This document shows, piece after piece, positions 1 to 64,000 of a stretch of 64,000 nucleotides of DNA. The translations under genes and the position numbers were made by a program. How positions within the stretch are numbered: position 1 is the stretch's first letter; every line of letters starts with the position of its first letter. The notes beneath the pieces are model-generated. The model saw nothing but the letters and a program-made list of their open reading frames with translations, had not been told where the DNA came from and searched no databases. This DNA is from Kondoa subrosea (taxonomy: Eukaryota), in assembly GCA_039545335.1 (NCBI GenBank), contig BCIN01000003.1, positions 1,178,001 through 1,242,000 on the forward strand, given 5' to 3'.

Positions 1-484
1 TGACGGATTGGAATTGCGCGCCAACAGCTATGTTTTGCTCCATAGTGCGCGATAACGTAGCCATAGTATTCATGAGTTTTCCCAATTGCTTTACGCCCGG
101 AAACATATATTCAGCTACAGATTGACTAAAGCGAAAAGGGGAAAGATTCACTTCGCTTGTTTGAACGCGTAATTTAGCTCGTTCTTGCTCAAAGTGTGTA
201 GGCTCTGCTGGCATTTGATTCATCACACGGAGAAGAAGATTAGAATGGAGCTTTTGACCAGTCAATGTGTCGGCGCAAGTGAAAGAACCAAAAAGAACGG
301 AATAGAAAGTGGGAGCTTGCAAAATGGGAGACCTGGGTGTGTTATAACTGCATGCATAACACCTCTTACAGCTACAAGGGAAACAAAAACACATCTTCTT
401 GATAAACACTTTGCACACACACTCTGTCCAACTTCTCTCTCTTCCAAAAGTCCTTTCATGCTTTTCCCAAGCCAAGAAGATCTT

Positions 485-2004
485 TCATGCTTCAGGTACC
501 GGTTTCCTCTTCATTGAACCTTTCATAGCTTTCGTAACAACCAAATCAATTTCCGAATTCCTTCGAATATGTCCATCTGCTGAAGCGAATTTATCTCCTT
601 CTTCATCAGATTCTCCAGCCATCATTCCACCATAAGGATCTTCTTCTTCTCCAGTTTGAGGATGTTCTTCTACATCAGTCGGGAACTGAGGCATTGCGAA
701 AGGTGAAGAAGCTCGACCACATGAAGAAATGGACATTGGGATTTGTGGAACAACTGCAGCAGGAGTAGGAGGATGACTGAAGGCTGAAGCGTAACTCGTT
801 CTTCGAGAGGGCGGTGGAACTGCTGTCGTGTACTGATTCGAGTATCTATTATCGACAGAAGAACGTCGACCTTGATTACCGCCCACAAAAGGCAGAGCAG
901 GAGGAAGACTAGGTTGGCCAGCGAAAGTTCCACTTGTTGGAGCGGAAGGCGACGAGTTGCGATCGACAAAGATTGGCGCTGCACTGTTTTGAGACATGTT
1001 TGGCTTGAAGGAACCATTCTCGTCTATATCATGTTCCGAGACGAATGGATTGGAAACCGGATCTTCCTCTCGTGAAGCACCTTGTCGCCTCTTTCTTCGA
1101 CAGCAAAACCAGAACAAAGCGCCTAACAGTGCCAAACCAACTATTCCTGCCACAACTCCCCCTGCTATTGCTCCTGTTGATGTTCCTCCTCCAGTATTGC
1201 TTGTCGCACCGCTGTCAGCTGCCTTTGAAGCTGCTGCTGAGGAAGACGATCGAGATTTAGAGGCGGAAGAAGCAGACGAGGAAGAAGATCGGCTTGAGGA
1301 TGATGCTCGACTTGAAGAACTACTTGCAGAAGAGCTGGAGGTAGCAACACCTTGAGCTAGGCAAGAAATTAAGCACGAACTAGAAAGTAGCACAATACAA
1401 CCTACTCAAAACTTGAAGTGTAATGGCGTCTACAGTCAGATATGGTGTTGATCCAGTTCCAGTATTAAGGACTTGTACTGTGTGACCAGCTGCAGAGAGG
1501 TTGTCGACGGCGAAGACTGTTTCACATGACGGTGCAGGATTGGTGGAAAACGAGGTTTGGCTGCCTGTTCCAGCAAGTACATTGCTGCACCCTGTATTCA
1601 GCTAGATTTCTAAGCCTGAAGCAAAAAAGACACACTCTCTGCACAAAAATTATCAGCACAAGACTTCATGTTAATCGTGGTTTACGCACATTGTAACATT
1701 GAAAGGCCCTCTATCCGTTTTCTTTCCTGCACATATCGAGAATCCAGTACCTGTTCTCTCGAAGTGAGCTTGACGGCCAATGTTACGGAAGTAGCTGACC
1801 AGCAAAAGTGAAGCTATAACTAGCATCCGCGACATTTGAGAAAGATTGCGTGCTGTTGTAAGGGCCAGCTATATCGTTTTGATGTATCCATGTCCCACTG
1901 TAGACGATGATTGGATCCGTATCATCAAAGGTCTGCGCAGTAACTTGTTGTGCCATCGCCAAACTTGATATAGACGCCAGCAAACAAAGTAACTTGACGA
2001 GCAT
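485..2004 (-). CDS. Single-pass membrane protein (Mid2/WSC-sensor-like architecture): signal peptide, beta-sandwich ectodomain, Ser-rich stalk, TM helix, cytoplasmic tail; multi-exon
   Basis: Exon 1 reads MLVKLLCLLASISSLAMAQQ...TFDDTDPIIVYSGTW. ORF 485..1393 has a Ser-rich stretch, then GAIAGGVVAGIVGLALLGALFWFCCRRKRR (TM plus basic stop-transfer). GT-AG introns lie between. Confidence 0.75.
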
Positions 2005-3080
2005 ATTGCTTGCTGCGTGTTTTGCAGGGGTATATGGAGAAGTGCTTGTTGCTCGTGTTGTACGAAAAAAGTGAATACCGAGTGGGAATAGATTGCTTGT
2101 CTCTCGATCGAGAACGAAACCGAGAAACACTTCTTGGACTTGTGACCAAAAAAAGGGTGCCTCGCGTGTTGTGCTTGAGTGTGATATGCGTGGGAAAGCA
2201 GATCCTAAGGCCGGAGTATTTGAAAGGCAGCCAGCTGCCCTCTCTATTTGTTTTGACCGTTCGAAAGCAAGGTGATTTAGCCGCGAGAAGTCAAGGCGGC
2301 GAAGAGTCTCGGCATGGGCGCCACAGATCAATCAATATGGATAGGACCGCAGTAGTAGTGGTCTCACTCTCACAGTACTGGATATATCAATGTCATACCA
2401 GCATCATTACACTGTTAAAGGCTAATCTTCTTCCCGCCTTGCTCATACCCATATGCGAATTCAGCTTGACAATGCCGCGCAGTCTACTTCTCTTGGAATA
2501 CGATGAAGACAAGCGTTGCGCATGCATGATTCTGATTCTTCATGGTGAGTTTGCTTGCTATGTCAGCAATCTAAGTCAAATGCACGGAAATGGCGCAATA
2601 GCGAAGACAAGTAATTACGGACACAGCTGTGCTTTGCAGAAGGGTAGTCGAGCGAGAAGAGGGTTGCATGCAGAGAGCCACAACAAAAAGGCGCAACTTG
2701 TCTCGAATGAAAGACAGCATTCTTCTCGGAGACAATTCCAGTAAATAAGGAAGAAAGGGAGACAGCAGAAGAGCGGAGAGACAGAGTAATATGAATTGTA
2801 ACATTATTAACTATTACGAATACTCAGCGGTAGCATCAAATGAGTATCAAATGCTTGAGATAAACTTCTGGCGGAAGACAACTTTCGCTCAGGATCGCGG
2901 TAAGCTTGCGATCTAGTGCCTTCGTTGAACAAAGTAAACAGAGAGATCCTGAGAGGGTATGGAGTCACAGTTAAGGGCGACCGGACCTGAGATGGCTGCT
3001 ATAAAAAAGAGGCACCTTGACTCGTTTCTTTCATTTGAAGGGCGACTGCCACTGCGAGGTGGATCCCTTCCTGCTTGGAC

Positions 3081-4769
3081 ATGGACAGCTTGGATCCAGC
3101 AGCAGTGGCCATACTAGGTCAGTCGCTCTCCAGCTGGCTAGGTCGGCTGGGCTGATCATAGGTGTTAGATGAAGAATGCTCTTCGGAGCAACACTTCTCC
3201 TGCAGGTCCAGCTCGCCAGAGCCTGTTCCTTTCCATTTCGATCTTCCTCCCGAACTGCTCATTCTAACCCTCACGTTCCTGCGTAATTCTCTGCTGGAAA
3301 CGACTTTACCTTCCGATGCTTGTCGAGCTCTCGTTCCATTCTCTTTGGTGTCTCGCAAATGGTTCGAGCTCAGCAGATCTCTCTCGCTGCAACATGTACG
3401 AATAGCGGCAAGCAAAAGTCATCGTTTATTGGCGATAGTCAATGCACCAAGAAGATGGGGAACTTCAATAATCAGCTTACAGATCTCTTTTGGCGAACAT
3501 TATCATGCAGGCTACACTTCCCACTTGATGAACATCCTCGCTTGCTGTACCTCTTTGCAATCCCTCAGTCTAAGACAAGTAGGCAAACCGGTTTCGAAAT
3601 CCTTCATCACTTCAGCTTCTTCGATACATTACTCTTACCTCCTAAAGCAAGTCTTTTCGAACCTCATATCACTAGAAGTTTGCGGCACTGCTAAAGCTCA
3701 ATCGACGGGCCTGGATGCAGCGAAACTCATTGGATTCTTATTACCTCTATGCACATCTTTGCAATCTCTGAAACGAGGTCACTATTCGTTCAAAAAAGAA
3801 CGAATCTCAGCATTGCAACCTATACCTACATACGCACTCTGTCCACCTCCTTCTTCACAATTACAAACAATCAGGTCGTTGACGCTTTCCGCCCAACACC
3901 TTGGCTCAAGAATCTTTCATCAAGCCATTCATCTTTGTTGTGCCAACCTGGAAGAATTAGTGATTCAAACTAATGAACCACCAAACCGACGAATTATAGA
4001 AGATGGCTTCTTTAAACTGCAACACTCTTTAAAAATCCTAAAACTCATCATTCCTTTCCCTACACATCGCTTACATCAAATAGTGGATCTGATTGGCTCA
4101 ACCAATTTCTTACCTTTTGCAAAATTGGAGAAATTGTATTTGAGTGGACCGATTTATACTGCAGCTGTTTTGAACAATTTGATCAATTTACCAAATTTGA
4201 AAGAATTGGGTTTGATGCATAGTCGAGTTCTTACTCCGAGGCACTTGGAAAGATACATGATCGCTTCATCAACGGAATTGACGGGTGAAAGAAAGCTGAT
4301 TCTGGATGATTTGAATGGTTTGGGTTGGAGTGAAGAAAGTTTGGGGGATTTGAAAGATTGCGGGAACAAGAATGGTTGGAGTGTGGAAGCATCAAGTGAG
4401 AATTGGAGACATACGAGAATCGGACAAGAGAGAGATCGGACTTGGTACCCCTGGATGGAAACTGATCTGATACATGTTATATCAGATGCAGAGGAGGGAG
4501 ATGGAGTGCAAGAGAGTAGAGAGACCGATGAAGAAAGTCAAGCGATCGAAGAAGAGTTACTGCAAAGGAGTCAACAGCCTCAACACTCTCAAATTAGCGA
4601 AGTTGGAACGAGTGAAATGTATCAAGAACAGGAGGCTAAAGAAGAAGATGAAGAGACTAGTGATTCGGATGCTTATTCAGAAGACTGGTCAGAAGAGCCC
4701 CGCTTTTCACCACAGCCTCAATTGAGAGTCCGAAGTAGAACGCCTCGCTTCTTCGATGTACAGGAGTGA
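3081..4769 (+). CDS. F-box-like / leucine-rich repeat protein with acidic tail
   Basis: 535-aa ORF with F-box-like start FDLPPELLILTL...LVSRKW and LRR-like repeats (LQSLSL, LISLEV, LEKLYL, LPNLKELGL). Probable short first exon from ATG 3081, intron about 3118-3168. Confidence 0.75.
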
Positions 4770-4891
4770 TATGTCAAGAAAGAGAAAAGGTTTACATCAT
4801 ATTTATCCATGCATTATATACTTGTATCTTCTGTACCAACTATAGAGCTTTGTACAAGGTATCTGCGCGTTCCTGCCGTTTCAATCCGAGC

Positions 4892-5272
4892 TTATGAGAT
4901 GCAGCATGGAATGGGACTGAATGATACAAATTAGCGGTCAGTCATAGCTAGACAGGAAGACTTACATGATCTGAACAGACAAGACCAGTGCTAGGTCAGT
5001 CCAAATCAACATAATTCCAGAAATAGTGTACCCAGCAGATAGAGCCGTCAGGGCAGGGAACGCATCCACCTGAAACGAAATTTCGACCATAGTCAGCATT
5101 TGCGCATCAAAAGACGGCAGTAGAGCTAGCGCTCACCTCGCAAGCGCATAGCTTCAGATGTTTCACTCTTTTCCAAGCTTTCTCTTGTCGCAGCCGCATC
5201 CTGCGCTACGCTGTCTCTCTTCCAGGCATGTTGCTGAGTAGCTTGAGTGTTCTCGATTTGAGCTGGAGCCAT
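4892..5272 (-). CDS. 67-aa small protein with internal RLRGG motif and Cys-rich C-terminal peptide (4 exons)
   Basis: Exons 5272-5137, 5069-5032, 4970-4966 and 4916-4892, joined by GT-AG introns with CTGAC/CTAAT branch sites, give MAPAQIENTQATQQHAWKRDSVAQDAAATRESLEKSETSEAMRLRGGCVPCPDGSICWIIPIPCCIS* (204 nt, in frame). Confidence 0.8.
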
Positions 5273-5451
5273 GCTAGTTTCGGTTGGATGGGTGTTTAGG
5301 AGAAAGTCAACGCAATGAGCTCATCTAGCCACCCTCATGGTCACGTGATTGTCTCATCAGTAGCGAAGTCCCATCCACTTTGCTCATCTATTTGAAGTAG
5401 ATGATGTACGAAAAAGTATAACTATTACTGCTAACTTACATGGCATTCTAA

Positions 5452-6174
5452 TCAGTTCCTCTTTTCGTTGGCAGCAATTTGATCAGCGCGGACTTGTAAA
5501 TCATTCAATGCTACCATATACGCCTTCTGTTGAGTACCATTAAGTGCACCGTTGGCAGGAGGAAAGACATTTGGACTTTTGTCTACCATTTCTTGGGCTG
5601 AAAATCGGCGTAAAATGGGAGTACTGAAGGAGTGCTTAAGAAAGCGCTTACGCGGGCGCTCATGGTCCTGATTAGCTCTCGACATAGGATGGAGCTCTTT
5701 GCCTAATGTGATCCAATGCTGGTTGTGATAGGTTTCTAATATAATCCTGGAATGCGATGAATCTGTATAGATTGATATCAGCTTGTGCCTATTCCCAAAG
5801 GGCATTCACTAACCAGGATGCAGCCCAGTATAGGTCTGCCGAGCCTCGATAAATTGCTTTTGCAGAAGGGTATTGTAACCGCGAGTTGAAGCATCAATAT
5901 TGTTCACTCGAGACGCATCGGCTTTGGCTCTAGAGATGGCATGCTCGTTGGCTAACGCCAAGCGACCCTCCAGATAAGCTTCTCTATCTTTATCATTCGC
6001 TAGAAACCGCGCTTTTAGCAAGGCTGAATGGTTCTGGTCACATCGCTCACATCCGGCGTATACCCATGGCGTCCTGAGACCGGCAGCGTGATCCAATTTT
6101 GCCTGAGCATGCCGAGTGGTACGAGGAGGAATGTAATCCTGCATGCCGCTTGGAGACGCAGTTCTGGAAGACAT
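5452..6174 (-). CDS. Hypothetical protein (~223 aa, 2 exons)
   Basis: Two in-frame ORFs joined by a 51-nt intron 5813-5763 (GTTAGT...GCTGAT...TACAG) that carries the TAG TGA stops. No family recognised. Confidence 0.6.
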
Positions 6175-6669
6175 CTATACTCTTTTATAGAGTTGGCCGT
6201 TGAGAAGAAGAAAGCAAATCAGAGCAGAAGATGAAACAAAGGCAAGAGAAGAATAACAAAACGGAGAGAAAGACGAATAATACAAAGGGAAGGAATTGCT
6301 ATTGTGCGTAAGACCCAATGCGAATGCATTCGAGACAGCAATATGCTGCAACCTGCATCAGGCCCCACTGGCGACTATCGATGTGGCAGCAGAAGACAAG
6401 TGTCCCATTTCTGCGTTAGATTCAGGCTAATTTGCGTCGCTTACCTCATGAGGTCAACGTCGAGGCTCCCGAGGCTGACTCCGCGTTTTTCGATGTTTTG
6501 CATAAATTGTTTCTTTCTCCCAATCTCACCTTGTGCGCAATTACCCTGCAATTACCCCTCTGCGGGCTGTCTATTACCTTGTTACTGGTATACCTACTAT
6601 TGGTCTTACCAGATAAAACCTCACTTTCCTTTCTCCCGTGCTTGGCTTCCACGCTCAACACTTCTGAAC

Positions 6670-8688
6670 ATGTTTTCTTCTCTTATTCTGGCAGCTACTG
6701 GCGCAAGTCTAGTAGCAGCCAATATCGCTCCTTTTCCTTCTGGTAATGGTCTGTATCTTGGAGCTTGGACCAATGGCCAACAAGGTACAGTCATGTTCTG
6801 TCTTCGCAATATCGGCTTATATTGAGCTCTGTCTCCAGGATATTCCGATACTCCGTATGTCAAAATTGCAAACATCACTCGCTGCCAGCTCATCATTTAT
6901 AATGCGAATGTTATAGGGCTGCTCTGAATGCACGGATGAACCTCAGTTTCCCAGCGTTCAGTCTGGGCCAGAGAATACCTTTAGCACCGTATGATTACGT
7001 TGCAGGTGTCGGCTGGGTAAGTGTCTGTATTTGCTCCTGGAACATTTCCTAAGATTCGAATTCAGCCAGCGTTTCATTACCTGATTGATTTCACAAATAC
7101 AAATGCGTGAGTGCAATTGAGATCAGCTCTAGATGGTAGATTGAGTTGCTTTTGCTGTTTACAGGGGTTACTTCAGTCAGTGTAACAAATGTCAGCACGA
7201 TTGTCTGTTACTGATCTGCTGTTTCTCGCTTGCGCAGTGACTATCTACCCAGATGATGGTCTTGAAGCAGTAACGGATGGCGATCTAGTAGCGCTTGGTA
7301 CACAGTTAGCAGGATACGAAGCATTAGGAAGGACGATCTGGCTACGTTGGGCTCCGGAAATGCAAGGCAGCTGGTTCAACTACTCTTTACAACCGACCGC
7401 ATATGTTGCTACTTGGAAGAGAATGTACTCAATCATCAAACAGATGGCGCCCAGTACAACAATCATCTGGAGTCCAAAGTTGGTACCCTCTGTATACTGA
7501 AGAAGTGACAACAATTGATCTTGCTTAAATTCAGTTTCAGCTTTGGTTTCCCTTACAGCGAAACACTTGCCAATGTTTCTGCTGCTGATCGACTTTTACT
7601 TGACACCAATGGAAACGGTCAATTGGATGCAGGAGATGATGCTTAGTAGGTGTTCTTCTACGTGCTAGGTCCACCCTCGTGCTTAGTATTTTATGTAGCG
7701 CTCCTTACTTCCCTGGAGATGACTACGTTGATGCTGCCGGAATCTCACTCTATTACAAAGGACCGAACAGGGCAAATAAGAATGAGGCTCAGCCGGGTGG
7801 GTTCTGCGAGAAAATGTTTGAGGGTATTGATCCATATCGTGGGTGATTTCCCGCACTGTTGGGTATCAACTTACTGATCTGAGATTCATCACAGTACCTG
7901 TAACATACACTCCTTTCTATTCCAACTATTGCGTCAACAGACCCTGTGTCATCTCAGAAGGAGCAGCTGCATACCACGTCGACATTTCGGGAGGAGATAG
8001 TCAGCTTGCGATTCAACAGGCTTGGTGGCAGGATTGCTTGACCAATGCAACATTCCACGATCTTTACCCTAATTTGAAGATGATCGTCATGTATGAACAG
8101 GAGAAGGTATGACAGCCCTCTTTAAAATTCTGAGGCATCACTGAATGCGATTTCGCACAGAACGAAGAGTCCTTCAGCAGTTTCGATCTGCGCGATTTCA
8201 GAATCACAAACATCAGTACTTTGGCTACAGCATTCAAGTCAGATGTAGATACGTTTGGTAGATACGTATGGTGCGTCAACGAAAACTCCGAACATGCGCA
8301 TTAACTCATTCGGAATATTCTTCTGCACAGGGCTGAACCTCTAGTACAATATCCTGGAGCGACTACAGCACTACCTCTGACGAATCCGGTACTCATTACT
8401 ACTGCACTGCAGACCGCTTCTGTATCAGCTGCAACCGGTCCAGTAGTCTGGACACAAACAGTGCGTGTTCTTCACCTGATTTGAGACTTGACTCACTTGC
8501 GTCCCTAGCTATATTCGTCACCTGATCCAGCAGGCTATACACCTACTTCTTCACTTACTACGATTCCGACGGCGTCCCCATCAGCAGCTGCGATTGCTGC
8601 TGTCCAAAGTGACAAAAGTTCGGCAAACGGGTTGACTTATTCTTCGATTTTCTTAGTATTGAGCTTTATTTTGGCGTTGGGGGCTTAG
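6670..8688 (+). CDS. Secreted, probably GPI-anchored glycoside hydrolase family 26
   Basis: Signal peptide MFSSLILAATGASLVAA. GH26-type motifs IWLRWAPEMQGSW, IIWSP, PYFPGDDYVD, ISEGAAA. Ser/Thr-rich linker and hydrophobic C-terminus SIFLVLSFILALGA*. Many introns. Confidence 0.8.
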
Positions 8689-8750
8689 TTCGGACATTTG
8701 AGTTGTAACATATAGTTGATCTAATTGAACGGAAACCAAAATCGTACACT

Positions 8751-10809
8751 TCACATTATTATCTCTCCACGCCCTTTATCTATCTCCTAGAATTCAGTGT
8801 ACTGTAGCACCGCATGTCAGCACAAACATCGAAAGCTGCAAATTTGGCAAACGTACACCTTTATGCGGAACGGAGTGTAAAGCATGCTCATCATTTCTTC
8901 CGATATAAGCAGGGTATCTTCCTTTTCGATTGCTTCTGCCAACAGCTAAAAATCCCTTGAACCATAGATAGACTAGTCCAGCTAGCAGTAGAACAAGCGT
9001 CACGCATGCTCCAATGAATCCAGCTTGTAACGGAGAAGTATCTTGACCTGGAGCTTCTGTATTTGTTCCGTATGTAGTATTGGCAGCTGCGATCCTGGAG
9101 AAGAAATCGTTTAGCTGTTGCATAGATGCACGCTGGACCAGGAACTGACAAGTTACAACCCCGAGCTTCATCTTGATTGCATTTCTTACACCATTCCGAA
9201 AGAGTATTGATCGCACGAGGCGCAAGGGTCGAGTTGAATTGCTCAAAAGAGGTAGATCCCGAATTGCCCAACATATTGTAAGTCGCGAATGGAGCTGAGC
9301 CATTCTTGAATTGAAGCTGCACGACCGGTGAACTTCCAGACGCCTGTCTCAGCTCGAATACTGCGCTTGAAGCGTAGTCGACTATATCAATAAGTCAGCA
9401 GCAGCTCTGAGTAGGTACCAGAATGAGCGAACCTATGCCTTGTAATTCTGGATAAGTATTAGAAACGGAAAGCATGTTGAAGAGACTGATGAATGGTTTG
9501 TATGAGATGACTAATTGTCGATACTTCAATGTATTTGTGGAATTTGTAAAAGATGTCAGCGCATTGAGAATGTCTGGTAGTATGGTTTGAGCGGGAACTG
9601 GGCAAGACTGTACATCAGCTATACGGAGTGAGAAGGATGCCTGTCTCAAACTCACTGTTCTCGATATCGCTCAGGTCTGCTCCTGCAAAGATTCCATGTT
9701 CTCTGTAATTAGCCAAAGATCGAGCTTGTTGCATTTGTTGTTCCGTCACATTCGCTGCGAACTGCGAAGCGATATCAAAGAAGAATCTGAGCGGTAGAGA
9801 ACTTTACTCACTGATGCGTTATGTATGTTGTTGACATTCATGTAGTCTGAGCAAGGAAAATTTAGCCAAAATTAGACAAAAGCAAAAGAGCTCACCGAAG
9901 ATATTATACATGTTGATGAGCTTATTACTGCGTCCATCAAGCAAGGGTACAAGGCTGGCAAGGAAGTCTGCATTGTCTGCGGCTGTTTGGTTGAAAGCTT
10001 CTGATGTAAGAAACTGTCGAAAACGATATTAGATCGAGCTTATTAACGTAAGAGGATGGCGAGATACCTCTTGGTTCGCTTTTGTCAGAGCTGGACATTC
10101 TGTAAAGCCTTCCAGCGAAATATCCTCTTCCGGTTCAACAGATTCAATAGCTAGGTATTGATACCCTCCCAGAGGCGATCTGCAAACCCAATCAGACAGC
10201 AAACTGGAGGAAGATGATTAGACTGACGTGACCACTGTGCTGTTGGCTAGGGTGATGTTGGAACTAGTTGTAGGCGGATACAATCCTTGCGCCAAAGCAT
10301 TGCACGAATCAAAGATAACGCTTCCTTCACCCTGTAAGTTTCAATCATATATAAGCTGATACATGAGCATATGATAGGAACGAAACATACGCCTGCATCC
10401 GCGCTGAATTGCAACTGATTATTCACAACTAGATCACTCGAGATACCGGAAATGTAACTAGGTGACGCAGGATCCAGATAGATGGAACGTAGTTCTTGTC
10501 CGAGTTGATACTCTTGTACTTCGCCTAGCTGAGTGAGTACTGCACATTGATTTCCTCAGCATGTAAAAAAAAAAAAGCGAAAGGGAGAAGACGAACCTGT
10601 ATCTGATGCTGTATACGTTATTGGATCTTGGTAGAAACCTCTTCGATCGCCTAGCAAAGGTTTCTCTCAGCTTTTGCAACTTCCAAAGCGTGAATTCTTG
10701 CTTACCATGTCTGGAAATAATTCATGTGGAGAATCAGATCAAGCAAGAGACAAGAGCGGACAGGAGCGGACCTAGAGATTACAACAACGCCAAGTACTTG
10801 TTCAGTCAT
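8751..10809 (-). CDS. Histidine (acid) phosphatase superfamily protein with C-terminal TM helix
   Basis: Spliced N-terminus MTEQVLGVVVISRHGDRRGFYQDP carries the RHGxR motif. C-terminal AGFIGACVTLVLLLAGLVYLWF is a TM helix. Multiple introns. Confidence 0.8.
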
Positions 10810-10971
10810 GCTGTGCTATTGAAGGAGGGTATTGAACGTGGACAAGCTTGCATAAAAACTTAGAAAGCGGGAATTGATTCTGCTTATCTAAGTGTCTTTC
10901 ATTACACATCACGTTTCTATCGCAAAAGGAAAAACGATACATCCATTGCAGTACTCAGGTACATACTTCAA

Positions 10972-12042
10972 CTATGCTCTCCTTCCACCCATGATCATTC
11001 TGTTCGGAGCAAAGTGAAACTCATTCTCCCCTTGAGATGCATAATCTCTCGAAGCTGTAGATACACTTCTCGTTTCCTCTTCCCGTTGTTGTTGATGATG
11101 ATGATGCATCATCTCACTCAAATAGCTGATAGGTCTTGGTCCATTCCCACTTCCAGGAGGATCAGGTAAGACGTTGTGTCTTTGAGCATATATCTGCAGT
11201 GGTTCAGTATAGGGTTCTTGAAAGTAGCTGATGCTGCTCGTTGAGGTGTTTGGACGCTCCTCAGGTTCATATTGCTGATATTGAATTGGTTGGTCCTGTT
11301 GACGACGCGGAGATGCGTAAAGACGAGGTGGTGAAATGCTCTGAGCTGTTCTAGGTCGAGCTGGAGAAAAGCGGAAAAGGTCATAACTGCCACCTAGATC
11401 CGATACAGGCGAATCCAACTCCATTCGAGGACGAGTAGGAGTGAAAAGATGTTCTTCTTGGAAATCCAGATCTTTGCGAGGTGTTCTCATGACTGGTGAA
11501 TACATGTATTGAGGTCTTTGATGTACTTGAAATGGGTTATCTGGTTCTTGAACATGGACATAAGGTTGCTGAGGAGCTAGATATTGAGGTGATACATGTT
11601 GAGCTGCGCGAAGCAAGGCATTATGAGCGATTCGTGACTCAAAGAGATGCTTACGATATACAGGAACTACAGGAGCAGATACATATGGCATGCCATAAGA
11701 TACAGAGGGATACGAAGGCTCATGGCGAGCTGAAGCTCTAGGTCTGACCAGAAACGGGTCTGCTTCTGGTAAGGCGGCGACTGGCTTGCTTATTCGGGGA
11801 GGAGAGCGATGTCTAGCTGCAGCAGGCTCTGATCTGGAAGCCACAGCGCCTCGAATGCATTTCAAGTCATCCTGAACTGTCTTGACAGTCTTATCGCTCG
11901 AACTGCTCGTCTTGGACCAGCGTGATGATGAGGATGCCTTGTAGGAGCGATGAGCTGGCATGCGCTCGTACTCGAGGGTCTTAACACTGCTTTCGAGTCT
12001 CTTTCGTCGTTCGAGGTTGACATCGTCCACCAAACTTCTCAA
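10972..12042 (-). CDS. Hypothetical low-complexity Ser/Pro/Arg-rich protein; true start probably in an upstream exon
   Basis: 356-aa ORF with disordered composition; no domain recognised. Confidence 0.6.
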   Translation of the reverse strand: MRSLVDDVNLERRKRLESSVKTLEYERMPAHRSYKASSSSRWSKTSSSSDKTVKTVQDDLKCIRGAVASRSEPAAARHRSPPRISKPVAALPEADPFLVRPRASARHEPSYPSVSYGMPYVSAPVVPVYRKHLFESRIAHNALLRAAQHVSPQYLAPQQPYVHVQEPDNPFQVHQRPQYMYSPVMRTPRKDLDFQEEHLFTPTRPRMELDSPVSDLGGSYDLFRFSPARPRTAQSISPPRLYASPRRQQDQPIQYQQYEPEERPNTSTSSISYFQEPYTEPLQIYAQRHNVLPDPPGSGNGPRPISYLSEMMHHHHQQQREEETRSVSTASRDYASQGENEFHFAPNRMIMGGRRA

Positions 12043-12377
12043 TCCTTTTCGCTCACAGTGGCTCTATTCTGCAGTCTGCTGCCTTGTTTGTATGCTTCTA
12101 CAGACGTTGTATAACGATATCTACCATGGAACCTCTTCCTTTGTACTACGTACACTTCGAAGTTCGAATGTATGTTCCCGTCGCAAAAGGCCAATCTTTG
12201 GCTGTCTTCGAGGCTTTACAAGCATGAATCACTGCATCACAGAGGTAGACGTACTACCTACGACAATCCGAGTACGGCAAGAATCGTAACACTGCCTTGC
12301 AAGGCTGTTCCATCTACTAACTATCTTCCGAGGGATTCTTCTCTCCCTCTCTCTCTTATCCTTCAAATCACGCTAAC

Positions 12378-13140
12378 ATGTCTCCTCGGCGAATTCCTTT
12401 CTTCACCAATATCGCAGCTAAAGACTCCAATTATGCTAAGTTACACGACCAATACGTTGAAAATCTAGGCGCATACCGCTCTCTGGTTCTGATGTACGAT
12501 AGCGCAACTGTCAGTCTTCAAATCTAGGCCTCCTTCGGTTCATGCTGATAATCAATATCAGTCTGACATCGAACGCGACAGGATTAGCTCGGAAACCGCC
12601 TCTTTAGTGAAGCAAATGGAAGACTTCATCAGCAGGTACCAGTCTCACGAGACAGCGTCAAGGGAGTATGATCAGTCCGTTCAGGAATATTCAAACCTTT
12701 ACGCGAAGGAATTGCAACAAATGGCTCGTGAAAGAAAGCGCACGGTCCAGACACAGCCTAAGCAATCGCACGCCCAATCAAGATCAAGCGAAGCGTATTA
12801 CAAGCCAGCAAGATCCCCTGATGATTATCCTCGTACATCTAGCTATAGGTCACCTCCTGTCAAGGCGTCAAGATCGACATCAACCGCTGGCAGATCATCT
12901 AACATATCGCGTGTAATCAGCCCAAACTTCGAGTCGCCTGCTGCCATGGCTCATCTGAAAGATTATGGCTACTCTTCTGAGAGGTCGAGTCGACGTCCTT
13001 TTCCATCTGCATCAAACCCGCGTTCTGCCCGTGGGCCTTGCCCTGTGGTAACCGAATATACCATCACAAAGCGAATTACTGTCGATCCCTACACAGGCAA
13101 GGAGATCGATGTGTCTTATACGAAGCAAAGCCGGCGATAG
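12378..13140 (+). CDS. Hypothetical protein with N-terminal helical region and Ser/Arg-rich tail (2 exons)
   Basis: Exon 1 MSPRRIPFFTNIAAKDSNYAKLHDQYVENLGAYRSLVL splices (GTACGA...GACAG) in frame into ORF 12607..13140. Confidence 0.6.
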
Positions 13141-13220
13141 GCTTCAAACACTCTCTTTGTCCATTGTATATAGTCCATGCATCCTTCCTTTAATCGTGCA
13201 AAGTATTGTTTTCCCCTTGT

Positions 13221-14475
13221 CTACCTTCTCCTAAAGCACAACAACCACATCAGGAGTATAGGCCATAACAGTATCAACCCATTCCGCTGTGCATCAGAAG
13301 TAGCTGCAACTCCACCCGCAGTAGTTGCATTCGTTGGTGTAGAAAGATATTGACTCGGTTCCCAGACCACAAATCGATCCAGATCTATAGCCTCTCATCA
13401 GTCATGCCTTATTGTACATAAATAGACTGACCAAAGAAACTCTGATTTACTCCAGCCAAATTGATGACTTTGATTTCATGTTCGCTTGCATTGAGATAGG
13501 CAGCGAAATACTGAATACCAGGTAAAGTCTTTTCGCAAGTCTTTCCAAAAGATCCACCACATCCTGCTACTGCATCAAGAGTTGTGTTGACTCCATCAAG
13601 GGAGACAGTGAAGTTGCCATGATCGTTATTCTGATGCATAAGTCAGCTTGACTTCTGCCCGGTAGGATGAAAATTCACTTTGTCGCCGTATACAGCAACA
13701 GCGGTGCCTATTTACTGATGAACACCGTCATCATACAAGCTGATAAAAAATCACCATTGAACATTAAAGCGACAGAAGCTTGATCTCCATTGGTGAAAGC
13801 TGTTCCACCGCCAGAGAACCTTGAATCCGCTGTCAACGAGTCAACTACTCCATTAATCTGATTTGATGCAGACCATACTATTATTGCCCCAAGTCCCAGT
13901 ATATATTAATCGCGAATCCGTCTCCTCAATAGTGGTATTTGTGATTGTCGCCCTATTCCTCTGTGATCAGACATTTCGTTAGTTGGTAATGAGAAGCCTC
14001 ACCCTTCAGGTGCGAATTCTACTTCCATATTGATATAATCCACCAACAATTGACTCTGATTTCCATTGCTCAACTTCAACGCATGGTTGCCAGCTGACAG
14101 ATTCATGGACGTGTAAATGAGAGAAGAAGTATTGCTGAGAGTATTTAGTGAGATAGAAGTGGTGTTTCCATCCAAATCAATGATGAAAGAACCGTTGGAA
14201 GATCCATAAAGGTATATTGCCCGTCCAGGGAAATTGAATGTTAAATATGCTGCGGGCGACGTGGAAGAATGGTAAGTATTGTCGTGATAGGCTGCATATT
14301 CATCGAAAGTAGCAGTGTTGGAAGGACTATTTAGAGTACTTAGACAGACAAACACGGTCATGAAGAGAAGCAGCTACTCGTTGGATGACCAGTAGGATTG
14401 CGAAGGGTAGTATTGAATCAGGGAATCAAAGTCGTCTACAGTAACATTCATTTGAACAGAAGAACTTGTAGTCAT
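13221..14475 (-). CDS. Putative cell-surface protein with two galactose-binding-like beta-sandwich domains and hydrophobic C-terminus
   Basis: VTVDDFDSLIQY..., FNFPGRAIYLYGSSNGSFIIDLDGN, HGNFTVSLDG; many NxS/T sites; ends GLILLWPILLMWLLCFRRR*. Same domain type as the ectodomain of the 485-2004 gene. Confidence 0.65.
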
Positions 14476-14772
14476 TTCGTTGCGTTCACTCGGATAAGCA
14501 GATGAAAGATTAGAGGGGACAAATGCGATAGCAAGCAGGTAGCTTCAGTCTGGTATGAATCTAGCAGGATATCGCGGAAGCTCGGGAATATAGTCGTTGC
14601 TCTCTTAGCTGTATCTTTGCGAAGTATACAATCCTTATTCCGGCATAGCGCTGCAATCGCTTCTAAAGGCAAGGAGCAATTCACCATAGGTTCGTTATAC
14701 CGAGTCCGAACAGTCTTCATCCTCATATCCTGACATTCTCTTTTGCATTAGTTGCCTAAGGTATCACAACAT

Positions 14773-16407
14773 TTACCTGAATACCATTGTACAGTAACAA
14801 CCCGGAGAATCGCAATCGTATTTCCTCCTCTGTTGCTGATAGTTCCCGTCCAGAAATCGTAATCTTTCTTCTTCATCATACTCTGAATTTTCCGCTTTTC
14901 TCTTCTCTTCCGCTCTGGCAGCCAAGACTGCGGCATTCCGATAGACTACGATATCCTCACATCCGCCAACAGCTTCAAGAGATTTGATATCCATCGCGAA
15001 CGCTTGATCTTGTGCTTCGATTGGAGCATAGAATTCATAACGAAGACGGATACCATCAGCTGCTTGAAGAGCTAGACTTCTCAAATCATTCATCAAGATC
15101 GCATCAACATCTTCCTGATGGCGCTTGCCGCTGCTTCCCTTTGAACGACAGGAATAAGGGAATTGTTGAACTGCGCAGCCAAACGTTATGGCTTTCATAG
15201 TTGGGAACGAGTTTGAGTCTGTAGAGATCTGTAAGAGACTGGCACAGGAAAGATTGTCGGGAAACAAATCGTTATAATACATGTCCTTAGCCGAGATCTT
15301 GATGGACTGTAGATGGTTGTGCTGCAAACGCGAAGGGATGAGTAGACCAAGCGTATTTTTCAGAAGCTGATGCAGTTTCAGAGTGGCAAGGGACGGTGAA
15401 TGTACTACTTGAAGTGAATAGTGTTCAAGAGCTGGAAAGACAGTATGTAGATTTACCTGCGGCTGAGGTGACAGCCACACAGAAGAGAGACTAAGATGTG
15501 TTATGCTTGAGTAGGGGTGACCGACAAAGATAGTGCTAATACAGTAAGCCAGAGATTCTGGATTTTCGGCTAAGTCCAATTGTAGGTGTTGCATATTGCA
15601 GAGTTGTTTCAACAGATGGCGAATATATTCATCGGATGGAGGTGCGCTCTCCGGGTTCCTCATACTCAGATGTGTAATTCGGCTGGGTTGCTTAAGTTGC
15701 AAATTGTCTGTGAACCTAAAGTCCGTACCATCCAGAAATGACAGATAACGCAACGCTGGGCCTTGCAATAGCCAGGAGAGATGGTCGTATATATTTGGTG
15801 AGCAGACCCACTCTTCGCTAAGCTCGAAAGCGATCGATTGTAATTGGTTTTGAAAGCTCATATGCTCTGCAAGGTGTACCGGAAATTCTGGAAATACTTC
15901 CACTCCAATCCATTCTTTGTCCGCGGAAAGACACCAGACAGTCTCAGTGACGACCAGGCGGTTTGACACTTTAAGGTGTATAAGATTTGGTAGCTGGTCC
16001 AAGATATCCAAGCTACTTTTGACGTCGTCTTCGAACGTGCAGGAGTAGAAGCCCTCTTCGTAGACCACGTCATTCGCTCTCATCACCTGCTCCACCGACA
16101 CCACCCGACAAATTACAGTCCATTCAACTTCGCGTACCAAGGCCCTGATTCTAGCATTATTTGTGATAGAGGATATGAAAGAGGAGTGGTGAAATTGATC
16201 AGCTGAGATTTTGCGGTAGAGGAAGGGCAGTGTTACAGATTGCAGTGTTTCTAGTAAACATTAGTGAGATCTGAGAAATCTATTGTACGACTCGAGATGC
16301 TTACTGCAGCAAAGGCTTAAGTCGACTAGATCTGCGCTCGACACTTCATCACCTCCTGCATAATCTTCCACTATCTGATATAGCAATTCCGGTACGAGCT
16401 GTAGCAT
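14773..16407 (-). CDS. F-box-like / LRR-like protein (paralog A)
   Basis: Exon 1 MLQLVPELLYQIVEDY...LVDLSLCC, phase-1 intron, then LPFLYRKI...VREVEW and the 455-aa ORF. Confidence 0.7.
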
Positions 16408-16732
16408 CGTCGAAGAGATACAAGATGCTTGGTCCGCTTGAATGGGATTAGAACGCCCAAAAGGTCAACGATTCGGCTTCTGTTAGTACGGCAGTGGCAG
16501 CTGAAGATACTTTGATAGAAGCAGATAGAGATTTGAGCGCTTGAGCCAAGTCTGGAAAAATGAAGTTCAGCTTGCCAGTCGCATGGCCGTATCACGCTTG
16601 CTTACACGCAGCAATCTGGCCAGCAGGTATGCTCTAGAGGGATATCACTATAACACGGGAATATCATTGCTCTCCAACCTTGCAATTTCATTTCTAGGCT
16701 TGTTGCTGTTCAACCGCGTGCTGAGACTCAGG

Positions 16733-17812
16733 ATGAGCAACAACTTCTTCGACGACAACTCAGACAATGAATCTGATCCAGAGCAACGCGAATCTTTCTT
16801 CACTCAAGCTCCAACTCATCCAGCAGCTCGAAAACCAAACAATGGCCAACAACCAAGACCTTCTGATGTAGACAGCGGTTATGATAAATCTTATGCACGG
16901 GATCAAACTAAAGACGCGTTCGAGGAACTGGATTTGGATATAGAAGGGGAAGAAGGGCAAGAGAATATAGTAAAGAGGTTGTCGCGACGATGGATGGATG
17001 AGAGGAGTTGTCCTGAACTGCTACAGAGTGATCCGAATGGTGAATTGGACCTCTGTCTGCAGACATTACTTAGACAGGTCAGTAAATTACTCGTCGGGTG
17101 GTAGAAATGCTGAAATTGAGCGAAATGATACAGCAAGAAGCGGTCAATGAATTACGAACGGATATAGCTAATTGGGACGAGATTGAACATCTGAGGCTGT
17201 TACTGGTTCAGCAAGATAATGAAAGGATAAGATGGTTAGCTACATCTTTGATTAGGTGTAGGATACACAAGGTGAATACTTCTCCTTCTATATTATTTAT
17301 TCACTGAATCAATGATATTTAGATAGAGAAACATCATCTTCTTCTAGTAGAGAACGATAAATACAGACAAAGGCTATCGGAGGAAGAATCTCAGTATCTA
17401 GAGCGGTACATCTGTTCGCATTTCGATCTCAACAAGCTCATGTTCTCCTAGATATGATGCACTGGTTTCGAACCTTACTCAAACTCAAGTACTCAGTCTG
17501 CTCCCAACGAAATTGCAAGCTTTTGATGAACCAGGAATGAGTGCGTCTACATGACTTGTACGCCTACTCATCTGATCAGTTCGAGTAGTACCGGAACCAG
17601 AACTCGATCAGGCAGTATATGCCTTGGCACGAAGGACATGCGGTCCAGTCAGATTACCAGAGTAAGCCTCAAGTTGTGGATTGCCAGAACATTGAAACTC
17701 ATTTGATTCGCATAGTGGGAGGCTGTTGACGCTGGAAAAAGGATCGATACACATGCTTAGGTATAGGAGTATAAGAGAACAATTGAGAGAAGGCGAAGTG
17801 CAATTGATATAA
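16733..17812 (+). CDS. SLD5: GINS complex subunit Sld5
   Basis: RRWMDERSCPELL, DNERIRWLATSLIRCRIHKIEK, PEPELDQAV and LEKGSIHMLRYRSIREQLREGEVQLI* match Sld5 A and B domains. Confidence 0.9.
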
Positions 17813-18069
17813 CGATACTTGAATTGTATATACAACAAAGTCCATGGCACCAGGAAGGAGAGGAATAGACAGTATGACGAAGCTTGCTGGTGCAGAAAAT
17901 AATACAATGATAATACGCGAGATAAAGGAGTCTACAAGTAATATACTTCGTCCATCAAATGAAACATCAAATCCAGAAGGTGGGATACTCAATGGGTAGC
18001 GACTGCCGAGCGTCTCATCGATGCTGAACGACGAGATGAAGATCGATTGTCACCTGATCGCTGCCGTCT

Positions 18070-20003
18070 CTATTGTTGGCGAGGCCGAGCTGTATTCCCA
18101 CGGGACCCACGGGAAGCACGACAACGAGATTGAGGTCTTCGCGGTCTCCGGATAGATGGAGTAGCTGCGACTTGTTGCTGCAGGATCTGAACCAAAGCCG
18201 TAGCTTGAGCAGTAAGCGCTTGCAGAGCGATAAGTTCTTGCTGTCTTGGATCAGATCCTTGATCATTAGTAGCCACTTGAGTTGCTTCGGCTTGTTTAGG
18301 GCTTGTTGGAGGGCTTGAAGAAGATATTACGCGACGGCGAACAAAAGCTTGACGTGGAGGAAAGTACGAGCTTCTGTTTCCCTTGCAATAGCATCCAACG
18401 AACGGACAATCGCCTTCTCCTTCGATAATATCGCCTTCTTCCACTTTACGAATCAGCTCTTGTCTCGCCAATAAGACCTCTTCTCTTCTTTTGACAAAAA
18501 TTTCCTCGCTTCCTCCCACCATGCTCAATGACTTGATATCAACAGCTTGTGGCTTGACGCTTTTCTTTGCACCCAAGTCTTTGAGAGCTGACCCTTCGTA
18601 TTCATACCGAATGTTTAGCCTGGATGGCTCTTGTGGAGCAAGAGACTGGATATCCGCAATGAGGATAGCATCGACATCTTCCTGATGAAAAGTGTCTGGG
18701 AATTTGTTGAAGAAACAAGTAGGCATGGCTTGAATCATGCAACCAAAAGTAAGAGATACAAGGGATGGATATAATCTGGTATCAGTGAATCGTTGTAGTA
18801 AATCGGCGCAGTTTGATTCCTCGAAGAGAGTGCTGTATGTGTTTCTTGAAGCAATCTTTAGTGTCTGAAGAGTCGGAAAAGGTTCGTTTGCAGGGAAGAG
18901 ATGGTCGATAGTGAGTTCGAACAATTCGTCCATACCACGATGTTCAACGTCCAGCTTGGAGTTGAAAGCAAAAGAGAAGTGTTGAAGAGAAGGGAAACTA
19001 GAAACCAGACTTGAGGAGTTGACATACACCAGACGAACAGAATGGAGGCTGAGACTTGTAATGTTTGACATTATTTCAAAGTTGAAAATAGTATTGAAAA
19101 GATAGGCCAGGGAGTCACCATTATCACCAAAGTCGAAGTCTATGGCTGCAAGCTTCTCCAAACGAGCAAAGAGGTGCCTTATGTATTCGTCCGACTTTCC
19201 TTCACCCTCAGAATCGCGAATGGTCAAAGTCTTCACATTGGATTGAATATCTTGGTCCAAATTCTGTATTTGCGTGAAATCCATGCCAGACAGGAAAAAG
19301 ATATTTTAAAGATTTTTCCCATGCATGAACCAAGAGAGTACCGGCCAAGGATTATCCATTAAAGCCCAACCTTGTGAAAGATCCAGAGAAAAGGATTCTA
19401 AAGAATGCTTGAATGGTAAATCTTCTAGAAGTGCTGCAGAGAAGCCAGGTATACTCTGAAATTTGACCAGGTTGCTTTGATCAAATAAGTCATTCCGCTC
19501 GAATAAAAACTCGGAATGGGATAATTTTGCAGAGAGGACAAGGGATTTAATATGTTGACATTTAGCCAAGACGCCTAAAGTTTGTTTGATACTTTTGTTG
19601 AATTCTTCTTCAGAGTAAAAGAAGCCTTCTCCTGGATATGTAGAGGTCTCTTCGTCAGAGTCGGAAAGGTCTTGGTCTTCTTCGTCACCCAATCTCGGCT
19701 TCACCAGCTCAACTTCAACGGTCCATTCTACATCTCGGACCATGATCGATCGTTCTGGGTATTTGATCAGTGCTCTAACGAGAGAGTAATGCTGAAGTTG
19801 GTCTGCCTTAATATGAGAGTACAAGAGGGGCAGACTCATATTGTAGAACGTTTCTATGTAGAGAGTCAGCGACAGTGTAGAAGTATATGTCATGACATAC
19901 TAGAGCATGAAGCCAGATCAAGCAAGGCTGCACCTCTTGATTCGGCATCATTTGCGTACTGATTGAAAACATCGAGCAGTAGTTCATTCGGAAAGCTGTT
20001 CAT
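18070..20003 (-). pseudogene. F-box-like / LRR-like paralog B interrupted by an in-frame TAA at 19306-19308 (pseudogene or sequence error)
   Basis: Exon 1 MNSFPNELLLDVFNQY...LLDLASCS with the same intron position as paralog A. Shares VRDVEW, TFGC, HQEDVDAIL and GCYC. Stop falls in a region that aligns to paralog A. Confidence 0.6.
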
Positions 20004-20554
20004 CTGGTCGAGGGCGTAGGATTGTTGTTAGATGTCTTGCAGGAGTGGCAGTCAAAGTAGCAGCAAGCGAACAGTCGTTGATGAGACAAACAGCTAAGGA
20101 GTTTCTCATGGAATGCTCGAACAACAAAACATAGCTCGATTTCCAACGTGACAGCAATATGTATACAGGTGACGTAGACATGCCCACGCAATGATGACAA
20201 CATATATGTGCCCAAGCTTCTGTATGGATGGAAGGAACGGAGAGCTTGGATCAGAAGTGATCTCTGACCGAATGCTCTTGTGTGCAATTCATCAGACGGA
20301 CAAGGATTGTCACTATCGTCCCAGATATGTGAGACTCGAAAGCAGGCAGAAGAGAGTAAGAAAAGGCTGCGAGCCGAATATTGCCCATTCGCAAAGGAAG
20401 TTCACGCACTCCCAGAAGCATAGATTGGCTGCTTTACAAGATTGCGCCAGACTACGCTGTAGAGAGCATAAAAGAACAAGACAGATCACAAGTCACGGTG
20501 CAGAGCAAGACTTCTCGAAATTTCGCGCAAGCATGTCTCTTCGAAACAGCGAAA

Positions 20555-22395
20555 ATGAGCGCAAACTGGCACTGTAAGCACAGAAACCCTCTTGCAGTAA
20601 ACTTACTAAATGGAAGGTCTTGCTTTACAGGGAAGACCAAAGTGAGCTCTCGAGCGAATGATGCGTTTCTCGCACTTGCTAATTCAGCTTCTCTAGTCTA
20701 CTAAGCCTTGGGCAGACAGCTTCTTTAACACAGAGCTGACCAAATTGGCTACTGATCATGTCAAGATTGTATCCGTAGCACCTACAGAAGGTGACTGCGA
20801 GATTGGAGTAAGTCAGATGAATGTGCTGTATGTAAGGAGCAGGCGCTAAATGTGACCAATAGATGCGCAAGAGCAAAGTCATTACAATCTATGATCTTCG
20901 CGTGACAAGCAATTGGGAAACTCTCGACGGATCTGTTAAAGGCACATTGATCGCTGTGGAAGTGTCGCATGATGTTGAAGATTCGAAGGATCAATACGTC
21001 TTTGAAACGACTGTTGATGGATCTGGATCTGAGGCAGACAAAGCAAAAGAAGCAGCACGAACAGCTTTAGCCGATCTTTGCAGACCAGTCTTTTCTCAAT
21101 TCCCCAAGGTGAACATCCATATGTCCCTTTTGATGTTTGTCTGAAGATTCTTTCAGGAAATGATCAACATTCATGGCAAAGATTTACTGAAATCTGACGA
21201 CTCAGCGACTTCTTCTGGTCGCACTTCTCCTCTTCCACCTTCTTCTTCCGCTACTCAAGCTCTTTCCTCTACTTCTACCGCCAGCAGATCCTCTGCGCCA
21301 GCAAAACCAGCTACTACAAACACTACTACTGTGCGAGTGGAAGCTTCTTTCATGATCTCCGCTCAAGGCTTGTTTGAAACCTTGACCGATCCCTCAAAAG
21401 TTCAGATGTGGACTCGCAATCAGGTGAGAGGTGCTCCTATTGTAGCAAACTCGTTTGCTCATGATTCAGTGTCTTCTCACAGGCCAAAGTCAGTAGCATC
21501 CGCTGAAGTTGAAACCAAATTTACTGACTCACGATACAGATTGCACCTGAGGTTGGGTCTGAAGTCTCTCTATTCGGCGGCAACATCACTGGCAAAGTCA
21601 CTGCTGTCGATGCGCCGAAATCACTGACCATGACTTGGCGTGCTCCGACATGGCCAGAAGGTTCGGTAATGGGCGTAACTTGCTTCGTCTGAAGCTGAAC
21701 ATGTACTGTTTCGAACAGGACATTACGGATCTCTTGTTTTCGATTTGCAGCAGAACGCTTCGGATACTACTTTGACTATGCGTACGTTGAGTTGATCTAA
21801 AGCAGTCTTCGTATTGTTGATATCAACAACCCAACGTACAGGTCTCGATGGTGTTCCTCTTGGTAAAGAAGAAGAAGCAGAGAAGAACCTAGGTGAGTCA
21901 CTCGTCACCATTCACCATTCGAGTGTATGTTGATCGCGTTACTCACAGACATCTACTACATCCGAAGTTTGAGTAAGCCTTTTTCTCATTTTCTATGTTG
22001 AATGACGCTCACGAATCATCTATAGAACAAATAGGGTTGGTTCCAACTTCAAATACTTCCGCTACTCCTTCTTCCCCGATTCCTTCTATACCTCATGCCC
22101 GAAAACGACATTTGTCATCAAAAGAGAAAGGTCATACCTTCTTACAGACGCTTGGTGCACGAGCAGCAGCAGCTCTGATACCTATGCTCTCTTTTGGCGT
22201 GATTGGCGTTATGATTTACGCCATTTACCGAGGACCTACTTTCCAAGATCCGCAACAATGATACTTCAACCTGCCTTTGTGTTTTATACTGTTTCTTATT
22301 GTCACATAAAACGAAGAAGTGAGCTTGTTGAGTCTCAGAACAGAGATCTAATTCAATATGTCTTGTCTTTTTACAGGTTGGGTACATTGCTATAA
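20555..22395 (+). CDS. AHA1: Hsp90 co-chaperone Aha1
   Basis: MSANWHWKTK, EGDCEIGMRKSKVITIYDL (N-domain). LFETLTDP...WTR, FGGNITG, WRAPTWPEGHY (AHSA1 domain). Spliced end DIYYIRSLKQIGLGTLL*. Confidence 0.9.
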
Positions 22396-22530
22396 GTCGT
22401 CAACTGCAATCGATAATTAGAGAAGGGTAGAGGCATAGAAATCAGCAGTACATTGATCATGAAATGCACAAGTTGGAAAAACTATTTACAAACAGAACGC
22501 AAAACGAATGACTCATGCTTAGAAGACTAT

Positions 22531-23590
22531 TCAAGTAGATTTCCTTGCTTTCTTCTTCCCTCCCAATCCAGCTTGAATCCGATCAAACTCTTCATCTGTC
22601 GGCATAGGCATTGATTGCCTCTTAGCTTTCTTGTTTTTCTTGCCCTCTTTGACTTCTTCTTCCGATGCATGCTCTTCGGATGAAGCAGATGTTTTCCTCT
22701 TCTTGCTATTGTTTTCATTTGAAGCATATTTGGCTTCTAAGTTCGCCAACGTATTAGCCATTCTTGCTGCTCCTCTTTGCTGAATCAAAGCTTTCAATGC
22801 CTCTTCTCCATCTTCCTCCTTACTTTTCCCTTTGCCCTTCTTCGAAGTTCCACTTCCGTATAGCTTATCATGCACTCCTAGCTCTTTAGCTAAAGCTTCA
22901 GCTTCTCCTGCTTCTTTACTTGCTGCCTCCTTCCTCTTTGTCTTGCCTTTAGTATCTTTAAGCATCTTAGTCCAATTAGAAGTAGCTTTCAACTCTCCCG
23001 AAGCGATTGCGGAATTGATCAAAGAGGTGAATCGATCTTCTGCTGTGAGTGCATTCAGGGACATGACGTTCTCCAAAATGAAAGTAATGGATCCTTTTGA
23101 ATCTTTGTACGCTTTATATAAGTCTGATTTCTCTTCTTCAGAGTCTACTTTCCTAGTCAGTGTCTTTTCATCACGTAATTAGAGATAGTTGAGCATTACC
23201 CTGATAGGCAGCAAAGAAATCTTTAATGGATGTAGCGTTGACTTCGCCTTGCCAGAGTTCTCTGAAATAATCATCCCATTCTTCTCTTGTCTTCTTCCCA
23301 TCATTCAACCCACCATTCTCATCAGTCCTGCCGGTAGAATCGTAGCGTTCCTTTCGTTTCTCATCCGACAACACTGAATAAGCATAACCAATCTGTAGGA
23401 ATTTAGTCTTGCCTTGCTCTTGCTCTTCTGCAGTAGCCTTGGCAGACAATTTATCAGGATGATGCAAGAGTGCGAGTCTGCGGTAAGCTTTCTTAATTTC
23501 ATCTGAAGTTGCTTTCTCTGGTAAATTCAAGGCGGAGTAGAGATCATAGTCTTCAGTGTTGAAGATGGCTTCTGCTGGATCTGCTTCCAT
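22531..23590 (-). CDS. DnaJ-domain protein, DNAJC9-like (2 exons)
   Basis: J-domain EIKKAYRRLALLHHPDK, then WDDYFRELW...IKDFFAAYQ, KEAGEAEALAKELG, LKALIQQRG...LEAKYA and PTDEEFDRIQ as in the DNAJC9 family. Confidence 0.85.
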
Positions 23591-23647
23591 TGTGCGGCTA
23601 CTTGCGTTGAGAGAAGTTAGAGTGCAAGAAGAAGAGTCGCATAAACA

Positions 23648-23653
23648 ACGCGT
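23648..23653. promoter_or_regulatory. ACGCGT (MluI/MCB-like box) upstream of the DNAJC9-like gene
   Basis: Exact ACGCGT 58 nt upstream of the ATG in a 104-nt intergenic gap; a single hexamer can occur by chance. Confidence 0.3.
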
Positions 23654-23694
23654 AAATCAAAACAACGTAGGTGCCAGTGGCAATGTGCAATGCA

Positions 23695-26600
23695 TTATAG
23701 TCCCTTTTTAGCTGCTAATCTCTTGAGTTCTTCAAATTCATTCTTGCCAGCTTGTCTACACAAAGCAGCGAAATGTGAATCTGCGTTATCGAGCAAAGTC
23801 GACGGGGTATCGTATCTATCCTCTACTGCATCAGCTGTGTCGCACTGACTGCCTGCTAAGAGAAAGCTCACTCTAAGACACGACCGTCTCCCAAGACGAG
23901 AATCTTGTCGTAATCGATGATTGTAGTTAAGCTATTCATTGAATAAGCTTACTCTTCGCTGCGAAGGAAGATTGATCGTACCGATGAGCTATACATATCA
24001 GTGTAGCATCTTCCATCTCGCTTCGGATAGTTTGCTGAATCCTCTCGTCCGTTTTCGCGTCTGTCCGAACATGCCTCTGCTTTAAGCATTCAAAAATGCA
24101 AAGACGAGAGCGAACGGACCTAGTGAAGCGGTAGATTCATCCAGTATCAAGATATTGCTCGTAGACAGCTTCAGTAGCCCTGTTGAGATTGCCACGTTCA
24201 GCGTTTGATATCTGGAGAAAGAGAAGAAGAGTCGTACCTCTGGCTAGAGCCAACAACTGCCTTTGTCCAACAGAGAAATTCTTCCCTCCTTCCGTGACTA
24301 CATCATCCAACGATCTGATCGCTACTCTTTCTTCCGTCACTCCTTCTCCCGTTTCTTCATCTTCTTCTTCAGATGAAGCTGTAAGGGCAGTAAGTTTTAA
24401 GGTACTACCAGGTCGTGAAGGTCGAGGTGTATGACCTGGAGTATTGGAGATCATTTGACATCGTTTCAGAGCGTCCCAAAGTTCATGACTGTTTGCGTTT
24501 GTTTTTTAAGTAGCTAATTCAGGCTAGGAGAAGTAGGAGAATGAAAAACGCACTCTTGGTGTTTCTCGAATGGATCTAAATTGAATCTAATTGTTCCTGA
24601 AAAGAGAGTAGCATCTTGAGGGATTCTAAGTCGACAGCAAAGTCAGATCAGGTGTTTTGGGAATGAGAGGTAAAACTGACATAGTCAAACGACTTCGCAG
24701 ATCTTGTAACGCTACAGAAGCGATATCGAGTCCATCAATCTCAATAGTCCCAGTTTCGGCATCAAGAAAGCGAAAGAAGGTAAGACTAGAGTCGATGTAA
24801 GCAAAATGAGAAGTTTGGGCGGACAATAACTTACGCTAAGGTGGATTTGCCTGATCCAGTGCTATACAGAGGTAATACAGTAAGCGTAAATCATTGTATC
24901 TGTCTGAAAAGCAACGCACCGGCCTACAACAGCAACCTTCAAGGTATGGTCAGCTAGCTTTCGATGGTAATATAGATCCACTAACCTTCTCTCTCGGCTG
25001 AATTGTAAAGCTAACATCCTTCAACACCGGTGGTAGATGAGGAGCATAGCGAGCCGTAAGATTAGATACTTTGATACTGCCATTTTTGCTCGGCCAGCTT
25101 GCAGGTGGTTCGATGCCTATGGTCGATTCTTGAGGTAGATTCAGGTATTCGTTGATTCTTTCGATACAGTTGCCATCAATCTGTAATTCAGCTGCGAGAC
25201 GCGCGACCCAGAGTAGACGTGCTATCAAGATTTGGTCAGGAGCGAACTGGAAGAAATGTAGGAATTCGTTACATTGAAAGATCATTGCATAGCTGAGAAC
25301 AAAGCCAGCTAAAGCAGCTGTTATTGTTCGACTCAAGATAACAGCTAAAGCAACGACGAGAGTGACAGCTGGGCAGTATTTCAGTACAAGAGCAATCTTG
25401 AGCTTCTGGACGTACCTGCTCCACCTAATTCGCTGCGAAAGCTAAGCCATCGATTCGTCAGCCAAAGAGAATAGAAAGGTCGGAGATTGTCATTCTGCAG
25501 ACGGAACATCTTTTGCATGAAGCGAGATCCATCGCTATATGCACGTATTGTTGTGACCTTACGAATGGGATGAGATAGGCCATCAAATTGAAGTAGAAAC
25601 AGCTCACACCGTTCAGTGTTTCGCCAAAGGCTCCATACATCGGCGAAAGTCCTACTGATTCTGCCCTTTTCAGCTCTCTAGAGCCACTGAGGTATAAATG
25701 TGTGGTATAAGCGTAGAAGGCACCCATTATGGTGCCGAATATAACTAGAATCAGCTTATGTCAGGGCAGTACAGTACAGGAAGGAAGAGGATCTACGAAA
25801 TGAGGGCATAACGAAAACGATAGCAGCGATGATGCCAACCGTCCATGCTACTTCAAGAAAGCTGGAACACCAAAATCAGCAAAGCCTCTAATGACACGGC
25901 CGCAAACTCACAAAAATTGCATCTTTCCGCCAAGTTCTTGATCTATAGTATTTGAATCGCGTGAAAGTCTATTGAGGACTACATGACAGTTGAGTAAGTT
26001 ATTGTAAGTGGGCTTTCGGCTTACTTCGTCCCACTGGAGTTATATCGAAAAAGCGAACTCGAGCGCCCAGCACCGAGTCAAAAAGCCGTTCGTACAGTCT
26101 TCTCGCCGCTACAACTGTGCGAGCCATGAATATTGCGGTTCTCGCAGCATAAAGAGTAAGGGTTATTGCAGCGAGACCGCAGTACACCTGAAGGTAGTAG
26201 ATTGTTTCTTCTCGATCAGGCGCATGCGATGCGAGTGAGGTACCCGCGGACTCGTCGTAAGATTGCGCCCACAATTGCAACCAGAAATTCATGCCGACCT
26301 CTGTTCCTTGGGAAGCAGCACTTCACAAAACTTTAGTATTGACACTGAGAAAGAGGAGGAGTTTTCTTACTAGACTGCGACAATCACTAGCCAGGTTGTG
26401 ATTCCGCCGACCGCTGTTGCATAGACTTTGTATACTCGCCAATCAACAGCGCCTTGAAATCAGTCAGCGTATGCTTCGGCCAATTGGGAAAGTAGAATCA
26501 CCTGTTTGCGCTTCTTCCTCGCGCTTTTCGACAATTGCATGTATCGGCGCCCTTTCTTTGATCTCTTCCTTGTCGCTCGCAACAGAAATGCCCTCTTTGT

Positions 26601-29600
26601 GTGCTTCTGATTGCGGCGGAGCTTCGTCAACTTCATCAGACAAGGCTGTCAGGTGCTGTGGCACATCTGCAGGTGACCCCGCATACAACACTTCTCCAGC
26701 ATCCAGGGCGACAATATACGAGCAGATGGGCACAAGCAGAGAAACGGCGTGCGAGACCAAAATGCATGTACGATCCTGCATCAGAGGACCAGATAGAGCG
26801 GCTACGAGGTGTCGAGCAGTCTGGGCATCAACAGCAGCTATACCGGAGTATCAGAGCTGAGGCAAACAATGACATCTGTCGCTGACCTATTATATCATCA
26901 AGCAGCAGATGTTTCGCTGGACTATATAAAGCTCGAGCCAATGACAGTCGAGCTTTCTGTCCACCACTCAAAACAGTCCCGCGTTCCTGTACGTGGTATG
27001 AGATAGATACACGCAGTATATATGACTACTCACGCCGACTTCGGTTTGATCGCCTTCGGGAAATTGAGCAAGATCGGGTACTAAAGCACATGCTTGTAAT
27101 ACGTCTTGATATCTTTGACCATCCCTACGCCACGATGAGATTGTTGCGCAGATGAATGATCTAACAACCATACCAAGTTGATCCAAATGTAATATTTTCG
27201 CGCACTGTGTCACTCAGAAGCCAAGCGTTCTGCGAGCAGTATGCGAGAGAATCTTCTGCAGGTTGATCACTTTTCGTATTCTTGCGCCTAAAGATCGGTG
27301 AAGGAGAATGAACAGATCCCGCTGCAACATGAGTTTCGCCTAGCAGACTGAGGAGCAGCATAGTCTTGCCTGAACCGACTGGACCGATGATCAAGGAAGT
27401 TTTGCCGATCGGGAAGGTAAGGCTCTTTGCTGCTAGATGAAACTTAGGATTCGAGAGGTTAACTAGTACATCAGTCGAGGGATTCGGCTCTTCCCAGTCG
27501 AAAATCGCGTTCATACAGCCAATATGCGGCGATTCCTCAGTCTTGTGCGAGTCATTGAGGTTTGACCATTTCTCAGAGTCTGGTTCTGCCAGGAATTCTG
27601 CTATTCGGTTGAGGGAGACGTTGGCATTGAGCACATAGACGATTACGATCGCTGCAGTCAGATCAGTCCGATACACAAGAGGATTGACATGAAGCCGTAC
27701 AAAAGTTGCTAACGAGAACAGGAGTGGATAAGCAGATATTCCAAGCGCAATGTTTCAACTCACTCTGCTGGTGTTCGAATGATATTGAAGAGTGCTAAGG
27801 CAGTGAAAGCAGTGGCTGCATTCAACGGACGCTCAAGTAGGATGGTATGCACCCAGAAAGTAGCGGCGCTGATGAGCACAGATCCACTGTGTGATGAATT
27901 GAGTTTGTTATTGCAAAATGACATACAGGACAAACGGACCCTATCATAAAGACGTTCTGTATCGCTGTAGCCCATGTCCTTTTCAGTAACAGACTAAGCT
28001 CTTCCTGACGAGCTTGATGCAATCGGTTTGAGAAACTGTGCACCGAACAAATCTCTATATCAGTATCGACTGATACAGCAGATTGTCGGCGCACCTTTTC
28101 TGCCAAGCGAAGAATTTTACGACTCTGACTGCTTGAATGATCTCTTGCACCAAATGAAGACGCTTGTCTGCTGCAGCAAGCAAGCGTGTGGAATATTGCA
28201 GATAGATTTTGCTCACTGAGAAGTCCGATCAACAAAGAGCCCCCTAAGAGAGATTGACCACTTACGTCCACTTTGAATAGGTACTTGGATGAGCAGTACG
28301 ACTAATCCAGCTAGAGCAGAAATCCCTAGAAGCCTGAACAGCAAGACAACGGCCAAAGTAATCTGAACGAAAGTGGCAGGCCAGAGCATATACAGATAGC
28401 CAGCGATTTCGGATGTTCGATATACGTCGACAGACATCATGTTGGTCACTCTTCCTGCTCCACTACTCTTTGTCACATCATCACCTTCTTTACCTACAGC
28501 TCGATCTGCTCTTCTCAAAGTCTTTGCATAAATTTCACCACTTAGAATTCCCTTCAATTTGACAGATATCCTTCTTCCAATTATTAGAGTTTGACCCATA
28601 GCAACAGAAGAAACCATTTGCGAAGCAAACATCAGAACAGCATAAACGATTGCCAAATCTCTAGCAGTAGGATCTCGGTGTTTCTTGCTCAACGAATCCA
28701 AGATGAGTCTTAAGAAAATAGCAGGTCCAATTCGAGTTAGCGATTCAACCCATGCCCAAGCTTGTTGTTTCATCAATTCAGCTCTAAAGAACCAGATTAT
28801 TCTTGTTCTGAACGATCGACCTTGCGTCCATCCGCTCATAGTTCTGAAATTGTATAATGCTGTTGCTGGTTTCCCATCGGGCAGCACTTCGGGCGCTTCA
28901 ATCGCTCCTGTTGTTTTTGAGGCTCGATAAATCATAGGAGTGAGAAAGTCGTATGTTGCTAGCGAAAGAAGTGAGGCGGGCTTATATTCTGATGGTGCGG
29001 AATCAAGAGGAATTGCTCCACAACTAGATCTTGGACGAAGGAGCAGATATAGAATGTTGACTGTGAGACATGAAGTGATTGTGATTTGTATTGCAGTTGC
29101 AGGGTATTTGGAGCTAGAGGTATAGATGAAAGATCGAAGGCTGATGATGGCGCTTGTCCAGGCGAACAGATAGTAGGTAGTAATAACGTTGTCGATAGTG
29201 AAAGAGAGCTTTGATTCAGGCCGAAGCATCTTGTAACAGCATAGCAGTAATATACAGGTCTGACGGGCGATAAGTGATCATCAACTCAAGGAGCGAAACT
29301 GACGGACCCAAGCTACAATTGTAAGAATTCCTTCCCATTGATGGAGCACTATTGAACGTGCAACAAAGAGTCCCAGGGAAGCGATTGTAACGACAACTTG
29401 TATGGCATTATACCGACTATCTGTTGAATGCTGCGATTGAAGGTAAGATTCTATCGACAGTATGCCTGGACCAGAGCCATTCTGTTTTGCAATGTCACTA
29501 GAGTCAATGAAGCCAAGTGCCAGAGCTGAATCTTGAGCCTCTTGAGCAGCTACTGATCGAATGACTTCTAATTCTGCAGCTCGAACGGGATCATCTGGCA

Positions 29601-29805
29601 AGGTTTCGTCTTCATCTTCCAGTTTGATGGACTGATTACTGAAATAGGCTGATATGCCAAGATACAGCAAGGCCAGCCCACAGATAAGCAAGGGTATAAT
29701 CTCATCGAAAACTCGAAATCTAACGCAAGGCGAGAAATCAAAGCCATCGAAAGCAGGCAGGCGACCAGCAGATCCAGAGCAGACTCTGCCAGTGTTGAGA
29801 TCCAT
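23695..29805 (-). CDS. Full-length ABCC/MRP-type ABC transporter (Ybt1/Bpt1-like), many introns
   Basis: N-terminal TM extension. NBD1 has GPVGSGKT, LSGGQKARLSLARA, LLLDD. NBD2 has VVGRTGSGKSTL, NFSVGQRQLLALAR. Two TMDs. Confidence 0.92.
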
Positions 29806-30942
29806 GCCGGTCTTGCAGTAAAGCGAGAGCGAAATGGTCTTGACCAAGCTTTGGCATGATTTTCGATGATCACTAAAGTTGCTCCCGAGGACGACTCGTA
29901 TTTGAGAGTGTCTGATTTCATCCTGTTGTTGTTCTCGGCCATGCTGGAATACGAGAGCTAGAAATTTGACTCACCGTGTGTGCAATTGCTCTCACGACCC
30001 AAAACTGGTATATAGTATGTACCCCAATTTCTTGTGAATACTCTCTTTTCCACTTTCTGAGAATTGATTCGTGTATCAACCTTGTATTTGCGGCTGTTCC
30101 TCTCGCTGCTAAAAGACATCTGGAGCTGTCTGGCTTCATCATCGACGCGCCCTTTGCGTCAATTTACCTCCTCTTTCTGTATCCTATACACAGCTCACTG
30201 CTCGTCTATTGTACGAGCTGGCATCGTAAATTGTGAGGCTGCGTTTAAAAAAAGTATTCTCGAAATCGTCTGACTTCTCATCATCTCCGATACATCCTCG
30301 GCTTAAAGCTCCTGATAGACAGACGCAGACCTTCTTCGGCCTACTCTGGTACATCCTTCTGCTGGGTTACTGGCCAAATAAGCGCGATCAAATAATCACA
30401 ATGCCTGTGGCTTATACAGAAAGGTTCTCTCTTGATTGAGCAAACTTTTACGACTATCGTCGTTCAATACTTTGAGCGCTGAAACGGTGGCACTTTTTCC
30501 AACCCGACTTGTCGTTTTAACTGTGGATGTTTCGAGTCTCACTCTCAATCCTCACATTCATCGCTCATTTGCAGAACCCTCGTACTATCATCGTACTGCT
30601 TGATCATCGACACTAATCGACCCTCATTTGCGTCTAGACTAGTTCCAATACTCAGGAAGACAAAGTCACGCAGCGGGGAGGATCTTCTACAGAGGGCGTT
30701 TTCGTTACCTGACTAAGCTTCTGTACTGACTTCTCGTACGATATTGAGCTCGGTCTATTCGGGACTTCATTATATGAGAGATCTTGGGAGCATAGCCTTG
30801 CCTTGACAAATCATTACTCCACACTTTGCCGCGAGCAGGCGGCAGGCTGAGGATACAGAAATTTGACTCTGGTTAACAGTGACCTGATCTAACCACGGGG
30901 CCGAAGGGAAAATACCCTTCTGACTGCTACAAGACAACGACA

Positions 30943-32741
30943 ATGGCTCAGCCTTACGACAACCTGTTCTCGTGCGTTTGCAAGTCCATTGAGGTGAAAG
31001 CCATTATTCATATTTCGATACAGTCAGCCTGGTTACTCAGGCGCTCAGTGGCCCAACACTGGCTACGATCAATCCAATAGCAACTCAAGCAGCAGCACCA
31101 GTATACTGCCTCCAACAAACTTCCTTGGCCAGAATTTCAACTTTAGCGATTATTCGACTATCAACTCTGGATCAGGTCATCCATTAAGCGGGAACGGTGG
31201 TAATGACAGCCATACCTTCTATCCTTCACCTCCCGAATCGTCTGGGTCTGCTCAATCGCCTATAATCCATCACAATCCCTCGGCTGCCTCTTTGCTACCT
31301 TACCCGCAATCTGTCTACAATGCCAAGGCGCAAGATTACAACTTTGCGCAAGACACTTCTGCATCTCTCAGTCCTGCACCCGGTAATTCTTATGGCGATT
31401 TCACCAAAAAGAAGAATTGGACAAGTTTACTGATGGACGAATACTCTGAATTCTTGCATGTCCTATCGCCTACAGGTCACTTCTTGTTCTCGAGCGACTC
31501 AATCACCTCTTTGACTGGATACGAACCTCACGAACTAATCGGTCACCCGATTACCGAATTCATTCACGCTGATGATATCAAGACATTGGTTCAAGGCTTC
31601 AACGATTCAATCATCACAGGAGATGAAATGGTTGTCTACATTAGATTTAAACAGAATCAAGGGGGTCGATACTTTATCTTTGAACTAAGAGGTAGACCAA
31701 GATATGGGGAAGAACATCGAACTGGTCCCGTACCTTCTTTTACTCGTGTCACATCCAAGACGATGAACAATGCAACAATCAATACTTTTGCTGTTGATCC
31801 TCAAGCTTTAGCTAATCTCGTCAGCAATTCTACTCCTCATTCCATTGGAGGTCCAGATGGTTTTCAACGAAATCAACCGAACGCGAACGATTGCAAATGC
31901 TTCTTGGCTAGCGCGAGACCATACCCAGGCAAACATGTAGCTCTCTTGGACGAATACTTAGAGTTCAAGATGGAGAATCAGAGACTGCGAACTTCTCTCA
32001 AAAGGGAGTATGAGGAAATTGATGCAGAGGGAGGAAGAGAAGGTCTGAACTTACCAACTCCAGCTAATTCGGCTCTTTCAGCTACTTGTAAGTCATTACT
32101 TCCCGGCTTACGATTGCCACAATCCTGATGAATGCTTTTCTTCAGCTCAAGGCTATCAGAACCAAAATACTTACCATCAAGCAACTTCACCTCAGAATTT
32201 TCATTTTCCACAATCTTTCGCTTACCCTTACGCTTCAACTTCTTACTCTGCTGGTTCTTCTTCTTACCCACCTCCACAGCTCAACATGTCTTACAACACT
32301 GATCCTCAGCCACAGAAAGGGCAACACAAAAGACAAGCTTCAGCCATGGATGCGGCCAAGAAAGCAGATGAAGCTGCTGCTAAGAAGACGAGGAAAGCTA
32401 GTAGGAGAGGTGAACCTGGTCAATACGTATGCAGAGATTGCGGGACACTCGATTCACCTGGTCAGTCTTACATTCTGAAATGCCGAAGAGGGCATGCTAA
32501 CGACCTTGCTGTTAGAATGGCGCAAAGGACCTGATGGACCTAAATCGCTTTGCAATGCTTGTGGCTTGGTGAGTGTTGACACTTTGCCACAGATTCGCCT
32601 GCTGATAAAGTCCTTATTTCACAGCGCTACGCTAAGAAGACCAAAGTCCCAAATTCCGAAAAACCACCTTCTAAAACTAAGCAACCGAAAATCAAGAATG
32701 CTCCAAAGCCTCGAAACGACGATGCGACTTTCGAGCAATAA
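30943..32741 (+). CDS. White collar-2-like PAS + GATA zinc-finger transcription factor
   Basis: PAS domain (KKKNW...FLHVLSPTGHFLFSS...LTGYEPHELIG..ITEFIHADD), coiled coil LDEYLEFKMENQRLR, and spliced GATA finger [32 protein letters not shown]. Confidence 0.85.
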
Positions 32742-32962
32742 TAACCCGGGATACAAATATATCTTTTGTGGGTTCATGTCGAATAGCTTGTGGAAATCTG
32801 TATTTTGTAGTGGCATTGGGGCACAAGGTGTCATAAAGAATATTGGCATCAGCATAATGTAATCTTGTGCTTGTAAGATAAATCTTCATTATGTTGCTTC
32901 TGAGATGGCTTTCAATATGTATCTATACTACGCATTTATCTTGTCACTACTGCTACTCGTTT

Positions 32963-35444
32963 CTATGCATCTTGTTCTCCGCTGTATTCAGGTAGCTTTT
33001 CGCACGCTGCTTCCCAAGTCATCGAACCTGTCGATAGAGCTGCAAGAGTAGAAACGACTTCGTCGATCTTGCCAATGCGCTGTGTAGTCGTATCTCTGTC
33101 TCGCAGAGTAATTGTGCCATTTTTTATAGCTATACGTATCAATAGCTCCATTAGCTATGCATATGCTAACGCGACGTTGGACGTACATGCGAAATCGATA
33201 GTCACACCAAAGGGTGTACCAAGCTCATCGTTCCTTGCATACCGTTTGCCGATACTAGCCCCAGAATCGTCGACTCTCGATGAAATACCAGCTTTCCTCA
33301 ATTTCGATGCTGTGTAGCCACAAATTTGATCAGCATAACACAGTGCTGAAGCAATTCTGGACTCACAGACTTCTCTTACTGTCGGTCGTAAAGATTCTGT
33401 TGCACTGATCGGTACAATGAGAACTTTGACTGGCGCTACCAAAGGCGGCAGCGAAAGGACCTGTAGAGACGAAACTCTAGAATCAGACGGATACTGATAT
33501 CGAGCACTTGTCACCTACACCTCGAGCTGCATCTTCTTCTCTTGCCCAGAATGAATGTTCTAGTAGAGAATAGAGAATTCGTCCGATACCGAATGAAGGT
33601 TCAATCACATTTGGTGTAAATTCGCGAGCTGATCACAAGCCTTAGATGCACGATGCTTGATGAAGGGAGACTACCTACTTGTTTCTCTGATGGTCTTCTG
33701 CGACACTTTCAGCACTTCTGCTGGTACATCAACATCTTTGCCTGCTGTCACCCGAATACTTGTTGTGCTATGCATTCTGTCAGCATAAGCGATAGTCTTG
33801 AGTTAACAGAACGCACCCTTTCTGTTGTAGTTCGGTAGCTACGCATTGCAACCTCTCTTGATCCAAAGCAAGAATGACATTCTCTATTGTTTTAGCATCT
33901 CCTTTGAACATTGGACCAAACTTCTTCTTCTCAATTTCTGCAACCCATCTTTCCTCTATCCTAGGTTCATCCAGCTGTTCTCTCACGACCAATTGTCTTC
34001 CAGTTCGGACAGCATGCACAGTCAAATCGTATGCTGATCGATCAGCGCATCCGACACATTCGATCCAACCGTAAGAAGATTGGATTTCAGCGTCCCAACA
34101 ATCGGAAGCGTAATGCGCCATCTCGTTCGCCATGTGTTGCCTGAAACGTAGACGTTTTGGATCTATACCGATCTTGATCAGGAAAAGGAAGATACGAGCC
34201 ATAAAGTAGCCTAGAGTTTGATTATCGACCATTCCCTGTCATGTCACTTGATCAATAGAGCTGACACAGCACAATGATCAGCAACTGACAGATGATACGG
34301 CCTCGCCAATGGTCATCTCGGAAATGTCAATCTTGCCTGCTGATTGTACATCTTTAGGTAGAAGGGACAGCTTGAGATCAGCAACTTCATCAAATCGAGG
34401 ATGATCCTTCTTGCTGGGGTCGACATAGTGCTCAATCTCGGCCATGACAAATTCTCTGTCAACGGCGAATACTTCTTATCAGCGGAAGCTGAAACAAGAA
34501 CTCCTTCACTGACCGTACTCGCAATAGACCCTGCCGCGGACTGATTTCATTTCTGAATGATTTACCAATCTGCGCACTTGCGAAAGGTACTCGACCGTTG
34601 TTGAATTCTAAGAGACGACCGAAGTTGGTGAAATGACCTTGAGCTGTTTCGGGCCGAAGATAGCTGTCAATGGAACAAAAAACTCTATCAGCTGCAAGCT
34701 GAAGGCTTCTCGGGCCACTGACCCTTTAATCTGACCTGTAGGACCGATTTGCGCCTCAAACATAAGATTAAATTCGACTGGTGTTGAGAGATCATTGCCA
34801 GTTTCTGGCGATTTGATGTTGGCTTTTTGCATGAGTTCGCCAAGTTCTGCTCCAGTGTAGTTATCGATTTGAGCTAGAATACTTTCGTATTCTTCAACAA
34901 CTGAATCCTCTAGCTTGACAGCAGCAGTCTTGACCTTCTTCTTTTTACTTTTTGCTGCCTTTTCTGCGTCTACTGGTGTTTCTTCTACTGCTTTCATGCC
35001 TCGAGCTTCCTGGTCGCCCTTGAGTCTAGCTTCGAGAACTGCTTCTACCAAATGATCCGCTCTGAAGATTTCACCAGTCTTCAAATCTTTGCACATCCAA
35101 TCCGTGAACTTGTCAACATGACCTGAGGTCTTCAAAACATCCGAGAGCGTAATGACGGTTGTATCAATTTCCAGCATATCCTCTTCTATAATGAAATGCC
35201 TTCGCCATTCATTCAAGATGTTCGCTTGCAAAGAAGCTCCAGGAGGTCCGAAATCATAGAACCCAGCACAACCACCGTAGATTTCAAACGAAGGAGTGAT
35301 GAAAAAGCGTTTAGTCAATAACCCTTCGAGAGCAGCTCGCTCGAAAGGGTGAGCGTCTTTCTTGATTGCTACAGTGGATGCCATGCGATGTAGAGATTTG
35401 CCAATGAGTAAAGGTCGATAGAAGCAAGCTAGGCCTCGTTGCAT
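32963..35444 (-). CDS. GRS1: Glycyl-tRNA synthetase (eukaryotic type)
   Basis: [78 protein letters not shown]. Confidence 0.97.
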
Positions 35445-37361
35445 CCAGACAAGCCAGATTTTCTATCTTTTCTCGGTGCAATGACTCGAGTCAGATACCA
35501 GGCTTCCATATAACCCAGGCTCGTCGTGGGTTCTATCTTATCGGTCGTATGGGCAAACGAGCGCGTTTTGCTGTTGTTTGACCTCGACTATGGACTTCGA
35601 ATTCGACTTAAGATAGGAAGGTTTCTTACATTGATCTACTGGTATTGCAACCGGCTGCAGAGCGTGAAACATGAATTTAATGGCGCTGACAAGTGTCCGG
35701 TTGCCAGTATAAGCTCAAACATCGCTTGTGAGGCTTTGACCCTGGCAGTATCACTATCTGCACGAAGCGCAAAGAAGCTACAACACCCAAGGCAACGTAT
35801 GGATCTGATCTCTTTCTATGATGCTATTCTGCTATATGGCCGGATTTCACAGCCTACGATTCTCGATCCGACCGAGCTTGTGTCTAGCCATGCACTTTCA
35901 CACTGCTGATGTACATCTGCTTACTTGGACACTGGTTGCGCATCGACTGTATAACTATTCAGAATGCTTGTCAATGCAAGCGCAAACGGAAAATCACATG
36001 CTGCTTACTCGAAACGCGACCATATGGCATTCATTTGCTGTCCCTAAAGCTTCAAACACTCTGTATACAGGCGAACATCTTTTTTGACGGCAAAAGTATT
36101 TCATTGTGATCCCAACAAGCCATGAACAGTCAGTACAAACAGTACAAAGATTGGTTTTGGATAGCAAGCTGTACATGACTTTATGACTTGTCGATCGCCA
36201 TTGATGTGCCCTGGATCTTTCGCATCTGCGAAGCGTGCATTCCGCCGTGCGGTGATCAGGATACGGGTGGCATAAGTGTTGTTCAAGGTGTGGGCCAAAG
36301 TACAATTCGATTACAGTTACAACTGCAAGCCCCCAAATCCTCATAAAACCGTCTTGATTTTTCTCCTTCTCTTCTTTTCCTCATTCACTCATCTTATTCC
36401 CTTCATTCGATACCTCTCATCTAAATTCCCTACATTTCATACCAAAGTCATTCGATACCTTATTTGTTACCTAGCTTTCCTTGATCTCGCCTTGGCCGCT
36501 TGCTTTCTGGTATCCCTCTGGCGAGGCTTCAAGTGTCTGCATTATACCCAATAGATAAAGAGAAGACTTTGAGAGACTGGTTGAGACTGGTCTTTCAAAG
36601 TTCTTCTCTTCCTGGAATCCTTGTGTTGGCCGTTTGCTCTCTGGTAACCTGGCACAAGTGAAGAGGTTTTTGATACACAATAGTCTCCCAAGCTTTGACT
36701 TGCTTCGGCAAGGTCTGGCACTGTAGATGATAGCATTGTAGTAACCTTTTCCCGCAGCTACGTCCCTTAGACTGCTTCCAGGTAACCCAGTGTAAGGAGA
36801 TCAAGGTCAGATCTGGTATTATAGTCATATTCAGACAGTCATTTTCAATGATCTCGATGTTTTACAGGGAAATACGATCTCGAAAGAACAGAGTGGAATA
36901 TTGATGCAAGTACAAAAGAAACGAGTAATGAATATACAACGACCACTACCTCTCCACAAGGTAGCTTGACAATAACGTTTCCCTTTAAGATCTAAAAGGA
37001 GATTCGCCTCTCTATAGCCGTTCCAGATTGATATAGCAGACAGCTTAAAGACTTTGCCTCTGTGGATGACGCATCAGGAAGGGTAGAGAAGAACCACTGT
37101 CCCGAGCCGAAGGGAGTCTGCTTGATTCTGCAAAGATATAAAAAGACAGTAGAATGCATAGAGAGATTCAAAGCAGTGGAAAGCAAATTTTGAGAACGAA
37201 GAAGAAGTGGAAGAGGAATATCGCAACCAGAAAGCAACTCACAAGCGATACAATTGACACTCTTCTGCCCATTTATACAATCCCCAACATCTTATACACC
37301 TTCCGCAGATCCAAACATATCTTGACTCACAATTCACACTTCATAACACATCATTAAGCAA

Positions 37362-38860
37362 TTAATCCGACTCATCGGTAGGAGCGATCCTTCGTTTCTT
37401 CTTTGGCGATTTAGGCGTCTTTACAACTTCTTCTTCGTCATCATCTTCTCGATCAGAAGTAGCAGGTCTGACTATCCGAGCAGGCGAAGTCAATTTAACT
37501 GATTCAGATCTCCGTTTGGGCGTCTTGGGCGGTGAAGGTGGTGCTTCAATATAGAAAGCAGAACTGCTCGAACCGCTTCCTGAACTCTTCTTTCCAGAGG
37601 GTGATCGAGCAAGACTAGCTGCTAGAGATAGATCATTCGGAAGATCTTCGCTTGATAACCGACCAGAAGATTTCTTTGGGTGCTTGGACGATCGAGGTTT
37701 AGCTTTTGAGGTATCTTCATTTGAACCAGAGATATAAGAGGACTTTCGCAAAGAGATAGGAGACGAAGTAGAGGATTTGTCTTCTTCATCTTCGGAAGCT
37801 GAATCGCGAATAACCCGTTTTGTGCTGCCTGGAGTTTTCCGAGGGGAAATCGGAAACAGCGTCCGTCTGAGTTTAGGTGTCTTATTTTCTTCGACTTGTT
37901 CCGACCCAGATTCTTCGCTGGAGGAAGAGGAAGAAGAGGAACTTTGAGGAATAGCTTTCTTGGTAGGTGATTTGCGATCTGAAATTTGAGGCAGAACTTC
38001 CACAGAAGCATCCGAAGAGCTGGAAGACGGAGAGGGAGATCGCTTGCGCGGAGAAGCTGAGCGTGAGATAGACCGACCGGAGCGTAAAGTTAGCTTTGGC
38101 AATTCGACCTGTTCTGCTTCCGAATGATCTGAACTTGATTCTTCGGCTTCTGTCGACTGGTTGGTTGAGATAGCTTTGGATGAGTCTTCACTATGATCTT
38201 CGTCAGTATTGGATGCGTAGATTTGTGCTTCTTCTTCAGAGTTTGACGCAAGGAATCCTCGCAGGTTACCTTCCTCATCTTCTTCATCAGCTGAACTAGG
38301 TTCATCGCCTTCTTCTTCGTATTCTGATTCTTGTCCACTATCTTCTCCTTCATTATCTGATTTCAGCCTTTGACCATGGTGCCTCATCACATCTTCATGC
38401 CTATAACTATCTCCAAAGTATTTTTCCAGCAGAAGCTTGAGAAATGGTTTCCGCTCAGCCAGCCATGGTCTCTTGAGCATCCATTCGGCCCAATTCTTAT
38501 CTCTGATTTGAGCAAGAGACTTGTTTCGATGCTTCTTGCCATATTCTATTCGAGCATGTTCGCAGTCTTCCAGTAACCCATCGAGGTACTTCTTTGCGGC
38601 AGCTTGATATTGTCTATTGGCCCAATTTCGATAGCGATAGACATCTGACCAATGACCTTGAGCCCATTCAACATGCTATATAAGGAAGAATTTCCATTCG
38701 TATGAGATGTCGTTATGAGCGAGCTCTTTGCCTTGATGCATTCCCCCTATCGGGAAAATGCATGAGTTGCTAGAAACGAGAGAATGCTTAAGAATGGCTC
38801 ACAAGGCATCACATATCCTCCAGCATCCTCATCGTTTATGTAGTCGTACGCCTCGACCAT
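37362..38860 (-). CDS. Hypothetical protein with small N-terminal repeated motif and long acidic/Ser-Pro-rich disordered region; in-frame TAG at 38676-38678
   Basis: 372-aa ORF whose frame is open upstream to 38675. Exon 1 (38860-38803) splices in frame at 38746. Motifs MPWGMHQGKEL and IEYGKKHRNKSL resemble each other. Confidence 0.6.
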
Positions 38861-39046
38861 GTCAGAGTCGAGTCGCAGCTCGGGTCTTCGCGCTTCACTA
38901 GGTCCTAATGGCTAGAACCAAGGAGCCAGAGATATGTTTACAAAATTTGCAAGGGTATCGTTCAGGTTCAAGAGCTGTGCCATTTAATTCTGGATCCTTT
39001 GTCACTCAGGCCACCACTCGCCTTTCAACTAAGTAGCATCTTAGGG

Positions 39047-40003
39047 ATGAGTTATCCACCACCTCTATCAAGTAAAGCCAAAGGCAAACAGCGAGCTTCA
39101 TCATCAACAGAAATGCTTTACCTGAATATCAGATTCACCTCAAACATTCCTGATATTCTTGCTTTCCCTCTTATTGATCCTACATTATCATCCAGACAAA
39201 TCAAAGCACAGATCAGGGACTTGAGACCTGATCAGTTGAGCGAGAGGAGCTTGAAACTCATCTATCTTGGTCGAGTAGTAACGGATGGGATCTTACTCTT
39301 ACCTTGGCTTGAAGCGTTATTGGTTAGACAACAAGGAGTAGCTGGGGATGGCAATATGCAAGATATAGGACTGGAAGAGGAGAAAGCAAGGATAGCAGGT
39401 CGAACGAAGGAAACTGCTGTTTGGTTGATTTGTAATGTTGGTCAAGCTTTGGCAGAAGAAGAAGAAGAGGAGAAAGTGAATGGTGGAGAAAGTACGACGG
39501 AAGAAACTGTATCACAACCTAGACAAGGTTTCGATCGATTACTCGAATCTGGTTTCAGTCAAGATGATGTGAACAATATGCGTCGACAATTCCACGTTCG
39601 AATGGATTCAAGTAACGTAGAACATGGTCCTGTTGTGATCGATGACGAGAATGAGCATCAAAGAGCTTTGGAAGATCAATGGATTGAAGGCATGGGAAAC
39701 AGCGATATGTCTAATCTGAATGGTGATACAAGTGGAGAATATACCACGCTGCTCAAGGGACTGATCCTCGGCTTCATTTTCCCTATTATGCCGCTCTTCT
39801 TCTTCCGGACATCTCTGTTCTCGAAGCGGTTTCAGGTAAGTAGAACCCGATGAGAGCCGAACCTACAAGCTGAAGACATACCTAGATGGGTATTTTGACG
39901 GGCATGATGGTCAATCTAGGTCAGTTCGCGCACATTGGGCTCGACAACACGCGCTGAAGATGCCTGTATCTCAGGTTTTGCTGTAATACAATTATTGAGC
40001 TGA
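39047..40003 (+). CDS. DSC3: Dsc E3 ubiquitin ligase complex subunit Dsc3 (ubiquitin-like domain, UBA-like region, TM helices)
   Basis: SSKAKGKQRA, LKLIYLGRVVTDG, VWLICNVG, GFDRLLESGFSQDDV..MRRQFH, RALEDQWIE, LLKGLILGFIFP, then spliced MGILTGMMVNL. Confidence 0.85.
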
Positions 40004-40344
40004 TTTCCGCTGTTGGTCATGTTTCATTAGTGTCATAGTGTGCAATCAATAACCTATGGCAACTGCATTTCAACATTTGCATCGATCGATATCTGAGTAT
40101 CGTCACATCACAATGCTTGTCCCGCACTGTCACTCACAAGAAACAGCAGAGAGAGTCGAGCCCGTTACGGCGCTATCAGATCGAATCTTAAGTGATTCTT
40201 GCAAAGTGCAAGTACCGCGGCTATACGTATCATCAAACGGTGTATTTGCTAGGATTGTATTTCGCAAGCTCTTGCAATCAGTCTGCCACTTGCTGTATTT
40301 GTGGCCCTTCTTCTCTCCTTCTCCTCCTACTTCTGCTCCCCTGA

Positions 40345-41911
40345 ATGCCGTATCAAACTCAAGCTCTTGTTTTCCGCGAATCGGCCTCTGCTGAAATTGA
40401 GGAGATCCGCTTGAGTGACTTACAAGATGACGAGCTACTAGTGGAGATGTGCGCTGTAGGAATCTGTCATACGGATATCAAGGCCAAAGCAGGCCAATTC
40501 TCTCCTCTTCCTCCTATGATAGCTGGTCACGAAGGAGGGTGAGCAAACCTTACCTGTCAATCTGTCTTTATCGATCTAAAAATATGAATAGTGGTGTCGT
40601 CAAGGAAGTAGGCAAAGGAGTTTCTGGGCTCAAGATCGGCGATTCTGTTATTCTATCTTTCTCTTCTTGCACCGCTTGCGCTTCTTGTCTGTCTGGTTTC
40701 CCTTCCTACTGCGATCAAATTGAAGCTGCAAACTTCGCTGGCAGAAGAAGAGATAGCGCATCTACAGTGACAGATTCAAAGGGGGATCACATCAACGCAA
40801 ATTTCTTTGGTCAAAGTAAGCCATCCTTTACATGTTGCATCTCGTTCTGAGCACTATATAGGCTCTTTCTCTCGTCTGGCGATAGTCAATGCTAGTTCAG
40901 CTGTCAGAGTGGATGTGAATCAAGACGAATTGAAGCAGATCGCTTGTTTGGGTTGCGCTTTTCAAACAGGTCAGCGAATTTGTTGCCTGACATGGTATTG
41001 CATATCTGAATATAGGCCTAGGCGCTGGAGCTGTGTTGTTTGTTCTGATAGTCGAAAATCGTTTACTACGGCGCTGAATACCGCTTCATCAGAAACGTCT
41101 GTCAACCAAAAGTTGGCGCTTCTATAACTGTTTTCGGATGCGGAGGTGTCGGTAGGTTGTATGACCGAGTTTACGACATTCACCTGACCATGTACTAGGT
41201 CTCGCTGCAATTAGTATGATGCCCTTCAACACAAAAGGGCCAGAGCTAATATCCAAGCAGTGGCCGCAGAGCTCTCTTCACCTCTACACCTGATAGCCAT
41301 CGATCGACAAGCTTCGAAACTAGAAGCTGCGATCAAATACGGGGCTACTGCCACAATCGATAGCTCGAGAGAGGATCCGGTTCAGCGGATTAAAGAGAGT
41401 AAGCTGTTTTGTTATCAAAATTCCTGCACACTGGAAGGCTGAAATCATCAACAGTCACCAGCGGACGAGGTGTTGACTTTGCTCTTGATGCAGTTGGCAG
41501 AGTCGAGGTTCTTTCAAGTGCTCAAAAGGCACTGGCAAGTCGAGGAATGCTGGTCACAATCGGCGGTGTTAGTCCTGGACAATCAGTGGAACTGGCTGTC
41601 GGGTTGCAATTAGTCAAGGGTCTGACATATAGAGGAACTCATCAGGTTCGCGTCCTTTTCGAGGCCTTGTATCGCTCTCATCTTTCTGTCTTTAGGGCGA
41701 CTCCAGTCCCAAAGTATTCTTACCTAAGTTGATACAATTATGGAAGAGCGGTAAGTTGATGATCTGTCTATTTTCAGGCCTTTCCTTACATTGAGCAGGT
41801 CAATTTCCCTTCAATGAGATCCTGACTTTTTACCCCTTCGAGGACTTTCAGAGAGCATTCGATGATTTACATCAGGGCAAAGTAATCAAACCTGTACTTA
41901 TATTTCAATAG
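40345..41911 (+). CDS. Zinc-dependent (MDR) alcohol dehydrogenase, aryl/benzyl-alcohol DH-like
   Basis: GICHTD, GHEG, structural-Zn CTACASCLSGFPSYC, FFGQ, GCAFQTGAGAV, VFGCGGVGLAA, GKVIKPVL. Confidence 0.92.
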
Positions 41912-41940
41912 TACAGTACATTTGTAATAGTACAGTACAT
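41907..41940 (+). repeat. Perfect 15-bp near-tandem duplication spanning the ADH stop codon
   Basis: AATAGTACAGTACAT at 41907-41921 and 41926-41940. Confidence 0.8.
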
Positions 41941-42183
41941 GTGCTTCTTTCGAATTGTCACCTTCATCTAGTTCGGAACAGTATCAAACAAATGGAAAGA
42001 CCAAGCAGAAGCATACAATGGATCAGCAGCCATCTGGAAGCGAAAGAGAGGAGATTCAACCTGACTCGGCGCGGTCCATAGCTTTTTGATAAATTGAAAG
42101 TAGGCAAGGCCATTTAAGCAACGACCGTGACAACATAATACAGCTGCGTCACACCCCCGTAGGTACTACCTGCGATACGCAAG

Positions 42184-42263
42184 AAGCTTGAACTTACAAT
42201 ACTATTACACATATACAGCATGATAATCGACTGATTGAGACTGAAGTACGGCTCTTATTTCCT
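42184..42263 (+). repeat. Degenerate direct repeat, copy 1 (partner 44534-44612)
   Basis: Manual alignment gives 68/80 identical columns with 44534-44612. Confidence 0.85.
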
Positions 42264-42289
42264 GGGTAGTCTTCCTGGGACTGTACAAA

Positions 42290-44240
42290 ATGTCCACAAC
42301 AAAAGAAGAGATTGCTGGCGATCTGTCGACTCCCAATGCTCTCTTGTCGTCCAGGCGTATCAAAGTACAGGAAGAAAACAATTCGAGATTGCAGCGAATC
42401 TGGGCGATCGGTACAAAGCGAGTGAATCTGCAGTTCGCTGCTGCTTGTCTTCAGGCTGCTATAGGTGAGCTTCTGTCTCAATCGTCGCAATCAAGGCATT
42501 TTACCTTTTTGTTAAACAGGCGGATGGAACGGTTAGTCTAAGTTACATGGCTGCGCGCTCATTCTTTTGCTCAGCGCCTGGTCTGCTATCTTCAGATGCA
42601 TGTGCAGGAGGTGCGGCTTCAGTTTTCTCGAGCCCAACATGATTTTGACAAGCTTCAAACCAGCCTTAATTCCCTACATGGAACGCTTCTATGACATCAA
42701 CTTTGTCCAAGGTATATATTAATCGAGAGACGAATGATCCTAGCCCACTTTGACCCAGTTTCTACTCTCTTTATCGGTGCTTTCTGTGGTTTCGTTATAG
42801 CTGGCATTTCAAACGTCTATTTGACTGATAGACTCGGTATGGGCAAAGTCGTTTCTGTCAGTGGTTCGCAAACCGTCGGGATATCGCCAATCTTCCTCGT
42901 TAGCTCGGCGCTTTTGGTCAAACACTTGGATACGCTGTTATTCTAGCGCCCCCTCCATTTGCCCTGTTTCCCATTACTTACGCACTTCTCATTGGCTTTG
43001 GTATAGCTCTGCAAATGGCCGCAACAGTCTCCTTCGTAGCCTCTCTTCCTGGTAGTCATTACAAGCTAAACTATTCCCAAGCATGCTATGGGTCAGACAC
43101 TCGCTCGTCCATTATCTCTGACTTACGCGCCATATAGTATTGGAGCGATGCTTTCTCCGTTTGCCGCTACTGCAATGACTTCACGCGGAATCAAGTTCTC
43201 TTACTTCTTTGGCGTCTCGCTTGGCCTGGCCTTCTTGAATTTCGTCTGCCTCTATTTGACTTTCGGAAGAGATCCAGAATATGCTTCATTGACGAAGAAG
43301 AAATCTATCCTTCCAGAAGAACCAATTGAAATGCAATCGGCAAATGCAGCAGCGGAAAATCGAGAAGATGCTCCCCTGTCCACAGCTACTAAGAACAGAG
43401 TCATGTTTACTAACAAGACCATCTGGCTTGTAGCTGCTTTTCTTTGTTGTTACGTTGGGTAAGCTTCAATCTGTCCATTCTATCGATACGTTTAGCAAGG
43501 AACTGATCCAATTCAAACAGCGCTGAGGTATCGATTGGAGGATGGGCTGTTAGCTTTCTGCTTATAGAACGTGGAGGAAATGCCGATGTTGGCTATGTCT
43601 CGTATGACTTCAGTCGTCTTGATGGAAAGTGCAATCTCACATGCAGGAATAGTACTGGCTTCTGGACTGGCATCACGCTTGGTCGTCTGATATTACCAAG
43701 AATACAAGCCAGAGTAGGCGACACTGTCTGCCTCTATACTTGTATTGGTCTTGCTTTACTTTTGGAATTTTCCGTCTGGTTTTGGAAATCTTTGATTGGG
43801 AATGGTATGCCAGAACCTTTACTTAACGGAATCATCTGACGGAAAAGTGATAGCTGTGGCGATTTGTTTGATTGGCTTCTTCCTTTCGACCTTCTTCTCG
43901 ATGGGTGTATCTGTTTTAACAAAAGTCTTGCCTCGTCATCTACATTCGGGTCCGTGCTTCTCTGGGTCTGCAGAATTAATTATGACTAATGTCGGAGAAC
44001 AGGTGCAATCGGATTGGTAGCGGCTGCGTAAGTGAACGAATTAGGCGCGTAAACCTATTCTCAATAGTGCAATAATGTCTGCCTAGAGGTCAAGCTGGTT
44101 CTGCAGCATTCCCGTTTCTCACAGGAGCTCTTGCTCAGCGCTTTGGGCCAGCGGCATTGCAACCTGTAATCATTGCTCTGCTACTGAGTATGGCTTTTGT
44201 GTGGCTATTTGTGCCTCGGGTCGAACATAGAAGTGAATAG
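42290..44240 (+). CDS. MFS transporter (Bsc6/fucose-permease-like)
   Basis: Spliced GGWNDACAGALIPYMERFYDI, LTDRLGMG, IGAMLSPFAAT, YVGAEVSIGGW, GFWTGITLGRL, GQAGSAAFPFLTGALAQRFG. Confidence 0.9.
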
Positions 44241-44299
44241 AAAAAGTGCATTTCAAACTACGTTCCTTGGACTACAGAAAACTACGGCACTAGAACCAG

Positions 44300-45300
44300 G
44301 CAGTATATGCGGTACTTAGTAACGAGCAGTAGCGAGCCGGACGGGGCGAACAGAGCAGAGGCAAACCACAGAGTATTAGGCATTTGATGGCGAGGGATGG
44401 ACTTCATGGACAGGCCAATTTAAGCGGTTCCAAGCGCTTCCATGACTTTCTCAAAGTTGGCAAGCAGCGATAATAAAAGCAGATTAGATTAGAGCTGCCA
44501 CACACTATGTAAGTACTTGCTATGGTACGTAACAAGCCTGAACTTACAATACTGATACATATATACAGCACGAAGTTTGAATGATTAAGACTGAAGTACG
44601 GCTTTATTTCCTAGTTTGAGATCTATGAAGCAATCAGATACAGTCATAACAGAGCAGTTAGCGGAAGCTTACAAATCCCTCATAGACGGCTGTTGACCTG
44701 ACATTGCAAGCTGCGTATTCCGCTCATTTGCCAAAGGTACAGCCCAAGGGGAAAGAATTATATCAAATCCCTGCAGCAGATCAGTCAGCTGGTTTCATTT
44801 GCCTCCAGTCCCATGCGTTGTACCTTGCCCACGCTGTGCAGTCAGCCGCCAGAATTACTTAGTACCAATGTTTCGTATGCGAGCAATGGGCTAACCCTTT
44901 ACCTATAATCCGAAAGAATGAGTCCAGAGCTATTCTATATGACAGGAGACTTACGAAGTGATGCACCAAAGCCCTTCTCAGCAGGCGGCTGTCAAATAAT
45001 GTCAGAATGCAATTCCTGAAACAATGACAGTAAAGACCTGTTCTACACTGGTTGACTTGGAATTGACTGATTGAACATTTGCTTCCATTCCACCAGTAGT
45101 GATGGTTGTCGCTCGATAAGAGCTGGTTGCAAGCTATTCTCAGGCATCTGATTTGGAGGCGGTGTGCGGGGTAAGAGCTTATCTCCACGAACGGGAAGCG
45201 GCAGACTAGCGGCAGGCAAAGTATAGCACCGAGAGCAGAGGCTCAAAGCAAGACAGAGCCAAAGCCTGCAAAGAACATAGAACAGAGACGGCAGATGCCT
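44300..45300 (-). pseudogene. Possible decayed multi-exon gene for a secreted/membrane protein
   Basis: Signal-like segment (SLFYVLCRLWLCLALSLCS) in a protein-like frame broken by TAG (45043) and a later TGA. Residual GTAAGT/GTAAGC donors. Boundaries approximate. Confidence 0.3.
44534..44612 (+). repeat. Degenerate direct repeat, copy 2 (partner 42184-42263)
   Basis: AAGCCTGAACTTACAATACTGATACATATATACAGCA...GACTGAAGTACGGCTTTATTTCCT aligns to copy 1. Confidence 0.85.
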
Positions 45301-45448
45301 GTCAGACGCGAAGCAAACAAACAACATCCATTCCATGTTGATACATACAACAGGTGCACCGGAAAAATATGTATCGTACAACGCTAGCCAACGTAAAGAG
45401 ATATAGAGAGAATATATGTTCATGCTTGTATATGTTGAAAAGGAGCTT

Positions 45449-46984
45449 TCAGAAAGTGTCGTGACTGATATCGATGCTGGGAACATCTGAAGGGCGAAGT
45501 CGAGCTTTCATGTTACCAGAGAGGTTCTTGCGAAGCGGCTTGCTCGAGGCGCTAGCTGGACGGCGAATTGTTGTAGGACTTGGAGGTTGAGGTGAATGCG
45601 CAGATTCAGCTAAAGCCAATGAAGATCGAGGCCGATCACCAGCACCTCGCAGAGTACTAGCTTTATTCAGTCGAGGAGCGATGGTAGGTGGACGTGTTGA
45701 GCGAATGAGAGATGCTCTGGGCTTGGCGACTGCCGCACAATTGTATCAGCATCACAGCAACAGCGACAAGTGCGATACTCACTCTTAACATTCTCATCAT
45801 TTTCTTCAATCGAGTCCATTGATCCTTTCTTAGCCCGAACAGGTTCATCCAAAACGATTCCCATTCTTAACGCAGCCGCTTTGCTCAGCCGAACCGGAGC
45901 AGAGGGTTGTTTGATGCTTTCAATGGCGACCTGAAGACTCTTTCTTCTGAAACCAGGTACATTCTCAAAAGCTGGATTAGCTCCTCTTTCTGCTGTTCCA
46001 GTGCTTTGCCTTCTTGCTCCATCTTTTGCTTGCACCTCTCCTCCCGCTCTCAAAGCCGCTGCTCTATTCTGCCTGACTACAATATCTGGCGCTTTGATAG
46101 CAGCAACGACTGGTTGCAAGCTCCTTCGTCGATGTCCAGGTGTATCAGCGAACAAATCAGAAGCGGATCTTTCAGATGTTCCGGTAGTTTGTCTTCTGCC
46201 TACGGATGGTTTGCTGCCCGGTTCAGCGCCTTCGTACTTCTCTCCAGATGCTCGAATTTGGGCTGCTCTGTTTGTACGAACCGGTATAGTTGGTACAGCA
46301 AGGGATTTGGGTACTGGTCGAGCTGTCAGGGGGGCAGCAGATATAGGTTCTGGGCTTGATGTGCCAGAGGTAGAGGATCTTTTATGCGCTGAGGAAGATG
46401 TAGGAGGTGTCAGGCCCATTCTTAGCATTGCGGATTTGGTCAACCGTGGTCCTACTGTAGAGGCTTTGGGCATTGGTCGAGCTTTGAAAGTGGAAGCAGA
46501 GTTTTCGGTCACAGGTGGTGATATACTGCTGGTAATCGAGGCTTCTGTGAGAGGAGAAGTTGGTTCATTGAAGGTGAAGACACGCCCTTCTGCTTCTATT
46601 TTGACTTCTGGCTGATCATCTGGTATATCTGAGCTGACCAAATAATCTGGGAAGAGCTTCGTCATCGCTTCTGCTACTTTGCCAGCTTCACTGATGTATG
46701 TAGCATTATCGCTTTATGCGCATGAGCGGAGTCCGCACAAACTGCCTGAAAGATACTCACCCAGTGATACTGCCTTCCAGCTCACCAGAAGTGTCACAGC
46801 CTTGATACAACAGAACTTCGTTCAATCCGCTTCCCAGCTCTTCGATTTGGCCAAATCCATGTATAGACTTTCGTGCAAGAACCTCAAATCCGCGTGAAGC
46901 CAGCTCCTCTTGCGCTTCATTGATCTGCGCCGTATTGATAGCATCATTGACGCGAAAGATGACCAGTCCAAACGCCTTCGACAT
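45449..46984 (-). CDS. Putative microtubule-associated protein with FKARP motif and basic tandem repeats (3 exons)
   Basis: FKARPMP. Repeats PRLTKSAMLRMG, VRTNRAAQIRAS, VRQNRAAALRAG, VRLSKAAALRMG, PRLNKASTLRGA, plus FADTPGHRRRS and FENVPGFRRKS. Confidence 0.65.
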
Positions 46985-47230
46985 CTTTCTTTGGCTAGAT
47001 AAAGTTTGTGTGTTTATTTATGCAAGCGCGAGCTAACGCAAGATATAGGTGGATGATCTGCCGTCTAGCCCGAGCTAGGCAGTAAGAGCAAGCAGAGAGC
47101 AGCAGAAGTGAAACAAGTGAATGGTTCGAAGCAAGAACAATGTTGCGAACAATGCGCACAAGACTCCAAGAGCCACAGGGAACGAATGAAAATACTGTAA
47201 TTTCTATGCAACATGATGAGTTGAGCTGTT

Positions 47231-49764
47231 CTACTTGTCTTCTATAACATCCTCTCTCTTGAGTTTGAGCTTTTGCGCTTGAGCTACTATTTCTGCCGAT
47301 TGATCATCAAGCAATACACCTGTTACGCGATAATCAGCTTGTATTCTAGTTAGTAGATAGAACGCACCTAGTCCCTCATTCTCTGCAAGTGATAAGATCT
47401 CCTGCAAAGTGACGAAACCATCGTGATCGATATCGAGCTTGTCAACCAAAACATCAATCTGATCTTCTGAAGGTGCATGTCTGATTTCGCGAAGGGCCTT
47501 CTTCAGATCAGCGAGGACGAGTTTACCATCTTCTCCTACGGCGATTGTATTCATCTTGTTACCAACTTCCGCGTCATCTATTCAACAATATTAGCTCGTT
47601 CCTTTCACCAATCATGCATGACCGACATTCTTCAAGCTGTTTGTCGACCTTTTGAATCATCGACTTGATCCTCTTGGCTAATCCAGAAACTGTCGAGTCC
47701 TTCTCTTCGGCGTCATCTTGAGTCTTTTGATTTTCTTCCATCAGTTTCTTAAGCTCTTCACGTTCTTGGAGTACACTAGATTTGGCTGATAGGATTGAAA
47801 GAGCAGCACCGAGCTCATCAATCTGTTCACTTGTCATCCGAACATCATCTGCTTCCTCGGCGTGTTCGATAGCAGCTTTGACCTATGAACACGAGAACAG
47901 AATGAGCCAAAATTTGGCATCACAAGACCTCATCTCACCTCTGATTCAGGAAGCATATCTTGAGCCTTCTCTTTCTCTTCTTCAGTTTTGAGTTTCTCAG
48001 CTTCTTCCTGTTTCGATCTTTCTTCCGCTTCGGCTTCTTCTTTTCTAGCAGCCCGATCATTGGCTTCCCTCTGTACAAGTAACACGGCTCCCCATCAGAT
48101 GAATCTGAAGTAATCCGCATTTCTTCGCACCTCTTCTTGCTCTGCCTCATCTTCAATAAGATCTTCTTGTTCTTCTAAGACCTCCAACTTCTTCTTGAAA
48201 TCATTCTGATCACCAGAGACTTCCATCTCCGTTTCGTTGAGCTGTGCAATTTGCATAATTCTCTATCAGTCTTCACGCTGAAGAAGAGAATTATGATCAA
48301 CGCACCAAAGCATCAGGTAAACTGCTCAAAGTATTTTTCAACGAGATAAGGTATCCATCCGTAGTATTAGCTTCATTGAAGGAGAAAGCTCTAGAAAGGA
48401 TCAAAAGAGTGCCACTCAGTTCTCGATGAAGATGTAGATCGATCCATTGGGCCAAGTTCTCGCGTTGTTTCTCAATAGGTACACCTGTTGATCTGATGGC
48501 TCGAGATTGACAAGCTGCTGCTAGTTCGGCATCTTGAAGTGATTCGATACCTTCTTCTTCAATCACCTGTGCGTCCGCAAAATATCGCTAAGCAATTACA
48601 TACTGACGGATATCGCAACCGCACCTTATCATCATCTCTGATCTTAGTCATACGAGCTCGAATAGTGTGACGCAAGAATTGATCCGTTCCATAAGCATTG
48701 ATATTGAGGTAGCTTTTACAAAGTATGGGCCTTGTACATCAGCGAAGGATCAAGATTGGCTTACCGACATAAGGATACAAGTTGCGGTCGAGATAAATTG
48801 TCCAAAGTCAAGTCATCCTCAAACAATCGAGCAGTCTTGACTATATCATCTGTTGAAGGTTGTTCACCAGTTGACCGGACCTGTCGGGTCGGAGTTGGTT
48901 CATCAGGATATACTGATTCACCATAGCCATCACCGACCTTTCGGAAGAACTCTTTGAATTCTGCTGAATTGACAATCTTGTTTGGCGATTTGACACCTGT
49001 TTCACGTAGTGTTTCTTGCAAGAACTTTGCCATTTCTATTCGGACCTTCAAGAGTTTCCTCTTCTTTTCGTCCTGTACGCAAACGTAGCTTCTAGATCAC
49101 ATCGATGTGAAGAAACAATCTGACGCACCTCTTTATATTTATCGGTGAATGTTGAAGGTAGCATATTTGGGAAGAGCTTGAGAGCGACAGGTAGTAGCAA
49201 TTCCATGAAAGGAATGAGTACGAAGACGGAGAAAGGTATAAGACGAAGTAAATCATTGGTCGTGCGCTTCAATTGACGTTGTTCTCTTCTGGTCAATCGA
49301 TTTCCTCTCATCAACCTGACCAACAATCTCGTACTGATCCTAATTTCTTTACCCAACAATCGAGTTCCATGCCAATAATGTAATGCTTCTTTCTTGACTG
49401 TAGCTTTGATCCGAGTCCAGCGAGAACCTTTGGGATCAGAGACCGGCCGAGTTAAACCAGATCTTTCGGCACTCTTCTCATTGCTAAGGTGTTTAGTAGC
49501 GACTACAGGTTTCGCTTCGCCTTGCTTTGCTATTTCTATCGATTCTTGCTTACTTTGAGGTTGCTTGACAATTGATGGAAGCGGAGGAGGGGGCGGTTGA
49601 GATGCAGCTGTAGTAGAAGTCTGTGTACTTTGATACCGAGCAGCTCTTGCAGACCAGGATGTCAAAGCAGGAGCAAAGAGGAATCGAGCATCTTGGTGAG
49701 GATTGGATGATCTTGCTGCTACACTCTTGTACAAGGAGCGTAAAGCGATAGCATGCAATGACAT
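47231..49764 (-). CDS. MDM38: Mitochondrial LETM1/Mdm38 family inner-membrane protein with C-terminal EF-hand
   Basis: Presequence; KEALHYWHGTRLL, LTRREQRQLKRT, IPFMELLLPVALKLFPNMLPSTF, LFEDDLTLDNLSRPQL; EF-hand loop DIDHDGFVTLQE. Confidence 0.95.
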
Positions 49765-49892
49765 TCAAAGGTATCAGTCCAAGCAGAACACAGGTGTATA
49801 ATCCAAAGTCCAGTCGTCGTCCTGCTCAAGCACATTTCAATTTTTTGCGAGAACAAGTGGTTGCCGAAGAACCGCGTCACATAAGCCTAGCA

Positions 49893-51446
49893 ATGGCTCA
49901 GACAGATAAGCCTTTCGATGGTATGCCTGTAGAGCATCTGGCAGCGCGAAACTGAAGTGATCCCCTAGCTGCTGCATTCTATGAGCAATTGCTGCTGCAA
50001 GACTCGAACAAGGCATTTCTCTTGCCTTGCGTTCCTTTCTGTTCTTATTTTCATCTTCCTTATCTTCTCTCCAGCCTATGCCAATAGCGGCTATCGAAAC
50101 CGCTGCTCAGTTGATCGAAAGCTCGAAAGCGAATACTGTGGGTTCCGGATGCTTTCTTGCTGTAACCCAGCTAAAGTATTTGCTGAGGCTACAGATGACA
50201 GAGTTACTGGATCAGCTGCAAAAACTAACAGATCAACTCAAAGCGCAATCCTTCAATCCAATTTCACTCAGTGAGTGAGTCATACTCCGTTGGCTGATAC
50301 TCTATTGACAGCCTGTAGGCGCCGGCGCTAATCTTCTCATGCGATTCGTTACACTTCAAAGACCATCACTGAATCAATCTTTCGATGCTTACAAACGAGA
50401 ACTAGCTCAAGAAGCTCGAGCATTCGTAAAAGGTAGCAAGTTCTGTGCAAAGAAGATCATAAATGAAGCATCCATGGTGCGTACTGCATATTTCAACTCT
50501 GCTTTTGTGCAGTTCTGAAATTTGATAGTGGCACAGTTCATTCAAGATGGCCAAACCATTCTCACTCATTCTTATTCTCGACTCGTTTCCCAAACCCTGA
50601 TACACGCAGCGACAGTCTCAAGGAAGAGATTCAACGTCTATGTAACGGAAGCGAGGCCGCATGGTTCTGGGATCAAGACTCAAGCTGTTTTAGCCAAAGC
50701 TGGGATTCCATGTAATGTGATTTTGGATTCTGCAGTGGCTTACATTATGGGCAAATGCGATATGGTGGTACGTGATGTGCTGTGAATGCGTAACAACGCT
50801 TAACCAGCTTCAACTCGATACAGCTGATGGGCGCGGAAGGTGTAGCAGTAAGCTTCCATCTACTTGTGGCATCGTCCCATCAGCTGATCAGATCGCTAGG
50901 AATCTGGTGGCTGTATAAATGCAATAGGATCTTATGGAATAGCCTTAGCAGCAAAAGCAAAAGACTGTCCAGTTTACTTCCTAGCAGAAAGGTATCTCAC
51001 TTATTCCTCCTTTTGTCGCACTATCACTCGGCTCACTCCAAACGCAGCTTCAAGTTCCTTCGACTGTTCCCTCTTTCGCAATACGATCTACCTACCTCTT
51101 CTCCGCCTCTGATCTTTACTGAATCCTCATCTACCGCGCCTGAGTCAATACCATCTGTACAACCTCGCTTAATGCGAAACTCAGCTATACCGCCTTCCTT
51201 GGAAATGACAGTGGAACAGATAGAAAACAATCCTTTGTTGGATTACTCTACACCTGATCTGATACGAGCTATCATTTCTGATGTGGGCATATTGACACCG
51301 AGTGGTAAGCTTCTACCAACTTGGGCTAGATCCTATTGATTTGCGATGTTCTTCAGCTGTAGCGGATAGTCTACTGACGGTAATTATCGCTCCTGCTGCA
51401 ATCTGACCTGACTGACAATGTATCATAGATCTTCGGAGGGGAATGA
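49893..51446 (+). CDS. GCN3: Translation initiation factor eIF2B alpha subunit
   Basis: MPIAAIE, ILTHSYSRLV, VYVTEARP, ILDSAVAYIM, SFKFLRLFPLSQYDLP, LDYSTPDLI..IISDVGILTPS. Confidence 0.95.
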
Positions 51447-51492
51447 GATTTGAAGGGTGTTTAGCTTTCGACAAGCTCTTTGCATTAATTGT

Positions 51493-53398
51493 TCACAAGA
51501 ACTGTAATCCTATTCCTACTTGGATGCCAGTTCTCGCTCCATCGCTTTTATGCTGTACTAAGGGTACACCTAAATTACATTCGAACCGTACTCCAGCTTG
51601 TCTGTAGATCAAGCCTACGCCTGCTGAGATGGAAGGTTCCGCTATTAGTTGTGTAAGGGTGTCTGTTTTGCTTTTGTCTGGCACGGATATTTCAGCTTTG
51701 TCAATGGAAATATTCGTAGGCAGCTCACTAGGATTCCAGGACATCAGATTACCGCCATTGAGGAAGAAATGCCCATTCACCGGCCAGTGAGGTTTGTAAG
51801 GGAAAGGAGTGAGTAAGCTGAGTCCAGCAGCGTATTGTAAATCTCCGCCCAGATAATCGCCTGTTCTTATTAATAAGGCTTGTGATCACACATCGGTACC
51901 AATTACTTACCATTATCTTTCGGCCCTAGATGATTTTGCTTGAATGATCGAACACTAGCTGGCCCGCCTAGCTGAAAGCGATCTGAAAAGAGTGATTCCT
52001 TGCCGAGCAAAGGGAACAGTATTCCAGATCTGAAGCCAAAGGACATCGACTGCCATAATGCATCAGCTACTAGTCTCATAGAACCCGATCGAAGAGCTCA
52101 CATAACCTGGATGCAGCGCCCTGCTAAGCTGACTTTCCATTTCAAACTTGACATGATCTGCGTCTCCACCTAGACCAGCGTATTCTTGTAAGAGCCGCAA
52201 GTATCGACCTCGTGTTGCTGCGAATGGATCGTCTCGAGTATCTGAGATAAAGGAATGCGATAAAGCGGATTTGAGAGTATGCCCAGCGGATTGTCGCATG
52301 CTAAGTCCAAGATGAGATGATGACATATGCTGAATGTTTCGACCTACGAAAGAGATGCGAAAGGTTCAAAGCCGTGCAGATGCCGTGCAACAGCCTCATA
52401 AGCGAATTCGTGATAACCAAAGCGAGACAGTGTCTTCAATCTCGCTTGAGCTCCTTGCAAAGATTCCCTACAGCTCGCGGAAAGTGTCAGGTCTCGATCT
52501 GTAGCGAAACCAATGACTTCTGCTCGGGTTGAAGGATCCGCCAGAACAGGTACATCGAGTTTGAGCTGGTAGTTTGATTTCGTTGTAGTACCGAAAGAAG
52601 CATTGCCCTCAATGAGCTCTCCTCCGCCGAAAGCGTTTCGAATGCGAGCTACACCTCCCTGAAGACGATTTCAGAAGTGTAGAGGCATTCAACAAACGAA
52701 ACTGACTGCACTGCCTAGTTCTCCGTTACCAATTTCCGTTGATACTTTGCCAAACAGCCTTGACGCTTCCTTGACGTTGAATACAAGATCTACATCGCCA
52801 TCTTGAGCCAACATGCCAGTACTATCTTCCAGCTGAACTTGAATGTCTGAAAAGATTTCAAATCTGGAAAGCTTGTCCGACAGCTTCCGCGTTCTCCGTA
52901 ACAGTTGCTGCAAAGTGATGGTCTCATCTTCTGAGTTACGCGGAGGATCAAGGTAAGGACTGCAGATGTTAGCTAGAAAGCCAGCTCGTGTATTCGTTGC
53001 GCCTTCAAAGCGGATAGCATTCAATCTGAGCTTAGTGTCTTTCTTCTCGGTGACCTAGAGCAAATGTATGAATCTGGATCCATCGCTTGTAATATGACCA
53101 AACTAACAACTTCCGACAGTCGTCTCGCATTCCTCTCGTATTCTCCCAGAAGCCTGCTTTCTATTCGCTCCTCGTGCCATCGTTTCTGACGCTCTGCTTC
53201 TTCAGGGCTGAACAGATCACTGTATGTACGTATTCGAGTTTTCGAACTTTCTGAATTGCTTGTGGGATTGCTTGATCCAGCTGCTGCTGGGGGATCTCCA
53301 GAGAAAGACTCGTTTCCGACTGGCTGAGCACTAGGTAAGCCGCTTCCTGTAGGCGCTGGATCGCTCGAAGTAGCTCCCAAAGTGGGTTGGTTGGTCAT
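51493..53398 (-). CDS. SAM50: Mitochondrial SAM complex beta-barrel subunit Sam50 (Omp85 family)
   Basis: POTRA-like EGATNTRAGFL, IRNAFGGGE, LKSALSHSFISDTRDDP, DRFQLGGPASVRSF, SAGVGLIY, C-terminal beta-signal IQVGIGLQFL*. Confidence 0.95.
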
Positions 53399-53562
53399 GC
53401 GAAAGAAGACTAATTCATGTCACCACAGTAGCGCTTTGATCCTATAAAGGCGGAACAGGATCTGTAGACTGTACTATTGCGGCGCGTTGCATATTATAGT
53501 CAACACTGCTTGATGACCTGTGCTCTTTCTCCCACGCATCACTCTTCCCTTGTCCTTCGCTT

Positions 53563-54823
53563 TCAGCTTTCAGAGCTCTCAGACTCCTCGGACTCTGAAG
53601 TATCTTCAGATGCCTCATGTGATGAAACAGCATCATTGTTCCCATCAGGTGATTCATAAGTCTTGACTTGCCAGCGTCGGCAAAATGTCGGGGAAGCTGA
53701 CGGATATGCTTGTTCCTTCCACAGCGCTCTAGTGACCATTATGAAGAACAATGAGTGAGCCAGGTAAGATTGCTTACCAGAATCAGCTTTCGATCCAACT
53801 CTGACCATTCCTCTTCCAACAGCTCAAGCTGCACTTGACGTCTTTTTAGTGCCACGATACTAGCTACGATCCAGCCAACGTCCATACACTTGCTCAAGCT
53901 CACTTTGCGAATTGCCTCGTTCACATGCACTAGCGTTTCATCGGGAAAGAAGCCGCCAATCAGTCGCAAAGTGTGTAGAGAGTCTAATTTGGCCAACCAA
54001 TCGTTTTCTTCCAGAGATGTACTGTCAAAAGAGTCCTGGATCCACAGAGTTTGCAATTTTGGCTGATGCCGAATGATGGCGTGCACAAAAACATCATGAC
54101 TACTCAACTCAACGTTGACAAGCTTGAGGTATAATAGATTTGAAGAAAATGCAGCCAATAGACTCTCAATATCACTCATCAGTAGTCGGAGTCCCAAATC
54201 CGAAATTTGACAATAGAAGGCGAGAAAGACCCGGGTCTCAATTCTGACAGACAAGAGCTTGCCGTTCCGTAGAAATTGTCGAAGTTTAAGCTCCGCAGCT
54301 GTTGCCTACCACACAATTCCTGCAATTGACTAGCCGACCAGTTTTGGAACGCTTTACTGTATTGCTTGGCACCGGAGCCCAATACAGACTCGTTGCAGAC
54401 ACCCAGCTCCGTTATACGTGTATGTTTAGCGATGAATTCGAATAAATCTTCGCTTCCATGTCGAGGCTGACCTAGATAACGCGTTTGCTCTAGATTCTTC
54501 AACATCGGAATCAGAAGCGCGACAGCTGTTGCTCCTGCTTGCAATGTAGATTGATGCCGGGTTGCAACCCAATTTTGCGGAAGCAAGCTCAAATATTTGA
54601 CCCATTCTGCGCGCTTCGGCTGTTCAATGCATTTTCGCAAGAAATACATAGCTGCTAGAGGATAGCTGAGCTCTACCGCGCTGTAGAGCAGCTCCCCGCG
54701 ACAGACCGCATGAAAGGCTTTGCATACAAGAAGGCCTCGATATATATCTTTCGACTCGTAGTGCTGCAGATTGCGGTAGATGATTTCGAGAATTTCATAA
54801 GATAGCGAATTGATTGAGGCCAT
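53563..54823 (-). pseudogene. F-box/LRR-like gene with apparent frameshift near 54185-54192 (pseudogene or sequence error); 3' end uncertain
   Basis: F-box-like MASINSLSYEILEIIY...LLVCKAF...LLYSAV. LRR-like text continues in another frame (LLMSDIESLL...LQTLWI...LHTLRL) with no convincing intron. Confidence 0.55.
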
Positions 54824-56731
54824 ACGAGTTTGAGAAGAGACAGAAGAGAAGAGACGAGAAGAGGAAGGATCACGGCCGGCAGCTGACTATTGTCGTAGCC
54901 TTCAGGTTGCCTTCAAGCCGGTGAAGATCTTAAAGGTCGTTTGTTCAGGCTGCTGGTTCAATCAGCGAGCGTCCTGCGGCAGGAAAGGAAGTAAAGCATA
55001 CTATCGCAAGCGTCCTGCTTGTCTGCGGCCTTACAATGTCTTGCACCTTCGTCGCGTCCAACTTGCGCAGAATGATTGGACACGATATGTAGACCCTCGA
55101 GTGACTGCTGCTCAGCCTAGTCTTGCATGGGACACAGAAAATCGCCAAAACTTTGACAAATTGGTGGAAGAGGTGCAACATATCAGATGTAGCTTGTTCC
55201 AACACAATGACTTCGTGCTTGGACTGGTGCAGCACAGAAGCAAAACCTGGGCTCCCTGCTGGTCCTTTTATGGAGCGTTTCCTCGGGCTCTTCGCATTTT
55301 GCAGCCTGAGGTGCTTGGGCTCGAACAGATTGCCTGCATCTCCCTTAGTACAGCAATGCTGAAGCAATATGCTCTTCTCTACTGCTTATCCTCTCTTGCT
55401 CTACCGCGCTTGGCTTGTGATTGAAGAGGTCTGAATCCAGCTGTATCCCGGTCTACATACATACTGCTTGAGGTTATGGTTAGCGAATCAAGTGAGCGTG
55501 CCATGATTATTTGCATGTGCTCAATGCAGTCAGCTGAGTGCTGACCAGTCTCTGGCTCAAACCGCTCATCTCCTCATCCCGTATCGTATCGCTGCCTATT
55601 CTATGGCATGGCTCAGCACAATCGTCCCCGGTCTCTTGTCATGCTTCTGCAGCCTTCTCTTTGTTATGTCAGGAAAAGTTCAGGAAATATCAGCTCTGGG
55701 TTGGGTCATCAAGATATACAAAGCAGTCCAATTCCCAGATCGCAACTCTCACCTGTCTAATGCAATCGCCCTGGGGTTGTATCTTCGTGTATGACTTCAT
55801 CGCAAGGCTGGCATACCTTAACGAGATGGCTTGCGCAAAACACAGTATTTGTCGCGTCTTTCTGGCATTCGTACGGTTTCTGTCTAATCTGAATTTCTTA
55901 CATCACAAGCCGCAATACCCTCAGGACTTCTTGCGTCCCATGATCGTCACGTCAGAGCTGCGGCAACATGGACCCAATCCAATCATCCCTTTGACCAATG
56001 AACGACAAGCCAATCTCAGTTTCGACCGTCTGAGCTAGTCTTAATCCGCTTTTTAGGCTGTCCTCTTTCTCTTCTCATCATCATCCTTCATCAGCTGCAA
56101 CAGGGTCGACAAGTCAGCTTCGATCTCGCTGCAGCTTCAGTATCGCATCGGTGTTCGCTCTTTCAGCTTGGCATCTCTCGCCCATGTGTACCTGCTCGGA
56201 AAGCCCATACTTGGGAGCTCTTGGATGACGCTTTATGCTTTGTTCTTCTTCTTTCGAGAGAAGCAACAAGTCACTTTGCGATTACTATCCTTGAGCAAAC
56301 AAGCTTCAAATCCAGTAGTCTGGCTTTTCTGCGGAAGGTCAGGCTTTGGTTGTGGAATGGCCGAGTGAGCGACACAGATCGGTCTCAGTTGGACTGGAGC
56401 TGCAAAACAACGGGCTTTCTCAGTTTCTCGAGTACCTCCATCGACCTGAACATCAAGCTGAAGAAGAAATCAAATGTGTCAAATTTCAAGGACAGTGGTA
56501 TGCCAGTATCTTCCACCCGTGTCAAGAACTCATTGTTCTGTTTTCTACAGTGACAATATTGTGCGTTTCAATCAAACTTGCTGCAAACAGATTCAAAGTT
56601 TCCTTTCAGCCCGACTGCAGAGCTTAGAAATATCTAGGCAAAAAATGCAAGGGCTTCGAGCTTGGGAGTATTTAGGCAATGAATATATTTGATCGATATG
56701 TATGATAATAGTAGTGTGCTCAATCATTAGT

Positions 56732-58076
56732 CTACTTCATACTCTTTGGCATTCCCTTCTCGTCTATCAACCCTTCCTCCCGACTCAATGTCCTCGGTCC
56801 ATCGCCAACTTCCGTATGTATGAATTCCTTGACGCTTCCTTCAGCCCAAACCGGGATAACTTTCTCATTGAACCCCTTTGCTAACTCTTCCTGTTGGCTA
56901 ATTTTGACTGTTTCTCCTTTTGATCCATACAAACCAAAGCGATCCAAGAAACTCGCTTGTGGGAAATACGTGTTGACGAGACTAACGATTCGTTTCATGT
57001 TTTTCGCTTCGGCGTAAATGACTGCGTTTGGTCCAGCGTCATAAGTATAAGCGGCTAACAATCCTTGACCGTTTGAAGTAGAAGAACGATTGAGTTCAGT
57101 GATGAGGGAAATGATGGATTTGGAAACATCGTTCATGTAGAAAATAGGTGGATCGGTATCGAGACAGCAAGCATGAAATTGATTAGAATCTTGCATTGTG
57201 ATTTCAGCAAACGTGTTGAAATCTTTTTCTTTGATGGCTTGAGTGATTCTCTCCATTCGGGCAGGAACGACGTTTTTGATTCGATGTTGTAATAAAGGTG
57301 AAGTAGCGACAGTTCTTTGCATACCAGCTGTTGAAGGCGTTCCTTTTTTCAAATCTGATACAACGCAAATCAATGCTTGAATTTCAGGCCAATGTTCTTT
57401 AGGCGCGACTTGGACAGCGAGCGAATCTGATCCGTCTGCTTTTTCACCCATTTGCCATGCTACAAAACCGGAAAAGAGGGAGCGACAAGCTGATCCTGAA
57501 CCTTGTCTCGCTATACGAGATAGTTCAGAAGCGGAAGAAGGGAGTTCAAAGAGGGATGCTAAAGTTGCTACCAGAGCAGCGAAACCTGATGCTGAAGAAG
57601 CTAGACCAGCTGCAGTTGGAAAGTTGTTTTCAGAGACTATATGTAGCCGTAGTGAGGATAATGGCTGTATTTGAATGAGCATTAAGCCCGCCGTGCGGGA
57701 GAGGGAAATAGCTACCTTGTCCTCTTTGCTTCCTTTCTGATCTTCCAATGCTTTCCTCAGCGCTCGCATTTCTCTCAAACAGTTTGCCATCCTCCCTTGT
57801 CCTTTCACCTCTTCCTCTTCTCCATTGAGCCATAGCCTGTCCTTGTCAAACGCCGCATCCGCTCGAATAGTCGTCTTGGAACGCAAGTGATCTTGAGATA
57901 GGGTGACAGATAAAGAAGAATTGGTAGGTAAGATGAGTTCTAGAGGTTCTCGCTTGCCCCAATACTTGATGACCGCTATGTTCTGCTCGAACACAAAAAA
58001 AATAGTCAACACTTGAAGAAACGCGACGGACATGCACTGAACTGACTACCGGTGCTGTGCAAGTAGCTTCATACAT
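56732..58076 (-). CDS. MVD1: Diphosphomevalonate decarboxylase
   Basis: MYEATCTAPV|NIAVIKYWGKR, SENNFPTAAGLASSASG, RQGSGSACRSL, DSNQFHA, AYTYDAGPNAV. Confidence 0.97.
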
Positions 58077-59379
58077 CTTATAGAGCTCGATAGGCGGCAA
58101 AGAGAGCGTTATGAGAAGACAAGCAATTTCGCGTTTCTTGGAGCAGAACCATCATATGTGTATGCTTTGGCTCTGTGCTGTACCAGCGAACTGTTTTCTC
58201 TTCGTCTGCTCAATCTGTTAGCAATTCAGGACCAGGTTTTCTCTCTACATTTTCCTTTCGTTTCCCAGGTCTTCTTAGATTCATTTATGTCTGCATGAGC
58301 GATATTGCTTTCTCCCTTCTGTGGACTGATGCTTTCTATACTCGATCTGTCCCATGTGGTCTGACTTGCTGCAGCTTCTCGTGCGCGCAAGACTATCGTG
58401 CATATGGCAAGTGCTCTACTAGCATGTTCATGTCGGACACAAGCGCCTGTATACGATTTGATCTGCTGCTACTCACAACTATTAGACACAGTACTGTATT
58501 CTGTTCTCACGCTATTGTTAATTGTTCTCCCACGCTCAGATGAACACTGCAGAACACCTCTCCTGTATCTTTGTGCTTGAGCGCCTGACGCTTTCGGTAT
58601 TTTGTTTTATCTAGTGCACGTCCTCTCAGTCGTGCTGTTCATTTCATTGGCTTGGCATAGAGGTATCAATATCTTTTGTCTACTTTTTGCTTGCACATAT
58701 ATGTCCAAAAGCAGACAATGTCGTGCATGAGGTCTTCGTACTTACTGTGAGACCTCGTATGTGCTCATGTGTCACGTACAGATGGCTTTCTGGCTTCAGC
58801 CGAACTCGTGTCGTTGATCCTCGCTTGCTCTTTCTCCAGTCTTTCTTCCTTTCTCCGGCTAAAGCTCGGTTTTCATGCAGCAGTCGGTGTAGCTGATAGA
58901 CACGCGCAACAAGACAGGAATAGGCATAGCATGTAACATATCATTAAGAGCGAGAGACTATCGAATTTAAGCATTCCGGTTCCTGACTAAAGAAAATGGT
59001 GCCAAAGACTCTTTTGCTTTTAGGCTTTCGTTCTTCTGCTCTGACTCGTCGATTCTCAGAGTAGTAGCAGCAGATACTACGCTGACGCCGCAAAGATCCC
59101 GAACAAAAGATTGTCTCCGGCTGGCATCAACGCACGGATTCTTGACAACTCGGTGAATCGAATTAGAAGCTTAGAAGCGACCACACACGAAACCAACACA
59201 CCTCGATCTCTTGGTTGCTGACTACCATACAGCTCAATTGAAGCCTGCACGCTCTTTGTTTGGCCAACCGAATTTCTACACGCGCACCAAGCGAAGGCCT
59301 ATTTGTTTTCTTATTTTCTTGATCACACACCTCCTCCTCGCTTTCGCTTCGCTCTATACACCTCAATTGATACTTCAAG

Positions 59380-61085
59380 ATGGGCTGCGGTGGATCTAAG
59401 CCTGCTGGAGACAGCGAAGCCAATCAGAGGAACGATGTTATTGAATCCCAGTTGAAAAAGGACAAGATGGCGCTAAGGTGAGCTTGGAGCCTCTCAAGCA
59501 ATGGTAGCTGTGTACTCAAGTCAGTATTGCTCAGAAACGAGATCAAGATGCTGTTATTGGGAGCAGGAGAATCTGGAAAGAGTACAATCCTTAAGCAAAT
59601 GAAGCTTATTCACCAGGTCCGTGCTTCACTCCACCTTGCTTGCTTCTTTATACTAAAGTGACAATCATCGGCATGCAGGGCTCTTATTCTGAAGATGAAA
59701 GAGAAAGCTACAAAGAAATCATTTACAGCAATACTGTTCAATCTATGCATGTCATTCTCGACGCAATGGAGATGATGGGCATCACTCTAGCTAATCCATC
59801 TCAGAATCAAGAACGAGCAAACACAGTCATGGGTTTACCTCATCAGATTGAAGGAGATTCTTTGGATCCTCATGTTACTGATGCCGTTCAAGGATTATGG
59901 AGGGATGCAGGAGTCAGGAAATGTTTCGAGCGAAGCAGGGAATTCCAACTGAACGATTCGGCGCAATAGTATGTGTCATTCTCTCTTGTTTCAAAAATTG
60001 GTTTGCATGACTAATCTTTTTCGGATTTTGTGCAGCTACTTTGATTCAATTGCTAGAATTGGTTCAGCAAATTACATTCCTTCAGATCAAGATGTACTTC
60101 GATCAAGAGTCAAAACTACTGGCATTACTGAATCTACTTTCGAAATCGGCGAATTGAGGTATAGGATGTTTGTAAGCCGAAATCCGCCTCATTGGCCTAT
60201 GCTTGATGCTCAATGCGCCTCTTCCTCGCACAGGACGTAGGAGGACAGCGATCAGAGCGAAAGAAATGGTATGTGCACTCTCTGGACTTAGAACACAGAC
60301 CTCTTGCTCATCAACTAATTCGCCTTTCTGGATAATCAGGATTCATTGTGAGTGACGCCTTTCTTCTTCACATTTATCGCATCGGCGATTCTCTCGAAAG
60401 CACATGCTTATTCTTTATGAAAGGTTTCGAGAATGTTACTGCAATTGTCTTCTTGGTTGCTATTTCAGAATATGATCAGATGGTCAGTACGCAGACTTGA
60501 CTTTCAGATCTAGCTGATGGTTATATCTCCGATCTGACAGCTTTACGAAGATGAATCTATCGTGCGCGAGACGGAAATCTAAGCTCCTTATGATGCTGAC
60601 TTCTTTGGCGAATCGCACAGAACCGTATGCAAGAAGCACTAGCCCTCTTCGATTCAATCTGCAACTCTCGTTGGTTTGTTCGAACATCCATCATTCTCTT
60701 CCTGAACAAGATCGATCTTTTCCGAGAAAAATTGGAACGATCACCCATTTCAAACTTCTTCCCTGATTATCAAGGTGGATCGGACTTCCAGCAAGCTTGC
60801 GACTACTTCAGTCATCGATTTGTTGGCTTGAACCAAAGTAATGCCAAACAGATCTACACTCATTTCACCGTGCGTCGATGAGCGTGCCTATCTCAGTTTA
60901 GTTCTGATTAGTTTGTTCACCGCTCACAGTGCGCGACGGATACGAAGCAAATCAAATTCGTCCTTTCAGCAGTCAACGACATCATAATACAGGTCAACTT
61001 GAGGGATTGCGTGAGTTTGGGTTGACAACGATATGATGAGACTTGTACTGATTACGTTCTGCCTTTCTCACAGGGTCTGCTATAA
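59380..61085 (+). CDS. Heterotrimeric G-protein alpha subunit, fungal group I (Gi-like)
   Basis: MGCGGSK lipidation motif, [32 protein letters not shown] (uses an 8-nt micro-exon 60340-60347), FLNKID, TCATD, NLRDCGLL*. Confidence 0.97.
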
Positions 61086-61614
61086 CCTGGAGTTTCTCGC
61101 TTTCGCCTTCTGTGTAATATACGCAAACTTCCCTCTACTTCCGCGAAACCCTTTCTACGCCTTCAATCATCGTATACAAGCAAGAGAAGAAGGCGCGCAA
61201 AAGGGAACAGCAGAAGAAATCGTCATATTTCCTCCTCTACCTTCTCATCCTTACTTTTCCATTGATGGTATTAATTGTTATTTTTTGGCATTTGGGTTTT
61301 ATGTTGTCGGTACAAAATTAAAGAAGATAAGGGAATGGCTAGGTCAAGGGTTGGCTGATACTGAGTATCGATACTGAGTATTCGCTTGCACCTTGTACTG
61401 TTTGCAAACCAATGCAAATCTTCCCATACTATATTCCTTCGTTTCTGGCGCCTTTACCTTGTCTTCTCGATGCCTTATTTGTATGTGATGAAACCCAGAA
61501 GAAACAGAACTGAACAAAAGTACATTGAAATAGTAGCAGTACATCTAAGGAGTAATACATTCCGACCCGTTCTCTTGCTGGTCTCTATGCGCGACCTCTC
61601 TTTATTGCACTTCT

Positions 61615-62965
61615 TCACAACTCAAAACGAAAACCTTCATCCTCCATCTTGAGATCCCCAGCAACGAAATCAATCTCTTTCTCCCATTCCAACACTTCAG
61701 CAGATTTCACCATCTTCTTCCCACTTATTGCTGCGCCTGTTTGTTTCGCTGCATTCAAAGTGGAAGCTACTGGTCTGCTTCTCGCTGTACCAGACAGATT
61801 GGACTGAATAGATGAAGTTCTAGGTTGCGGACGATCTCGCTGGAGAGAACTTGTCCGGGAAGTGGTATTGAGTTTCGATTGCGGTTTGCCAGACAAAATT
61901 GAAGTTCTAGTACCGGACAGAGAAGAAGTTCTCGTTGGACCCGAATTACTTGACGACAGAGTATTGACTCGACTACCATTCTTGAGCACAGGCTTGTTCA
62001 AGGAAGAAGAAGAAGGGAAAGAAGGTTTGACTGAGGAAGGACGTGATCCAGTGACGCTTGGACGAGCGAGACCAGTCTGAGCTTGACGTTTCGCAGGCTT
62101 GACCTCGGTGGGAGGTGAATCTGTGCGATCGGAATCATACTCATCACCAGAGGGATGAATTGCTGATATCACCGCACCTTTGACAATCTGTATCTCCTCC
62201 CATGGAACGAGATTGAACCCATAGTGTTTATCATCATCTTGTTGATCGATAGCTTCATCCACACCTGCAGCAAACCAAGGTATCGCATTGAGCAAATCGA
62301 AAACTGAAGTGTCTTTGGTATAGTCGGGCATATCTTCCGGTGGATGGTATGGTTCATCTGCAACTTGATTAGGACTGCATTGAGCAGCAAAGACGGAAGT
62401 TACCTATAGCGGTATTAGTCGCAGCACATTCGACTTCCCTTTGACTCCAATCGATGTCCTCTGCTTCCTCCGACTCCTCTACCACAGCTTCGACTTTCTG
62501 AGGCGTAGGACTCAACAACTTCTTCCTCGCCCAAGGATTAGGACTAGGCGTTTTGAGTAATTCGGCATTGAGCTTCAAAGCAGGTAAAGGCGTTTGAATC
62601 AATTGAGCTTTCTTGAGTGCTGTAGGTGTCTTGGGTGCATCTTTGGTCACTTGACGTGAAGCAGAAGGAGACCGTTTGACTGTGGTGTTGGTCTTATCTC
62701 TGAGTAACAGACGATTCCCAGGTGCGACAGTCAATGATTTGCCTGTTCAGCGTCAATGGAGCAATCAGTAAGAGTACCGAGAGGACCAACCTTGCTTCTC
62801 TTGAGCCATTACAACGCGTTGAGCATCTTTGACAGTTTGAACCAGCCTACTCGTCCCAGCTCCTTGCGATTTGCTCAGCTTCGCTCCAGGCGTAGCTTTA
62901 TATGGTCCTCCCTTGATACCAGTGGCTGGATTCTCGGTATCAACGTAGATTCTTGAACGCAACAT
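61615..62965 (-). CDS. Disordered Ser/Thr/Lys-rich protein, securin-like (3 exons)
   Basis: DTENP near the N-terminus, D-box-like RLLLRDKTN, several TP/SP sites, acidic EEAEDIDWSQREVE followed by EPYHPP. Confidence 0.55.
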
Positions 62966-63118
62966 CGTTGAGTTGGAACAACGAGCAAGTTCGAAAAATA
63001 TACAAGTCTTATACCTCGCGACTGTGCACTTGCTAGTTCTTGAAAGAGTGTGCCGCACCTGTGTCCACCATAGCGACTAGCTGGTACAACCTGTGCTTGC
63101 TCTCTCAAGCCAGTTGCT

Positions 63119-64000
63119 ATGTATAATCAGCCTACTCCGCTGCCCTTCCCAGGCGAGCAGCAAGCATTCTATCCTCAGCAACGTCAGCAGCAGCCCTACT
63201 ATGAGCAACAGCAACACTTCTACCAGCAATCTGGCCCTCCTCTGCCGCAGTATCAAGATTCAAGGTATCAGCAGCAATACCCTCAACCCTATGCTTCTAC
63301 AAGTTCAGCTCCTTATCCTTACTATTCTGGTCCACCTCAACAGGCGTATAATGCTCCTATGCCTCAACAGATAGCTCATCAGCAGTTCCAACCGCAGTAC
63401 CAGAATTATTCCCCTGTGTCAGCTCAGCCTCTACCTCAAAGAACAGCTTCAGGCCCACCAATACAAGGAGGTCGTCCACTACCTATGCCTCCTCCGAAAC
63501 ATAGAACATCTTTACCTGTTTTACCTCAACGTAGCGATGCACCTCCGATCGTCGATACCAATACAAGACCACCAGCTTCTTATGGTGCTGCTGTAGCTTC
63601 ATTATCAAGAGAACAATCGAATGCGTCTTCTTCTTCTGCTACTACTTTACCTTCTTCTCCTGTTTCGTCTGCACCTGTTCTACCCAATCGAAGTGAAACG
63701 CAGCAAGGATCAGTTAGGAGAAAAGGCTGGGCAAGTTGGGATAAAGGCGTCTCTGCAAGCTCAAGCGTTGATACTGTGGTTGAAGAGCTGGCTGGAGTTA
63801 GACTGGACGAAAGCGCTTCGAAACCTGCTTCATATCAAGCTTCGAATTCTTCCAACAGGACGAATGCAACATCATCGACTATTGCTGAAGAAGCTACAAT
63901 AAGTCCATCAGCAGAAGTGCCGACTTTCACAATATCGCAAGAGGAAGAACCAGCCAAGGTTCCAGCTACTCAACCAGTCCCATCGTTTTCGTTCTCGGTC
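63119..64000 (+). CDS. Pro/Gln-rich protein, N-terminal part, truncated by window end
   Basis: Frame from ATG 63119 reads MYNQPTPLPFPGEQQAFYPQQRQQQPYYEQ...GGRPLPMPPP... and appears open to the edge. Confidence 0.65.
   Translation, partial: MYNQPTPLPFPGEQQAFYPQQRQQQPYYEQQQHFYQQSGPPLPQYQDSRYQQQYPQPYASTSSAPYPYYSGPPQQAYNAPMPQQIAHQQFQPQYQNYSPVSAQPLPQRTASGPPIQGGRPLPMPPPKHRTSLPVLPQRSDAPPIVDTNTRPPASYGAAVASLSREQSNASSSSATTLPSSPVSSAPVLPNRSETQQGSVRRKGWASWDKGVSASSSVDTVVEELAGVRLDESASKPASYQASNSSNRTNATSSTIAEEATISPSAEVPTFTISQEEEPAKVPATQPVPSFSFSV

Follow-up and report, generated by a model that had tools for sequence, protein, structure and literature searches.

On the minus strand of the window (the whole 64-kb stretch of DNA analysed here) lies a small open frame in which a copy of ubiquitin's final five residues, RLRGG, stands directly before a cysteine. 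This invariant copy is the unusual feature of the locus, and it poses the question of whether enzymes that read only the tail of ubiquitin have natural substrates that are not ubiquitin. The original prediction had placed here a hidden gene of four exons, whose product would be cut after RLRGG by a deubiquitinase (DUB). Maturation by such a step, if true, would be categorically new, with the conservation of the motif as its one line of support; what is striking in the claim depends on a putative 5-nt exon and on hypothetical biochemistry. If no such cleavage takes place, the gene would merely join the other lineage-restricted microproteins that have a Cys-rich tail, which is of modest interest.

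A conserved small gene on the minus strand

Read from 5272 down to 4892, the proposed exons were joined by a script from their coordinates and gave a 204-nt frame of 67 codons; the coordinates, the letters and the 67-aa four-exon frame put forward originally agree exactly with the sequence, both in this join and on re-reading (Table 1). The ATG at 5272 lies in a strong Kozak context, with A at -3 and G at +4.

Table 1. Features of the small gene and of its upstream region (positions in the window)
Feature	Position	Strand	Description
Palindrome TCACGTGA (E-box/G-box type)	5341..5348	.	69 nt upstream of the ATG; possible promoter element
Exon 1	5272-5137	-	45 codons and 1 base; polar leader to ...EAMRLR and the first base of Gly
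Intron 1	5136-5070	-	67 nt, phase 1; GTGAGC, then CTGAC, then TTTCAG
Exon 2	5069-5032	-	38 nt; completes Gly and encodes GCVPCPDGSICW; contains the 13-residue GGCVPCPDGSICW
Putative intron 2	5031-4971	-	61 nt; donor GTACAC, then CTGAC, then TGTTCAG
In-frame TGA	4998-4996	-	protein end if intron 2 stays; within ORF 4996-5106 (-)
Putative 5-nt exon ATCAT	4970-4966	-	sole basis is its position between acceptor-like and donor-like sites
Putative intron 3	4965-4917	-	49 nt; GTAAGT, then CTGAC/CTAAT, then TTCAG
Putative exon 4	4916-4892	-	25 nt; ...PIPCCIS, then TAA

With exon 1 as the query, the one candidate of a word-indexed search proved to be a 79-aa protein (P0002) with 87% identity over 96% of the exon (E 7.7e-17). 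HMMER, run with P0002 against 1,835,955,588 representative proteins, gave four proteins at E <= 0.001, which were P0002 itself, P0003 (56 aa, E 2.9e-08), P0004 (71 aa, E 4.1e-07) and P0005, a 974-aa tandem-repeat protein (E 4.7e-05) that was rejected as spurious, for it matches a Cys/Trp-rich stretch only. A profile built from the four-member family, i.e. the window sequence and its three relatives, regained the same three among 64 candidates, with E values of 5e-30 to 1e-25. The representatives stand for about 15 billion predicted proteins, and among these the three unnamed ORFs are the only relatives. Each of them is an unnamed protein, the sole member of its own cluster and derived from a single contig; the source is a 21-kb Logan contig for P0002, and ENA contigs of 1.4 and 0.5 kb for P0003 and P0004, respectively.

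Further searches did not enlarge the family. The family alignment picked out 163 pattern stretches in a metagenome scan, and a scan of viral contigs gave 48, with no relative in either; the exon-2 peptide, used as a degenerate pattern, gave no stretch. In the scan of prokaryote genomes one of 131 pattern stretches passed tblastn, namely L001, on a GC-rich contig labelled bacterial. It was later rejected as a chance match, limited to the 11 residues DSVAQDAAATR and having neither HAWKR nor RLRGG. No entry of Pfam or NCBIfam reached its curated cut-off, and Rfam gave no match at E <= 1 between 4000 and 6500. The best PDB profile match, to a single helix of proteasome alpha-7 (E 0.021, 18 bits), was taken as chance, and the ESM Atlas returned unnamed clusters with a best score of 0.79, which is uninformative. 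In these sequence comparisons no described family was matched, and the members are without a name wherever they are present; in this sense the gene family is new.

When the leaders of the four family members are aligned, 22 of the 46 window residues are invariant (Q10, QHAWKR 14-19, V22, AA 26-27, TR 29-30, LE 33-34 and EAMRLRG 40-46), the identity between the window and its homologs is 63-87%, and the Met start falls at the same alignment position in all four. An ATG-started frame that stays open in all four organisms, at identities as low as about 60% and with 22 residues unchanged, indicates a coding sequence and thus a real gene. On this comparison the small protein gene on the minus strand, which is unannotated and lineage-restricted, can be regarded as genuine with good confidence, and the claim of a hidden small gene absent from the ORF track finds support in three homologous ORFs, each from another organism. 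What escapes annotation here is a conserved gene of about 200 coding bases with at least one intron.

Genomic neighbourhood

The upstream gene on the same strand has its stop at 5452, and the gap between this stop and the ATG is 180 nt. At so short a distance the frame could be translated from a 3′ extension of the upstream gene. It may therefore be asked whether there is any independent gene, or whether the stretch is a conserved piece of the 3′ UTR of the upstream gene, or a functionless downstream ORF, with splice-like signals that arose by chance. The very small size of the family would suit this view, as would the relaxed intron-like patterns of the window, which are barely above their number in shuffles (48 vs 36). 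Yet the open frame starts from the same Met in four organisms and holds to about 60% identity with its 22 invariant residues, the changes relative to P0002 are six and conservative-looking, and in P0002 the exon-2 peptide lies in frame across an intron. Moreover, the strong Kozak context and the upstream TCACGTGA speak for a gene with a start of its own, and we consider the absence of an independent gene unlikely.

The 180-nt gap holds the only copy of TCACGTGA in the 64-kb window, over the whole of which 0.96 copies are expected by chance. Its location in the gap fits, as a possibility read from the sequence, a promoter belonging to the small gene itself. On the other side, a convergent plus-strand ORF, which is F-box/LRR-like, ends at 4769, at 123 nt from the stop in exon 4. 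Neither this ORF nor the gene ending at 5452 gave significant domains. Pfam matches were obtained for 11 of 51 further long ORFs of the window, all of housekeeping types (including DnaJ/DNAJC9, ABC transporter pieces, PAS, Dsc3, LETM1, Omp85/Sam50 and mevalonate diphosphate decarboxylase), the nearest about 17 kb off; in this Pfam search of 51 long ORFs, no biosynthetic cluster around the small gene was found in the window.

Intron 1 and the RLRGG-Cys junction

If intron 1 is left unspliced, the frame meets a TAG two codons past RLRG, and once the intron is removed the window frame reads RLRGGCV. In P0003 and P0004, ...EAMRLRGGCV is encoded contiguously. As RLRGGCV arises in the window only after removal of intron 1 and is uninterrupted in these two relatives, the proposed junction is confirmed by homology. 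The placing of the leader and the Cys-rich part on separate exons is upheld. P0002 is built differently; after ...MRLRG it has 14 unrelated in-frame residues, followed by GGCVPCPDGSICW just as in the window, and it stops after six more residues that are again unrelated. Stretches that are identical and unrelated by turns are to be expected of exon-intron-exon-intron if the in-frame introns were translated along by an ORF caller, and the 14-residue interruption is probably the intron 1 of that organism.

It had been foreseen that homologs would keep LRGG, and they do: RLRGG-Cys is contiguous in two of the three and interrupted in the third, P0002, by the 14 in-frame residues. Judged from these sequences, RLRGG-Cys is real and conserved in the mature message of at least three of the four organisms, and probably in that of all four. 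Likewise, the open frame, its conservation and the peptide restored by splicing all point to intron 1 and exons 1-2 as the parts of a real, conserved spliced coding gene. The most conserved block of the family, EAMRLRGGC, lies where helix and tail meet. A full-text literature search for RLRGGC returned unrelated matches only. The idea that intron 1 arose when exon 2 was duplicated in tandem together with intron 2 was considered and rejected, since the local alignment scored 18 and shuffles averaged 18.3 (p 0.55).

Right after GGCV the similarity of P0003 and P0004 to the window ends wholly. A divergent leader with a conserved peptide had been predicted, and the reverse is seen, with a leader that is 63-87% identical and a tail that diverges in these two relatives. 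Either the tail is not family-wide, or both ORFs enter an intron at this point. The former would recall the logic of RiPP-like peptides, at which a conserved helical double-glycine leader is followed by a hypervariable core and removed by some protease, as in bacterial C39/PCAT systems. The recognition pattern of the bacterial double-glycine leaders consists of Leu-12, Glu-8, Leu-7, Val-4 and Gly-Gly (PMC6363468). The family shares with them a conserved helical leader, an invariant Glu-8, a hydrophobic residue at -4 (Leu), and G-2 and G-1 before a peptide that starts with Cys, and beyond GGC(V) the sequences of P0003, P0004 and the window are unrelated. However, S/G/Q stands at -12 and Ala at -7, such that the pattern fits in part only; C39 transporters are bacterial, whereas our gene is that of a eukaryote; and neither a tailoring enzyme nor a cognate transporter lies nearby, the window holding no C39 or peptidase-ABC gene and only ABC pieces about 22 kb off. 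The “variable cores” of P0003 and P0004 would be explained more simply by intron read-through, since the Val-Ser or Val-Cys that follows GGC can be spelled GTNAGY or GTNTGY, which is a GTNNGT-type donor if Y = T. We therefore look upon removal of a double-glycine leader as extremely improbable here.

Putative intron 2 and the C-terminus

The splice signals had all been described as canonical. This does not hold for intron 2, whose donor, GTACAC, lacks both the G at +5 and the T at +6 and counts as non-consensus against the general fungal donor consensus. The CTGAC branch and the T-rich CAG acceptor of intron 2 are well placed. At 14 short junctions of the window every donor carries G at +5, with T or C following at +6 (GTAAGT, GTCAGT (2), GTAAGC (2), GTATGC, GTACGT, GTTGGT, GTCCGT (2), GTCGGT, GTGAGT, GTTAGT and GTAGGT), a comparison that is partly circular, as these junctions were chosen by eye from 123 candidates between long window ORFs and GTNNGT was favoured. 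Earlier local splice statistics, from 222 candidate ORF joins, were too noisy for use. The similarity of the window to P0002 stops exactly at W, and GT comes next in both, which speaks for the four-exon form, as do the branch and acceptor; against it, the P0002 residues after W are Val-Ile, so a +5 G is not encodable there either. If intron 2 is retained, the two-exon product ends 11 codons after W, in ...ICWVHYFWNYVDLD, at the in-frame TGA.

Also in favour of the four-exon form, putative intron 3 resembles other short introns of the window, and elements of the type GTAAGT+CTRAC+YAG occur twice in the window, intron 3 included, with 1.4 expected in shuffles. As to very small exons, the part of the literature consulted reports 1,165 gene models of C. 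cinerea with an internal exon of <=15 nt and 89 with one of <=3 nt (PMC12230235), and functional microexons are presented as undescribed in filamentous fungi before 2024 (PMC11121469, as far as its account goes). Two other arrangements were rejected: 1- introns 2 and 3 as a nested stwintron, because removal of either makes no new splice site, and 2- an alternative frame at 4962-5132 (-), a hydrophobic 56-codon ORF that leads via intron 3 to ...PIPCCIS, which has no in-frame join to exon 1 and no family match. We give about even odds to a two-exon form that ends at the TGA at 4996-4998, in which case intron 3 would lie in the 3′ UTR or be a chance match. The 67-aa four-exon form ending in ...PIPCCIS, with the putative 5-nt exon, is possible and rather doubtful, and some other C-terminal arrangement takes what is left.

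CaaX prenylation calls for a Cys fourth from the C-terminus, an aliphatic residue at a2 and S, M, A, Q or C as X, to which C-C-I-S would conform if it is the true end. Of the CaaX-like end that had been proposed, the letters CCIS are indeed present in the four-exon frame, but the end needs the GTACAC donor and the putative 5-nt exon, and endings of the form Cys-aliphatic-aliphatic-X-stop number 9 in the six frames of the window versus 9.9 in shuffles. Being at chance frequency, a CCIS end carries no weight alone.

With such an end, the gene could be that of an a-factor-like lipopeptide pheromone precursor, or of another CaaX-processed exported peptide, whose CCIS would be farnesylated, trimmed and methylated and which would be cleaved N-terminally and exported. 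Genes of lipopeptide pheromones encode fewer than 100 aa, are usually unannotated and have CaaX as the only strict feature, according to the portion of PMC10569646 consulted. The gene described here is likewise tiny and unannotated, with a polar N-terminal extension and, in the four-exon model, a CaaX-like end. The putative a-factor of Leotiomycetes is described in the same portion as having 45-64 aa, mostly a CTVM end, a GY motif near the end and a conserved C-terminus (PMC10569646). In contrast, the GY motif and the conserved C-terminal part by which that source recognises Sordariomycete and Leotiomycete a-factors are both absent here: the end is CCIS and not of CTVM type, the would-be mature part has five Cys, and conservation is N-terminal. 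In addition, the CaaX depends on putative exons, and a CaaX-stop is at chance frequency in the window. A pheromone precursor is in our opinion very unlikely.

Predicted fold and nature of the product

The AlphaFold2 model of the leader (46 residues, four-row alignment) has a helix at 3-14 and another at 16-45, with a mean pLDDT of 76.7 and a pTM of 0.38. The statement that the leader is too short for a ubiquitin fold agrees with this model, in which one long helix is predicted, and with the lack of a Pfam ubiquitin match; the beta-grasp fold of about 76 residues before a C-terminal GG, by which ubiquitin-like modifiers are recognised, is absent from the predicted structure.

In the cleavage model put forward originally, a cytosolic precursor would be cut after RLRGG by a DUB, releasing an N-terminal-Cys peptide with a prenylated CaaX and a leader ending in GG. 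To our knowledge, conjugation by an E1 of a 47-residue helix has no precedent. The ground for the model is the invariance of EAMRLRGG and of the Cys after it throughout the family, in which RLRGG stands directly before another polypeptide as it does in ubiquitin fusion precursors (ubiquitin-ribosomal protein and polyubiquitin). Unlike in these precursors, of which it is not a member, no beta-grasp precedes the motif, and what follows it is a short Cys-rich tail and not a ribosomal protein. A class of enzymes reading only the tail exists in eukaryotes, fungi included: in the sections of PMC8776766 consulted, DUBs of the ZUFSP family (human ZUP1, S. pombe Mug105, plant and insect members) are reported to cleave RLRGG-AMC faster than ubiquitin-AMC, and they appear to accept N-terminally truncated ubiquitin. 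As these enzymes cleave a bare RLRGG peptide, the idea of DUB cleavage is not impossible, and the motif of our gene is one on which they could act without folded ubiquitin; one fungal member is characterised. The difference is that their known substrates are ubiquitin chains, and no natural non-ubiquitin RLRGG substrate is mentioned in those sections (PMC8776766). The other DUB classes, which are the majority, need a folded ubiquitin in the S1 site, again as far as those sections go (PMC8776766), whereas the leader is modelled as a single helix with no beta-grasp. Moreover, the predicted helix runs through RLR, while DUB clefts take an extended tail; conservation lies in the leader and variation in the tail; and the CaaX end presupposes the use of a non-consensus donor and of the putative 5-nt exon. 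Should an enzyme of ZUFSP/Mug105 type, or a UCH, cut after Gly-Gly all the same, the outcome would be a short, variable Cys-first peptide, which may be lipidated or metal-binding, and a cytosolic maturation that depends on the ubiquitin system and does without signal peptide or Kex2. We judge the DUB model highly improbable, and so too this form of it.

The reading that we prefer, with a probability of about 0.5 that covers the mechanism as well, is a lineage-restricted cytosolic microprotein that acts at full length and in which a Gly-Gly hinge joins a helix to a Cys-rich tail. The conserved, ATG-started exon 1 provides about 46 polar residues predicted to form one long alpha-helix, and exon 2, after the phase-1 intron, opens with Gly-Cys and adds a short Cys/Pro-rich hydrophobic peptide. 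Such a tail is present in two close relatives, the window sequence and P0002. To judge from its sequence, the polar character of the N-terminus does not suit a signal peptide, and since a signal peptide is lacking the product would be located in the cytosol. In the full-length protein the conserved helix would serve as the binding part and Gly-Gly as the hinge. The Cys-rich hydrophobic tail could attach the protein to a membrane by S-acylation, plus farnesylation if the CCIS end is real; alternatively, it could bind metal. RLRGG would then be a conserved hinge, or a basic patch beside a lipidated Cys, and no cleavage site. Function, localisation and lipidation are in this case proposed from the composition of the product only.

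The full-length microprotein may be likened to G-protein gamma subunits and to the CC-aaX ends of Ras type, where some 45-70 helical residues lead by way of a flexible linker to C-terminal Cys beside basic residues, although the sequence matches no such family in Pfam, NCBIfam or PDB. As a side observation on the leader, the window and P0002 differ there by six substitutions, which look conservative by eye.

Intron position and reading frame of the small gene

The peptide RLRGGCV is continuous in P0003 and P0004, two more distant homologs of exon 1 known as proteins, with no break where the window (5032-5137) has an intron inside its first Gly codon; directly after it similarity is lost in both (Val-Ser..., Val-Cys...). 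Since the peptide is uninterrupted and the divergence immediate, the protein sequences suggest that in both homologs the intron is placed elsewhere, directly behind the Cys codon. Among the members of a single small family, an intron would then have been lost or gained, or have slid by ~8 nt.

A 56-codon frame lies across the same locus. Its product is hydrophobic with a membrane-helix-like stretch and had no family match; joining it in frame to exon 1 is impossible. This frame would likewise reach ...PIPCCIS via intron 3.

A look-alike, L001, was met in the prokaryote genome scan; its contig is GC-rich and belongs to a metagenome-assembled genome that bears the label 'bacterium'. Positions 323-373 have in common with the exon-1 leader the 11-residue string DSVAQDAAATR, the remainder of the frame being unrelated, and the match was judged to be chance.

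Splice signals in the window

Short junctions between long ORFs of the window were hand-picked, a choice that favoured GTNNGT; among these, donor positions +3 and +4 were free to vary (GTCAGT, GTCCGT, GTCGGT, GTTGGT, GTTAGT, GTAGGT) and the branch site was often CTGAT. Strict GTAAGT+CTRAC+YAG elements were no commoner than in shuffles (2 versus 1.4).

Genomic neighbourhood

Only 180 nt separate the stop of the upstream same-strand gene, whose product (~220 aa) has no Pfam family, from the ATG of the small gene. The palindrome within this gap occurs once in the 64-kb window, where 0.96 copies are expected. A GTAAGT is also found at 5439, 13 nt past the upstream stop.

On the other side, the convergent ORF encodes a product with an acidic C-terminus and weak leucine-rich-repeat and F-box-associated matches, below cut-offs. 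Because its stop and that of the small gene lie 123 nt apart, their 3' UTRs must overlap.

Pfam-recognisable housekeeping genes of the window include Dsc3, an E3 ligase complex subunit. The Ser-rich ORF scored 26.6 bits against the ErbB1 transmembrane-juxtamembrane model, slightly below the 27.1-bit cut-off, and on account of this near-cut-off score its product is probably a single-pass surface protein.

Features surrounding the small gene and elsewhere in the window
Feature	Position	Strand	Remark
Ser-rich ORF	485-1405	minus	one membrane segment
Long ORF, 535 codons	3162-4769	plus	convergent with small gene
Open frame, 56 codons	4962-5132	minus, other frame	overlaps intron 1, exon 2, intron 2
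Perfect palindrome TCACGTGA	5341-5348		in gap upstream of ATG
Upstream gene	5452-6174	minus	two exons; intron 5813-5763, donor GTTAGT
DNAJC9-type DnaJ	22534-23656		Pfam
ABC transporter pieces	27164-29277		Pfam
Dsc3	38909-39850		Pfam
LETM1	49051-49764		Pfam
Omp85/Sam50	51496-51885		Pfam
Mevalonate diphosphate decarboxylase	56735-58045		Pfam

Follow-up and report, generated by a model that had tools for sequence, protein, structure and literature searches.

To our knowledge, no accelerator of the Hsp90 cycle is stronger than Aha1, which is treated as a purely soluble factor; the Aha1 proteins that have been characterised are soluble. The canonical proteins, yeast Aha1 and human AHSA1, are activators of the Hsp90 ATPase, and the gene described here from Kondoa subrosea specifies the same domains, the same NWHW motif and the same ...IGLGTLL end. 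Unlike the canonical genes, it also encodes, here and across Pucciniomycotina, a form with a predicted C-terminal membrane anchor. The direction of Hsp90 to membrane clients is only now emerging, through anchored co-chaperones such as FKBP8. In the available part of its description, FKBP8 (FKBP38) is a tail-anchored Hsp90 co-chaperone of the ER and mitochondria that is needed for membrane-protein folding (PMC13470449).

The K. subrosea locus was analysed within a stretch of 64,000 nucleotides of contig BCIN01000003.1 (the window), for which an original prediction had proposed that the last AHA1 intron hides a transmembrane tail. The best reading of the comparative and statistical evidence, to which we give a probability of about 0.7, is a conserved intron-retention switch between a soluble and a tail-anchored Aha1. 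A search of the literature, largely confined to journals outside subscription, turned up no paper in which Aha1 has a transmembrane segment or a tail anchor, and both forms, which are deposited publicly as unnamed "variant" or "hypothetical" proteins, are apparently undescribed in print.

The AHA1 Gene and Its Spliced Product

The AHA1 gene was modelled as 12 coding exons at 20555-22395 on the + strand (Table 1), three of which are micro-exons (11, 6 and 10 nt). The first ten introns have lengths of 57, 55, 55, 48, 59, 51, 58, 60, 56 and 53 nt, in keeping with the figure of about 50-60 nt that had been given for most introns. Single exons and stored relatives served as queries for the family and homologue searches. 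Exon 4 alone matches the Pfam family Aha1_N (PF09229) with an E value of 2.8e-13 and 50.7 bits (cut-off 23.6), and exons 5 and 7, searched singly against Pfam, match no family. The closest relative on record, P0003, is a 311-aa protein on a 1037-nt transcript-like contig and carries both PF09229 and PF08327. It is identical to the spliced model at 245 of 311 aligned residues (78.8%). The alignment is free of gaps at all exon junctions, and the last 15 residues are the same in both. The gap-free colinearity backs the 12-exon model including its micro-exons, and the colinearity of the full model indicates that the AHSA1/START-like domain (PF08327) is present in the K. subrosea protein as well. 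The nearest named relatives of the Aha1 body are all from Pucciniomycotina, at ~45-53% identity.

The spliced product has 315 aa. It begins with MSANWHWKTK and so contains NWHW, which we take to be the N-terminal motif of Aha1/AHSA1, and it ends in YYIRSLKQIGLGTLL before a stop codon at 22393-22395, the last residues reading ...KQIGLGTLL. By its sequence the spliced product is an ordinary member of the Aha1/AHSA1 family; the expectation that splicing would give an end similar to the usual one agrees with this canonical model and with its P0003-like end.

Table 1. Coordinates of the AHA1 features in the window.
Feature	Position	Strand	Remarks
AHA1 exons 1-4	20555-20573, 20631-20641, 20697-20807, 20863-21108	+	Built gene model
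AHA1 exons 5-8	21157-21423, 21483-21488, 21540-21660, 21719-21781	+	Built gene model
AHA1 exons 9-12	21842-21892, 21949-21972, 22026-22035, 22377-22395	+	Built gene model
Micro-exon 11 (..K QIG)	22026-22035	+	10 nt, phase 2 end (GG/G)
Last intron (11)	22036-22376	+	341 nt, proposed facultative retention
Ser/Pro-rich linker LVPTSNTSATPSSPIPSIPHA	22037-22099	+	No secondary structure in AlphaFold2
Basic patch RKRHLSSKEK	22100-22129	+	N-side (predicted cytosolic side) of helix
Predicted transmembrane helix AAAALIPMLSFGVIGVMIYAIY	22163-22228	+	Kyte-Doolittle, AlphaFold2, BLASTP
Short C-terminal (predicted luminal) end RGPTFQDPQQ and TGA	22229-22261	+	Family-wide G-P-[ST/N] motif
Non-coding remainder of intron	22262-22376	+	Branch CTAAT and acceptor TTTTTACAG; GC 0.339
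Last mini-exon (G)LGTLL and TAA	22377-22395	+	Canonical Aha1 end

The Last Intron and the Tail It Encodes

The boundaries 22036-22376 and the splice signals that had been proposed for the last intron were all recovered. The donor is agg/GTTGGT at 22036 (the slash marks the exon-intron boundary), with a pyrimidine at +3; the branch CTAAT lies at 22348-22352, 25 nt upstream of the acceptor; and the acceptor, TTTTTACAG/G, has its last base at 22376. With 341 nt the intron is about six times as long as its neighbours (48-60 nt). The +3 position of its donor is a pyrimidine (GT[TC]) in 7 of 7 lineages, in which the phase of the intron is also equal, and a purine in 8 of the 10 other introns of K. 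subrosea AHA1, among which GTAAGT and GTGAGT are the commonest donor forms. Since the intron interrupts its codon in phase 2 (GG/G), a GTAAGT or GTGAGT donor would put TAA or TGA right after the Gly codon, and the pyrimidine at +3 thus leaves the reading frame open in the retained intron. The same pyrimidine probably also weakens splicing. Elsewhere in the Basidiomycota, two Ustilaginomycotina protein models stop exactly at ..KSMG, and these ends, as far as the proteins can tell, match what would be expected of an immediate stop in a retained intron.

If the intron is left in place, the frame holds 75 open codons. After ..KQIG it reads LVPTSNTSATPSSPIPSIPHA-RKRHLSSKEK-GHTFLQTLGAR-AAAALIPMLSFGVIGVMIYAIY-RGPTFQDPQQ, followed by TGA at 22259-22261, and each part of the predicted frame of about 75 codons (linker, basic patch, helix, and the end RGPTFQDPQQ with its stop at 22261) was found. 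Retention exchanges the last four residues of the short Aha1 for 73 others and gives an unspliced product of 384 aa. The basic patch has its counterparts in relatives, where RRRR, KRK or RARARA occupies the equivalent place.

The membrane segment foreseen in the tail is also borne out by two kinds of prediction. The best 19-residue Kyte-Doolittle stretch, residues 355-373 of 384 and 11 residues from the C-terminus, scores 2.18 and is the only strong one in the protein; elsewhere the 19-residue maximum is 0.75 in residues 1-311 and 0.41 in the first 40, indicating that there is no N-terminal signal and no second transmembrane segment. AlphaFold2, applied to the 77-residue tail with a 7-row alignment, predicts a single helix at residues 37-68 and a linker free of structure, at a mean pLDDT of only 60 (low-to-moderate confidence). 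A Pfam search with the tail returned no family. A single C-terminal helix, as modelled here, with no signal sequence, is the layout of a tail-anchored protein.

Coding Signature of the Intronic Frame

The codon usage of the tail ORF is exon-like. With a codon model for which 20 long ORFs from other parts of the window served as training set, the ORF has a log-odds score of +0.223 bits per codon in frame and of -0.36 and -0.05 out of frame. By comparison, exon 4 reaches +0.26 and exon 5 +0.29; introns 1-10 lie between -0.33 and -0.49, and the part of the last intron that follows the stop yields -0.30, -0.40 and +0.08 in its three frames. The base composition is divided in the same place, with a GC content of 0.464 in the exons, 0.460 in the intronic ORF, 0.431 in the other introns and 0.339 in the post-stop part.

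The alternative that the frame is open by chance, in an intron whose length has some other cause (an RNA gene within it, for example, or the insertion of an element), could draw on the sixfold length of the intron and on the occurrence of GTTGG at both of its ends. Against this, a search of positions 20400-22700 with Rfam found no family at E <= 1, and such ORFs are rare in shuffled sequence: when the last intron was shuffled with its dinucleotides preserved, at least 75 open codons were kept in 355 of 20000 shuffles, and at least 75 open codons together with a 19-mer of hydropathy >=1.8 in 50 of 20000. Moreover, homologous transmembrane ORFs stand at the equivalent site in many lineages (see below), so that this explanation, which we consider extremely improbable, is in practice refuted by the comparative data.

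Conservation of the Tail in Relatives

Searches with the Aha1 body were used to reach relatives. Among the 40 that were returned, 13 have a transmembrane tail after ..IG, 17 have the canonical end [IM]GLG..L, and 10 are broken or end in other ways. The 13 tails have one layout in common: the Ser/Pro linker leads to a basic patch, a hydrophobic helix comes next, and the end that follows it is short. They come from the rusts Puccinia graminis, P. triticina, P. striiformis and Austropuccinia, from two Microbotryum species, Meredithblackwellia and Microbotryomycetes sp. JL221, and from three Rhizoctonia solani models and two contigs. Two read-through models, Phakopsora P0014 and Melampsora americana P0068, have no transmembrane helix. 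The helix is intact in a second Phakopsora model (P. pachyrhizi P0079, 391 aa), which makes the absence of the helix from P0014 an annotation matter.

The relationship of the K. subrosea tail to these tails can be recognised from the tail residues by themselves. A profile was built from the tails of 11 relatives, taking only the residues after ..IG so that those of Aha1 were excluded. When the 1313 six-frame ORFs of the window were searched with it, the tail ORF (21977-22258) came first with an E value of 5.7e-4 and a score of only 16.2 bits, and the next ORF had an E value of 0.25. Genomic loci outside the set from which the profile was built gave E values of 1e-12 to 5e-23. By BLASTP, the helix and the following GPT are identical to the long form of P. 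graminis at 12 of 22 positions (E 4e-4), and a match to P0080, a long form from a Cystobasidium-like lineage (E 7e-4), extends to both flanks of the helix, where Q[TS]LGAR precedes it and Y[RN]GPT follows in both proteins. A phmmer search with the tail alone against 1.84 billion representatives gave 0 matches at E <= 0.001, and a word-based search for longer proteins with the tail likewise had no match at E <= 0.1. The tails of Rhizoctonia solani are laid out alike, but the Pucciniomycotina profile is not significant for them (E 0.2-1.5).

In the alignment of seven lineages, both residues of ..IG are invariant, as are a single Ser of the helix and the G-P that follows the helix (G69 and P70 of the tail). 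The K. subrosea tail has neither the Trp before the helix nor the Gly after GP[ST], both of which are present in most relatives, and by sequence it is a recognisable but the most divergent member of the tail family. The expected dN/dS below 1 was obtained for the relatives: pN is smaller than pS in 20 of 21 pairwise comparisons, and dN/dS is 0.29 for the loci L013 and L015 and 0.41 for L002 and L011, dS being saturated in many pairs. It was not obtained for K. subrosea, whose pairs have a dN of ~0.9-1.1 with saturated dS, so that the DNA does not demonstrate purifying selection on this copy. Nucleotide Z-scores are 1.0-5.2 in the coding part and -3.3 to 0.8 in the post-stop part, in lineages too diverged for these scores to be of use.

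The divergence of the K. subrosea tail invites the explanation that its intronic ORF is a relic, in which the ancestral long isoform is unused and only the spliced Aha1 matters, and the record of the nearest relative (P0003, 79% identical), which consists of the short form only in a cluster of 1, points the same way. This explanation has to be set against a frame that is still open over 75 codons (355/20000 shuffles), exon-like codon usage, a helix that is the strongest hydrophobic segment of the protein, and the retention of a non-consensus donor that preserves the frame. We regard it as unlikely.

Two Isoforms from One Gene in Relatives

Both isoforms, as had been suggested, are found in relatives: single loci have them as annotated variants, and they also occur among transcript-like contigs. 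The two members of a pair come from one locus or from one cluster at 90% identity, and most short contigs were classed as RNA-derived from the absence of introns rather than from library records. The P. graminis locus PGT21_025496 encodes KAA1069467.1 (322 aa) and KAA1069468.1 (399 aa), of which the first 318 residues are identical. P. triticina PTTG_12633 is annotated with OAV95844.1 (393 aa) and a "variant", OAV95845.1 (322 aa), with 318 identical residues, and Microbotryum lychnidis-dioicae MVLG_06768 with KDE02706.1 (403 aa) and a "variant", KDE02707.1 (328 aa), with 323. A further rust pair consists of P0012, with 322 aa and 24 contigs, and P0043, with 390 aa and 15 contigs. Of the 12 members of the P0013 cluster, 4 are long, 7 are short and 1 is a broken model. 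In the Cystobasidium-like lineage, P0007 (334 aa) and P0080 (410 aa) have 329 identical residues. Rhodotorula toruloides has models of 326 aa and 388 aa, which come from different assemblies.

In the public AHA1 gene models, strains differ as to which of the two ends is given, and some models are joined wrongly. This inconsistency of the C-terminal end gives the locus some relevance for annotation.

Genomic DNA gives the arrangement of the two ends. When metagenomes were scanned with 15 aligned Aha1 proteins, 15 loci (L001-L015) were obtained, and six genomic loci from five lineages (L002/L003, L007, L011, L013 and L015) have the anatomy of K. subrosea; L002/L003 are 69% identical to R. toruloides, and L011 comes from a 214-kb contig. 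The order at these loci is an exon that ends in phase 2 (..ATCGG/GT), an ORF of 66-95 codons that ends in ..[YW]xGP[STN]G.. and a stop, 79-170 non-coding bases, a good acceptor, and a mini-exon for LG[ATS][MIL]L with its stop. A homologue of the mini-exon lies 3' of the transmembrane ORF in L002, L003, L005, L007, L011, L013 and L015, and seven lineages combine the ORF with the mini-exon. The proposed conservation of an intronic transmembrane ORF therefore holds for rusts, Microbotryomycetes, the Cystobasidium-like lineage and the five uncultured genomic lineages. Among the other loci, L004 and L009 represent the spliced form and L001 the long one, although its sequence breaks off short of the mini-exon; L006, L008, L010 and L014 stop before or inside the region and are uninformative. 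L012 was dropped; the apparent stop within its tail is found where the contig enters sequencing-adapter sequence.

One molecule bears on the route by which the long form is made. L005 is a rust contig of 1219 nt, 100% identical to P0013 over the aligned part. It is uninterrupted at sites that hold introns in K. subrosea AHA1, near one of which a broken P. sorghi model also indicates an intron, and it keeps the whole last intron of 541 nt together with the downstream mini-exon. The absence of the upstream introns and the presence of the last one with its mini-exon point to selective intron retention, and the mini-exon implies that at least this molecule did not arise by intronic polyadenylation. 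Two routes to an anchored form had been proposed; retention is supported by L005, and intronic polyadenylation does not account for that molecule. The sequences compared support the conclusion that in relatives the intronic frame is neither broken nor devoid of a transmembrane segment, and that expression is not confined to a single isoform.

Proposed Mechanism and Membrane Targeting

In the mechanism that we propose, the last AHA1 intron would be a conserved coding intron that is removed only sometimes. Its removal would give the mRNA for the canonical soluble Aha1 of 315 aa. Its retention would let translation continue past the split Gly codon into the anchor tail. Since only 11 residues follow the helix and the N-terminus has no signal, the long form could be inserted only post-translationally, as tail-anchored proteins are. 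The position of the helix and the positive charges on its N-side suggest that the N-terminal domain would be cytosolic. Both Aha1 domains would remain in the cytosol on a flexible, disordered tether of ~40 residues, which would allow them to reach Hsp90 near the membrane, and the anchored Aha1 would speed the Hsp90 ATPase locally at the membrane. By analogy with its relatives, K. subrosea may be expected to express the long form as well as the short one. Its membrane insertion, its organelle and its local role with Hsp90 are proposed here from features of the sequence.

Intron retention commonly regulates dosage in fungi. The retained mRNA might accordingly be made and translated into a protein whose hydrophobic C-terminus acts as a degron, so that retention would lower the dosage of Aha1 and no anchoring would take place; the general frequency of such dosage control in fungi and the fast evolution of the linker are both compatible with this. 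A degron, however, needs none of the features that are kept across classes, which are a helix of ~20 residues (Kyte-Doolittle value 1.64-2.33) with basic residues confined to its N-side, a short, weakly charged end and the motif [YW]xGP[ST]G, and such features are those of tail-anchored proteins. In addition, a harmless retained transcript could be had more simply from a consensus donor, at which translation would stop at once and leave a nearly normal protein. A degron is in our view a rather improbable explanation, and the switch between a soluble and a tail-anchored Aha1 is preferred to it.

For the membrane to which an anchored Aha1 would be directed, rules are available from other tail-anchored proteins. 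In the part of the source that is available, the transmembrane domains of yeast ER tail-anchored proteins have a GRAVY above 1.75, and a hydrophobic helix with low tail charge leads to the ER, moderate charge to mitochondria and high charge to peroxisomes (PMC5450235). Across the tail family, the hydropathy of the best 19-mer is 1.64-2.33, the residues that follow the helix carry a net charge of 0 to +2, and positive charges lie on the N-side. The K. subrosea anchor has a helix hydropathy of 2.18 and an end of net charge 0. With these rules applied to the tail features, the ER membrane is the best fit for the predicted anchor, at about even odds; the mitochondrial outer membrane comes second as a less probable target, and peroxisomal targeting is unlikely.

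A more comprehensive reading, which is tentative and to which we give slightly less than even odds, joins these points. The switch would be ancient, going back at least to the ancestor of the rusts, the Microbotryomycetes and the Cystobasidium-like lineage and perhaps to that of all Basidiomycota, and it would distribute the activator of the Hsp90 ATPase over two places, the cytosol and the cytosolic side of a membrane, either that of the ER or the outer one of mitochondria. The non-consensus phase-2 donor would be deliberate, weakening splicing and keeping the frame at the same time, and the luminal [YW]xGP[ST]G would be an element for sorting or partner binding.

If the proposed switch is correct, these fungi would have a dedicated membrane-bound Hsp90 accelerator for membrane-protein clients, and a whole fungal lineage would localise the ATPase activator itself by means of regulated intron retention. 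The switch would also be among the few deeply conserved splice choices in fungi that change the protein. Rhodotorula toruloides, for which both forms are already annotated, is a tractable yeast.

Comparison with Known Systems

Conserved splice choices that give two proteins have precedents in fungi. In Ustilago, peroxisomal isoforms of glycolytic enzymes reportedly arise by such a choice, which is likewise old and lies at the 3' end of the gene. SKI7/HBS1 also resembles the Aha1 case, being an old and conserved splice choice at the 3' end of a fungal gene that leads to two proteins, according to the available part of its description (PMC3597508). In these two systems a peroxisomal signal is added or two functions are split, and, within the portion of the sources at hand, neither a chaperone cofactor nor a tail anchor is involved.

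A precedent for the choice of a C-terminus is FALDH (ALDH3A2), in which, as set out in the accessible portion of the source, one gene has two C-termini, and the hydrophobicity of the transmembrane domain together with the tail charge sets the targeting (PMC5450235). There, the ER and peroxisomal forms are both tail-anchored, whereas the choice predicted for Aha1 is between a soluble and an anchored form. The closest functional precedent is FKBP8, which is likewise an Hsp90 co-chaperone with a C-terminal tail anchor. As far as the available description goes, FKBP8 is of the TPR/PPIase type and is anchored constitutively, whereas the protein considered here is an ATPase activator that is predicted to be anchored in one splice form only.

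Gene structure and genomic neighbourhood

The coding sequence of AHA1 (948 nt) is very intron-dense, being split by 11 introns, and its colinearity with the transcript-like relative P0003 holds only when all three micro-exons of 11, 6 and 10 nt are included. On the downstream side lies a convergent DNAJC9-like J-protein gene (DnaJ domain, E 3.8e-20; HTH_DNAJC9, E 8.5e-19). The stop codons of the two genes are only ~135 nt apart and their 3' UTRs therefore probably overlap. The two form a tail-to-tail pair of chaperone-cofactor genes.

Micro-exons of AHA1 and the neighbouring gene (positions in the window)
Feature	Position	Strand	Remark
AHA1 micro-exon, 11 nt	20631-20641	+	Required for colinearity with P0003
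AHA1 micro-exon, 6 nt	21483-21488	+	Required for colinearity with P0003
AHA1 micro-exon, 10 nt	22026-22035	+	Required for colinearity with P0003
DNAJC9-like J-protein gene	22531-23656	-	DnaJ and HTH_DNAJC9 domain matches

Conserved motif C-terminal to the tail helix

Within the few residues that follow the hydrophobic helix of the tail, a motif of [YW]-x-G-P-[ST/N]-G is kept across classes, as defined from the tails of Aha1 proteins P0008, P0011, P0015, P0017-P0021, P0039, P0072 and P0079 and of the metagenomic loci L002-L015; the version in the window is Y-R-G-P-T-F. This conservation is greater than a simple membrane anchor would need. In one of the loci, L012, the contig terminates in sequencing-adapter sequence (L012:1823-1868) joined within the tail open reading frame, and the stop inside this tail is a false one created by the adapter junction.

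Atypical models and other lineages

Several rust models depart from the usual tail. In P0067 (P. striiformis, 376 aa), ..KQIG is fused directly to RQRRRSSSPP.., so that most of the linker is absent and the helix is present; the join reflects either splicing to an acceptor that lies within the retained intron, giving a third isoform, or an artefact of annotation. The read-through models P0068 (Melampsora americana, 363 aa) and P0014 (Phakopsora, 348 aa) have no transmembrane helix. The tail of P0068 has a rust-like start, RRRSPSPPDFPTPVV, and diverges thereafter, a pattern suggestive of a mis-join, a frameshift or an additional intron. A second Phakopsora model, P0079, has the helix intact.

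The smut models P0030 and P0031 (Moesziomyces and Ustilago nuda) have ..KSMG as their C-terminus, precisely where the last intron is located. Since such an end is the expected outcome if this intron were retained and opened with an in-frame stop, these protein models suggest that the two smuts may lack the long form.

Annotated Aha1 models from Rhizoctonia solani (Agaricomycotina; P0024-P0026 and P0074-P0078) have the same tail layout after ..SIG, with a Ser-rich linker, a Trp, a helix and an end of 3-5 residues. No significant similarity of these tails to Pucciniomycotina tails was detected (E 0.2-1.5), and the shared layout may reflect either common origin or convergence.
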